This document shows positions 1 through 41,361 of a stretch of DNA of 41,361 bases, one piece after another; position 1 is the stretch's first letter; every line of letters begins with the position of its first letter. Below the pieces are notes generated by a model. That model had not been told where the DNA came from, did no database searches, and saw only the letters and a program-made list of their open reading frames with translations. The DNA comes from a virus (lineage: Duplodnaviria; Caudoviricetes), in the IMG/VR virus record IMGVR_UViG_3300048850_000033, positions 1 through 41,361 of that record; one strand, written 5' to 3'. Both the position numbers and the translations under genes were made by a program.

Positions 1-78
1 GCTGGAAAATAGAACGTAAACAAGCGCGTGCGGCACAAACCTGAAGTGCAGCGGATTTTTTGGTGCTTTGAAAAAGAA

Positions 79-127
79 GCTGGAGCGGGTAGCGGGAATC
101 GAACCCGCGTATTCAGCTTGGAAGGCT
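79..127. repeat. att core, left copy (displaced 3' part of tRNA-Gly)
   Basis: GCTGGAGCGGGTAGCGGGAATCGAACCCGCGTATTCAGCTTGGAAGGCT is identical to 41235-41283. Confidence 0.97.
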
Positions 128-153
128 TCCAGAACATTGAACAATATCAAGGC

Positions 154-163
154 GGCGTGTCAC
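154..163 (-). promoter_or_regulatory. Putative integrase arm-type site
   Basis: GGCGTGTCAC is the exact reverse complement of GTGACACGCC at 41203-41212 near the other att site. Confidence 0.6.
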
Positions 164-219
164 GACGAATCCGGGGCGTTGCATAAGCGCCTCGGATATT
201 CTGACATGTGGCGAGGGCG

Positions 220-248
220 TTGACGCGCCCGCCAGCCAGCCATATCTC
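220..248 (+). promoter_or_regulatory. Putative sigma70 promoter for the 255 ORF
   Basis: TTGACG-17 nt-TATCTC, with ATG 6 nt later and no Shine-Dalgarno (possible leaderless mRNA). Confidence 0.45.
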
Positions 249-254
249 CCGGTC

Positions 255-602
255 ATGTCCGAACTCAAAACCCTCTCCGACTTCACCAAGCCCCACATGG
301 TGCTGAACTGCCTGGCGTGCGGCAGAAAGGGCCGATACAACGTCGCACGGCTGATCGAGAAGCATGGGCCGGATATGCCGATCCGCGACTTTATCGATCT
401 CATCGGGCAAAGCTGCCCGAAGTGGGTGCACCCGCAGAAATGGGAGTCGTGCGGGCTGGGATGTAACGACCTGATCTATATGTTCGCGCCGCTGCCTGGA
501 GTTGATGGGTATGCGGAGAAGAGGGATTTAGGGCGGGATGTTCAGGCCGCCCCTCGTGACGAACGTCATGAACGCCCCGAGGACGCCGAGCACGATCGCT
601 AG
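255..602 (+). CDS. Hypothetical Cys-rich, possibly Zn-binding protein (moron-like)
   Basis: CxxCGRxGRY motif plus further cysteines; own promoter; opposite strand to the late operon. Confidence 0.75.
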   Translation: MSELKTLSDFTKPHMVLNCLACGRKGRYNVARLIEKHGPDMPIRDFIDLIGQSCPKWVHPQKWESCGLGCNDLIYMFAPLPGVDGYAEKRDLGRDVQAAPRDERHERPEDAEHDR

Positions 603-821
603 GACGATGGTCACCAGATAGCCGTTGATCTTGTCGAGCTTCTTATCGAGGCCGACGAACTTCTCGAGCAGGTTCTTCCACTGTTCTTCCTTGCGAGCGT
701 CCGCAATATCCGCCTGGACAAACCGCTGCTCTATGTTGGCGACCCGTTGCTCTGTGGCGGCGTGCTTGTGCTCGAGTGAGACGACCCGGGATCGTAGATC
801 GGCGGTGTCCATCGTGGTCAT
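528..821 (-). CDS. Coiled-coil protein with C-terminal TM helix (holin/XhlA-like lysis accessory)
   Basis: Heptad region followed by YLVTIVLAIVLGVLGAFMTFV; last gene of the lysis cassette; start could be TTG at 842. Confidence 0.65.
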   Translation of the reverse strand: MTTMDTADLRSRVVSLEHKHAATEQRVANIEQRFVQADIADARKEEQWKNLLEKFVGLDKKLDKINGYLVTIVLAIVLGVLGAFMTFVTRGGLNIPP

Positions 822-878
822 ATCTGGCGTTCCGTTTTGCAATCCCCTGCCCTCGTTTATGCATGCCACGGATGGGAA

Positions 879-904
879 GCCGGCTCCCGAGGATGAGAGC
901 CGGC
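879..904 (-). terminator. Hairpin, possible terminator in the lysis cassette
   Basis: GCCGGCTC...GAGCCGGC 8-bp stem; weak U-tail. Confidence 0.4.
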
Positions 905-912
905 CTGTTCTG

Positions 913-1083
913 TTACTGCGAGTTCTTCGGCGCGATGTAGGTCAGCAGCGCCGGCAGGCCGATCGTGAGCGCATAGAGCGCCAGATAGCCATACCAGGGC
1001 GTACCCTCCGGCATGAAGGGGAGACCGGCGGTTCCGGTCAGAGCGCCACCAGCGGCGGCGGCAACGGCTTTCGAGATGTTCAT
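913..1083 (-). CDS. Small two-TM membrane protein, holin candidate (56 aa, absent from the ORF track)
   Basis: Translated by hand: MNISKAVAAAAGGALTGTAGLPFMPEGTPWYGYLALYALTIGLPALLTYIAPKNSQ; SD AAGGAG upstream. Confidence 0.7.
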   Translation of the reverse strand: MNISKAVAAAAGGALTGTAGLPFMPEGTPWYGYLALYALTIGLPALLTYIAPKNSQ

Positions 1084-1095
1084 GGCGGTCTCTCC

Positions 1096-1422
1096 TTACT
1101 CCGCGGCTTTGGCTTCGCGCAGGGCGAGCGAAACAGTCGCGTAAGCGGTCGCGGCGACCACGAGCGCATTGGCGGCCGTGACGCTTCCCGGGTCGGCGCA
1201 GATCACCCGCACGCCGTCATAGGCAGCCTTTTCCTTGGCGATGGTCTTCGCCTTGATGTTTCCAGATGCTGAAGCGGCGATGAATGCGGCATGAGCCGTA
1301 TCGAGCAGCGCGCAGGTTTTCGGCAGGCCGGTCTTGATCGCGGTGTCGATCGAGCCGGTAGTGGTGCAGGACGCCAGCATAAGGCATGCCGACGCCGCTG
1401 ATGCGATGATCAGTGAACGCAT
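1096..1422 (-). CDS. Lipoprotein, spanin-like lysis accessory candidate
   Basis: Signal peptide with lipobox LASC; directly downstream of the endolysin. Confidence 0.65.
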   Translation of the reverse strand: MRSLIIASAASACLMLASCTTTGSIDTAIKTGLPKTCALLDTAHAAFIAASASGNIKAKTIAKEKAAYDGVRVICADPGSVTAANALVVAATAYATVSLALREAKAAE

Positions 1423-1449
1423 GGTGAGTTCCTTCGATGATGGAGAGGG

Positions 1450-2187
1450 TTAGAGCTTGGCTTTTGCTTCAGCGCGCAGCTTGTCGCCGCAAGCCTTTGC
1501 GCCTTTCACTGAGGGGTCGAACGCGAGACGCGTGAAATCCCATTTTCCGCGTTGCTGAATGCCGAGATTGTTCTGCACCTCGGCATGAGAGAGGACGGTC
1601 TTGTCAGTGACCGGGATCGCGTAGCGGCGGCATAGGTCGGCTACGACGGATGTCAGGGCATCCCACTGTTCCCGGGTCATCGGATATTTGCCCGGGTCAA
1701 ATGGCGCCTCGTTCGCTCCCCCCATGCAGCAGAGAGAGATGCCGATCGAGCCCGAGTTGGCGCCGAGGGTATGGGCTGCATAGCCCTTCTTCGCCGGTGC
1801 CTCGTTGAGCGCGATCGAGGGAATGCCGCGGACTAGCTTCCCGTCGTCCTCGATAAGGATGTGATAATGGCCCCGGTCGAACTCGCTGGCCTTGTGCGCG
1901 CCGGCCGTCCAATGGCAGATGATCCGCCCCATCTTGGCTGCCGGCATCCATTCGGACGGGACAGCGCCCCCTAATCCGAGCCTTTCGCGCGCGGCGGCGA
2001 CCGTCGAAGCGCTCGTTCCGGCGGGGAATAGAGGTTCAGACAGGGCCCGAAGCTTCTGCAACTCGTCGAGCGCCTTTCCAACCGCAGCGATGGTCTCGCC
2101 TCCTGGATCGCCGTCCGCGCCAAACTTCGGCAGCGGGAATCCAAGCGCGATCAGTCGCCGCTGCAGAGCCTGCACGGTCGTTTTCAT
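1450..2187 (-). CDS. Endolysin: N-terminal peptidoglycan-binding domain plus N-acetylmuramoyl-L-alanine amidase (Amidase_2)
   Basis: ALQRRLIALGF..GADG PG-binding motif; ICHWTAG, AHTLGANSGSIGIS, VLSHAE and KWD amidase motifs. Confidence 0.9.
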   Translation of the reverse strand: MKTTVQALQRRLIALGFPLPKFGADGDPGGETIAAVGKALDELQKLRALSEPLFPAGTSASTVAAARERLGLGGAVPSEWMPAAKMGRIICHWTAGAHKASEFDRGHYHILIEDDGKLVRGIPSIALNEAPAKKGYAAHTLGANSGSIGISLCCMGGANEAPFDPGKYPMTREQWDALTSVVADLCRRYAIPVTDKTVLSHAEVQNNLGIQQRGKWDFTRLAFDPSVKGAKACGDKLRAEAKAKL

Positions 2188-2209
2188 CCGTCGTTTGTCC
2201 TTCGGGGAT

Positions 2210-2662
2210 TTAGAGGCTGGCGGCGGCCGCCCACATCGTATCGATCTGCTCGTCAGAGAGTCCGAGCGCGGCGCCTACCATGGCGATAAGCGGGTGCATG
2301 CGCTCGAAAGTGGTGGCGTATTCCCATTCGATCTGGGCGGCTTCCTTTTCGGCGCCCTCCGGCATCGCCTCTATCGACGCGGTAACCTGCGCCAGTGCAA
2401 AGCCGTTGCTGACGAGACCGAGCCGGATTTGGCGAGCCGAGAGGGCGGGCATGTGGATGGATGGTTGCGGCGGGATGAGTTCCGGCACCCATTCGCTGCC
2501 GCCCCACTTGAAGATGTGGCCGGGGATGAATTCGGGCGGGGCGATTTCGGTCGCATAGGCCGGGATGAGATACACTCCCGGCTCCAGCGGGCTTTCGTCG
2601 GCTTCTGAAGACCCGGTGTATTCGAGCGTGTTCGGATGATAGTTGTAGACGGTCAAGGGCAT
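2210..2662 (-). CDS. Tail fibre assembly chaperone-like protein
   Basis: YNYHPNTLEY...LIPAYATEIAPP...W motif typical of Tfa-like proteins; immediately after the fibre gene. Confidence 0.75.
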   Translation of the reverse strand: MPLTVYNYHPNTLEYTGSSEADESPLEPGVYLIPAYATEIAPPEFIPGHIFKWGGSEWVPELIPPQPSIHMPALSARQIRLGLVSNGFALAQVTASIEAMPEGAEKEAAQIEWEYATTFERMHPLIAMVGAALGLSDEQIDTMWAAAASL

Positions 2663-2671
2663 GATCGATCC

Positions 2672-4036
2672 TCAGAATTTGATGCAAGCGAGCAGAGCGA
2701 CGTTGCGAGGACGGGTTTCAGTGCCGCCGGTCGATCCCGAATTGAATTCGGCGATGTCGACCGTGTGGCTGTGGGTGTCTGAACTGGTCGTGCCGGAATA
2801 CGTGTGGGCGTGGTCACCAGCAGAATTTATCGACACCGTGCTGTTTTCAGTAGCGTTACCTTCCAGTACTCGTCCGTTACCAACCCCGCCGCTCGTCGTG
2901 CTTGGAGCCGTATGGGTGTGTGCGCCTGTCGTGTTCGTCGAGCCGGAATAGGTATGCGAATGGGTGTCCGAGGAAGTCGCCGTGCTCGGAGGGTTGACGG
3001 TGTGCAGGTGGCTTTTAATATCTTCGGCCTGTTTAGAGCCGAACACGCGGCCGCTATCTACGGTGCCGCCGTCCGCCCAACCGCGGATAAATTCGCCGCG
3101 AAGGTCGGGGACGTTAAACGTGGTGGAACCATCACCGGCGCCGTAGGTCGTCCCTATCGCGCCGAACAAATCGGCGTAGGTGGTGCGGGATACGGCGGCG
3201 CCGTTGCACCGAAGGAAACCGGCCGGTGTGGCGTTGCGGGCCGTGTGAATGATCGCCCCTGGAGGAAGCGCCATCGAGGCGAGGCTGTCCACTTCCGCCT
3301 TGCTATAGACATCGAGGGTGGTGCGTGCTGCGGTGTTTGAACTGTCGTCTAGCAGGGTGCGGGCGAAGCTGGTCAAAGTCGCGACGGCGTATGTGTCTGC
3401 AGCGGTCGTATAAATCATCCGATCGGCAGCCGTCGTAAGCCCGGCGATCGAGGCTAGGCCGGCGTCATATGCCTGCACCTGCGAGCCGATCGTCACTCCC
3501 AGCGTAGCCCTCGCCGCTGTCGCGTCAGCATCGTCCAGGATGGTGCGGGCAAACGATGTCAGAGTCGCTACAGCATAGGTGTCGGCCGCGGTGGTGTAGA
3601 TCATTCGATCTGCAGCCGTCGTCAGTCCTGCAATGGAAGCGAGGCCAGCGTCGTATGCCTGGACGTTCGTTCCAATCACAACGCCAAGGGTGGAGCGGGC
3701 GGCCGTCGCGTCCGCATCATCGATAAGCGAGCGACCGAACGCGGTAAGCGTGGTGACCGCATATGTGTCCGCCGCAGTCGTGTAAGGAAGCTTGTCCGCC
3801 GATGTCGTCAAGGCAGCGATGGAAGCGAGAGCGGCGCTTGCAGCCTGCGCCCCGATGGCCGTCCGCGCGCCGCTCGCCGTCGTCGCCCCCGTTCCGCCGG
3901 CCGTAATCGGACGTGCCGCGTTGGCGTCTGCCGTCAGATCGTCCACGAACGCATTGTAAGGCACGCTCTGTATGGTCGTGTTGGACACGCCTTTGGTGCC
4001 GGCAGGAGGGCTGTAGACGCCGCCTGTACGTGGCAT
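2672..4036 (-). CDS. Tail fibre with 62-aa repeats, collar domain and His-rich tip
   Basis: Collar motif PAGFLRCNGAAVSRTTYADLF..TFNVPDLRGEFIRG; HxH repeats; ETRPRNVALLACIKF C-terminus; start chosen at MPRTGG after GGAG. Confidence 0.92.
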   Translation of the reverse strand: MPRTGGVYSPPAGTKGVSNTTIQSVPYNAFVDDLTADANAARPITAGGTGATTASGARTAIGAQAASAALASIAALTTSADKLPYTTAADTYAVTTLTAFGRSLIDDADATAARSTLGVVIGTNVQAYDAGLASIAGLTTAADRMIYTTAADTYAVATLTSFARTILDDADATAARATLGVTIGSQVQAYDAGLASIAGLTTAADRMIYTTAADTYAVATLTSFARTLLDDSSNTAARTTLDVYSKAEVDSLASMALPPGAIIHTARNATPAGFLRCNGAAVSRTTYADLFGAIGTTYGAGDGSTTFNVPDLRGEFIRGWADGGTVDSGRVFGSKQAEDIKSHLHTVNPPSTATSSDTHSHTYSGSTNTTGAHTHTAPSTTSGGVGNGRVLEGNATENSTVSINSAGDHAHTYSGTTSSDTHSHTVDIAEFNSGSTGGTETRPRNVALLACIKF

Positions 4037-4094
4037 TGGCATTCTCCATTGCTTGAGATAGGATTCCCGCCTCAATTGAGGCTGAGGAGAAAAC

Positions 4095-4451
4095 ATGAAA
4101 CGTGTGGTGGCTGCCGCGTTTGCGGCTCTTTCACTGACTGCGTGCCAAGGAACACCAATCGGCGACGCCATGATCGGCGAGGAAAAGCTCGCGCAAATGG
4201 ACGATCAGTATTGCCAGTCCATCGGCGCCACCCCGAAGTCGCAAGCATATGTGCAGTGCCGGATGTTCCGCACTGGCCAGCGCCAGGAGAGCCATAGGCA
4301 GGCTTTCCAGAGGGCCGGGGCCAGCTTTGCCGCCGCCGGCGCAAACATGCAGCGTACCGCAGCCGCCAACCGCCCGATCAACTGCACATCCACGCCGACC
4401 AGCACTTGGGTCGGTGGGCCGGTGCGCCAAGTCAACACGACGTGCTATTGA
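4095..4451 (+). CDS. Lipoprotein (moron)
   Basis: MKR + hydrophobic stretch + lipobox LTAC; strong SD GAGGAG; antisense to the late operon. Confidence 0.85.
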   Translation: MKRVVAAAFAALSLTACQGTPIGDAMIGEEKLAQMDDQYCQSIGATPKSQAYVQCRMFRTGQRQESHRQAFQRAGASFAAAGANMQRTAAANRPINCTSTPTSTWVGGPVRQVNTTCY

Positions 4452-4708
4452 TGAAGACGATTGATCACGACGCTAACGAGCCGCCGATCGACAGAGGGCC
4501 AGGGCCGTGGCGGTGGGTTCTTCCTGTTGTGCTGGCGGTTATCGGCCTGAACGCTTACAGCAGCGGCCTTGACTGGGTTTCATTCGCTTGCGGCGGTGGC
4601 GCCGGTATTGTTCTGACTGCCTGGGCGATTGAGGTAACCGGCAACAAAGTGCCGACCTCATGGCGACGCAATTCGCCCCGCGCCGGCCGCCCCAGAGCTG
4701 ATCATTGA
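4451..4708 (+). CDS. Small two-TM membrane protein (moron)
   Basis: TGATG overlap with the lipoprotein gene; two hydrophobic segments. Confidence 0.7.
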   Translation: MKTIDHDANEPPIDRGPGPWRWVLPVVLAVIGLNAYSSGLDWVSFACGGGAGIVLTAWAIEVTGNKVPTSWRRNSPRAGRPRADH

Positions 4709-6670
4709 AGCTATGATCTGCGCCCGGACCTGATCGGATCGAGACAACCGCCCAATGCCGCCGCTAAGAAGCTGGCGCGCCGCCTCCGGGTTCGTTTCCA
4801 TCATCACCCTCGCCACTTGTTCAATAACGCGCGGCGGCATGCCTTGAGCTTCCCCGACCACCCGCCGACCGCCGTCCATCAGCGCGCCGACGAGATCACC
4901 CCGGAACAGCTTTGACATTACGCCGGGGTCGAATTTTGCCATTTCTGCCGCGTCGGCGAGGTTGTCGGCCGTCTTGGATCCACCAAGCGCCGCATTCGCG
5001 GTGTCGAACATCTGCTGTTCTCGGGCAATCCTGTTGCCCAACTGGCTCGCCCGCTCCGGGAGAGCGAAGGCAGGGAATTCCTCTCCCGTCTTCGGCGTGA
5101 TCAGACCGCGCGCCTTATTCGTTGTCGGCGACATTGAGGCGGATTCGACGCGGGCGATCAGCGGGTCCACATAGCCTGCGCGGAACGCGGACTGCTCGTC
5201 CGGCGTCATGCCTTGGAAATGAGGGATTGTGTCACCGGAGCGCATCCGGCCCGATGCGGCGTTGCGGCCAGTGTCGACAGCATCAATCGTTCGGCTTTGC
5301 TGGCGGAAAGTGTCATTTGCGGCACGGTAGCCCGATGAAGCGTTTTCCAGAGCCTCATCAAGGGCACCGTAAACGCCCCGCATATCGTTTGCCACCTGCG
5401 GGTTGCGCTGCATCTGCTGAAACAGGTCAGACTTGATATTCAGAACGCGATCGAAGTCGATAAGCTGCTCGCCGTCCCGCTGCAATTGGTCGCGGAGAGC
5501 CATCAACCGAGGCCCAAGCGGACCGGCGCTTAGCGCGGTGTCTCCGAGGATGGGGTCTCTGCCAAGAAGGCTATCAATCTCGTCTATGGCGTTGTTGAGG
5601 TTGACGGCGCCAGCGCCTTCTCTCGCCGCTCCATAGTTGGTATTGGCGGAGGCTGTCCGCTGCGCCGTAAGGGATGCTGCGCGCTGTGCCGCTGTATCGG
5701 GCGCCCCAAAGCCTTCGGAAAGGAAGTTCGACAACCGGTCGCCCTGCCCCGCCTGGCGCGTCTGCAGCGCCTCTATGACCGCCTGACGCTCGTTGTTCGG
5801 CGTCCGGGCCACCGTCGAGAGCATCCGCTGTCCGGAATTTCCCATAGCGTCGGCGACCGTGAACATGCCCTGTTCGTCAGCCTGGGAGCGCGTGAGCGCC
5901 TGCGCGATGTCGTCGACCGTCATACCGGAACGGCGCACGCCTTCGCCGATCGCGCGCTCTGCATAGCGCTCCGGAAACAGTCTGGCCGTGACCGGAGCCG
6001 CTGCCATTCCGCCAACCTTTGACACGCCTGCGACGGCAAGCGGAGCCGCACCGCCGAGTAGGAGACCGGCCGCCCCACCAACGCCAGCGCCCTTAAGCCG
6101 GCCTTCAACGCCCTCCCCGCTGCCAGCACCGTGTGCGCCACCAAGAATAGCGCCCTCTCCGGCTGACGTGGCCGCAACGCGCCCGAGACTGGAGCCGCGG
6201 TTGATCGCATTGGCCGTCATGGAAAGGCCGTTCTTCGCGAGACCTACGCCGCCAGCAACGCCGCCAGTGATCCGGCCGGCGAGCGATGCAACCTGATCCT
6301 GCTTGTCGCGCTGGTCTTGGGCTATCCGCTCACGGCGAAGATTCCGGCTGTAATCGCCGAACTCCCCGCCAATACCGGTCAAAGCGCCGCCGGCTGCCGC
6401 AAGCTCATCGGCCATCCCGAGAGACAGCGTGTCGGCAGCGCCTCGCATGAAGCTGTCCACATTCCGCCCGAAGCCGTCTCCGCGATTGGCGGCAGCCTGC
6501 GTCAAGGCGGACAACTCGCCGCGTGCATCAACCGACTGCTGGCTTTCGGGTTGAGGAGCGGGCGACGAGCCCAGATGCTGCTGAAGCGCCTGAAATGCAC
6601 CTTCGGCGTTCTCTCCGGTCACCCGGTACGACTTGCCATCAGGGCCGGTGATCTTGAATGTGGGCATCAC
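4658..6670 (-). CDS. Internal virion / DNA ejection protein
   Basis: Gly/Ala-rich hydrophobic repeats; PTFKITGPDGKSYRV start; third large gene after the tail nozzle gene. Confidence 0.7.
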   Translation of the reverse strand: MMPTFKITGPDGKSYRVTGENAEGAFQALQQHLGSSPAPQPESQQSVDARGELSALTQAAANRGDGFGRNVDSFMRGAADTLSLGMADELAAAGGALTGIGGEFGDYSRNLRRERIAQDQRDKQDQVASLAGRITGGVAGGVGLAKNGLSMTANAINRGSSLGRVAATSAGEGAILGGAHGAGSGEGVEGRLKGAGVGGAAGLLLGGAAPLAVAGVSKVGGMAAAPVTARLFPERYAERAIGEGVRRSGMTVDDIAQALTRSQADEQGMFTVADAMGNSGQRMLSTVARTPNNERQAVIEALQTRQAGQGDRLSNFLSEGFGAPDTAAQRAASLTAQRTASANTNYGAAREGAGAVNLNNAIDEIDSLLGRDPILGDTALSAGPLGPRLMALRDQLQRDGEQLIDFDRVLNIKSDLFQQMQRNPQVANDMRGVYGALDEALENASSGYRAANDTFRQQSRTIDAVDTGRNAASGRMRSGDTIPHFQGMTPDEQSAFRAGYVDPLIARVESASMSPTTNKARGLITPKTGEEFPAFALPERASQLGNRIAREQQMFDTANAALGGSKTADNLADAAEMAKFDPGVMSKLFRGDLVGALMDGGRRVVGEAQGMPPRVIEQVARVMMETNPEAARQLLSGGIGRLSRSDQVRAQIIASMISSGAAGAGRIASP

Positions 6671-8535
6671 TCTTCCTCGATCGTGTAGCCACCGATGGTG
6701 GTCGTCTTCTTGCCGCCAGCGGGCGGCTTGTAGCTGCCGCCGCCGCGCAATTCGTTGATGCGAGTGGACTTCACCTCTTTTACCCGGCGCGCGAGGTTGA
6801 TCATGCGATCGATAGTCCGCTCGCGAATGTCCGGGTCTGTCGAAGGATCGGCTAGGATATCGACAAACCGAGCCAGTTCGGAATCCGTCGTCGCCCCCTT
6901 GAGCGTTTGGGCCATAGACTGAATGGCTTCCATCGACATCAGCTTGTTGAATTCCGATGTCGCCTTCGCCTTGTCGCTGTCGATCAAGAGCCCGGCGCCA
7001 GGAACGTTTGTGCCTATCGTCCCGAGGATCCCCGCGCCGGTGCCAGTGAAGGTTTTGCGATTGAGATCCCGCGCCTGCTCGAGTGCCGAAAGGGTGTTGT
7101 CGAGGAGCGGGAGCTCATCCTCTGCAGCCCACATCGCTTTCTTGTCAGTCGCGGTGAGCTCTTGAGCATCCTCGCGCGGCATTTTCCCAGTCAGAACGAA
7201 CGACTGGTAGCGCGGGTCTTCTGGCGTAAGACCGAGGCTTTCAGCAGCCGCCTTGCGCGCATCCACTTCGTTGCCGACGTTGATCGTCTGGCCTGCGCCC
7301 CCAACGGCATCGATCTTACCGCCGCGCGAGCGCTGATAGACGCGCTGATCTGTGTCCGGAATGCCGAGTGCCTGGCGCTCTTCTGCGGAGAGGACCTGAT
7401 ATTCCGGCTGCGGGTTGCGCATCTGGTCAAGCTCAAGGCGCCCTTTTTCGAGCTGCATCTGCCGCACAGGATCGGATTGCTCAATCTGCTGCTGGTAGAG
7501 CGTCTGGATCACCGCCCGCTGTTCTTCACTGAGGAACGGATTGCTGAGAGCCCGGAGCAACGACATCTGATCCGGGCCTTGCGGCGCCTGCTGCTGAGGC
7601 TGGGGCTGCTGCTGGCCCATTGCCTGCGCCTGGGCGATCTGCTCGGGCGACGCAGGTGCGCCGCCCATGAGCGCCGGCATGATGCCGCCTTGCGCGTTGG
7701 CGAGCTGCGCCGACTGCTGTTCTGGCGCGGGCTGTGGGGCTTGCTGCGGTTGACCGGCGGCCATTGCGTTGACAGCACCCGCGGTGTTTTGGGGTAGCAT
7801 GCCGGCGGTCGGGTCCAAACTAGCTATCTCGGTCTGCTGCGCCTGCGGCCCAAGGGCGGACATGAACTTGCGGCCATAAGTGCCGACATCCGTTCCGAGC
7901 GAATCCTTGCGGTTCGTCTTGCCAACGCCGCCGGGGCCGGCGAACCATGCCTGCGCGGCTCCTTCCGGCCCGAACTTCTGCACGTAGCTGTTGAACTTCC
8001 CGTCGAAAATGGCGTCTTGAAGCTGAGGATTCGCCATAAACTCGTCGGGCGTGACCTCACGGCCGAGCACTTCGCGCGACCACGGCCCAATGTTCGCTTC
8101 CATGATTTGGTAGCGACCGAGGGCGCGGCCCATCTTCGGATGAGTGGGGCCGACAGCCTTGTAATCGCCGCTTCCGGCGCTCTCGATCGAGGCGATCGCG
8201 TCCCGGTAGGAGGACGAACCGGAAGTGGCCGCCGCAGTGCTCGCCGGCTTGATGCCCGGAGAAAGCATGCTCGACGCGCTCACGTCAGGCGCTTGGCCGA
8301 TGATCCTGTTGAACAGGTCATCCGCGGCGCTTTTGCTCGCCTTTTCGGCCTGCCCGGTGCGATGATTGCCGATCCCGACCGCCGCCCCCTTGAGCATGGC
8401 GCCAATGCCCTCGTAAGCGTTCTTCGGCGCCTCTCCCATCACCTGAGCCGACAACGCCTCGAGCATCGCGCGCTTGCGGGCGAGCGTCTGGGGCGTCTCG
8501 GCAGTGTTGCCGCCGAACAGGAACGAGTAGGCCAT
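6667..8535 (-). CDS. Ejection protein with lysozyme/lytic-transglycosylase-like domain
   Basis: AIASIES (catalytic Glu) ... ALGRYQIM ... AAQAWFAG motifs; Gln/Pro linker. Confidence 0.8.
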   Translation of the reverse strand: MAYSFLFGGNTAETPQTLARKRAMLEALSAQVMGEAPKNAYEGIGAMLKGAAVGIGNHRTGQAEKASKSAADDLFNRIIGQAPDVSASSMLSPGIKPASTAAATSGSSSYRDAIASIESAGSGDYKAVGPTHPKMGRALGRYQIMEANIGPWSREVLGREVTPDEFMANPQLQDAIFDGKFNSYVQKFGPEGAAQAWFAGPGGVGKTNRKDSLGTDVGTYGRKFMSALGPQAQQTEIASLDPTAGMLPQNTAGAVNAMAAGQPQQAPQPAPEQQSAQLANAQGGIMPALMGGAPASPEQIAQAQAMGQQQPQPQQQAPQGPDQMSLLRALSNPFLSEEQRAVIQTLYQQQIEQSDPVRQMQLEKGRLELDQMRNPQPEYQVLSAEERQALGIPDTDQRVYQRSRGGKIDAVGGAGQTINVGNEVDARKAAAESLGLTPEDPRYQSFVLTGKMPREDAQELTATDKKAMWAAEDELPLLDNTLSALEQARDLNRKTFTGTGAGILGTIGTNVPGAGLLIDSDKAKATSEFNKLMSMEAIQSMAQTLKGATTDSELARFVDILADPSTDPDIRERTIDRMINLARRVKEVKSTRINELRGGGSYKPPAGGKKTTTIGGYTIEEE

Positions 8536-10127
8536 TATTTTTTCCTTCCTGCTTCGAAGAGCGCGCCGTAATTCACCCGCCGGAGGCCGTCAGACCCCTT
8601 GCGTACGGCGTCGGGGCGGACCTTCTCCACCTCCTGCGCCATGACGCCGATCCGCTTCGGAGCGTTCTTGCCTTCGCCCTTGTAGCGGTACTCATAGAGG
8701 CCGCCGACTTTCTTGATATCCTTCTTCGCCGTCTTGTCGGACAGCGTGAAGAGGCCCGCGAGGCCGCCCATCAGACTGCCGATGCCCGCCTGATTCTGCT
8801 GGTATGCGCCCATCTTGTTCGCATAGTCCTGTTGCACGAGGCCGGCATAATCGACGGTCGGCATGGGGTTGCTCTGCGTCGGGACGAAGCTCGGGCTGTT
8901 GACCTGCGCGCCGGACATGAGGCCGATGATTTCGTTGATCGGCTGGTTGCGCTGGGCATAGAGCTCGTTCAGGTACTGCGCCCGCTGCTGGTTCTGCATG
9001 TTGAACTTCGACTGCTGCGAGTTGAAGCTCTGGTCTTGCAGGGCGTTATTGCCGGCCGTGGCGGTGTTCTGGTTCTGATATTGCTGCTGCAGCGCGTCGT
9101 TGCCGAACTGGGCACCTGCCAAGCCCTGGCCAAACTTCTGCTGCTGCGCCGCGTTGTTGGCCTGTAACTGTGCCTGGTTCTGCCCGAACTGCTGCTGCTG
9201 GGCGGCATTGCCCATCTGCATGTTGTTGGCGTTCTGGGCATATTGCTGCGCCTGCGCGGAATTGGCGAACTGGCCAGAGCCGAGCATCTGGTTATAGGCC
9301 TGCTGTTGGGCAGAGTTTTGGAAGGTCGCCGACTGATTGGCGAGCCCGGCCAGACGGGATTGCTCCTGCCCGGCGCTGAGGATGGCGCCGAGACGAGCAT
9401 CTGTGGAAGACCGGTTCGCCTCGTCGATCGCCCGGTTGTAGGCCTCGGAGCCCGGCTGCAGGCCTTGGTTCGTCAGCCGCGTTTCCAGAGCCGCGCGATC
9501 CCGCTCCATCTGCGGGTTCAGGCGCTGCATCAGCGCATCCTCGACCCTCTGCCGGTCGGCGCTGAAGTCCGTCTCGTAGCTGCGGGTGATGTCGCCGGCG
9601 TTGCCGAGCTGGTTCTGTATCTTGCCGCTGTCGGCAACCTGCTTCTGAATATTGCCGGCGCCAGCGATCGACGATTGAACGTTGCCGTAATTGCCGAGGC
9701 TCGTCTGTAGCTGCGGCCCGCTGCCGAACTGCTGGTATTGCGGCAGCCCGATGGCGCCGGCGTTGCCCCCGGCCGGGGCGCCGGAGATGTCGATCGGCTT
9801 GCCGAGCAGATTATTGAGCTTGCCCGACTGATTGTTGGCGAGTGTCGCCATGTTCAGTTCGGCGGCGTCCGTCTGGTTCTTGATGGCCTGCTGCTGCTGG
9901 GAAAGCGTCTGCGTAGCGGTCGGAACCTGCAGGTCATAGACCTTGCCGCTAACCGGATCAGTCCATTGCTTCGTTTCATAGGTGTAGGTCAGCTTTCCAT
10001 CAGGCGTGACCTGGTTGACGTTGCCCATCAGATTGTTGGCAACGGAAGTCCCGATATTCGTCGCCGTCTGTGCGGAGGCTGTTTCCTGCGGGTCAGGAGC
10101 TTCCGGAGCGCTACCGTAAAGGCCCAT
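8535..10127 (-). CDS. Gln-rich pilot/ejection protein with C-terminal peptidase S74 (intramolecular chaperone) domain
   Basis: SDKTAK...YEYRYKG...IGVMAQEVE...VNYG S74 motifs; 18-aa Gln/Asn repeats. Confidence 0.8.
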   Translation of the reverse strand: MGLYGSAPEAPDPQETASAQTATNIGTSVANNLMGNVNQVTPDGKLTYTYETKQWTDPVSGKVYDLQVPTATQTLSQQQQAIKNQTDAAELNMATLANNQSGKLNNLLGKPIDISGAPAGGNAGAIGLPQYQQFGSGPQLQTSLGNYGNVQSSIAGAGNIQKQVADSGKIQNQLGNAGDITRSYETDFSADRQRVEDALMQRLNPQMERDRAALETRLTNQGLQPGSEAYNRAIDEANRSSTDARLGAILSAGQEQSRLAGLANQSATFQNSAQQQAYNQMLGSGQFANSAQAQQYAQNANNMQMGNAAQQQQFGQNQAQLQANNAAQQQKFGQGLAGAQFGNDALQQQYQNQNTATAGNNALQDQSFNSQQSKFNMQNQQRAQYLNELYAQRNQPINEIIGLMSGAQVNSPSFVPTQSNPMPTVDYAGLVQQDYANKMGAYQQNQAGIGSLMGGLAGLFTLSDKTAKKDIKKVGGLYEYRYKGEGKNAPKRIGVMAQEVEKVRPDAVRKGSDGLRRVNYGALFEAGRKK

Positions 10128-10130
10128 GTG

Positions 10131-10592
10131 TCAATCCTTTATCCAGTCTTCGACGGTCTCTCGCGAGCCGGAATGGCAGAGTTCGAAAAAGTCCTCGGTC
10201 GTGGTCTTGGCGTGGTCGTATCCGCCGCAGATCGCAGCAACTGCCGTGACGATCGAGCCGACAGCCTCACGCATGACAAAGCCGAATTGCCGCTTCAGAG
10301 CGTCCCGAGAGGAGCGCCACTCGTCCGAAAGCTGCCATTGCACGACGACGTTGTTGATCAGCGGTGCCAGGGTTGCGGCATGGCGGACGAAGAATGGGTT
10401 CAGCGGCAGGACGGTGAGCGTGCGCACCAACAGCCAGCAGACGTTTCTCTGCCGGTTCTCCTCCTCGTCGACAATATCGTCGGCGAGCCGGGCGACCTCG
10501 GCTATCTCGTTGAGGAAGTCGGCCGCCGCCTCGTCGCCACGCGTCCAGCGCAGGAGTGCGGCGCGCACGGCTTCTTTATCGCTCGGCAACAT
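10131..10592 (-). CDS. All-alpha protein with DDxxD motif (isoprenoid synthase/prenyltransferase-like)
   Basis: ARLADDIVDEE and LPLNPFF; start overlaps the upstream stop; the gene is clearly real but its function is inferred. Confidence 0.6.
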   Translation of the reverse strand: MLPSDKEAVRAALLRWTRGDEAAADFLNEIAEVARLADDIVDEEENRQRNVCWLLVRTLTVLPLNPFFVRHAATLAPLINNVVVQWQLSDEWRSSRDALKRQFGFVMREAVGSIVTAVAAICGGYDHAKTTTEDFFELCHSGSRETVEDWIKD

Positions 10593-12208
10593 CAGGCGCT
10601 CGCCTCCCCGATCGATACTTGAACCGTGGCTAGGTCAACCTCGATATCAAGCTTGAAATTGCCGCCGGAGGTGATGACGCAGCCGACCGCCAGCATGTCG
10701 CCCGCTGCCCGGACGTTTTGGCGGAAGTCGTAGCGCTGTACCTCGGATGCCCCATCCCAAATGGCCACGTCCCAGAGGCCAACATCCCATTCCGACGAAC
10801 TCACATCCCCTTCAGTGATCGTGGCGAAGGTCGGCGTTGACCGGTCATAGTCGGCGCGCGCGAATAGCCGGACCTTTGGCTTGGTCTTGGCCCGGAAATA
10901 CATATGCGCGAGTGTGGCGTTTGCCCGCTGTCCGAACTGCCCGGCTGGCGAGAACTGCGAGAGATAGCTCGCCGAGAAGGTCAGGCCGTCATCTGTACCG
11001 CCGGCGTCTCCCTGCCACATGTAGCCGTCGAGTGAGCCGAAGAAGAGGCCGCCTTGCAGCGTCTCGTAGCAGAGCGCCTGCCAATTGCTGATCATCGACC
11101 AACGCCCGGTGAGAACGTTCAGGACAAAAGTCGTGTCCGTGACGACGGTATTTTCCGGGAATGCGACGAACACCAGGTTCTGCTCGGGCCACTGCTTCAG
11201 CGTCCAGCCGCTCCCGGTGGCGTTGGCTGCCTTGCGCCAGTCATCCTCGATCGGGCGAGAGACGGACACCAGCGAAAGAGCCTGGCGGTCGCGCTGGAAC
11301 ACCTGCGACATCGGCGTCAGGCCGTCCGTCGTGGCTATGAGGATGTCGCCGCCCGCTCTGATCCATGCGTTTTTGCCGAGCGGGCGGCCGATCTGATAGA
11401 CGCCCTTCAGCGCGAAATCCGATGCACTCGACGGATCGGAGCCGGCATAGACCGCTATTTCACCTTCGGTCGAGACGAAGACGCACATGTCGTTGAGGCC
11501 GTCACCGCTTTCCAGCGACCAGGAGAAGCCGGTGAGCAGCGAGCCGCCCTTCTTCATCACGCCGCCAAGCGGGAAGACGACGGCCGCGCCGCCAATGGCG
11601 TTCACCGGCAGGTAATAGGCGTCCAGCGTGCCGTTCTTCAGGAAAAACTCCCGGTTCTTGAACAGCCAGCCATAATTGAGCTGCGGCATCGTCGTGCCAT
11701 CGGTGAAGGTGATGGCCGGCGCTGTCGTCCAACTCGTGCCGTTATAAAGCTGCCGGTTATTGGCGCCATTCAGGCACACCAGCCAGGACGTGCCGGCATT
11801 GGTATGCTGGAAGGCGCACCAATCACCGCCGCTCATACCGGAAACATCGGCCGCGGTCGTGGTTGGCGGCGCGGCCGGCGAGGTCATGTTGTAGATGCCG
11901 CTCGCCGTCGCCATGAACAGCTTTTCGTTACTTCCGTATTTGTACTTAAAGGCGCTCCGGACATCGCCGCCGTCCGCCGCCCGGCCCTTCTTCTGCGAAC
12001 CGCCCCGGATTTTGCAGCCCGTCAGCGTCGGGAAGAAGTTGCGGAGCACCGTTGCCGAGCCCGGTTGTTGCGAAGCCATGTCCGCCGTGGTGACAAGGCC
12101 TCCCTTCGGCGCAGGGAAGGTCACCGGCTGCGATTTCTGGTCCCGGCCGACCGACACCGCCCCGCGGTTGGATTGCCCTATACGGGCCGGTCTGGGCTGA
12201 ATTCTCAT
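10592..12208 (-). CDS. Tail nozzle / DNA stabilisation protein (P22 gp10-like, beta-rich)
   Basis: 538 aa beta-rich; STEGEIAVYAGSDP and WDVGLWDVAIWD motifs; follows the adaptor genes. Confidence 0.75.
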   Translation of the reverse strand: MRIQPRPARIGQSNRGAVSVGRDQKSQPVTFPAPKGGLVTTADMASQQPGSATVLRNFFPTLTGCKIRGGSQKKGRAADGGDVRSAFKYKYGSNEKLFMATASGIYNMTSPAAPPTTTAADVSGMSGGDWCAFQHTNAGTSWLVCLNGANNRQLYNGTSWTTAPAITFTDGTTMPQLNYGWLFKNREFFLKNGTLDAYYLPVNAIGGAAVVFPLGGVMKKGGSLLTGFSWSLESGDGLNDMCVFVSTEGEIAVYAGSDPSSASDFALKGVYQIGRPLGKNAWIRAGGDILIATTDGLTPMSQVFQRDRQALSLVSVSRPIEDDWRKAANATGSGWTLKQWPEQNLVFVAFPENTVVTDTTFVLNVLTGRWSMISNWQALCYETLQGGLFFGSLDGYMWQGDAGGTDDGLTFSASYLSQFSPAGQFGQRANATLAHMYFRAKTKPKVRLFARADYDRSTPTFATITEGDVSSSEWDVGLWDVAIWDGASEVQRYDFRQNVRAAGDMLAVGCVITSGGNFKLDIEVDLATVQVSIGEASA

Positions 12209-12807
12209 TGGGCGCCCCTGTCGGCATTGATCTCCTGCGCGAGGTCGGCTTCGAACTCGGCAAGATTGTCCTCGTAGGCGAGCCCCTTTTGACGCTTCCA
12301 GCGCCAGATGATGCCCTTCACCAGCAGCCTTTCGGGAAAGAGCGTGGTGTCATCGTCTGCCGAGAATGTCGCCTGCGGCCCGTCCGGATCGTGCAGCACC
12401 CAGTTCTTCGAAACATAGTCGATCACCGCGCCAGCAGCGGCCGACGCGGGAGAAATCAGCACTTGGCCGCCCTTGATGAAGAAATAAGGTTGCGTCGAGG
12501 GAATGCCGACGATGACCGCCCATTGGCCGCTGTTGGTGACCGGCCGAATGAAGCCGCCGGCCGACGTTCTGATCGAGCCGCCAGGCGTCAGGCGTTGAAA
12601 GTCGCTCGGAAGGTTCTCGGGGGACGCGGTGAGGGTGTGGAATTTCAGCGTCTTCTGCCAGTCGGCGCGGCGAGCAATCTCGTCGCCGGCTTCCTGCGCC
12701 ATGGCAACCATCGTTTGGGCGTTCGGCTCGTCGGAGCCGTAGACGTTGTCAAATTGGGAGAGGGAAACGATGTCGCAGGCTTCATTGATCGCAGTCAGCA
12801 GGCTCAT
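12205..12807 (-). CDS. Head-tail adaptor (tail tubular protein A / P22 gp4-like)
   Basis: MSLLTAINEA...LPSDF...IWRWKRQKGL pattern and position. Confidence 0.7.
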   Translation of the reverse strand: MSLLTAINEACDIVSLSQFDNVYGSDEPNAQTMVAMAQEAGDEIARRADWQKTLKFHTLTASPENLPSDFQRLTPGGSIRTSAGGFIRPVTNSGQWAVIVGIPSTQPYFFIKGGQVLISPASAAAGAVIDYVSKNWVLHDPDGPQATFSADDDTTLFPERLLVKGIIWRWKRQKGLAYEDNLAEFEADLAQEINADRGAQ

Positions 12808-13403
12808 GGCGTAACCCCTCCGACGACCAACTGCGCATTGCCCCAGCGGGCGCGCTCGTCCTCGATCTTCAAGCCGCTCAACGCCATCATGAGAAGCTGC
12901 TGCGCCGCGGACGCGCCCTCGACATCCTTTGCCCAGATGGCGATTTCGTTGACGAGGGCATAGAGGTACACGTCGGCCGCCTTCTCCAGCAGCCAGTTCG
13001 TCGGATTCGACGGCGTGAGCGCCGGGATGCGGGCGTAATAGGTGACCGTCAGATCCTGGTCATTGATCGGCCGCGCCTTGAGCATGCTCCCGACGATGGC
13101 ATAGCCGGTTGGAATGCCGCTGCGGCCCATATAGCTGTTGGTGAGCTGCTGCAGGGAGACCGCGCGAATGGGAATGCCGGCGGCCGTCTTCACCTCTCGC
13201 GCCTCGAGGAAGTCAGCCGGAAGCGTCCCGTCGCCGTCGATCAGCGCGATTTCGTCCGTCACTTCCATGTCGGCGACGCGAAGGCCGCGGTTCAGCTTCA
13301 GCTCCGCGAGCCCGAGGAAGCGCGGGAAATTGTGCGCGATGTCCTCGCGTCCGGAATACTCGCCGGCATCCACCAGAAGGGACGCATAGTCCGAAATGGT
13401 CAT
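12804..13403 (-). CDS. Second adaptor-like virion protein
   Basis: LPADFLE...YYARIPALT..NPTNWLL..DVYLYA pattern and position. Confidence 0.7.
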   Translation of the reverse strand: MTISDYASLLVDAGEYSGREDIAHNFPRFLGLAELKLNRGLRVADMEVTDEIALIDGDGTLPADFLEAREVKTAAGIPIRAVSLQQLTNSYMGRSGIPTGYAIVGSMLKARPINDQDLTVTYYARIPALTPSNPTNWLLEKAADVYLYALVNEIAIWAKDVEGASAAQQLLMMALSGLKIEDERARWGNAQLVVGGVTP

Positions 13404-13723
13404 AGATGCCCCTCTTTCGTCCGCCAGGCGCGGTTATCCGAGCTGTTGAGGAAACGCTTCACGAAACCGTCGTCGCCCTCTGACTGGGCCCTCACGAGCC
13501 CGGAATGATGAGCGATGTTGAGCGGGACAGAGGCGACACGGTGCCAATCGCCGGCCCATGCGCGGCTCGCCTCATTGCGTACCGCCTGGTTCTCGCTGAT
13601 CAGGTTGTCGACGGGGTAGTCGACACGGAAAACGTCTTTCTCCCCGTCGAAATAGTGCCAGACGGAGCGGCCGGTCATGTGGTCGTGGTCAAAGAGCGTC
13701 CACTCTCCGTCTCTGATGATCAT
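13400..13723 (-). CDS. Phage hypothetical protein (head module)
   Basis: ATGA coupling at both ends; DNRAWRT motif. Confidence 0.75.
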   Translation of the reverse strand: MIIRDGEWTLFDHDHMTGRSVWHYFDGEKDVFRVDYPVDNLISENQAVRNEASRAWAGDWHRVASVPLNIAHHSGLVRAQSEGDDGFVKRFLNSSDNRAWRTKEGHL

Positions 13724-13890
13724 TCGGCGTCTCCGGGCAGCGGGTCGGCGCGTTCGGCTTTGCCGGCGTCGATGAGCTTCTTTGCTTCGGAAACCGACAC
13801 TTCGACCACCGTTCTGGCGGGCGTGCGCTTGTTTTCTTCAAACCACACGTCGTAGAGCAGCTTGACGGGGGTCTTTTTGGCTTCTGCCAT
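13720..13890 (-). CDS. Small hypothetical protein (56 aa, absent from the ORF track)
   Basis: MAEAKKTPVKLLYDVWFEENKRTPARTVVEVSVSEAKKLIDAGKAERADPLPGDAE; SD AGGAG; ATGA overlap with the next gene. Confidence 0.8.
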   Translation of the reverse strand: MAEAKKTPVKLLYDVWFEENKRTPARTVVEVSVSEAKKLIDAGKAERADPLPGDAE

Positions 13891-13907
13891 GTTGTTTCTC
13901 CTGAAAT

Positions 13908-13934
13908 GGGAAGGGCGAGCCGAAGCCCGCCCCT
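13908..13934 (-). terminator. Stem-loop after the major capsid gene (attenuator/terminator)
   Basis: GGGCGGGC-UUCG-GCUCGCCC hairpin followed by a pyrimidine run. Confidence 0.7.
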
Positions 13935-13955
13935 GTTGATGATGACCGAAGCCGA

Positions 13956-14951
13956 TTAGCTGTCGACGTCGAGCCCGAAGAGGTCGGCAGCGACGCCGAG
14001 GCCCTTCTCGTTCTTCACCTTCAGCGTGCCTTCGCCGATGATCACGCCCTTGTCGGCGTCACCGGTCTTGGCGACCTTCTTGTCCTCCTGGATCTTGTCG
14101 AGCCAGAGGAACTCCAGCATGTCCGTATCCAGGAAGAAGGCGTTGCGAGCCTGCTGCGCACCCACAGCCTGAACGCGGTTCGGGTGGATCATGACCGTGC
14201 CGAACGGGCCTTCGTAGTAGTCGGCCGTCGCGACGATGGTGTTGCGCTCGCCGCCCTTGGAGACGGCATAGCGGAACGGCGCCACGTTGGCGTCCGACAT
14301 GAAGGTGACGAACACGCTCTTCACGTAGGGCGAGACCGAGACGTGCCGGAAGTTGGCGCCGTTCTGGTAGCCCGACTGCATCACGCTATCCAGGATGGAC
14401 TTCGTGAAGGCGCGCTGCGTGCCATCGGTTGGGGCGACCGTCAGGCCCGTACCAGAGTCGAAGCCGCCGTTGGCACCACCAGCGCCGCGGGAAACGTTGG
14501 TTTCGATCCAGGTATTCAGCGAACCGAATTCGCGGGTGGAGCCCGCCACGGAAGCGTTGGTGTCGACGATGGCGAACTCGACATCCTTGCGGATTTCGAC
14601 GCCCTTCTTGAGCTTCTGGTATTTCCGCTTTTCAGCGTTGCCGGCGTTGCTGACAGACTCCTGCGTACGGGAGATGATCCACTCCTTGCGCATGATCTGC
14701 GTATAGTTGCCCATCCGCTCCGGCGGGGTGATCGCGCCGAAGGTGTATTCGTCGCCTTCCGGCTTGATGTTCGCTGCCGGAGCGGCGAGCTCGTCCGTCT
14801 CCCACTCGGGGTGAACGGAAACGCACTTGCCCTTTTCGATGAGCGAATAGATCGGGGTGTCTTCCGGCGTGATGCGGGACACCACGTCGGAGAGCTCTTC
14901 ACGATTGCCGATGGCATTCGTGGTCTGGAAGGTATTGGCAAGAGCTGCCAT
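13956..14951 (-). CDS. Major capsid protein (DUF5309/SU10-like)
   Basis: GNREELSDVVSRITPEDTP, HPEWETDEL, GNYTQI, LKKGVEIRKDVE, AKTGD and GEGTLKV motifs; follows the scaffold gene. Confidence 0.9.
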   Translation of the reverse strand: MAALANTFQTTNAIGNREELSDVVSRITPEDTPIYSLIEKGKCVSVHPEWETDELAAPAANIKPEGDEYTFGAITPPERMGNYTQIMRKEWIISRTQESVSNAGNAEKRKYQKLKKGVEIRKDVEFAIVDTNASVAGSTREFGSLNTWIETNVSRGAGGANGGFDSGTGLTVAPTDGTQRAFTKSILDSVMQSGYQNGANFRHVSVSPYVKSVFVTFMSDANVAPFRYAVSKGGERNTIVATADYYEGPFGTVMIHPNRVQAVGAQQARNAFFLDTDMLEFLWLDKIQEDKKVAKTGDADKGVIIGEGTLKVKNEKGLGVAADLFGLDVDS

Positions 14952-14975
14952 GGTTCTGATCCTTTGAAGATGGGG

Positions 14976-15944
14976 TTATTCAAAGTCGATCGACATCGCG
15001 TCCTTGATCGACCCGGTTTTTGCCAACCTCTTCATCGCATCCTGGTTCTTGCGGGCTGCCGGGTTCACTGCGCCATTCGGCTTGGCTTTTGCCGTGGCCG
15101 GTGGAGCGTTCGCCACCTTCGTCATGGCCTTGCTCTTCGCCTGTTCGGCCTGAAGACCGAGCATGGCGTAGTGCATGACCTTGAAGTAACGGTGATCGGT
15201 GAAGCCCTGCATCTCCTCTGGAGAGAACCCGAAATCCTCGCCCGACTTGAATGCATCGGTGAAGAACTTCTCTCGGGCTTCCTCCTTCGCGAGATGCGGG
15301 AAGGCTTCGAGCAGCTTGGCGTTCTCGGCCGCGAGAGTTTCCTCCGTCGCGGTCTGTTTGAGTTCGCCGGCGACCTTCTGCGGCTCCTGCCCCAGGTTGA
15401 TAAGCTGGTGCACGCGAGCCAAGGCGGCGTCGTAAACCGCCTTCTGCCGGGTGTATTCGCTGGGATTCTGGATCGCCATCGAATAGTTCGGCTCTTCCGG
15501 TAGCTGTTCGACCAGGAATTGAGCGATTGCGTTCGCCGTGGTGGCGACGCGGGTTGTCATGGCCTCAAGAGATCCGCGCTTGTTGCCGAGCTCCTGAGTT
15601 TTCCGGCGGTAATCACTCTCCCGCAAATAACCCTGCTTCAGCTCCTCGAGAGGAACCTGCTCACCGCCTTTCAGGGTGATGATCGTATCCGAGGCTTCGT
15701 TGGTCTCCTCGCCCTCTTCTTCGGGTTCGGCAGACTCGTCGCTTTCGGCTGCGGGATCGTCGGTCTCTTGGCCATCTTCAGAGGCCTCATCCGTCGCATT
15801 CGTCGATTGCTGCTCTTCCTCTTCCGGCTCGTTGGTCTCGGAGGACTCGGCGAAGTCGAGGTTTACAGCGTCATCGAAGCTGAGTGCGGGGCGACCGCTA
15901 TCACTCTCTCCGGTGAACGGAGAGTTGGTGGCTGCGTCTGTCAT
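14976..15944 (-). CDS. Capsid scaffolding protein
   Basis: Highly acidic N-terminus; VPLEELKQGYLRESDYRRKTQEL motif; RLAKTGSIKDA C-terminus. Confidence 0.88.
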   Translation of the reverse strand: MTDAATNSPFTGESDSGRPALSFDDAVNLDFAESSETNEPEEEEQQSTNATDEASEDGQETDDPAAESDESAEPEEEGEETNEASDTIITLKGGEQVPLEELKQGYLRESDYRRKTQELGNKRGSLEAMTTRVATTANAIAQFLVEQLPEEPNYSMAIQNPSEYTRQKAVYDAALARVHQLINLGQEPQKVAGELKQTATEETLAAENAKLLEAFPHLAKEEAREKFFTDAFKSGEDFGFSPEEMQGFTDHRYFKVMHYAMLGLQAEQAKSKAMTKVANAPPATAKAKPNGAVNPAARKNQDAMKRLAKTGSIKDAMSIDFE

Positions 15945-15977
15945 GTCTGGCTTTGCCTTTTAGGTTTGGCCGCGGCC

Positions 15978-16217
15978 CTATGCCGGGGCGCCCTTCCCAT
16001 CGGCAGAGGATTGTCCCTCGGCGAGGAACTTGATCTTGCCTTTGAGATTTCGAATGGCCCGCACTTCGGCCGCAAAGGCGGCGCGGGCATCATGATCTGT
16101 GTTCTTGGCGTTGACGCAGCCGTTGACGGCGGCCATCTCCAATTCGTCCATCAGCAGATGAAAGAGCGGCATGTCGAGCAGCACGCGGGCGGCTGCGGTC
16201 TTGTCTTCCTGACGCAT
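15978..16217 (-). CDS. Hypothetical protein between portal and scaffold
   Basis: TGATG coupling to the portal gene. Confidence 0.75.
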   Translation of the reverse strand: MRQEDKTAAARVLLDMPLFHLLMDELEMAAVNGCVNAKNTDHDARAAFAAEVRAIRNLKGKIKFLAEGQSSADGKGAPA

Positions 16218-18277
16218 CAGCCCGGATCCCCGCCGATGTTCACGCTGGCGACCGGATCACGCGTCAGCATCTGCATGGCGTTGGTCTGCCGCTTCAGCTG
16301 TATCTCCTGCTCGATCTGGTAGCGCTTCAGGGCCATTTCCTGCTGAATGCGCAGCGTTTCGAGTTGCGCCTCCTGCTGCATCTTCTCGCGCTGGAGCTGG
16401 GCGTCGAGCTGGGCCTTCTGCTGGTCGGCCTGGGCCTTGATCTTCACCTTCTCCATTTCCGGATCGGGCTTGCTCGCCTGCGCCTGTTCCAACTGCTTGA
16501 TTTGCTCGGGCGTCGGCTTGGTGAAGTAGAGGTCCGGGGTGCGGAGGCCGGCCGCTTCCACGCCACGAGAGACCGAATTCCAGATGTTCTCCGCCGACAC
16601 ATACGGATTGTTGACGGGGCCATAAGCCGCAAGCAGCTTCTCCTGCTGCTGGCCAACCACCTGCATCATCATCATGTCCCGCTCACGCGTGCCGGCGCCG
16701 AGGCCGGTATTGACTGTGCAATCCATCTCCGCATTCCACTGCCGCGGATCGAAGGTCACCCACTGATTGCGCAGACGCACCATGCGCGGCTTGTCCTGGT
16801 GCTTGATCACCAGCCGCAGGAGGCCCTGAAACACGCGCTTGAGCCCTTGCGCGAAGGTGCGGACCATCAATTCGGTCTGGCCTATGCCGGCCGCCTCGAT
16901 CATTGCGGAGGCCTTGGCCGTCATGTTCTGCAGCGCATCCGGGGCCATGCCGCTTGAAGCGTCCGAAATGCCGGTCCTGTCGGTCGCCTCCTGGTCGAGA
17001 TAGGAGAGCATCGCGAAAGACTTGTCTGCGACCATCGGCACGATGTTGTAACCGACCGCAGATTGGACATCGACTCCCTGATTGACCCTGATCGGCTGGC
17101 CGAATTTCGGATTGAGCACCGCTTCCGGGTTGGCGATCGTGCCCTCTTGAACGATGGGCTGCTGGTTGTTCTGCCAGTAGAGGTTATCCAGCGTCTGGCG
17201 CATCAGCACAGTCTTGACGCGCTGGATCTCCGCCATGTCGTCGGTGACGGAATTGCCTTCGCGCTGATGCGGCCGGCGTTCCGTGATCAGGTCGGCGAAC
17301 GGGACTTCATCCCATTCTTCGTCTTCGAGGAGATTGACCTCCGCCAGACCGCCGGCAAAGACCATGCGGCGCAGTTCGGCAATGCCGTCGTCATCCGCAT
17401 CGATCTTCACATAGAGCTCGTAGTAATCGACCTCCTGCAGCGCCTTGACGATGGAATCGTTCTCGTCGAAGGCGTCGCGCCGGCGCGTGAATTCCTCTTC
17501 CTCCTCGTCGATATCCGAGCCCGAGGCCGGAAAGCTGTCGACCTTCTCCCGGTCGTAGCCCATCGCGACCAGATCGGAGCGGCGCAGGCGCGTCTTCATG
17601 CCCGTAATCGGGCTGTCGTCGATCGAGATGGCGTCCGGGTGGATCAGGAACTCTTCCAGCGGGACCGCGGCGAGCTTCGTGCAGCCGTATTCGGAGACGC
17701 GCCGGATCTTCACATTGTAGAGCGTGACCGGCTGCGGCCCCTGCGGTGTGTCGATCTGCTCCTCGTATTGCTCCTGCTCCAGCACCTCGACATCATCGTC
17801 GGCGACGAGTTGCACCAGCGCCTGCTCGTCAAGGCCCGTATGCTTCGAGACCTGAACCTTCCGCTTCTTGTCGTACCACCAGCGGATGACGCCATTGCGC
17901 AGCTTCAGCGCGTCGTGGGCGGCGTCCTGGACGGCGTCGTAGCCGTCACTCTCGGGGAACACGACGAAGTTGACGTAATCCGTTGCCTGCTCGGCTGCGG
18001 CCTCGTCGCCCTCGTTCACCGGCTGGTATTCGACAACCTTGTCATTGCCGAGGATGGTGCGAATGAGAGACGGCAGAACCTTCTTGATCGCAGCGCGGAC
18101 ATCGCGGGAGACGACCTTCGACCGGTTCGCGTCGGCCGGCGTGTCCTTCATCTCGCCGTCATAATACTCCATCGCCTTGATGCGATCGACGGAAAGCTCG
18201 TCCCGATAGTTCTCGCAATCCTTGACGAGCTGCGAGACCTGGGCCGCAACCTGCTGAGTCGACATCGCAGCCATCAA
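16217..18277 (-). CDS. Portal protein
   Basis: RSKVVSRDVR, HDALKLRNG, TDRTGIS and VNTGLGAG motifs; Gln-rich coiled-coil C-terminus; follows terL. Confidence 0.92.
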   Translation of the reverse strand: MMAAMSTQQVAAQVSQLVKDCENYRDELSVDRIKAMEYYDGEMKDTPADANRSKVVSRDVRAAIKKVLPSLIRTILGNDKVVEYQPVNEGDEAAAEQATDYVNFVVFPESDGYDAVQDAAHDALKLRNGVIRWWYDKKRKVQVSKHTGLDEQALVQLVADDDVEVLEQEQYEEQIDTPQGPQPVTLYNVKIRRVSEYGCTKLAAVPLEEFLIHPDAISIDDSPITGMKTRLRRSDLVAMGYDREKVDSFPASGSDIDEEEEEFTRRRDAFDENDSIVKALQEVDYYELYVKIDADDDGIAELRRMVFAGGLAEVNLLEDEEWDEVPFADLITERRPHQREGNSVTDDMAEIQRVKTVLMRQTLDNLYWQNNQQPIVQEGTIANPEAVLNPKFGQPIRVNQGVDVQSAVGYNIVPMVADKSFAMLSYLDQEATDRTGISDASSGMAPDALQNMTAKASAMIEAAGIGQTELMVRTFAQGLKRVFQGLLRLVIKHQDKPRMVRLRNQWVTFDPRQWNAEMDCTVNTGLGAGTRERDMMMMQVVGQQQEKLLAAYGPVNNPYVSAENIWNSVSRGVEAAGLRTPDLYFTKPTPEQIKQLEQAQASKPDPEMEKVKIKAQADQQKAQLDAQLQREKMQQEAQLETLRIQQEMALKRYQIEQEIQLKRQTNAMQMLTRDPVASVNIGGDPG

Positions 18278-19779
18278 ACAACCTTCCGATCAGTGAATTT
18301 CCAAGAGCCTCCAGTGACCGGCGGCACGTAGCCATCGGTAAACGTCATGAAGGCGTCAGCGCCGTGGCTGTGTTCGTCATGCCGTGGGTGGCTACGCCAG
18401 ACGGCGAGCTTCTCGTCCCAATCGCGGCTGTAGTTTTCGAGGTGCAGAATACCGGCAGAGCATGCCGCTTCATCGAATACGCAACCCGGCAGCTTCATGC
18501 GGACGCCGTGAATGGCGTTGACCTTGTCGGGGTTGCGCTGGACCGTTTTGAACACAAAGCCCAGATCGGCCGACATGGTCTTGATGGTCTCTGCCTGCCC
18601 CGAGGTTTTCGTCTGGCGGCGATGGTCGATGTCATGGGGTCCGTGGTGCACGCCCCATCTCGCGCCTCTCTGCGCCGCCCATTTGTCGAGCCATGTGAAA
18701 TAGTGGCCGAGGCCCATCCCACTGTCTTCGAAGTAGCCAACGAAGCGATGCTCGCCGGCAACCTCCTGATGCAGCCAAATCGTCTGAGTGTCTCCGAGGC
18801 CGAAGTCCCAGAAGGTGTTGACGACGATGTTCGGAACGTATGGGAAGACGCCAATGCGACCGCGCTGCCTTAGCGCACGCATCTCCTTGCCGAAATACGC
18901 TCCCTCCTTCGCCGCCTGAAACGCCTCGTCTGGTGTCGAAGGGAATTCCTTCCACATATCATCGCCCTGCTCGGCTCTCTTGGACACGTACCACCACTTC
19001 TGAGGTTCGGTGAGCTGGATGCCGTGCTCCGCCTCCAGCCCGGCGAAGTAGGCCTGATCCTCAGATGTGAGGAGAACAGGCTGATCAAGCTGGTAGGTGG
19101 CGTCCTGCCACCATGCGAAGAAATGGAACCGGTATTCCATGTCACCGGGATTGCGACCGCTGTCGAGGATTCGGCGAGCCGCCTGTGTTTTCTCGTAGAA
19201 GTCGCCACCGCGCCCCTCTGCTGTGCTCTCGATAAAGCCAAGCTGCCGGGCCGCCAGAGTGTTCAGCGACCCGGACTTGATTTCCTTCGCCTTGTCTGGC
19301 GCCTTCGCGCAGATCTTCCCGTATTCCGAGATGTGCAGGAAGTTCTTCGTACCCGATCGCAGCGAGACGCCGACCTCGACGCTTGAACCGTTGCTGAATT
19401 CGATCTCGCCCTTGTTGTCCGCCGATATCTCGACCACCCGCCGAATCTCATCCGGCAGCCGCTCATAGGCGAACTTGATGCGCTTCAGCAGGTTTTCGGC
19501 ATTCTTCTTCGTGTCAGCGACGAGGCCGGCCGCGAAGTTGGAATTGAAGATGCAGCAGTCCAAGGCGAGGATCAGAATGAACGTGCTGAAACCCATCTGC
19601 CGAGCCTTGAGCACGATATTCAGATAGTGCAGCTCGTCGAGCAGCTTCTCCTGCGCCAGGTTCATATTGAACCGCACAACGTTGCCGTGCTTGTCCTCAA
19701 TGAAATACAGGTTCTGCAGCCGCCAGCGCCGGTCGGCCCAGAGCTCGACGACCTCGTCACTTAGAGCGGGTTCGCCCAT
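18274..19779 (-). CDS. terL: Terminase large subunit
   Basis: LKARQMGFST Walker A, LHISE Walker B, ESTAEG motif C, WDFG and HGADAF nuclease motifs. Confidence 0.95.
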   Translation of the reverse strand: MGEPALSDEVVELWADRRWRLQNLYFIEDKHGNVVRFNMNLAQEKLLDELHYLNIVLKARQMGFSTFILILALDCCIFNSNFAAGLVADTKKNAENLLKRIKFAYERLPDEIRRVVEISADNKGEIEFSNGSSVEVGVSLRSGTKNFLHISEYGKICAKAPDKAKEIKSGSLNTLAARQLGFIESTAEGRGGDFYEKTQAARRILDSGRNPGDMEYRFHFFAWWQDATYQLDQPVLLTSEDQAYFAGLEAEHGIQLTEPQKWWYVSKRAEQGDDMWKEFPSTPDEAFQAAKEGAYFGKEMRALRQRGRIGVFPYVPNIVVNTFWDFGLGDTQTIWLHQEVAGEHRFVGYFEDSGMGLGHYFTWLDKWAAQRGARWGVHHGPHDIDHRRQTKTSGQAETIKTMSADLGFVFKTVQRNPDKVNAIHGVRMKLPGCVFDEAACSAGILHLENYSRDWDEKLAVWRSHPRHDEHSHGADAFMTFTDGYVPPVTGGSWKFTDRKVV

Positions 19780-20215
19780 CGATCGCCTTCATCAATGCCA
19801 TGACGCTGTCGCCGGCCTCGACCGTCGTCTTCTGCTCCACATCCAGCTTGTCGCCGTATTTCTTCGGTCGCATCTTGGCCGCAACCCATTTGCGCGTCTC
19901 GATCTGCAGGCGCCGGTGCTCGGTCATGTCGAAGGTGGTTTCCTCAACCTTCCCGTCCGATGTCTTCTTGGTTTTCTTGCCGATCTTGGGCGTGTCGGCG
20001 AGCTCGATCATCTCGTCGACGAGAAGGTCAGCCTGGGCCTCGCGCGCACGCGCGTACTGGTCGGAGAACTCGCTGTTTTGACCCAGCCACTTAAACACCG
20101 TGGACTTGTTAGGCATCGCCTTGTTGCGGCAAATCGCGCGAAGGCTCATGCCATTTGCCAAGCGCTCGCAGATGGCGTCTGCCTTTGCTTGGGTGAATGT
20201 CGTTGGTCTACCCAT
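19757..20215 (-). CDS. terS: Terminase small subunit (Sf6 gp1-like)
   Basis: GRPT..ICERLANGMSLRAIC..MP..STVFKWL..YARAREAQAD..RKWVAAKMRPKKYGDK. Confidence 0.92.
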   Translation of the reverse strand: MGRPTTFTQAKADAICERLANGMSLRAICRNKAMPNKSTVFKWLGQNSEFSDQYARAREAQADLLVDEMIELADTPKIGKKTKKTSDGKVEETTFDMTEHRRLQIETRKWVAAKMRPKKYGDKLDVEQKTTVEAGDSVMALMKAIDGRTRSK

Positions 20216-20450
20216 TGAAGGGGCTGCCGTCCGCATTCGGGACCGGGAAGATTCTGCTGCTCATCGTCCCGAGCCTAGCGTCTCTCAATGCGAGAACATC
20301 TTCTGCCCTCACGCCGACATACATGTAAGTCCTGACCATCTCCTCAATGTGAGCCATATTCAGCTCCGAGCGGCGCATGCGAAGCCTGTGCTTCTGAAGC
20401 GCGATGGTGGCTTCGCGCAGCTCGTCGATCTCTTGGACGCTGTATTTCAT
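20208..20450 (-). CDS. Hypothetical protein
   Basis: SD AGGTG before the ATG at 20450; overlaps the terS start. Confidence 0.6.
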   Translation of the reverse strand: MKYSVQEIDELREATIALQKHRLRMRRSELNMAHIEEMVRTYMYVGVRAEDVLALRDARLGTMSSRIFPVPNADGSPFNG

Positions 20451-20472
20451 CTCGCACCTGCCGGGTTTCCGT

Positions 20473-20540
20473 GTACGTACAAAAATAATTTCCGTACGTA
20501 CATTATTTCCTTGCGCGGCTCGCACATTTATCGTACGTAC
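20473..20540. promoter_or_regulatory. Three palindromic GTACGTAC boxes, likely BrnA operators
   Basis: GTACGTAC at 20473, 20494 and 20533 in AT-rich DNA directly upstream of brnT. Confidence 0.65.
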
Positions 20541-20545
20541 AATTT

Positions 20546-20791
20546 ATGAAGATCATCTGGGACGAACCGAAGCGCATCGCCAATATCGAGAAGCACGGCC
20601 TCGACTTCGCCGACCTGTCTCTCGATTTCTTCCTTGCCTCTCTCGTCGTCCCGGCGAAGAATGGTCGGTCAAAAGCTATCGGCCGCCTTGAGGACGGGAC
20701 AATCGTCGTGATCTTCGTCACCCTTGGCTCTGAGGCGCTGTCGGTCATATCGATGCGCCCGGCCCGAAAAGATGAAAGGAGCCTGCTCTGA
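20546..20791 (+). CDS. brnT: BrnT family toxin (RelE-like RNase)
   Basis: WDEPKRIANIEKHGLDF ... VISMRPARKDER signature. Confidence 0.93.
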   Translation: MKIIWDEPKRIANIEKHGLDFADLSLDFFLASLVVPAKNGRSKAIGRLEDGTIVVIFVTLGSEALSVISMRPARKDERSLL

Positions 20792-21114
20792 TGGCTATCA
20801 CGTACAAGCGCCTGGAAGAGTTCCAGCCTGGCCGCGGCTACAGCAAAGAGGACTGGGACGCCGTGTCAGACAACCCGCCTCTGACTGAGGAAGAGATGAA
20901 GCAGGCGCGCCCATTCAAAGAAGTCTTCCCCGACATCGCGGAGGAGATTGAGAAGGCCGTCCGTGGGCGACCAAAGGCCGACCTGACCAAGACGCCGGTT
21001 ACGATCCGTCTCGACCCCGACATTGTCGATCATTACAAGGCGACCGGCAAAGGCTGGCAGAGCCGAATGAATGACGACCTTAGAAAGGCCGCCGGGTTGA
21101 AGAAGGCTAGTTGA
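20791..21114 (+). CDS. brnA: BrnA family antitoxin (C-terminal RHH)
   Basis: DNPPLTEE, RGRP and VTIRLDPDIVDHYKATGKGWQSRMNDDLR signature. Confidence 0.93.
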   Translation: MAITYKRLEEFQPGRGYSKEDWDAVSDNPPLTEEEMKQARPFKEVFPDIAEEIEKAVRGRPKADLTKTPVTIRLDPDIVDHYKATGKGWQSRMNDDLRKAAGLKKAS

Positions 21115-21257
21115 AGCCCGACTTGCCCACTTGAACGCCGTATGATGAGGGTGTGACGACCCCGGAGCGGCGGCGTTGGCTTCTACAGCCACGAGTGCAG
21201 GCCTTGTTCCTCGCGTCGGTTGTCGAGGTGAGGAGTACCCCGCTCCTGCATGAAACT

Positions 21258-21422
21258 TTATTCGCTCGGCGCGGCTCGCTTGAAGAACAGCACCCACTCG
21301 TAAGTCGAGCAGCGCACGACCTGGAGGAGTTCGTACCCTTCCGCTGCCTTGGCGTTGATGAGGGATTGCATGCCCTCTAGGCCGGATGGGCCTTTGTCGA
21401 AGGGGAGGACGAGGTACGGCAT
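21258..21422 (-). CDS. DUF4177-like small protein (54 aa, absent from the ORF track)
   Basis: MPYLVLPFDKGPSGLEGMQSLINAKAAEGYELLQVVRCSTYEWVLFFKRAAPSE; TGATG coupling with the upstream gene. Confidence 0.65.
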   Translation of the reverse strand: MPYLVLPFDKGPSGLEGMQSLINAKAAEGYELLQVVRCSTYEWVLFFKRAAPSE

Positions 21423-21610
21423 CAGAAAACTTCTGGGTAAAGGGCCCGCGCTGGCCTCTCAAGCCACGGCATCCGCCACATGAGGGTCAGGCGCCAGACC
21501 TGAACCTGCATTGCGTTGGCCAGCCGGAACTTGGCGAAATATCCGCGTTGCGTCCACCTAGCGCTGAAGAGTTTTGCTTTCGGAAGCCGCTTCCTCTGCT
21601 CTCGGGTCAT
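21422..21610 (-). CDS. Basic hypothetical protein (62 aa)
   Basis: SD AGGAG before the ATG at 21610; coupled to the next gene. Confidence 0.6.
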   Translation of the reverse strand: MTREQRKRLPKAKLFSARWTQRGYFAKFRLANAMQVQVWRLTLMWRMPWLERPARALYPEVF

Positions 21611-21629
21611 CTCATCTCCTGAAACGATG

Positions 21630-21668
21630 AAGCCCCGCCATCCGGGTGACAAACCGGGGCGGGGCTCC
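21630..21668 (-). terminator. GC-rich hairpin ahead of the late genes (tR'-like candidate)
   Basis: AGCCCCGCC...GGCGGGGCT stem just downstream of the 21690 ORF. Confidence 0.55.
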
Positions 21669-21689
21669 TCTGGCGTTATCTGTTGCCGC

Positions 21690-22478
21690 CTATGCGGCTT
21701 GTTTCTTCTCCGCCTTCTTCCGCCTCTCGGCTTCACGCTGGCGGCGCAGCTCGTTTCGAGCCTCTGCCCACGAAAAGTCTCTCGCTTCGAGAACACCGAC
21801 CGGGCTGAAGGCTGTGTCATCCATGATGGATCGCAGTCCTTCTTCGCTAACCGATCCGGCTCCGATCATGTCTGAAATATGCTCGAAAACCGCACCAACA
21901 GGCAACACCCCGATTTCGCCACTTCCGTTATTGGATGAACTTCCCCGAACAAGTTGCTGTTCAATAACGGCAATTGCCCGGTCTTTTCGTCTCGTTCCGG
22001 TAATCTCGTGGATGCCTTCTGCTCGGCACCACGCGGCGAAGGAGACGCTCTTGCTGGTCCTCTTGTGCAGCGTCAGCTTGGCCTTCCCCATCTTCTTGCC
22101 GGCTCGCTTGGTCTTCTTTTCGTGCGCCTGGAGCGTGTTTGCCTTCGATGCCGCCCAAGCCCACAGAGCCCGGCGATTGCCCTCGTCGGACACGAGGGTA
22201 ACGAGATCGTTCGCCCGCTCCCACAGGCCGACGTCCTCGGGCTCGAGGCGGCGCTCGTCAACATCCCAGAAGCGATGGACCCATTCGTTGAAGGGATCGT
22301 CATCCTTGTGGAGCTGTTCGTCGCGCAGATAGGTCTTGATGCGGGACTTGACGTCGAGCTCGTCGTGGATGAACGGCACCCATGAGCCTTTTAGCCTTTG
22401 CGGCCGCGCGTTGATCGGCAGCCGTTCGTCGATGATCGCCGCCTTGATGAATAGCTCTGCAATCTCTGCTTTGTTCAT
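21690..22478 (-). CDS. Hypothetical protein, candidate late-gene regulator (Q position)
   Basis: Last gene of the early-left block before a hairpin and the packaging genes; function inferred from position only. Confidence 0.55.
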   Translation of the reverse strand: MNKAEIAELFIKAAIIDERLPINARPQRLKGSWVPFIHDELDVKSRIKTYLRDEQLHKDDDPFNEWVHRFWDVDERRLEPEDVGLWERANDLVTLVSDEGNRRALWAWAASKANTLQAHEKKTKRAGKKMGKAKLTLHKRTSKSVSFAAWCRAEGIHEITGTRRKDRAIAVIEQQLVRGSSSNNGSGEIGVLPVGAVFEHISDMIGAGSVSEEGLRSIMDDTAFSPVGVLEARDFSWAEARNELRRQREAERRKKAEKKQAA

Positions 22479-22915
22479 GCTGCTGCTCTCCGCCTATCGT
22501 CAAATAGATCGCCTTGCATGGCGTTCGGTCCAAACTTCCTGATCACCCGTTCGTAAAGCATCCCGACCAGGGCAAAACGCTGATGGGGTAAGCGCTTGGC
22601 AATGTACTGCAGTTCGGCTACCGGGGCGGCGTCGAACATCTCCAGCCATTCCGTCGGGCGATCCTCAATGATCGCGTGACACGTCGACACCAGGTCACTG
22701 ACGCACCAGAGGAGATGCTTGTCGATATAGCCCTGATTGTTTTCCGTCTCCGCGACCGTGGAAAGCACCATCCGGAAATGATCCTCGCCCTTGGCCGAGA
22801 GGATCCGATCCATGGTCACGACGGCACGCGTCTCGCGAATGCCAGGATATGCGCGACCGTCAACAATCTTGATCCCGTACTCCCCGCAAAGGCTGTAGAC
22901 GCGCTGGTCGATCAT
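22475..22915 (-). CDS. Hypothetical protein
   Basis: ATGA coupling at both ends. Confidence 0.75.
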   Translation of the reverse strand: MIDQRVYSLCGEYGIKIVDGRAYPGIRETRAVVTMDRILSAKGEDHFRMVLSTVAETENNQGYIDKHLLWCVSDLVSTCHAIIEDRPTEWLEMFDAAPVAELQYIAKRLPHQRFALVGMLYERVIRKFGPNAMQGDLFDDRRRAAA

Positions 22916-23466
22916 CCTGCCGCCCTCCGCTTCTTCTGCCTCGCAAAGCTCTCTCTGGCCTGCCGTGCCTTTCGATCGATCCATGAGACCGCTTCCGGGT
23001 CTCCCCTCTGCGCCTCGACCTTCCGGACCGAGTGAATAATCCCGGTGTGCTCTCGATTGAGGACGTGGCCGATCTGGGGATAGGACAGCCCGCGCTGCCG
23101 GAGCTCCCATGCGATTTGATCCCGAAGGCGGACGAGGGATTGTGACCGGCAGTGCCCGCGCAGGTCATCGAAGTGGATTCGCGCTTCAAGGCAGCGCATC
23201 TTCGCGTGCTCGGTCGGCGTCAGGCTCTCTTTCTGCCGAAGCAAGTGCAGCCGGTAGGCGAAGACGTGATCGACGGCGTCAGGTCGTGGCCGTAGCTTGC
23301 GAGGACGGCCGCCGGCGTTGATCTTCGCCTTGGGCGGTATGACGACGTGCTCCGCCCTTACCAGCGCTAGGCGGGGCGCTATGGGCTTCCCCATCAATCG
23401 GGCACGACGGGCGGCAATCTCTGCCGGCGTTGCGATGCGTACTTCGGCGAGGGATTGGTAATTCAT
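22912..23466 (-). CDS. Protein with DnaA C-terminal (domain IV) HTH
   Basis: RDQIAWELRQRGLSYPQIGHVLNREHTGIIHSVRKVE resembles the DnaA-C SLPxIGxxFxxRDHTTVxHAxRKI signature. Confidence 0.8.
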   Translation of the reverse strand: MNYQSLAEVRIATPAEIAARRARLMGKPIAPRLALVRAEHVVIPPKAKINAGGRPRKLRPRPDAVDHVFAYRLHLLRQKESLTPTEHAKMRCLEARIHFDDLRGHCRSQSLVRLRDQIAWELRQRGLSYPQIGHVLNREHTGIIHSVRKVEAQRGDPEAVSWIDRKARQARESFARQKKRRAAG

Positions 23467-23699
23467 CCTCGACCTCCCACGCGGCGCATAAGCTCGGGAA
23501 GGATGACGTGCCACATGGTGGCATCGTAGACAGGCTCACCGGGCGCGAATGCCAGAGGCGTCATGTTCGCCATATAGAGCTTTGCCGATGCGATGAGACT
23601 TGCATCCGTCATGTTCGCAAACTCGGCCCGGCGCTCAACCGCCCATTCCCGATACTCGGAGGCCTTCTTCTCGGCCTCAGGCGTCAGTTTGAACGTCAT
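23463..23699 (-). CDS. Hypothetical protein
   Basis: SD GGAGG; ATGA coupling. Confidence 0.7.
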   Translation of the reverse strand: MTFKLTPEAEKKASEYREWAVERRAEFANMTDASLIASAKLYMANMTPLAFAPGEPVYDATMWHVILPELMRRVGGRG

Positions 23700-23893
23700 G
23701 CCCCTGCCCTCCTGCGATACGCACATATGACCCCGGCGCCGTCGTGATCGACATCCTCCACGCGAATTTCCCACGCCCAATCGCCGGCGCGGGTGTCGTA
23801 GAACTCCTCGCCATCCAGCCAGCGAACGTCGACGCGCTCACCTGCTGGAACCGGACGTTCCCGCTCGCCCTTCCACTCTATCCAGTCGCTCAT
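23696..23893 (-). CDS. Small Trp-rich hypothetical protein (DUF551-like)
   Basis: MSDWIEWKG..RPVP..VDVRW pattern; ATGA coupling. Confidence 0.7.
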   Translation of the reverse strand: MSDWIEWKGERERPVPAGERVDVRWLDGEEFYDTRAGDWAWEIRVEDVDHDGAGVICAYRRRAGA

Positions 23894-24192
23894 GCCCCTG
23901 CCCTCCGGCGCTCGATCGGTATGACTCTGCCGTTCTTGCGGATAGGTCTCAGGCTGAACAGCGCATCCGCCGCGGCGAACCGCTCTGCCTTGGCGCCGTC
24001 GCGCAGATACTCGCCATTGAAATACCGCAGCAGATGACGGTTGACGGCCCGGAGCGCTTCCAACTCGGTAGGGAACACTTCCGGCTTGTCGCCCTTCCCC
24101 ATGATGGGTTTCGGCTTGCCGTCTCGGGCAAAGCGGAGCATGGCCCAATGGCCTCCAGGAACTGCCTTCGTATAGCCCGCAAACTCGTTCAT
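23890..24192 (-). CDS. Hypothetical protein
   Basis: ATGA coupling at both ends. Confidence 0.7.
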   Translation of the reverse strand: MNEFAGYTKAVPGGHWAMLRFARDGKPKPIMGKGDKPEVFPTELEALRAVNRHLLRYFNGEYLRDGAKAERFAAADALFSLRPIRKNGRVIPIERRRAGA

Positions 24193-24980
24193 ACGCCGCA
24201 CATCCCTTCGCATTCGTTGATGAACATGTTGAGCTGACCGCGATCCTCGGCGGTCGAAAGATCGACTTCTGAGAGAGGCACCAGAGAAGGATGAATGAAT
24301 GGTGTGCCGCGAAGCAGCACTCTGTCTTCCCGGATCATCTCATCAAAGCGAACCGCTTCTTCCCACGAGCACCGATCATTCGCTTTCATGTCCCGCCACA
24401 TGGCATCGCTGTGAAACGGGCAGAAGGTGCAGGCGCTCTTGGGCGCGCGGGGATACTGGCGTTCCTCCTTCCACTTCAGGCAGTCCCGGCGAGACATACG
24501 CATCTCGATCAGGGGCCAGCGATGCTCCACGAATGACAGCCGTGACGGCTTCATGCGGGATGCTTCATCAAGCGAAATGCCAATCCACTGGACGACCTTG
24601 ACCGTCTTCGGGCCACGTTGCCGAGGCTTCAAGCCGATCAGTTCGCGGACCTTCTTTTGGATCGGGATTATCTTGTAATCCTGCGTGCACTGGCGGTTGC
24701 TAAACCCCTTTGAGCCGTTCGGGTTTAGGATATGGAAGGGGGGCCTGCCGTTCGTCTTGCCCCTCTTCATATCCTCAACGATATTGCCGGCCGCGACCCG
24801 GTGGACCGGGAAAGGCAATTGCTTCTCAAGCCATTCAAGATGCTGGTAGACCACCTTGGGCTCGGCGCCGGTGTCAGCGAAGATCGCGCAATCAGGCATT
24901 GGGCCGATATCGCCGCGTGCCGCCATCAGAGCGAGGGTGGTGGACTGAACGCCAGCCCCAAGGGAAATGACGTTCATCAT
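24189..24980 (-). CDS. PAPS reductase-like (PP-loop) protein
   Basis: VISLGAGVQST, IFADTGAE, RQCTQDYKI, WIGISLDE, PKSACTFCPFH and ECEGMCG motifs. Confidence 0.85.
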   Translation of the reverse strand: MMNVISLGAGVQSTTLALMAARGDIGPMPDCAIFADTGAEPKVVYQHLEWLEKQLPFPVHRVAAGNIVEDMKRGKTNGRPPFHILNPNGSKGFSNRQCTQDYKIIPIQKKVRELIGLKPRQRGPKTVKVVQWIGISLDEASRMKPSRLSFVEHRWPLIEMRMSRRDCLKWKEERQYPRAPKSACTFCPFHSDAMWRDMKANDRCSWEEAVRFDEMIREDRVLLRGTPFIHPSLVPLSEVDLSTAEDRGQLNMFINECEGMCGV

Positions 24981-26437
24981 ATCATCCTCTCCTGCGCTAC
25001 CGCCGGCCGGTTCGACACATAGCGGGTGTACCGGGCCTCGAATTTCAGCGTTTCGCGAACCTCGGGATCCCCGAAGCGATTCTTGATCACGCCTATTTCT
25101 GCCTTCGACCTGATCTCTTCTTCGTCTCCGAACTCGCCGAACACCTTGTTGATGATCTTCCAGTCTCGGTCGTTTGCCGCCGTCGCTACTCTCTTGGAGC
25201 GGTACTTCTGCGGTCGATACAGGTAGACGATGCTGTCATAGTCCTGCCTGGCTCCTTCGCCGCCATAGAGGTCTTCATCGATCGGCCGCGGATTGTCTCG
25301 CTTGATGCCTGCGGAGTTGCGCTGATTAAGGAGGAGAACCGCCGCTGCTACCTCGTCGGCCAAAGCCTTCAGTTCGACGGTGATCTCTGCGGACTGTGTT
25401 CCGGCGTCTGCCCGCGTGTCGCGCACCTTTATCTTTTTGATGTGGTCTATGACGATGAACGGAGTCTTGCCATTGGCGCGGCTCTTGATGAACCGGCGTG
25501 CATAGGCGACGAGTTGCGCCACTCCCTCACGCTGGCATCGGATGATTTCCAGCGGCTGCTGCTTGAGCCACAGGGCAAATTTGACGCACTGATCTTGCTC
25601 GTTCGGGGTCATGAGGTTCGACGGGTCGCGCTGCTGGCGAAGGTCGATCCCCTTCTCTTGGGCGATCATCTGGCGAACGCATTGCGCGGCCGACTGGTCA
25701 TAGGAGAGAAATAGGACCGGGTGACCTTTCCGGAGAGCATGGAACATAAGCTGCATGGTGAGGCTCGTCTTGCCCTCGCCCGATGAGGAAAGAAGCCCGT
25801 AGAGGTTTCCCGCCTCGAAGACTGGCTCGGAGAGTACCTTCGCAATCTCCGGAAGAGGGATCGGGACACCTATGACGCCGTCTGCCTTTGCCGAGGCATT
25901 GAACGCCGCCAGATAAGCATCGCCGGCCGAGACGCTGGCTTTTAGAGCTGCAAGGCGCGTCCTGCGCTCCTTCAAGCGCTGCTCGAGGGCTTCTATCTCC
26001 TCGTCGAGGGTGAGAAGCGTATGGCCTTCTGAGGCGATCGTGGCCGCGAATTCTGCTTCGCTCGCAAGGCCGCGCGAGAGCGCCACGCCCTTGATAATCG
26101 GGATGTCACCTTCCATGCGCATCCGCACCGTGGGATCGGTGCCCATCATCGTTAGGCGGGTGAGGTATTCCGCCGGCGAGATGCTGAGACCTTCGAGGGT
26201 CTTCGGCAGTGCCGGCTTCATGGATACGGCGTTGATGTGCTGGTGCGTCTGATAGAGACGCTGCGCTTCCTTGAAGATGAGGCGGTGAAGGCTTTGGGAG
26301 AAGTCGTCGGCGTCCAGGCCGCAGTCTGCCAGGACCGAGTTGTCGCCGAAGATGCAAGCGAGGAACCGCTCGGCCGCCTCTATGGCGTCATCTTCGGTAA
26401 TCCGGTCGTTGAGTTTGAGCCCCGCATGCATGTTCAT
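24977..26437 (-). CDS. dnaB: DnaB-like replicative helicase
   Basis: AERFLACI..DFSQSLHRLIF N-domain; GEGKT Walker A; IVIDHI, LLLNQ, ARQDYD and KNRFG motifs. Confidence 0.88.
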   Translation of the reverse strand: MNMHAGLKLNDRITEDDAIEAAERFLACIFGDNSVLADCGLDADDFSQSLHRLIFKEAQRLYQTHQHINAVSMKPALPKTLEGLSISPAEYLTRLTMMGTDPTVRMRMEGDIPIIKGVALSRGLASEAEFAATIASEGHTLLTLDEEIEALEQRLKERRTRLAALKASVSAGDAYLAAFNASAKADGVIGVPIPLPEIAKVLSEPVFEAGNLYGLLSSSGEGKTSLTMQLMFHALRKGHPVLFLSYDQSAAQCVRQMIAQEKGIDLRQQRDPSNLMTPNEQDQCVKFALWLKQQPLEIIRCQREGVAQLVAYARRFIKSRANGKTPFIVIDHIKKIKVRDTRADAGTQSAEITVELKALADEVAAAVLLLNQRNSAGIKRDNPRPIDEDLYGGEGARQDYDSIVYLYRPQKYRSKRVATAANDRDWKIINKVFGEFGDEEEIRSKAEIGVIKNRFGDPEVRETLKFEARYTRYVSNRPAVAQERMI

Positions 26438-27000
26438 GCTTGCCTCCCGGCATAGAGGATGACCGGCGCGCGCGGCAGGCGGGGCTTCTCGGTCCAGACG
26501 TACCAGGCGTGATCTTCTGTCCCTGTCACGCCGTCGAGCGTCCAACTGATCCGATCGGTCAGGGCGATCTTGGCGGCGAAGCGAGGGTTCTTGCCGAAGA
26601 GATGCCCGCGGGTGTTGCCGAAATCGAACTTCGCAGTGAGGAGGAGTGCGACGAGGCCCTTGCAGCGGGTCAGAGCATATTCGGCGAAGAGACGGGCATC
26701 CCGGTTGCCTTTGCCGTATGGCGGGTTCGTGATGATCGCTGAGACGCTGGGCCATACCCCATGAGGCCGCAGGAAGTCGTAGATCGACTCATGCTCTCGG
26801 TCATAGGTGGCTATATCGGAGGTATGGACGAAGTCGGCCTGCTCTTTGAGGACATCGGCCATCAGGTGATTGCCGGCGGCCGGCTCCCAGACGGTCATGC
26901 CGTTGACCGGGAAATGCCGTAATAGAGCCTCTGTCACCCACGGCTCTGTCTGGTAGAGGTCGTTTTCGGCTCGGGCGTATTTCGATGCGGTGACCGTCAT
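26434..27000 (-). CDS. Small orphan amino-DNA methyltransferase (m6A/m4C)
   Basis: DLYQTE, WEPAAGNH (motif I) and IITNPPY (motif IV). Confidence 0.88.
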   Translation of the reverse strand: MTVTASKYARAENDLYQTEPWVTEALLRHFPVNGMTVWEPAAGNHLMADVLKEQADFVHTSDIATYDREHESIYDFLRPHGVWPSVSAIITNPPYGKGNRDARLFAEYALTRCKGLVALLLTAKFDFGNTRGHLFGKNPRFAAKIALTDRISWTLDGVTGTEDHAWYVWTEKPRLPRAPVILYAGRQA

Positions 27001-27617
27001 GCTGCTGCGCCTCCGAACAGGTCGCCGCCAACGTGCGAGTTACGCTGCTGCAGGAGGCTCATGAAGGCCGGCTCGTATCGCTTCGCGTGAAGCTTTGCGC
27101 CGCGCCAGCAGACAGCCAGAGCGCAGGCCTCCGCCGCGTTGTGGGCGATTGTCTTCTTGTTCGGCAGGACGATCTGATGCCGCTCGCACTCGGCGACGGC
27201 CGCCGCCTTCCAATCGTTCTCTGGCTTCTTGCCGGGCTTGGCCGGCTTCACCGGTGGCTTGAAGCCCTTGCCGAAGAACATCTTGCGCCAGGTGCCCGGT
27301 GGAATGGTGCCGTAGGGCACGCCGAAGTTGGCGAGAGTGGCGACGATGGCGAGGGAACTCCCCCATGCATAAATGATGGCTGCCGCGTTGCTGTTGCCGA
27401 TCTGGGCGAGCGACTGCTCCTCGAGAACGGCGAAATCGGGCTTGCCGAATTCCTTGATCAGGCGCGTGACCTTCAGGCCGAGCTGATCGCCGGTGTAATA
27501 GGCGTCGGCGTTGTCGGGCATTTCGAGGACGCCGCAGCGAATGGCGGAAAGGTCTCGGGCCGTGTCGTAAAAGGCGTAGCCGGTCGTTTTGGCGGGATCG
27601 AATGCGAGGATCTTCAT
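26997..27617 (-). CDS. RuvC-like Holliday junction resolvase
   Basis: ILAFDPAKTTGYA, AVLEE, PGTWRK and HNAAEA motifs. Confidence 0.85.
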   Translation of the reverse strand: MKILAFDPAKTTGYAFYDTARDLSAIRCGVLEMPDNADAYYTGDQLGLKVTRLIKEFGKPDFAVLEEQSLAQIGNSNAAAIIYAWGSSLAIVATLANFGVPYGTIPPGTWRKMFFGKGFKPPVKPAKPGKKPENDWKAAAVAECERHQIVLPNKKTIAHNAAEACALAVCWRGAKLHAKRYEPAFMSLLQQRNSHVGGDLFGGAAA

Positions 27618-27970
27618 GCTCCGACCTCCGTAGGAATAAGCCGGTAGGAGGTCTCGGACCCGCGCCCGCCGCCGCTCGTGACAACCGACCAGCCAAACGG
27701 GGCGATCGATTTGCGCAGGTAGCTCATCTGGGCGTTGATGACGTTGTCAGCGAGCTCGGGGCCTCCGTCCGCGCGGGATTCGAAGAGGACGGAAAGCAAT
27801 GACGTTTTAGCGACCGTCCGGCCGATGCGTTTTGCGAGAAGCTCGAGGATTGCTTTCTGCTGGCCGCGCGGCACTCGCTCTATAACCATCTCGATCGGAG
27901 CGGCCTCGCCGATGAAGCCTTGGCAGCAGGGGCATGTGTAGCTTTGAACCTGGGGGATGATGTTCATCAT
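27614..27970 (-). CDS. Winged-helix protein (OmpR C-terminal-like) with N-terminal CPCC motif
   Basis: QKAILELLAKRIGRTV...NVINAQMSYLRKSI...SYRL. Confidence 0.75.
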   Translation of the reverse strand: MMNIIPQVQSYTCPCCQGFIGEAAPIEMVIERVPRGQQKAILELLAKRIGRTVAKTSLLSVLFESRADGGPELADNVINAQMSYLRKSIAPFGWSVVTSGGGRGSETSYRLIPTEVGA

Positions 27971-28061
27971 TGCCTGCCTTCGGGAAGAAGAAGGCCGCAT
28001 TCGCGCGGCTTAGGTGGCGCTCGCGTCTTGGGAGGATCACGCGAGCGCCGGGAGGGAACTG

Positions 28062-28607
28062 CTATTCTGCCGCGTCGGCAAAGGGGTCATCCGAATCCGA
28101 TGCCGGTTCCTCTTTCGAGGCCGCTGCGGTGATGCGCGCGAGGATGTCGGGAATTTCGGTCTCGTATTCGGTCCGGCCGGCGTCGTAGGACTCGAGCCAG
28201 AGCTTGTCGTCGACTGAGCCGGCGTCGTAACCGGAGACGCGATCAAGGTTCGTGAGGCCGGCGTGAAAACCCTTGGCCCGGATCAGCTGCTCGCCGTCGA
28301 CACGATCAACCTGGGCCAGAAGGTCGCCGCCGCTCGTCTCCGGGATGAGGCCGAGCCATTCGAGGTTTTCGCGGTCGGACTTCAGCTTATCAACCGGCTT
28401 CTGCTGGTCCTCGGCCTGGAAGGACTTGAGATAGTGATCCAGCTTCTGCGCCGCGAAGCCGCTGGCCTTGGCGTTCTGCCGTACCGATTTGCGCTCTTCC
28501 ATAAGCGCCTTGATCTTGGCGGCGATCGTCCTGTCTTGCTGATGGTAGTAGCTGAAGAGCGTGCGGCGCTCGCGCTCGGCCTTGTCGGTGTCGTTGACGA
28601 TGCTCAT
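28062..28607 (-). CDS. GapR/DUF2312-like N-domain fused to an RMF-like motif
   Basis: KIKALMEERKSVRQNAKASGF (GapR-like); RAKGFHAGL...WLESYDAG (RMF-like). Confidence 0.6.
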   Translation of the reverse strand: MSIVNDTDKAERERRTLFSYYHQQDRTIAAKIKALMEERKSVRQNAKASGFAAQKLDHYLKSFQAEDQQKPVDKLKSDRENLEWLGLIPETSGGDLLAQVDRVDGEQLIRAKGFHAGLTNLDRVSGYDAGSVDDKLWLESYDAGRTEYETEIPDILARITAAASKEEPASDSDDPFADAAE

Positions 28608-28897
28608 GGCAGCTCCCTCTCCAGGCGGTCGAGGGCTTCGTGAGCATCGCGGATGTAGGCGGATGCGTCACGGCTGGCAGAGCCAAGAGCGCCGAAGAGC
28701 CCTTCCACCTGCGGTGACTGCTTCCCGGTCGAACCGCTCACGGGAACGTCGCCACAAAGGCGGCTCACATAAGCCTGAACCCGGATCGACAGAGACTTAA
28801 CCCCATCAAGCGTTTCGGAGGCGATCTGCAGATTGTTCGGGAGCCTTGTGGGCTCCACTTCCCCCGGATAACCGAGCGTAGATTGCGCGTATGCCAT
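28604..28897 (-). CDS. Hypothetical protein
   Basis: SD AGGA; ATGA coupling to the next gene. Confidence 0.7.
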   Translation of the reverse strand: MAYAQSTLGYPGEVEPTRLPNNLQIASETLDGVKSLSIRVQAYVSRLCGDVPVSGSTGKQSPQVEGLFGALGSASRDASAYIRDAHEALDRLERELP

Positions 28898-28934
28898 TCA
28901 TCCTATCCTTTCAGGCTGTTATGGATGGTTTCGA

Positions 28935-29366
28935 TCATGATGTGAGCTTCTCCTTTCGAGCGCGGATTTCCTGAGCCAAAGCCTGAGCTTGAGCATCCAG
29001 ATCCTCAAAATGATCACTGCCGAACTTCCTCTTCTGGATCTCCAGATCGTGTTGCATCCTCTTGATCTTCTCTTCCATGAGACCGACCCAGCCGAGGCGA
29101 ATGCCTTGGACGAAGTCCCATGCAGGTTTCTTGATCTCGCCTGAGAGGAAGCGCCGGAGCTGTCTCGCCGTGACCCCGCAACGCTTGGCGACCCGCTCGT
29201 AAGCGTTCATCTGGTCGCCGTTGCCCCGGCTCTCTTCCTCAAGCATCTTTCGGGCGAACACCGTCGCCTCTTTTGGGTCGAATGCATTTACCGCCAACAT
29301 CGCTTTCGATTGTCCCTTGTTGTTGAACCGCCTCGACAAAAATCGGGCTGAAGTTTTCCGGTCCAT
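28935..29366 (-). CDS. HTH plus coiled-coil protein (CII-like position)
   Basis: AYERVAKRCGVTARQLRRFLSG HTH; SD AGGAG. Confidence 0.7.
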   Translation of the reverse strand: MDRKTSARFLSRRFNNKGQSKAMLAVNAFDPKEATVFARKMLEEESRGNGDQMNAYERVAKRCGVTARQLRRFLSGEIKKPAWDFVQGIRLGWVGLMEEKIKRMQHDLEIQKRKFGSDHFEDLDAQAQALAQEIRARKEKLTS

Positions 29367-29419
29367 GACCTGCTCTCCTGATATTTTTTTCTCAGATCAG
29401 GAGGCGGACACGGAAGGAG

Positions 29420-29656
29420 TTAGACCCGCCCCGCATAGGCAACCCGGCGGATTTGCCGAGGTGCACTACCCGCAAACGCGGGACGAGAATTGGTTGAATA
29501 AGGATCAGGAAGACCGAGCATGGAGCTTCTTTGCCTGGACAGCTGTTGGAGCGTCTCTGCTTCGGAAATCTTGAGGATGCGGCGGATGTCATCGGTATCG
29601 AGACCTCCGCGAAAGAGTTGGAGAGCCGTAAGAGGCTGAGGGCCATGGGCCATCAC
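29420..29656 (-). CDS. Small HTH-like hypothetical protein
   Basis: ALQLFRGGLDTDDIRRILKISEAE pattern. Confidence 0.6.
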   Translation of the reverse strand: MMAHGPQPLTALQLFRGGLDTDDIRRILKISEAETLQQLSRQRSSMLGLPDPYSTNSRPAFAGSAPRQIRRVAYAGRV

Positions 29657-29868
29657 TGAAACCTCGCGGCCATCTCTTCCCGACGAACGCGCGCAAGAGG
29701 CGCGAATTCCTCGTCGGCCTTGGCCTGCTCTGCCTCATAGTCAGGGCGATCGTATGGGCCGCCTCTCCTGCACAGGAAACAAGCCAGCAGGATGCAAACA
29801 CAAAGCCATGAAAAGCCGCCGATTACTGTCAGCTCAAGCGGCGAAAAATGAATGCCGAGGATTGTCAT
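29653..29868 (-). CDS. Small membrane protein
   Basis: Hydrophobic segment VIGGFSWLCVCILLACFLC; ATGA coupling with the upstream gene. Confidence 0.55.
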   Translation of the reverse strand: MTILGIHFSPLELTVIGGFSWLCVCILLACFLCRRGGPYDRPDYEAEQAKADEEFAPLARVRREEMAARFQ

Positions 29869-30185
29869 TGCCCACTCCCACAATCTTCAATGATAGGAAG
29901 GTGATCGCTATGTGCTTCGGATGGGAAAACCGGATCTGCCGGCACGAAATACGGGTGCCAGGCGATCGGCTCTTCGGTCGTAGCGAGGCCGTCCCAGCGG
30001 CCGCGATTATTGAAGCGGCTCGGCGGCAGCCAGCGGGAGAGAGTCTTCCTCCCGCACTTAGTCCAGAGCCAAACCTGATCATGGCGGAACTCTTCGCGCT
30101 CCTTGATCTGGCCGTCCTTGTTAGTCTCTGTGATCGTCACCTTCTTGCCGCGCGGTGCGCTGGCGATGTCGAAATTCCAGCTCAT
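29865..30185 (-). CDS. DUF551-like hypothetical protein
   Basis: MSWNFDIASAPRG ... PIAWHPY pattern; SD AAGGA. Confidence 0.7.
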   Translation of the reverse strand: MSWNFDIASAPRGKKVTITETNKDGQIKEREEFRHDQVWLWTKCGRKTLSRWLPPSRFNNRGRWDGLATTEEPIAWHPYFVPADPVFPSEAHSDHLPIIEDCGSGQ

Positions 30186-30298
30186 GACGATCTGATCCTT
30201 CGAGAAATTGAACGCGTTCACTGCATCGACCTCCGCGAGGTCGCGTGATGCCGAAAAGCGCCGGAACCGTTGGGAAAATTCAGCATGAGGGCGAGTGG

Positions 30299-30508
30299 AT
30301 GGTGATCTTTGATCGAGGAGCACCGTCCTACTTCGCCGACCTCGTTTCCGAGCTGAAGGTCAGCAAGGGCATCGTGCGAATGTCCTTCGCTGCCATCTCC
30401 ACGAACGGAGACGGAATCCCGAAAGCGACCGTGATCGCTCGCATCCGCATGCCGGCCGATGTGGCGTGGGTGTTCTGCGCCGAATTGAAGGCTTTGAAGA
30501 GCAAGTGA
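30299..30508 (+). CDS. Small hypothetical protein convergent with cro
   Basis: Protein-like alpha/beta sequence APSYFAD..GIVRMSF..VIARIRMP; start uncertain (30245-30299). Confidence 0.55.
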   Translation: MVIFDRGAPSYFADLVSELKVSKGIVRMSFAAISTNGDGIPKATVIARIRMPADVAWVFCAELKALKSK

Positions 30509-30510
30509 GG

Positions 30511-30729
30511 TCATGCCGCTTCCTCCGGCGTGGAGAAGAACCACGCGTCATCCCAATCGAGACCGCGCCGAAGAACCTCTGCCCGGATGGATTTCAGCTG
30601 CTCCAGGTCGGGCGAGAGCTGGTTGGTCTCCCACCGGCTGACCGTCGCCTGCTTGGTGCCGGCAACATCGGCAAGCTCGCTCTGGGAGACCTTGAGGACT
30701 GATTTTCTGATGTGCGCGATCGTGTTCAT
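30511..30729 (-). CDS. cro: Cro-like XRE HTH regulator
   Basis: SQSELADVAGTKQATVSRWE HTH; divergent from cI. Confidence 0.88.
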   Translation of the reverse strand: MNTIAHIRKSVLKVSQSELADVAGTKQATVSRWETNQLSPDLEQLKSIRAEVLRRGLDWDDAWFFSTPEEAA

Positions 30730-30735
30730 GCATCC

Positions 30736-30786
30736 CGTATATACGTATGTGTATCGGAATGCAAGAGAAATTATACGCGTCTGTAT
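30736..30786. promoter_or_regulatory. OR/PR region: two 14-bp operators plus the cro promoter
   Basis: ATACGTATGTGTAT (30741-30754) and ATACGCGTCTGTAT (30773-30786); minus-strand TTGCAT-17-TATACG. Confidence 0.75.
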
Positions 30787-30821
30787 TTTACAGGAATCGG
30801 AGCCGGGAATAGCGATTGCGG

Positions 30822-31493
30822 ATGGACTATAAAATCATACTGAGGGCTCTGGCTTCCACGGGGATGAAGCAGGATGAGATTGCTCGCCTGTTGGGCACTT
30901 CTCAGCCGCAAATCGCCCGTTGGCTAAAGGGGCAGGAGCCCAAAGCGGACAAGATTGACGCCATCCGCCAGTTGGCGCGCGATAGGGGGCTAATCTCTGA
31001 TGAGGTGGAGCGGGCTGCGCAAGCGTCGAAGCCAATAGGGAGCAATTTCGTCCCTGAGATCGACCTTATAGCCGGCCTCGGCGGTGGCGGTCTGGCCGCT
31101 GTCGAAGTGTCCACCAGCAACGGCATCACCTTCGCCAAGGAAGTTGTTCGGGACCATTGGCGCCTGCCTGATTGGATGCTCAACCGCCTGAACGTGAAGG
31201 CCGGCCACATAGCCGCCTTCCCCTGTCAGGGCGACTCGATGGCCCCCACGATCGATGATGGCGACGTGGTTTTTATCGATACCAGACACCGCGTCCCGTC
31301 GCCGCCAGGCATTTACGCGCTGGCGGATGAGTTCGGCGGGGTCGTTGTGAAAAGGCTCGAGGTGACCTCCCGGATCACGGACGAGAGCGTTACCGTTTCA
31401 GTCGCATCAGACAACCCGCGCCACATGACGCGCGAGTTGCACTTGGAAGAGATCCATATTCTCGGACGCTACATCGGCCGCTTCACCGTTTAA
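30822..31493 (+). CDS. cI: CI-like repressor (HTH plus S24 autopeptidase)
   Basis: QDEIARLLGTSQPQIARW HTH; AG cleavage site in LIAGLGGG; GDSM catalytic Ser; VKRL catalytic Lys. Confidence 0.93.
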   Translation: MDYKIILRALASTGMKQDEIARLLGTSQPQIARWLKGQEPKADKIDAIRQLARDRGLISDEVERAAQASKPIGSNFVPEIDLIAGLGGGGLAAVEVSTSNGITFAKEVVRDHWRLPDWMLNRLNVKAGHIAAFPCQGDSMAPTIDDGDVVFIDTRHRVPSPPGIYALADEFGGVVVKRLEVTSRITDESVTVSVASDNPRHMTRELHLEEIHILGRYIGRFTV

Positions 31494-31840
31494 CCGAGGA
31501 AGCGCTCCGTTCGGACCTTGATGTCCGCAACGACTATCCCGACGACCCTTTCGTTGAACTCTTCCCGGCCGATCGTCTTCGCCCGATAGCGCGGGTTCTC
31601 CCTAGAGAGACAGAGGCCACCTTCCTCGAGCGTATTGCTGACGCGGTACAGATCGAGAGCAAGACCATCGTCGAGGAGATAGATCCCCTCCCCTTCATAC
31701 GCGGTCACCGGCGCCAGAAGCGCGTAATCGCGGCCGCCGCGGAGCGCTGGCTCCATTGTGTCGGACTGAACCGCATGCACGCGGAAACGACCGTCAAGCA
31801 GATTTTCAGGCGGAGTATTCGGATTAAAAAGATCATGCAT
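31490..31840 (-). CDS. Stand-alone degenerate S24-like domain
   Basis: VHAVQSDTMEPALRGG, GIYLL, LSRENPRY and VVGIVV motifs; no HTH. Confidence 0.7.
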   Translation of the reverse strand: MHDLFNPNTPPENLLDGRFRVHAVQSDTMEPALRGGRDYALLAPVTAYEGEGIYLLDDGLALDLYRVSNTLEEGGLCLSRENPRYRAKTIGREEFNERVVGIVVADIKVRTERFLG

Positions 31841-32164
31841 TTTGCCCCTCGTGCAACTCGTCGAGCACCCCCAGCATCAGAGTGCGCCTTAACGTCTACC
31901 CAGCAGTTGCATTTTCCGACACCGGAATTGCCGTTGATAGAATATCGGGGATTGTCACAAATCCTTCTTGCAGAGCGGCGCCGAAATCGGCGGCCATACT
32001 GCGTATGACAATTTTGTGACAATCCACAGGGAAACACCCCTAGCGATTGATGGCGGAAGAACGATTTTTCGGGGGTGTTGCTGGTGGTTACCGGCCGATC
32101 GCCGCCTTAGGAGCGCGTTCACATTTCGGCGGTACGAATAATCTTGCGTGATCGGATGGTTGGC

Positions 32165-32587
32165 ATGGATGACATTGAAGAGCTTGCTGGCGTCATCGAG
32201 GACATCTTGCGCCTCCTGGGCGACTTGGGTTCCTCGCACACCAGATACAAGAAAGCCGCCGGCGAATTGCACCAGCGGCTGATAAAGTACACCGCCGACC
32301 TGAACGAGCGGATGGCGTCTGCCACGAGGGAGCGCACCCTTCTAGAGATGCTCATCATGTCCCTGATCGAGGAGCTTGCTCGTTCGAACTCCGTAGACCC
32401 GTCAGCCGTTGCGAAACGCTATCTAGCTCGCGCTGAAAGTTCTCATTTTCTTCTCGATCGGCCTTCGCTTGCAAAAGCAAAGATCGTCGCAGACCTGCTA
32501 AACTCTTCCGGGTTTCCCGACAACCTTCCACCTGCGCGAGGTCTCGGGCCCATACTTGTCGTCGATAACGATCAAGACGATTCATAG
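32165..32587 (+). CDS. Hypothetical helical protein in the immunity region
   Basis: Long ORF with coiled-coil character; start uncertain (32144-32165). Confidence 0.6.
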   Translation: MDDIEELAGVIEDILRLLGDLGSSHTRYKKAAGELHQRLIKYTADLNERMASATRERTLLEMLIMSLIEELARSNSVDPSAVAKRYLARAESSHFLLDRPSLAKAKIVADLLNSSGFPDNLPPARGLGPILVVDNDQDDS

Positions 32588-32619
32588 CTTCCCATTCCTT
32601 CCTCTACCAAACGTTTATC

Positions 32620-32860
32620 TGTTCCTGAAGGATGGTGAGGGAGGGTTCCGGCCAAAGCTTCCCCCTACCCCATGGATCAAATCCAAGAGGCGGGGGAAGC
32701 GATGACCTGTCCTGAAGGCCGGAGCCGGGATGGGACACGTGCCAGGGCGCCTCGTCGGTTGGCCCGCCCTCATTTTCTGGCAGCACAGTAGGGCTTTCGC
32801 TTCCCGCGCCGTGGGCTTCACCAGCTCGGGAGTTGCACCCGGTCGCCCATCATTTGCGAC
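32620..32860 (-). ncRNA. Candidate structured ncRNA
   Basis: Many nested stems, a T-loop-like and a GNRA loop on the minus strand, upstream TTGACG; no credible ORF. Confidence 0.45.
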
Positions 32861-32898
32861 AGACATACGCCACACAGCGAGCATACGTCAAGAATTTT

Positions 32899-32940
32899 AT
32901 ACGTATGTGTATTGACGTTTAATACGAATGCGTATAGAAC
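32899..32940 (+). promoter_or_regulatory. OL/PL region: two 14-bp operators plus the early promoter
   Basis: ATACGTATGTGTAT (32899-32912, identical to the OR site) and ATACGAATGCGTAT (32922-32935); -35 TTGACG at 32912. Confidence 0.8.
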
Positions 32941-32980
32941 GTATCTCATCAACACCGGCAAGCGGGCCGGGCAGATGGGG

Positions 32981-33232
32981 ATGGAAATGCAAACCAAAAT
33001 CGAAACTCGCGTGACGGACTGGAACGAATGCAAGGGCGGCCCTTGGTATCCTGGCCTCTCGCACGGCGGCTTCATCGCTTATCGCATCTGGCAGCAGTTC
33101 GACGGCATGCGCTGGTTCCAGCGCCATGAGTGGAAGCGGGCCGACGGCTCTCTCGAAATGGAAAAGTGGATCGCTGGTATCTCTGGCTTCCTCACCGGCT
33201 CTGAGCTGGTCGAGATCGGGGAGGCCGCGTGA
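32981..33232 (+). CDS. Hypothetical Trp-rich protein, first gene of the PL operon
   Basis: ORF coupled to the next gene; start 32975-32987. Confidence 0.65.
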   Translation: MEMQTKIETRVTDWNECKGGPWYPGLSHGGFIAYRIWQQFDGMRWFQRHEWKRADGSLEMEKWIAGISGFLTGSELVEIGEAA

Positions 33233-33471
33233 TGAGAACGATCGTCACCCGCTACCGCGTCGAAGACTCCCGCGGCCGCGTCCTGACCGCCGAGGGCTGG
33301 TTCTCTCGCGAGACCGACGACGCGCTCCGTTTCTGGGACGAGGATGCAGCCCACGAGGCGGCAAGCGAACATCCTGGAGCGACGGTTGAAAGCTTTCAGT
33401 GCCTGTCCGAGTTCCCTGGCTTCTCCGCGCACCGCGAGGCTGTTGGTGAGTTTCTCCGGAGGGCTGGATGA
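33229..33471 (+). CDS. Hypothetical protein
   Basis: SD GGAGG; overlapping stop/start. Confidence 0.7.
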   Translation: MMRTIVTRYRVEDSRGRVLTAEGWFSRETDDALRFWDEDAAHEAASEHPGATVESFQCLSEFPGFSAHREAVGEFLRRAG

Positions 33472-33665
33472 TGCGGAACGTTGACGCAATCGCCCTCGCC
33501 GCCATCAGCAATCGGTGCACGGAAATGATGCAGGTGGCGGCAGTCGCCTACTACTCACGCAAGCCTGATGACCGCGCTCATTACAGCGAACGGGTCGTCG
33601 AGCAATTCCGCGAACTGGCCGACCGTCTCGGATTTGAGATCGTCGAGAAGGAGATGGCGCAATGA
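33468..33665 (+). CDS. Hypothetical protein
   Basis: SD GGAGG; ATGA coupling. Confidence 0.7.
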   Translation: MMRNVDAIALAAISNRCTEMMQVAAVAYYSRKPDDRAHYSERVVEQFRELADRLGFEIVEKEMAQ

Positions 33666-34420
33666 CATTCCTATCCCGATACAACGACCGACCGTCTTCT
33701 CTGAAGGTAGACCATGAAGCCGTAATCAACGGCCGGAAGGGCACTGTTCACTCGCTGAACGAGTTCGACATCACCGTGTGGGAAGATGGCGAAGTCACGG
33801 CGCAGCGGAAACACTACGCGTCCACCTCGCCTGAAAAGCACTTCCCGAACATGAGCGTCAGCGACGGCGCGATCAACTTTCCGATAGAGGATTTGGTCTC
33901 GTTCATTCTCGCTCGCATTTCGCCGGCTGAACTTGCTGACGGCATCATGGCCGATGATGAGGCCCGCGCCGGATTGGTCGAGAAGATGGCCGAGCGCTAC
34001 GCCTCACCTGAATTCGAAGATGCTGATCGCCGCAAGTTCCTGACCAAGGTTCAGCAGCAGATACACGCCAAGTCGATCGACCGGGCCATTGAGCGTCTGA
34101 ACGCCCACGAGCAGAACAACCGCTCCAGATCGGACTATTACCGATGGAAGGCCGTCGAGTTGGGCCACTACAAGGGCCTTTTCGAGCGCTTCCGCGAGGC
34201 TCTTTACGAACTGCGCGAGGCCGGCAAGCTGGATGATCAAGGCGTTCATAACCGTCTGATGATGCACACCAAGCCCGAGCAGTTGGAAGAGTCGATCAAG
34301 GCTAACCGAGACCCTATCGTCAGCGAGTGCGTCGGCCCGCAGTGGCACGAAAGCCGGAATTACTGGCGTCAAGAGCTTCTGAAGCACTTCCCCGAACCGA
34401 CAGCGGAGGAAGCGGAATGA
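33662..34420 (+). CDS. Hypothetical protein
   Basis: SD AAGGAG; 252-aa coupled ORF. Confidence 0.8.
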   Translation: MTFLSRYNDRPSSLKVDHEAVINGRKGTVHSLNEFDITVWEDGEVTAQRKHYASTSPEKHFPNMSVSDGAINFPIEDLVSFILARISPAELADGIMADDEARAGLVEKMAERYASPEFEDADRRKFLTKVQQQIHAKSIDRAIERLNAHEQNNRSRSDYYRWKAVELGHYKGLFERFREALYELREAGKLDDQGVHNRLMMHTKPEQLEESIKANRDPIVSECVGPQWHESRNYWRQELLKHFPEPTAEEAE

Positions 34421-34554
34421 TCACCAGCCTCCCCCTCGACCGCGTCGTCGAGCTCCACCCGCTCCCAGAGCCGCCACCCCGACACCATTACTGGGTCGCT
34501 CCATTCGGGATGCTGATCCCCTTCCTGCAACTCGTTCCGAAATTCTTTCTGTGA
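34417..34554 (+). CDS. Small hypothetical peptide with hydrophobic C-terminus
   Basis: SD GGAGG; ATGA coupling. Confidence 0.5.
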   Translation: MITSLPLDRVVELHPLPEPPPRHHYWVAPFGMLIPFLQLVPKFFL

Positions 34555-34561
34555 GGCAACC

Positions 34562-35566
34562 ATGAGCAATGTAGTTGAGCAGCGGCAAACGCCGCCATCC
34601 ATCGGCAATCTCGCCGAGCAGATCGTCAACGGCTTCCGCCAGGAACGACAGTTCAACGGGGAGCAGATCAAGCTGCGCGGCGTCTATGCCGGCGTGCCGA
34701 TCGAGACCTACCACGGCGACACGAACCTCTTTCCGAGCTTCTCGATTTCGAGCTCGGGCTTGCGCGCCGTGCTTCGCCGTCCGTCCGAATATTGGGCATA
34801 CAGCCCGTACAACCCGAAGGCATTCGAGCGCGAGGAGAAGTCTTCGCTTGAGTTAGGCAAGGCGGCTCACATGCTTTTGCTCGGGGAGGACGGCTTCAAG
34901 GAGCGCTATTCGCTGCGGCCGGCGACATACCCCGACGACAAGGGCGGAGAGAAGCCTTGGAACGGCAATTCCAACTGGTGCAAGGCGTGGCTTGAAAAGC
35001 AGAAGGCTGCCGGGCGCGCGGTCATCACCGATTCCGAAATCCAGCATATCCGGAACATCGCCGACGCCCTGAAGCGGAAAGAGCCGATCCAACTCGGAAT
35101 CCTTCGCGGTCGTATCGAGCGATCGATCTTCACGAAACACGGCAACATTTGGCTGAAGACCCGCCCGGACGTGGTGCCGAACGATAGCGGCGACTTCGTC
35201 GACTTGAAGACCGCGGCGTCGGTCGATGACGAAAGCCTGTCCAAGGCGATCTACTCGCACGGCTACCACGTCCAGGCCGGCCTTCTCCGGATGATCGTCC
35301 GCGACGTGCTCGGGCCCGATGCCTTCACGTCGTTCACCTTCGTCTTTGTCGAGAAGTCTCCGCCCTACGACGTGCGCGTATTGCAACTGAAGGACGAGGA
35401 CATTGACCTCGGCGAGCGCCAGGCGCGCCACGCGATCAAGACGGTCGAGCGCTGCCTGAAGGAAAATCGCTGGCCCGGCTTTGACGGGTTCGAACGTGAA
35501 TTTGGATACGTGGAAATGCCGTCGTGGGCGAAGACCCGGATCGGCATCGAACTGGAGGCGGCATGA
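34562..35566 (+). CDS. recE: RecE-like PD-(D/E)xK exonuclease (DUF3799 type)
   Basis: ISSSGLR, LGKAAH, KTRPD..VDLKT, YHVQAG and FVEKSPPY motifs. Confidence 0.88.
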   Translation: MSNVVEQRQTPPSIGNLAEQIVNGFRQERQFNGEQIKLRGVYAGVPIETYHGDTNLFPSFSISSSGLRAVLRRPSEYWAYSPYNPKAFEREEKSSLELGKAAHMLLLGEDGFKERYSLRPATYPDDKGGEKPWNGNSNWCKAWLEKQKAAGRAVITDSEIQHIRNIADALKRKEPIQLGILRGRIERSIFTKHGNIWLKTRPDVVPNDSGDFVDLKTAASVDDESLSKAIYSHGYHVQAGLLRMIVRDVLGPDAFTSFTFVFVEKSPPYDVRVLQLKDEDIDLGERQARHAIKTVERCLKENRWPGFDGFEREFGYVEMPSWAKTRIGIELEAA

Positions 35567-36255
35567 TGCAGAAAATTCGTGTAGTTGATTTCGAGACTAC
35601 AGGTTTCCCCGAGGACGCCGTACGCGGCATCTGCGAAGTTGGATTCACCGATCTGACGGCCGATTGGCAGATCGGGATGACTGTTTCACTCCTCGTCAAT
35701 CCCGGACACCCAATCCCGCCGCAGACGCGCGCCGTGCATCACATTTCGGACGCTGATGTCGCTGGCGCGATGTCTCCAGATCGAGCCCTTATGCACCTCA
35801 TGGACGGCATGGGTGAGGATGATGTCTTCGCCGCTCACAATGCCAAATTCGAGCAAGCCTTCTTCGGGGGCGGCGGCCGGCGCTGGATCTGCACGATGCA
35901 GTGCGCAAAGCATCTCTTCCCGGATGCACCTGGTCACTCGAACCAGACGCTGCGGTACTGGCTCGGGATCGATGCCGATTTTGATGATCCCGCCCGAGCC
36001 ATGCCACCGCACCGCGCTGGTCCCGACACCTTCGTCACAGCCCATATTCTGAGCCGCCTCGTCTTCGCATCGAGCGTCAACGAGCTCGTCCGCCTCACCA
36101 CGGCGCCGGTTGTCCTGCGGGACGTCACCTTCGGCAAGCACCGCGGCGCCAAGTGGGCCGATCTGCCTTGGGATTATCTGAACTGGATAGCCACGAAATC
36201 CGACCTCGGCGCCGACGAGAAGCACACTGCGCGCCATTACCTGCAGGGGAAGTGA
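35563..36255 (+). CDS. DEDDh 3'-5' exonuclease (ExoX-like)
   Basis: VVDFETTG, AHNAKFE, WICT and HRAGPD motifs; C-terminal FGKHRG..WADLPWDYLNW domain. Confidence 0.9.
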   Translation: MMQKIRVVDFETTGFPEDAVRGICEVGFTDLTADWQIGMTVSLLVNPGHPIPPQTRAVHHISDADVAGAMSPDRALMHLMDGMGEDDVFAAHNAKFEQAFFGGGGRRWICTMQCAKHLFPDAPGHSNQTLRYWLGIDADFDDPARAMPPHRAGPDTFVTAHILSRLVFASSVNELVRLTTAPVVLRDVTFGKHRGAKWADLPWDYLNWIATKSDLGADEKHTARHYLQGK

Positions 36256-36257
36256 TC

Positions 36258-37406
36258 ATGAACCAAGTTGCACAACAGCAGAAGCTCGGCGCTCAGGTCG
36301 CCCTCACCAGCAGCGAAGGCGGATTCGCAGTCACGCCACAGACACTCAATGACATCGTCGAGTTCGCCAAATTCATGAGCCTTTCGAACGCCGGTATCCC
36401 CGCATTCCTTCGCGGCAATGCCCCTGACTGCGCCGCTGTCACCATGCAATCGTTGAAGTGGGGATTCGACCCGTTCAGCGTTGCCCAGAAGTCCTACAAG
36501 GTGAAGGACATCATCGCATACGAAGCGCAGCTTATTGCGGCGGTCATCAATGCCCGCTCTGGCATCAAGGGGCGGCTGAAGTATCAATTCGATGGCAGTG
36601 GCGAAGATCTCACCTGCACCGTGACCGGCACGCTTGACGGCGAGGAATGCACATACACCTCTCCGCGAGTTGGCAACATCACGACGAAGAACTCTCCCCT
36701 CTGGAAGACGGACCCGCAGCAGCAACTCGGCTATTACAGCTCGCGCAACTGGGCTCGCCGGCATTGCCCTGAAGTAATCCTCGGCGCTTACGATCGTGAT
36801 GAAGCCGAGGAGTTCCGCGGACCAGACCGGGCCAAGGACATCACTCCTTCGGAGCCGAGCGTCATGCACCGCCTGCGGGCCGCCCAGAGCGCCACACAGG
36901 AGGCCCATGGCGCGCGCGAAGGCTTCGACCCTGATCATGTGACCCGCGAGACCTCGGACGCTCTCACGGGCGAAATAATCGACAACCCGGATACCGGCGC
37001 GGAAGCGTCCCCCATCTCTACCGGGCCGGTTGAAGCTGACGACCCCCAACGTCAGCCCGAGGACGACGGCCAGACCGCCTCCGTGCCGTCGTCCTCATCC
37101 CTATTCCACGATGACGAACCGCAGCCAATCCCGGCCGAGGAGCTGCTGAAGCTGCGAGCCTATGCAAAGGACGTTCTGAACCGAGCGGCTGATCCGAACA
37201 CCAGCGCGGACGCGATGAAGAAGATCGAATCCCGTTGGGCGGAGGATATCCGCAAGCTTTCACCGCGCGGTCGGCAGGCGGCCGGCTCTATCGCGATGTC
37301 GGTTCGCGCCGTCATGCGAAATGAGACGTCAGTCGAGTCCGCGATTGGGTTCCACGCGGAAGGGCTTGGTTGTGAGCCGGAAGAGCTTGGAGGCGTCAAT
37401 GGCTGA
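36258..37406 (+). CDS. recT: RecT-family annealase with long C-terminal extension
   Basis: DPFSVAQK, IAYEAQLIAAVI and NSPLWKTDPQQQLGY..RNWARRHCPEVILG motifs. Confidence 0.88.
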   Translation: MNQVAQQQKLGAQVALTSSEGGFAVTPQTLNDIVEFAKFMSLSNAGIPAFLRGNAPDCAAVTMQSLKWGFDPFSVAQKSYKVKDIIAYEAQLIAAVINARSGIKGRLKYQFDGSGEDLTCTVTGTLDGEECTYTSPRVGNITTKNSPLWKTDPQQQLGYYSSRNWARRHCPEVILGAYDRDEAEEFRGPDRAKDITPSEPSVMHRLRAAQSATQEAHGAREGFDPDHVTRETSDALTGEIIDNPDTGAEASPISTGPVEADDPQRQPEDDGQTASVPSSSSLFHDDEPQPIPAEELLKLRAYAKDVLNRAADPNTSADAMKKIESRWAEDIRKLSPRGRQAAGSIAMSVRAVMRNETSVESAIGFHAEGLGCEPEELGGVNG

Positions 37407-38076
37407 TCGTCCTATCCTCTTCTCCGCCCCGATGGTCCGCGCGCTGCTTGATGATCGCAAGACGCAGACACGGCGGATACTGAAGCCGCAACCTAACATG
37501 CTGAATGGCGGAAAGCCGCTGAACAACGGTCGCGGTTCATACTCTGTCGATGGCGGCTGGAAGAGAATTCCAATTGCTGCTGGAGACCGTCTCTATGTTC
37601 GCGAGCATTGGCGGGTGTCGCAGAAGTGGGACGGGACGCCGCCGCGCGATCTGCCCATGCGGAGTATGACGATCTTCTGCGAGGCCGGCGGATCTATCGC
37701 CAATCAGGCAAGCGGCCGATGGGAGCCGGATAACGACTATCCGCATTATCGGCCGGAATGGGTCGGCAAGCATCGTCAAGCAATGCACATGCCCCGCTGG
37801 GCCTCGCGCCTGACGCTGATCGTGACCGACGTTCGCGTCGAGCGGCTGCAGGACATCAGCGAGGAAGACGCGATAGCGGAAGGTGCTTTCCCTTGCGCAA
37901 ATGGATGGACCTATGGCGGCCCACCGCTTGCCGGGTCAACGGCGCGAGGCGCGTACTACTGCCTATGGAACAGCATCAACGGCGAAGGCTCATGGGAAGC
38001 GAACCCTTGGGTTGCCGCCTACACCTTCCGCGTCATCAGGCAGAACATCGATCAGGTTGAGAGGGTGGCGGCATGA
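37399..38076 (+). CDS. ASCH/PUA-like phage protein
   Basis: RPILFSAPMVRALLDDRKTQTRR, GDRLYVRE, HMPRWASR..VERLQDISEEDAIAEG and NPWV motifs. Confidence 0.82.
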   Translation: MADRPILFSAPMVRALLDDRKTQTRRILKPQPNMLNGGKPLNNGRGSYSVDGGWKRIPIAAGDRLYVREHWRVSQKWDGTPPRDLPMRSMTIFCEAGGSIANQASGRWEPDNDYPHYRPEWVGKHRQAMHMPRWASRLTLIVTDVRVERLQDISEEDAIAEGAFPCANGWTYGGPPLAGSTARGAYYCLWNSINGEGSWEANPWVAAYTFRVIRQNIDQVERVAA

Positions 38077-38468
38077 GGACGGTTCCCGAATGGATCGGCC
38101 GCACCGACGACAGCATGCCTACCGACAAGTGCAAGATCCGCATCTTGGAACGGCAGGACTGGAAGTGCGCAATTACCGGTCTGGATTTTCGCGACGGCAC
38201 CAAAGCCGAGTTTGATCACATCGTGCCGCTCTGGCTCGGAGGCGAAAACCGAGAATCCAACCTGCAGGCGATCAGCAAGAAAGCTCACCAGGCGAAGACG
38301 AGCGCCGAGGCTACCGTCCGGGCGAAGGTCGATGCCAACCGGCTGAAACGCGTCCTGGCTAAGAACAAGCCGAAGGGCGGGTTCAGCAAGAGATTCAAGC
38401 GGAAAATGAACGGCGACGTGATCGACACCCGGACGGGCGAGATCGTCAGTGGGAGGATCGAGCGATGA
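38073..38468 (+). CDS. HNH endonuclease
   Basis: EFDHIVPLWLGGENRESNLQAI...H. Confidence 0.88.
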   Translation: MRTVPEWIGRTDDSMPTDKCKIRILERQDWKCAITGLDFRDGTKAEFDHIVPLWLGGENRESNLQAISKKAHQAKTSAEATVRAKVDANRLKRVLAKNKPKGGFSKRFKRKMNGDVIDTRTGEIVSGRIER

Positions 38469-38653
38469 GAGAATTTATCGAGATCGACGGCCGCAAGTAT
38501 CGGAAGTTCATCCCTTACCCAGGCCCGGTCGATGACGGCACATTGCGCTGCATAGCGTGCGGCCAGATCGATGAACCGGAACATCACGACGATGCTCTTT
38601 GCGGTGTGTGTGTCTCCGACCGACCCGCCCAGGAAGACGAGAGGAACCCATGA
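38465..38653 (+). CDS. Small CxxC...CxxC protein
   Basis: CIACG and CGVC; SD GGAGG; ATGA coupling. Confidence 0.6.
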   Translation: MREFIEIDGRKYRKFIPYPGPVDDGTLRCIACGQIDEPEHHDDALCGVCVSDRPAQEDERNP

Positions 38654-38714
38654 CCCAGAAACACCGCGCGGCGATAGACGCGATGAATGCAGCGGGGGAA
38701 TGGAAGCACACCCT

Positions 38715-38894
38715 ATGACTGAAAGCTACATGGACCGCGTAGACCGCGAGATAAGAGAAACCATGCCGCGTATTCAACGCGATGTTGCGTCTGGCCTATC
38801 TCCCACTGACGCAATTAACCGCAACGCGCACACGACGGAAACCTACGCCCACGCCCTGAAAGCTTACGGGCTGAAGCCTGTCATCCCGGATTAG
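38715..38894 (+). CDS. Hypothetical protein
   Basis: ORF filling the gap before 38906; start uncertain. Confidence 0.5.
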   Translation: MTESYMDRVDREIRETMPRIQRDVASGLSPTDAINRNAHTTETYAHALKAYGLKPVIPD

Positions 38895-38905
38895 GAGCCG
38901 CCACC

Positions 38906-39586
38906 ATGACCAGAAAAGACGATACAGCATATGACGGCGGGCCTCTTACCATCTCCTACCCCGTCCACGAGATCGCGCACAATCTGCTTGTGAACCACAC
39001 CGGCTCGGAAGGCGGTTTCCCACGCATCGACTGGTACAAACTGCGCGCCGAAATCTCGGATGCAATCGCGCTCGCCTTGGACGATCAGCGCCGTCGCGAC
39101 ACGCCAGCGCCGGCTTCCCCCGCTATCGGTGAAGGGAGCCGCGTGGAGCCGATCGATACCGCGCCGAAGGACGGAACATGGTTCATCGCCTATCAGGACG
39201 GCGACACCTACCCGTGCGAGTGGCGCACAGAAGAACCCGATGAAGGGCCTTCCCGCGAGGGATGGTTCGACCACTTCAATCAATCGTTCGAAGCGCCGAC
39301 CCACTGGCAGCCGCTTCCGCACAAGCAAGTTCCGTCAGAGCCGGTCGCGTGGCGTGCGAAGATGGCGCACGGCTATGCGCACACGTCCAGCCGGAAGCAG
39401 GCGGAAGATTGGGGCGGTCCGCCTCTAGTCGAACCCCTCTTCGCCTCCCCGCCTTCAGACGGAGAGCTGGTGCGGGCCGCAAAAGCGCTGATGGCGCGAT
39501 GGCCCACCGACCAGCATGAAGGTTCTCCGCTCAAGGCCGAAGCCGACGCGCTCCGCGCCGCCATTTTCGCGGAGGAGGAGAAATGA
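38906..39586 (+). CDS. Mosaic protein with DUF551-like domain
   Basis: PIDTAPKDGT ... PTHWQPLP followed by EPVAW; SD AGGAG. Confidence 0.8.
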   Translation: MTRKDDTAYDGGPLTISYPVHEIAHNLLVNHTGSEGGFPRIDWYKLRAEISDAIALALDDQRRRDTPAPASPAIGEGSRVEPIDTAPKDGTWFIAYQDGDTYPCEWRTEEPDEGPSREGWFDHFNQSFEAPTHWQPLPHKQVPSEPVAWRAKMAHGYAHTSSRKQAEDWGGPPLVEPLFASPPSDGELVRAAKALMARWPTDQHEGSPLKAEADALRAAIFAEEEK

Positions 39587-39588
39587 CC

Positions 39589-39780
39589 TCACGTCTTATC
39601 CATCGCCGGCTTTCTCTTCGGCTTCGCCTTCTCGGGCGGGATAACCTCGCCAAGGTACTTCTCATGCAGCGTGATAGGATAATCGTAGCCCCGCAGCTTG
39701 ACGGAAACCATGCCGTCCTCGCCGACCCTCGTAACGGTTCCGGCAAGCAGGACGCGCGAGCCTTTCTCGATCTTCGCCAT
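39589..39780 (-). CDS. Small beta-barrel-like (KOW/SH3-like) hypothetical protein
   Basis: KIEKGSRVLLAGTVTRV..MVSVKL pattern; purine-rich SD; convergent with the PL operon. Confidence 0.6.
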   Translation of the reverse strand: MAKIEKGSRVLLAGTVTRVGEDGMVSVKLRGYDYPITLHEKYLGEVIPPEKAKPKRKPAMDKT

Positions 39781-39836
39781 TTCCAGCCCCTTGCAAACAC
39801 AAATATGAATTTGGCGCTCGTGGGGGGTTCGGCAAG

Positions 39837-40055
39837 ATGAGCCGAGCAGCCTTCAGACAAGCGGACATGGAGCGCATCTTCCGCGCGGCTCGTCGTGAGG
39901 GCTTCGCGGTGCAGATCGACATCCGATCCCTGGTTGTTACCGCTATCCCCAGCGCGGAGCCGGCTGAGGCTGTTGACACGACGCCGAAACAGGGAGGCAT
40001 CCTGCCATCGGGCAATCTCGCCCCCGATGGAAAGGAAAATTGGGATGAGGACTGA
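39837..40055 (+). CDS. Putative excisionase / recombination directionality factor
   Basis: Small ORF overlapping the integrase start; FRQADMERIFRAA pattern; function from position. Confidence 0.55.
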   Translation: MSRAAFRQADMERIFRAARREGFAVQIDIRSLVVTAIPSAEPAEAVDTTPKQGGILPSGNLAPDGKENWDED

Positions 40056-41187
40056 CAGGCCGGGCTACCAGTACCGGCAAAACAAGGATGGAACCACCGT
40101 CCATTACTGGAATCCGAAGCGGGCGATAAAGGGAGCGCCCGACTATCTGACGACGATACGCCTAGAGGATGGGCTTTCGGATGAGCAGATCGCCGCAGAA
40201 TGCCGGCGTCTTACAGAACAGTTGCGCGATGACTTGCGCAATTTCGACGCCCCGCCGAAGTTTGACGGCACGATCAAAGCCCTGATCGATTGCTTCCGCC
40301 ACGACAAGACGAGCACGCTGCATAGCGTCAAGCACTCGACGAGGATTCGGGACTATGAGCCCAGCCTCCGCGTGCTCGAGAAAAACGTCGGAGGCAGACG
40401 GATAGACGCGCTCAAGGCGTCAGATTTCCGGGAGTGGTTTGCCAAGTGGCGCAAGAAAGGCCACAGGAGGGCGTCAGGCGCGATCAAGCTCCTGCGGCTC
40501 ATCATCTCCTACGGAGCCGGAGAACGCCTCACTGGCTGCGCACAGGCTCGCTTGATCCTCTCCGATATGCGCTTTGAGCAGCCGGAGGCTCGCACGGTCA
40601 CGATGACCTACGAGCAATGCCTGGCGATTGTGCTGAAGAGCATCGAAATGGGATGCCCGTCGATCGGGTTCGTCGAGGCGCTGAAATTCGAATCAGCGTT
40701 GAGGCGAATTGACGTGATTGGGGAATGGGCCCCGCCGCCTGAAGGAGGCGCGTTCCGCTGGCGCGGACTGACGGGGAAGGACATCTCTCGGGATCTGATC
40801 TTGTCGATCAAGACGAGCAAGACGGGAGCGGCCGCAGCGCGCGACCTTAAGGTCATGCCGCTTGTGCAGGAAGCGCTGAAGACTTTCCGCATTCCAGACA
40901 TCGGGCCCGTCGTCGTCGACGAGGACACCGGCAAGCCCTATTGGGATAACCGCTATACGGAGAAGTTCCGGAAGGTGAGAGATGCTGCCGGCGTGCCGTC
41001 GAACGTATGGTCGATGGATTCGCGGGCTGGCGCTGTGACGGAGACGGTAGAGGCTACCGGCTCATTGGAGGACGCCAGCAATTTGGCGACACACAGCACC
41101 ACGAAGACCACCCGGCGCTATAGCCGAGGCGATGGTCTGGAGAAGAGCCGGGCGATTGCCAAGGCTCGGTCTGAAAAGCGTAAGTGA
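40045..41187 (+). CDS. int: Tyrosine integrase
   Basis: Catalytic residues: ALRRID (R), SKTG (K), MDSR (R), ATH (H), RRY (Y); adjacent to att. Confidence 0.92.
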   Translation: MRTDRPGYQYRQNKDGTTVHYWNPKRAIKGAPDYLTTIRLEDGLSDEQIAAECRRLTEQLRDDLRNFDAPPKFDGTIKALIDCFRHDKTSTLHSVKHSTRIRDYEPSLRVLEKNVGGRRIDALKASDFREWFAKWRKKGHRRASGAIKLLRLIISYGAGERLTGCAQARLILSDMRFEQPEARTVTMTYEQCLAIVLKSIEMGCPSIGFVEALKFESALRRIDVIGEWAPPPEGGAFRWRGLTGKDISRDLILSIKTSKTGAAAARDLKVMPLVQEALKTFRIPDIGPVVVDEDTGKPYWDNRYTEKFRKVRDAAGVPSNVWSMDSRAGAVTETVEATGSLEDASNLATHSTTKTTRRYSRGDGLEKSRAIAKARSEKRK

Positions 41188-41212
41188 CACGCAGTGAAAC
41201 GAGTGACACGCC
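41183..41212 (+). repeat. Three tandem AGTGA(C/A)ACG repeats, putative integrase arm sites
   Basis: AGTGACACG 41183, AGTGAAACG 41193, AGTGACACG 41202. Confidence 0.65.
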
Positions 41213-41234
41213 ATTCTGCTAAGTCATTGAAAAT

Positions 41235-41283
41235 GCTGGAGCGGGTAGCGGGAATCGAACCCGCGTATTCAGCTTGGAAGGCT
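41235..41283. repeat. att core, right copy
   Basis: Identical to 79-127. Confidence 0.97.
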
Positions 41284-41310
41284 GCTGCTCTACCATTGAG
41301 CTATACCCGC
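41237..41310 (-). tRNA. tRNA-Gly(TCC)
   Basis: Reverse complement GCGGGTATAGCTCAATGGTAGAGCAGCAGCCTTCCAAGCTGAATACGCGGGTTCGATTCCCGCTACCCGCTCCA; 74-nt cloverleaf with TCC anticodon. Confidence 0.97.
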
Positions 41311-41333
41311 GGGCCTTCGATCCTGAAGCAGAA

Positions 41334-41361
41334 TGGTGGAGGGAGTTGGATTTGAACCAAC
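41334..41361 (-). tRNA. 3' end of an upstream tRNA (probably tRNA-Tyr), cut by the window edge
   Basis: Reverse complement GTTGGTTCAAATCCAACTCCCTCCACCA gives T-arm, acceptor strand and CCA; anticodon not visible. Confidence 0.75.

What the first reader, a model, noticed from the sequence alone, without database searches (positions are those of the whole stretch)
8535..10592. Possible virion-protein prenylation system: DDxxD enzyme coupled to the pilot protein
Seen: a 153-aa helical protein with LADDIVDEE lies between the tail nozzle gene and the first ejection protein, 3 nt from the latter's start. That ejection protein begins MGLYGSAPEAPDP. Known: DDxxD at a helix end is the Mg2+/diphosphate-binding motif of class I isoprenoid synthases, including the peptide prenyltransferase ComQ. 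In T7- and P22-type podoviruses this slot holds a small GNAT-like gene (T7 gp13, P22 gp14). Inference: a prenyltransferase has replaced the acyltransferase and lipidates the neighbouring ejection protein, perhaps at Tyr4 or the N-terminus, to anchor it in the host membrane during injection. I know of no described case of phage virion-protein prenylation.
Basis: partly seen in the sequence, partly recalled or inferred. Interest (0 to 1): 0.8.

Follow-up and report, generated by a model that had tools for sequence, protein, structure and literature searches.

The report
Phage ejection-protein prenyltransferase candidate
This phage carries a small protein predicted to fold like a lipid-chain (prenyl) transferring enzyme in the gene position where its relatives carry an acyltransferase-type gene, and the first residues of the neighbouring DNA-injection protein change with that swap, so the enzyme likely attaches a lipid tail to that protein, a modification I found no report of in phages.

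Summary
Gene 10131-10592(-) encodes a 153-aa helical protein with DDxxD at the end of helix 2, 3 nt before an ejection-protein gene starting MGLYGS. The family has 1,116 clusters. In 246 members D38 is invariant, D42 is in 245 and R108 in 237. The model matches a cut-down isoprenoid-synthase core at middling Z (9.8), without a second Asp motif.

The co-variation test came out strongly. Among 241 loci of this ejection-protein family, 64 have DDxxD upstream, 164 a GNAT, none both. Tyr/Trp at positions 2-4 occurs in 64 of 64 DDxxD loci and 4 of 147 others; Lys in 0 of 64 and 108 of 147. A second ejection family repeats this: Tyr4 or Trp4 in 60 of 60, against 0 of 20. Other enzyme clades pair with Cys-, Pro- or Ser-starting partners, so Tyr4 is subfamily-specific.

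Best reading (about 0.6): the enzyme prenylates the pilot N-terminus, here likely Tyr4. No activity is shown, the phylogenetic pair test is underpowered, and mature P22 gp7 was sequenced with an unblocked N-terminus. The scan noted this family four times on other genomes.

The parts
10131..10592 (-). 153-aa DDxxD protein (phrog_21390), predicted minimal isoprenoid-synthase-fold transferase
10467..10481 (-). Codons of D38-D39-x-x-D42, predicted Mg2+/diphosphate-binding motif
   Evidence: D38 246/246, D39 237/246, D42 245/246; coordinates
10488..10490 (-). Arg35, a position that tracks the partner's N-terminal class (Arg with Tyr/Trp, Gln with Ser-Gly, His with Cys/Pro/leader)
   Evidence: confounded by kinship, and the His class was fetched with a His-containing pattern
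10269..10271 (-). Arg108, near-invariant; inferred diphosphate contact
   Evidence: R in 237/246, K in 4; role inferred
10135..10140 (-). AAAGGA Shine-Dalgarno-like hexamer inside the enzyme's 3' end, 7 nt before the pilot ATG (likely translational coupling)
   Evidence: read from the sequence
8535..10127 (-). 530-aa first ejection (pilot) protein, putative substrate
   Evidence: phrog_6121, phrog_4287
10110..10127 (-). Pilot N-terminus MGLYGS; Tyr4 codon at 10116-10118 is the inferred acceptor
8601..8741 (-). Peptidase_S74 (intramolecular chaperone) domain at the pilot C-terminus, aa 463-509
   Evidence: Pfam PF13884 E 8e-8
10592..12208 (-). 538-aa upstream tail gene, likely nozzle by position (PHROG 5107, annotated amidase)
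   Evidence: nozzle identity not tested
6667..8535 (-). 622-aa gene after the pilot, likely second ejection protein
   Evidence: position; phrog_24990 of unknown function
4658..6670 (-). 670-aa gene, likely third ejection protein
   Evidence: position; phrog_5880 of unknown function

Best explanation
The 153-aa DDxxD protein is likely a Mg2+-dependent prenyltransferase that would attach a host-made prenyl chain to the N-terminal residues of the ejection protein encoded next to it, in this phage most likely Tyr4 of MGLYGS. SHOWN: invariant DDxxD plus Arg108; tight gene coupling; mutual exclusion with GNAT genes in this ejection-protein family; matching change of the partner's first residues. 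PREDICTED: a cut-down isoprenoid-synthase helical core. INFERRED: the Asp motif and Arg bind Mg2+ and an allylic diphosphate (DMAPP, GPP or FPP from the host); loss of diphosphate gives a carbocation that alkylates the Tyr (O or ring carbon) or Trp ring; this happens in the cytoplasm before the pilot is packaged; the lipid tail helps the first-ejected protein enter the outer membrane. Other clades would use the same chemistry on Cys, Ser or the terminal amine (Pro).
For: Conservation: D38 246/246, D42 245/246, R108 237/246 in a family whose members are mostly 22-45% identical to this protein. Fold: best VIA match 5h9d_D Z 9.8, rmsd 3.3, 139 aligned; 22 of the top 23 rows are isoprenoid synthases, and 49 of 50 in the second look. 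Coupling: 366 of 373 loci with room downstream have an ATG-started ORF within -26..+6 nt of the stop. Exclusion: of 241 loci of the window's pilot family, 64 DDxxD, 164 GNAT profile, 0 both, 13 neither. N-terminus: Tyr/Trp at 2-4 in 64/64 vs 4/147, Lys at 2-5 in 0/64 vs 108/147; at least 6 swaps on the pilot tree, and a single DDxxD clade is rejected (AU p 0.003). Second family: Tyr4 48, Trp4 12 of 60 DDxxD loci, no Phe; 0 of 20 others aromatic, all 20 with Lys. Their slot gene resembles HlyC-type lysine acyltransferases (Atlas 0.97; PF02794 on 22-23% of cluster members, a lead). Third family: Lys before the Gly run in 0/46 vs 35/53, and the alternative slot protein folds as a GNAT (Foldseek E 6e-7). 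Position 4 is constrained at protein level: entropy 0.76 bit vs 1.83 and 1.91 for its neighbours, with TAT and TAC both common (28 and 17). Fusions to an AttH/CrtC-type lipocalin domain occur in 14 of 30 long homologues scanned (2ich_A E 4e-17).
Against: No activity, ligand or modified peptide is shown. Fold scores are middling for a helical bundle, and Foldseek gave no PDB match at E<=0.001. The profile comparison with host synthases is weak (probability 7.7). The best structural matches are the short chains of heteromeric synthases, which I recall as non-catalytic. There is no second Asp-rich motif. All characterised trans-IDS-like peptide prenyltransferases target Trp only (PMC13290415 section 2.4). 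The independent-pair test is underpowered: 4 pairs (p 0.125) or 2 pairs on well-supported branches, although none goes the opposite way. The second family shows one swap only. The slot gene and the pilot's first codons are adjacent and can travel together. On the GNAT side, a P22 gp7 fragment was N-terminally sequenced as Lys-Gly-Gly-Lys-Gly (PMC8402733 section 3.1), which argues against full acylation there. About half of the enzyme representatives pair with partners that have no aromatic residue at the start.
Confidence: 0.6

Rival explanations
1. The protein is a non-catalytic (or catalytically irrelevant) chaperone or adaptor that binds the pilot's N-terminal peptide and delivers it to the procapsid; GNAT-fold proteins do the same job in other phages.
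For: Co-variation would also follow from binding specificity. The closest structures are short synthase subunits. P22 gp7 is unblocked at its N-terminus and assembles through its N-terminal part (PMC8402733).
Against: Two invariant aspartates and a near-invariant arginine across 246 divergent members with unrelated partners fit a catalytic metal site better than a peptide clamp. Tyr and Trp but never Phe at position 4 in the second family points to a nucleophile rather than hydrophobic packing.
Confidence: 0.15
2. It is an enzyme acting on the pilot N-terminus, but the transferred group is not a prenyl chain (another diphosphate-activated donor, such as a nucleotide or lipid-linked group).
For: The fold link is distant. 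Some homologues are fused to a glycosyltransferase-looking domain (seen by eye, no Pfam match). Acceptors would range over Tyr, Trp, Cys, Ser and Pro.
Against: Every ranked enzyme match is an isoprenoid synthase. Tyr/Trp interchange suits electrophilic alkylation (established chemistry). Lipocalin fusions suggest a hydrophobic ligand.
Confidence: 0.12
3. It acts on small molecules or pairs with the host polyprenyl synthase as a surrogate small subunit, changing host lipid supply; adjacency to the pilot is incidental.
For: Best matches are 5h9d_D, 9kp1_A and 3aqb_A. Atlas leads PF07307 and PF22538 score 0.78-0.79, below the 0.9 mark.
Against: This does not explain the exchange with GNAT genes or the residue changes in the neighbour in three pilot families.
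Confidence: 0.07
4. The co-variation is hitchhiking: the slot gene and the pilot's first codons move as one cassette, and the enzyme's target lies elsewhere.
For: The genes are 3 nt apart. Few independent swaps are well supported.
Against: Position 4 is conserved while positions 3 and 5 vary, and synonymous codons are mixed. MG-x-Y is kept between enzymes 32% identical whose pilots align only over 19 residues. MGLYGS persists in L543, where an unrelated reversed gene separates enzyme and pilot.
Confidence: 0.06

Closest known systems
Trans-IDS-like peptide prenyltransferases (ComQ, PalQ, ChrPC P domain; related Ord1)
   Same: Isoprenoid-synthase fold with an Asp-rich donor motif (Ord1 chains 9v4h/9v4g match at Z 6.2-6.4); a peptide or protein acceptor is proposed.
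   Different: Only 153 aa; no second Asp-rich motif. The proposed acceptor here is mostly Tyr, whereas all characterised members target Trp (PMC13290415 section 2.4, read in full). The partner is a 530-aa virion protein, not a signalling peptide.
Small subunits of heteromeric hepta-/hexaprenyl diphosphate synthases (5h9d_D, 9kp1_A, 3aqb_A; PF07307, PF22538)
   Same: Best structural match and similar size (Z 9.8, rmsd 3.3, 139 aligned).
   Different: Those subunits are non-catalytic and lack DDxxD (recalled, not tested here). This family keeps DDxxD invariant, and no partner synthase gene stood next to it in the loci examined.
Trans-isoprenyl diphosphate synthases (IspA/IspB, PF00348) and MoeN5
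   Same: The model aligns over 140-148 residues to the core, e.g. E. coli IspB 39-236, Z 7.8; weak sequence hits centre on the Asp motif (best E 0.048).
   Different: No Pfam match; one Asp motif only; about half the length.
T7 gp13-like GNAT genes beside internal virion protein genes
   Same: Same gene slot: phrog_4470 acyl-CoA N-acyltransferase (E 2e-40) stands here in close relatives; PMC6775973 (passage) links such GNATs to T7 gp13 and virion morphogenesis.
   Different: Unrelated fold and donor. No substrate of these GNATs turned up in my searches, so that they acylate the pilot is also an inference.
Cyanobactin prenyltransferases (PirF and kin)
   Same: One enzyme family with several acceptors including Tyr (PMC13290415, passages).
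   Different: ABBA barrel fold (recalled), unrelated to this all-helical protein.

Membership tests
Class I isoprenoid synthase superfamily | All-helical terpenoid-synthase core | tested here: met
   22 of the top 23 VIA rows and 49 of 50 second-look rows are isoprenoid synthases, covering model residues 3-153; best Z 9.8, which is middling for a helical bundle.
Class I isoprenoid synthase superfamily | Conserved DDxxD at a helix C-terminus | tested here: met
   D38 246/246, D42 245/246; end of helix 21-42.
Class I isoprenoid synthase superfamily | Significant sequence or profile match | tested here: inconclusive
   Best PDB profile E 0.048, 15 of 17 hits are synthases; hhalign probability 7.7 vs 0.14 for a reversed control; no Pfam hit.
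Class I isoprenoid synthase superfamily | Mg2+-dependent ionisation of an allylic diphosphate | not testable with these tools
   Needs an assay.
Trans-IDS chain elongases (PF00348) | Two Asp-rich motifs (FARM and SARM) | tested here: not met
   No second conserved Asp cluster in 152- and 246-sequence alignments.
ComQ/PalQ-type Trp prenyltransferases | SARM with upstream Gln that recognises Trp, in addition to FARM | tested here: not met
   Only one motif. A Q-x-x-DDxxD variant exists in 81 of 246 members, but they pair with Ser-Gly starts, not Trp.
ComQ/PalQ-type Trp prenyltransferases | Tryptophan acceptor | tested here: inconclusive
   The window's pilot has Tyr4 and its first Trp at 55; 12 of 60 loci in the second family have Trp4.
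ComQ/PalQ-type Trp prenyltransferases | Homodimer with the prenyl cavity facing the interface | not tested
Small subunit of heteromeric polyprenyl synthases | Loss of the catalytic Asp motif; match to PF07307/PF22538 | tested here: not met
   The motif is invariant; no Pfam match in 136 members; Atlas scores 0.78-0.79 only.
Podovirus first ejection protein (neighbour gene) | Homology to known ejection proteins and position after tail genes | tested here: met
   phrog_4287 E 4e-5, phrog_6121 E 8e-159; follows portal, capsid and adaptor genes. No solved relative at E<=0.1.

The most novel reading that the evidence does not exclude
The gene slot before the first ejection protein is a general lipidation slot. 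Phages fill it either with a GNAT/HlyC-type acyltransferase acting on Lys, Cys or the terminal amine, or with this minimal prenyltransferase, whose clades act on Tyr/Trp, Cys, Ser or Pro. Virions of many short-tailed phages, and some tailless ones, would then carry a self-lipidated pilot protein that opens the host membrane. This would explain T7 gp13-type genes and add a 150-aa protein prenyltransferase family with switchable acceptor residues.
Probability: 0.4. Interest if true: 0.92.

Novelty: new variant of a known kind. Interest (0 to 1): 0.78.

Why it matters
How the first ejected protein leaves a packed capsid and enters the outer membrane is open. T7 gp14 is ejected first, is water-insoluble and ends in the outer membrane (PMC8954989, passages). 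The small GNAT beside it has no substrate that my searches found. The swap seen here gives a direct test: one named residue (Tyr4), one named motif (D38/D39/D42) and a predicted mass shift. If true, this would be prenylation of a phage virion protein by a phage enzyme, which none of my literature searches returned. It would also be an isoprenoid-synthase-fold enzyme acting on Tyr, where characterised ones act on Trp, and a very small protein-lipidation tool.

Tried and rejected
Pfam and NCBIfam give no family for the protein; Pterin_4a at E 0.002 is below cut-off and was rejected as chance. Foldseek against PDB gave nothing at E<=0.001; BFVD gave four uncharacterised or unnamed viral homologues. 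A residue-level mapping to host synthases (R108 as the KT lysine, W86-x-x-S-D as GQxxD) could not be shown: hhalign aligned only the Asp motif, and to the second motif, while the structural ranges imply the first. A CaaX-type site was rejected: the pilot has no Cys. 'Tyr4 for the whole family' was rejected. Profile comparison did not link the third family's slot protein to GNATs (probability 1.6), but its fold did. Direct Pfam scans gave no HlyC hit for 8 slot proteins of the second family, only weak Acetyltransf_17 in 2, so HlyC remains a lead. GNAT-looking genes beside or fused to lipocalin-DDxxD proteins (L070, L074, L080, P0163, P0184) got no GNAT match. An automatic start correction shortened L446 from MAWMPD to MPD; that start is ambiguous, and with the later Met it would be one exception. 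Literature: searches (listings only) returned no report of phage virion-protein prenylation or of this family. No supplements were read, and subscription papers are not searched.
Full report
Setting. The window is a 41,361-base virus record with an integrase and a CI-like repressor and SU10-type portal, capsid and adaptor genes. The closest homologues of the protein in question (92% identity) are from Sinorhizobium meliloti, so it is likely a temperate rhizobial podovirus.

Observation. ORF 10131-10592(-) encodes 153 aa with LADDIVDEE at 36-44. It overlaps the upstream 538-aa gene by one base and ends 3 nt before the ATG of the 530-aa gene starting MGLYGSAPEAPDP. The neighbour matches virion structural and DNA-ejection PHROGs and ends in a Peptidase_S74 domain. 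The upstream gene is a nozzle by position only.

Family and conservation. The only library match is phrog_21390, function unknown. A profile search found 1,116 clusters at E<=0.001. In 246 sequences (136 from protein searches, 110 from loci) D38 is in 246, D42 in 245, D39 in 237 (7 Asn), R108 in 237, N65 in 228, W86 in 218 and E145 in 205. There is no second aspartate cluster. One isolated phage, Achromobacter phage CF418P1, carries a homologue directly before a gene starting MGCMST.

Fold. The model (pLDDT 97, 136-row alignment) has eight helices with the motif at the end of helix 21-42. Foldseek on PDB gave no match at E<=0.001, though synthases reached probability 0.9 and TM 0.52-0.57. The wide VIA search ranked 5h9d_D first (Z 9.8, rmsd 3.3, 139 aligned), then 9kp1_A (8.9); 22 of the top 23 rows are isoprenoid synthases, as are 49 of 50 in the second look. 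The tool warns that Z under about 13 may be common for helical bundles. The case rests on the uniform identity of the hits, the full-length coverage and the motif. Sequence support is weak: best E 0.048, hhalign probability 7.7. Which of the two synthase motifs DDxxD corresponds to is unresolved.

Gene coupling. DDxxD genes were found in 425 loci, with duplicates (230 distinct enzyme sequences among the 373 with room downstream). Of these 373, 366 have an ATG-started ORF within -26 to +6 nt of the stop. The partners belong to unrelated families. One locus (L078, 15.5-kb contig) has a replication initiator, a packaging-type ATPase and a 272-aa major head protein, and no tail genes that I recognised. 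It looks PM2-like (inferred), yet it has the same gene before a 111-aa protein starting MSVGGKSS.

Swap test, window's pilot family. I fetched pilot homologues independently of the enzyme: 241 loci including the window, with some contigs fetched twice. Within 2.5-3 kb, 64 have a DDxxD gene, 164 match a GNAT profile, none has both and 13 have neither. Nine of the 13 look like a different GNAT, confirmed by Pfam in the two tested. The GNAT is phrog_4470 (E 2e-40). The window has no GNAT-profile hit. Thirty loci, all without DDxxD, were dropped (29 without an ATG start, 1 without the anchor). Of the remaining 211, Tyr or Trp stands at positions 2-4 in 64 of 64 DDxxD loci and 4 of 147 others, and those four look like upstream-start miscalls. 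Lys at 2-5 occurs in 0 of 64 and 108 of 147. After dereplication, an aromatic residue at 2-5 is in 18 of 18 and 5 of 93. On a tree built without the N-terminus the slot changes at least 6 times, and one DDxxD clade is rejected (AU p 0.003). The independent-pair test is underpowered: 4 supported pairs with FastTree (p 0.125) and 2 with IQ-TREE, 6 on all branches, none going the opposite way.

Second and third families. In a second pilot family (80 loci), all 60 DDxxD loci have Tyr4 (48) or Trp4 (12), Trp arising at four places on the tree and Phe never. All 20 others lack an aromatic residue and have Lys; there is one swap only. Their slot protein resembles HlyC-type lysine acyltransferases by language-model features (0.97; PF02794 on 22-23% of members), but direct Pfam scans gave only weak GNAT hits in 2 of 8. 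In a third family (99 of 110 loci classified), Lys precedes the glycine run in 0 of 46 DDxxD and 35 of 53 other loci, and the other slot protein folds as a GNAT (E 6e-7). Here the DDxxD partners start MASLGG, MSSVGG or MSIGG, without Tyr.

Enzyme clades and partner starts. On a FastTree of 111 representative enzymes, one clade has Cys near the partner's start in 13 of 14, another has Pro2 in 11 of 13, two separate clades have Tyr/Trp, and others have Ser-Gly or leader-plus-Gly starts. Residue 35 tracks this: Arg in 23 of 27 Tyr/Trp cases, Gln in 21 of 26 Ser cases, His in most others. This is confounded by kinship and by my His-containing search pattern. For the R[LIFG][AI]DD type, 39 of 39 dereplicated partners have Tyr or Trp at 2-4, and position 4 has entropy 0.76 bit against 1.83 and 1.91 for its neighbours. 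The RTVDD enzymes also have Arg35 but pair with Ser-Gly starts and fall outside that pattern.

Is it only linkage? The slot gene and first codons are adjacent, so they can move together. Against that as the whole story: the residue is conserved while neighbours and codons vary; enzymes 32% identical keep MG-x-Y on pilots that align over only 19 residues; and L543 keeps MGLYGS although a reversed gene lies between enzyme and pilot.

Mechanism. Most likely (0.6) the aspartates and Arg108 bind Mg2+ and a host allylic diphosphate, and the resulting carbocation alkylates Tyr4 of the newly made pilot. A related host genome encodes two PF00348 synthases (G001). The lipid would help the first-ejected protein enter the outer membrane, as T7 gp14 does (PMC8954989, passages). 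The conservation, exclusion and co-variation are shown, the fold is predicted, and the chemistry and purpose are inferred. Rivals: peptide-binding chaperone (0.15), another transferred group (0.12), surrogate synthase subunit (0.07), linkage alone (0.06). The main outside evidence against is that a P22 gp7 fragment was sequenced as Lys-Gly-Gly-Lys-Gly from its N-terminus (PMC8402733, passages). I did not see the method; Edman-type sequencing needs a free amine. It bears on the GNAT side, and only if P22 gp14 is such a GNAT, which I did not verify.

Comparison with what is known. It works like ComQ/PalQ-type enzymes but fails their membership: no second motif, and mostly Tyr where characterised members use Trp (PMC13290415, section 2.4 read in full, other passages). 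It is neither a chain elongase nor a small subunit. Phage isoprenoid-pathway genes have been noted (IspD in Flandersviridae, PMC8008677, passages), and HlyC appears in a pelagiphage figure legend (10.1101/2019.12.14.876532, passage). PMC10386132 and PMC7824862 (passages) had no occurrence of 'prenyl'. Ten searches (listings) returned no phage virion-protein prenylation. Four earlier notes of this scan describe the same family on other genomes; two of them found no support for tryptophan prenylation. In my tree, leader-bearing partners go with a different enzyme clade.

Verdict. A real, widespread, uncharacterised family with good comparative evidence that it acts on the pilot's N-terminus and moderate evidence that the act is prenylation. 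New variant of a known kind; interest 0.78.

Noticed in passing
P0068, P0113, P0121, P0126, P0190; L070:5618-7465, L074: Long fusions: a glycosyltransferase-looking N-terminal domain (DxD, by eye; no Pfam match), an AttH/CrtC-type double lipocalin domain (2ich_A E 4e-17) and the DDxxD domain at the C-terminus, directly before a large Gly-rich ejection-like protein.
   Followed up: partly
P0163, P0184; L070:5080-5502, L074:5059-5481, L080:206-619: GNAT-looking domains fused to, or encoded just before, lipocalin-DDxxD proteins, so the two enzyme types may co-occur in these phages. No library confirmed the GNAT.
   Followed up: partly
L472, L473, L598, L599, L601, L603, L604: Pilots starting MCAP/MCSP go with a distinct GNAT subfamily (Acetyltransf_1, E 1e-8 to 3e-8 in two tested), so GNAT type also tracks the partner's first residue.
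   Followed up: partly
L632-L677 (non-DDxxD loci of the second pilot family): The slot gene resembles HlyC-type lysine acyltransferases by Atlas features; all 20 partners have Lys at positions 2-5.
   Followed up: partly
L078:4465-6634; L380: A probable tailless PM2-like virus carries the DDxxD gene before a 111-aa membrane-anchored-looking protein starting MSVGGKSS; L380 has a similar partner.
   Followed up: partly
L185-L239, L246-L325: Many pilots have a 15-25 residue leader before a Gly run, like the leader removed from P22 gp7 by OpdA; the residue before the run is often Lys with GNAT and Met/Phe/Leu/Cys with DDxxD.
   Followed up: partly
L128, L152, L154, L573, L580 and others: 29 pilot genes of the window's family have no ATG at the expected start and read Ile/Val/Leu before GK, suggesting alternative start codons.
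   Followed up: no
P0094, P0157: Tandem duplications of the DDxxD domain in one chain; the second copy of P0094 lacks the motif, hinting at a dimer as the working unit.
   Followed up: no
window 8601-8741: Peptidase_S74 chaperone domain at the pilot's C-terminus; a similar C-terminal stretch is seen by eye in CF418P1 WNO49114.
   Followed up: no
window 24189-27000, 20791-21114, 39895-41187: PAPS-reductase-like gene and DNA methyltransferase beside the helicase, an antitoxin-like gene, and an integrase at the window's end.
   Followed up: no
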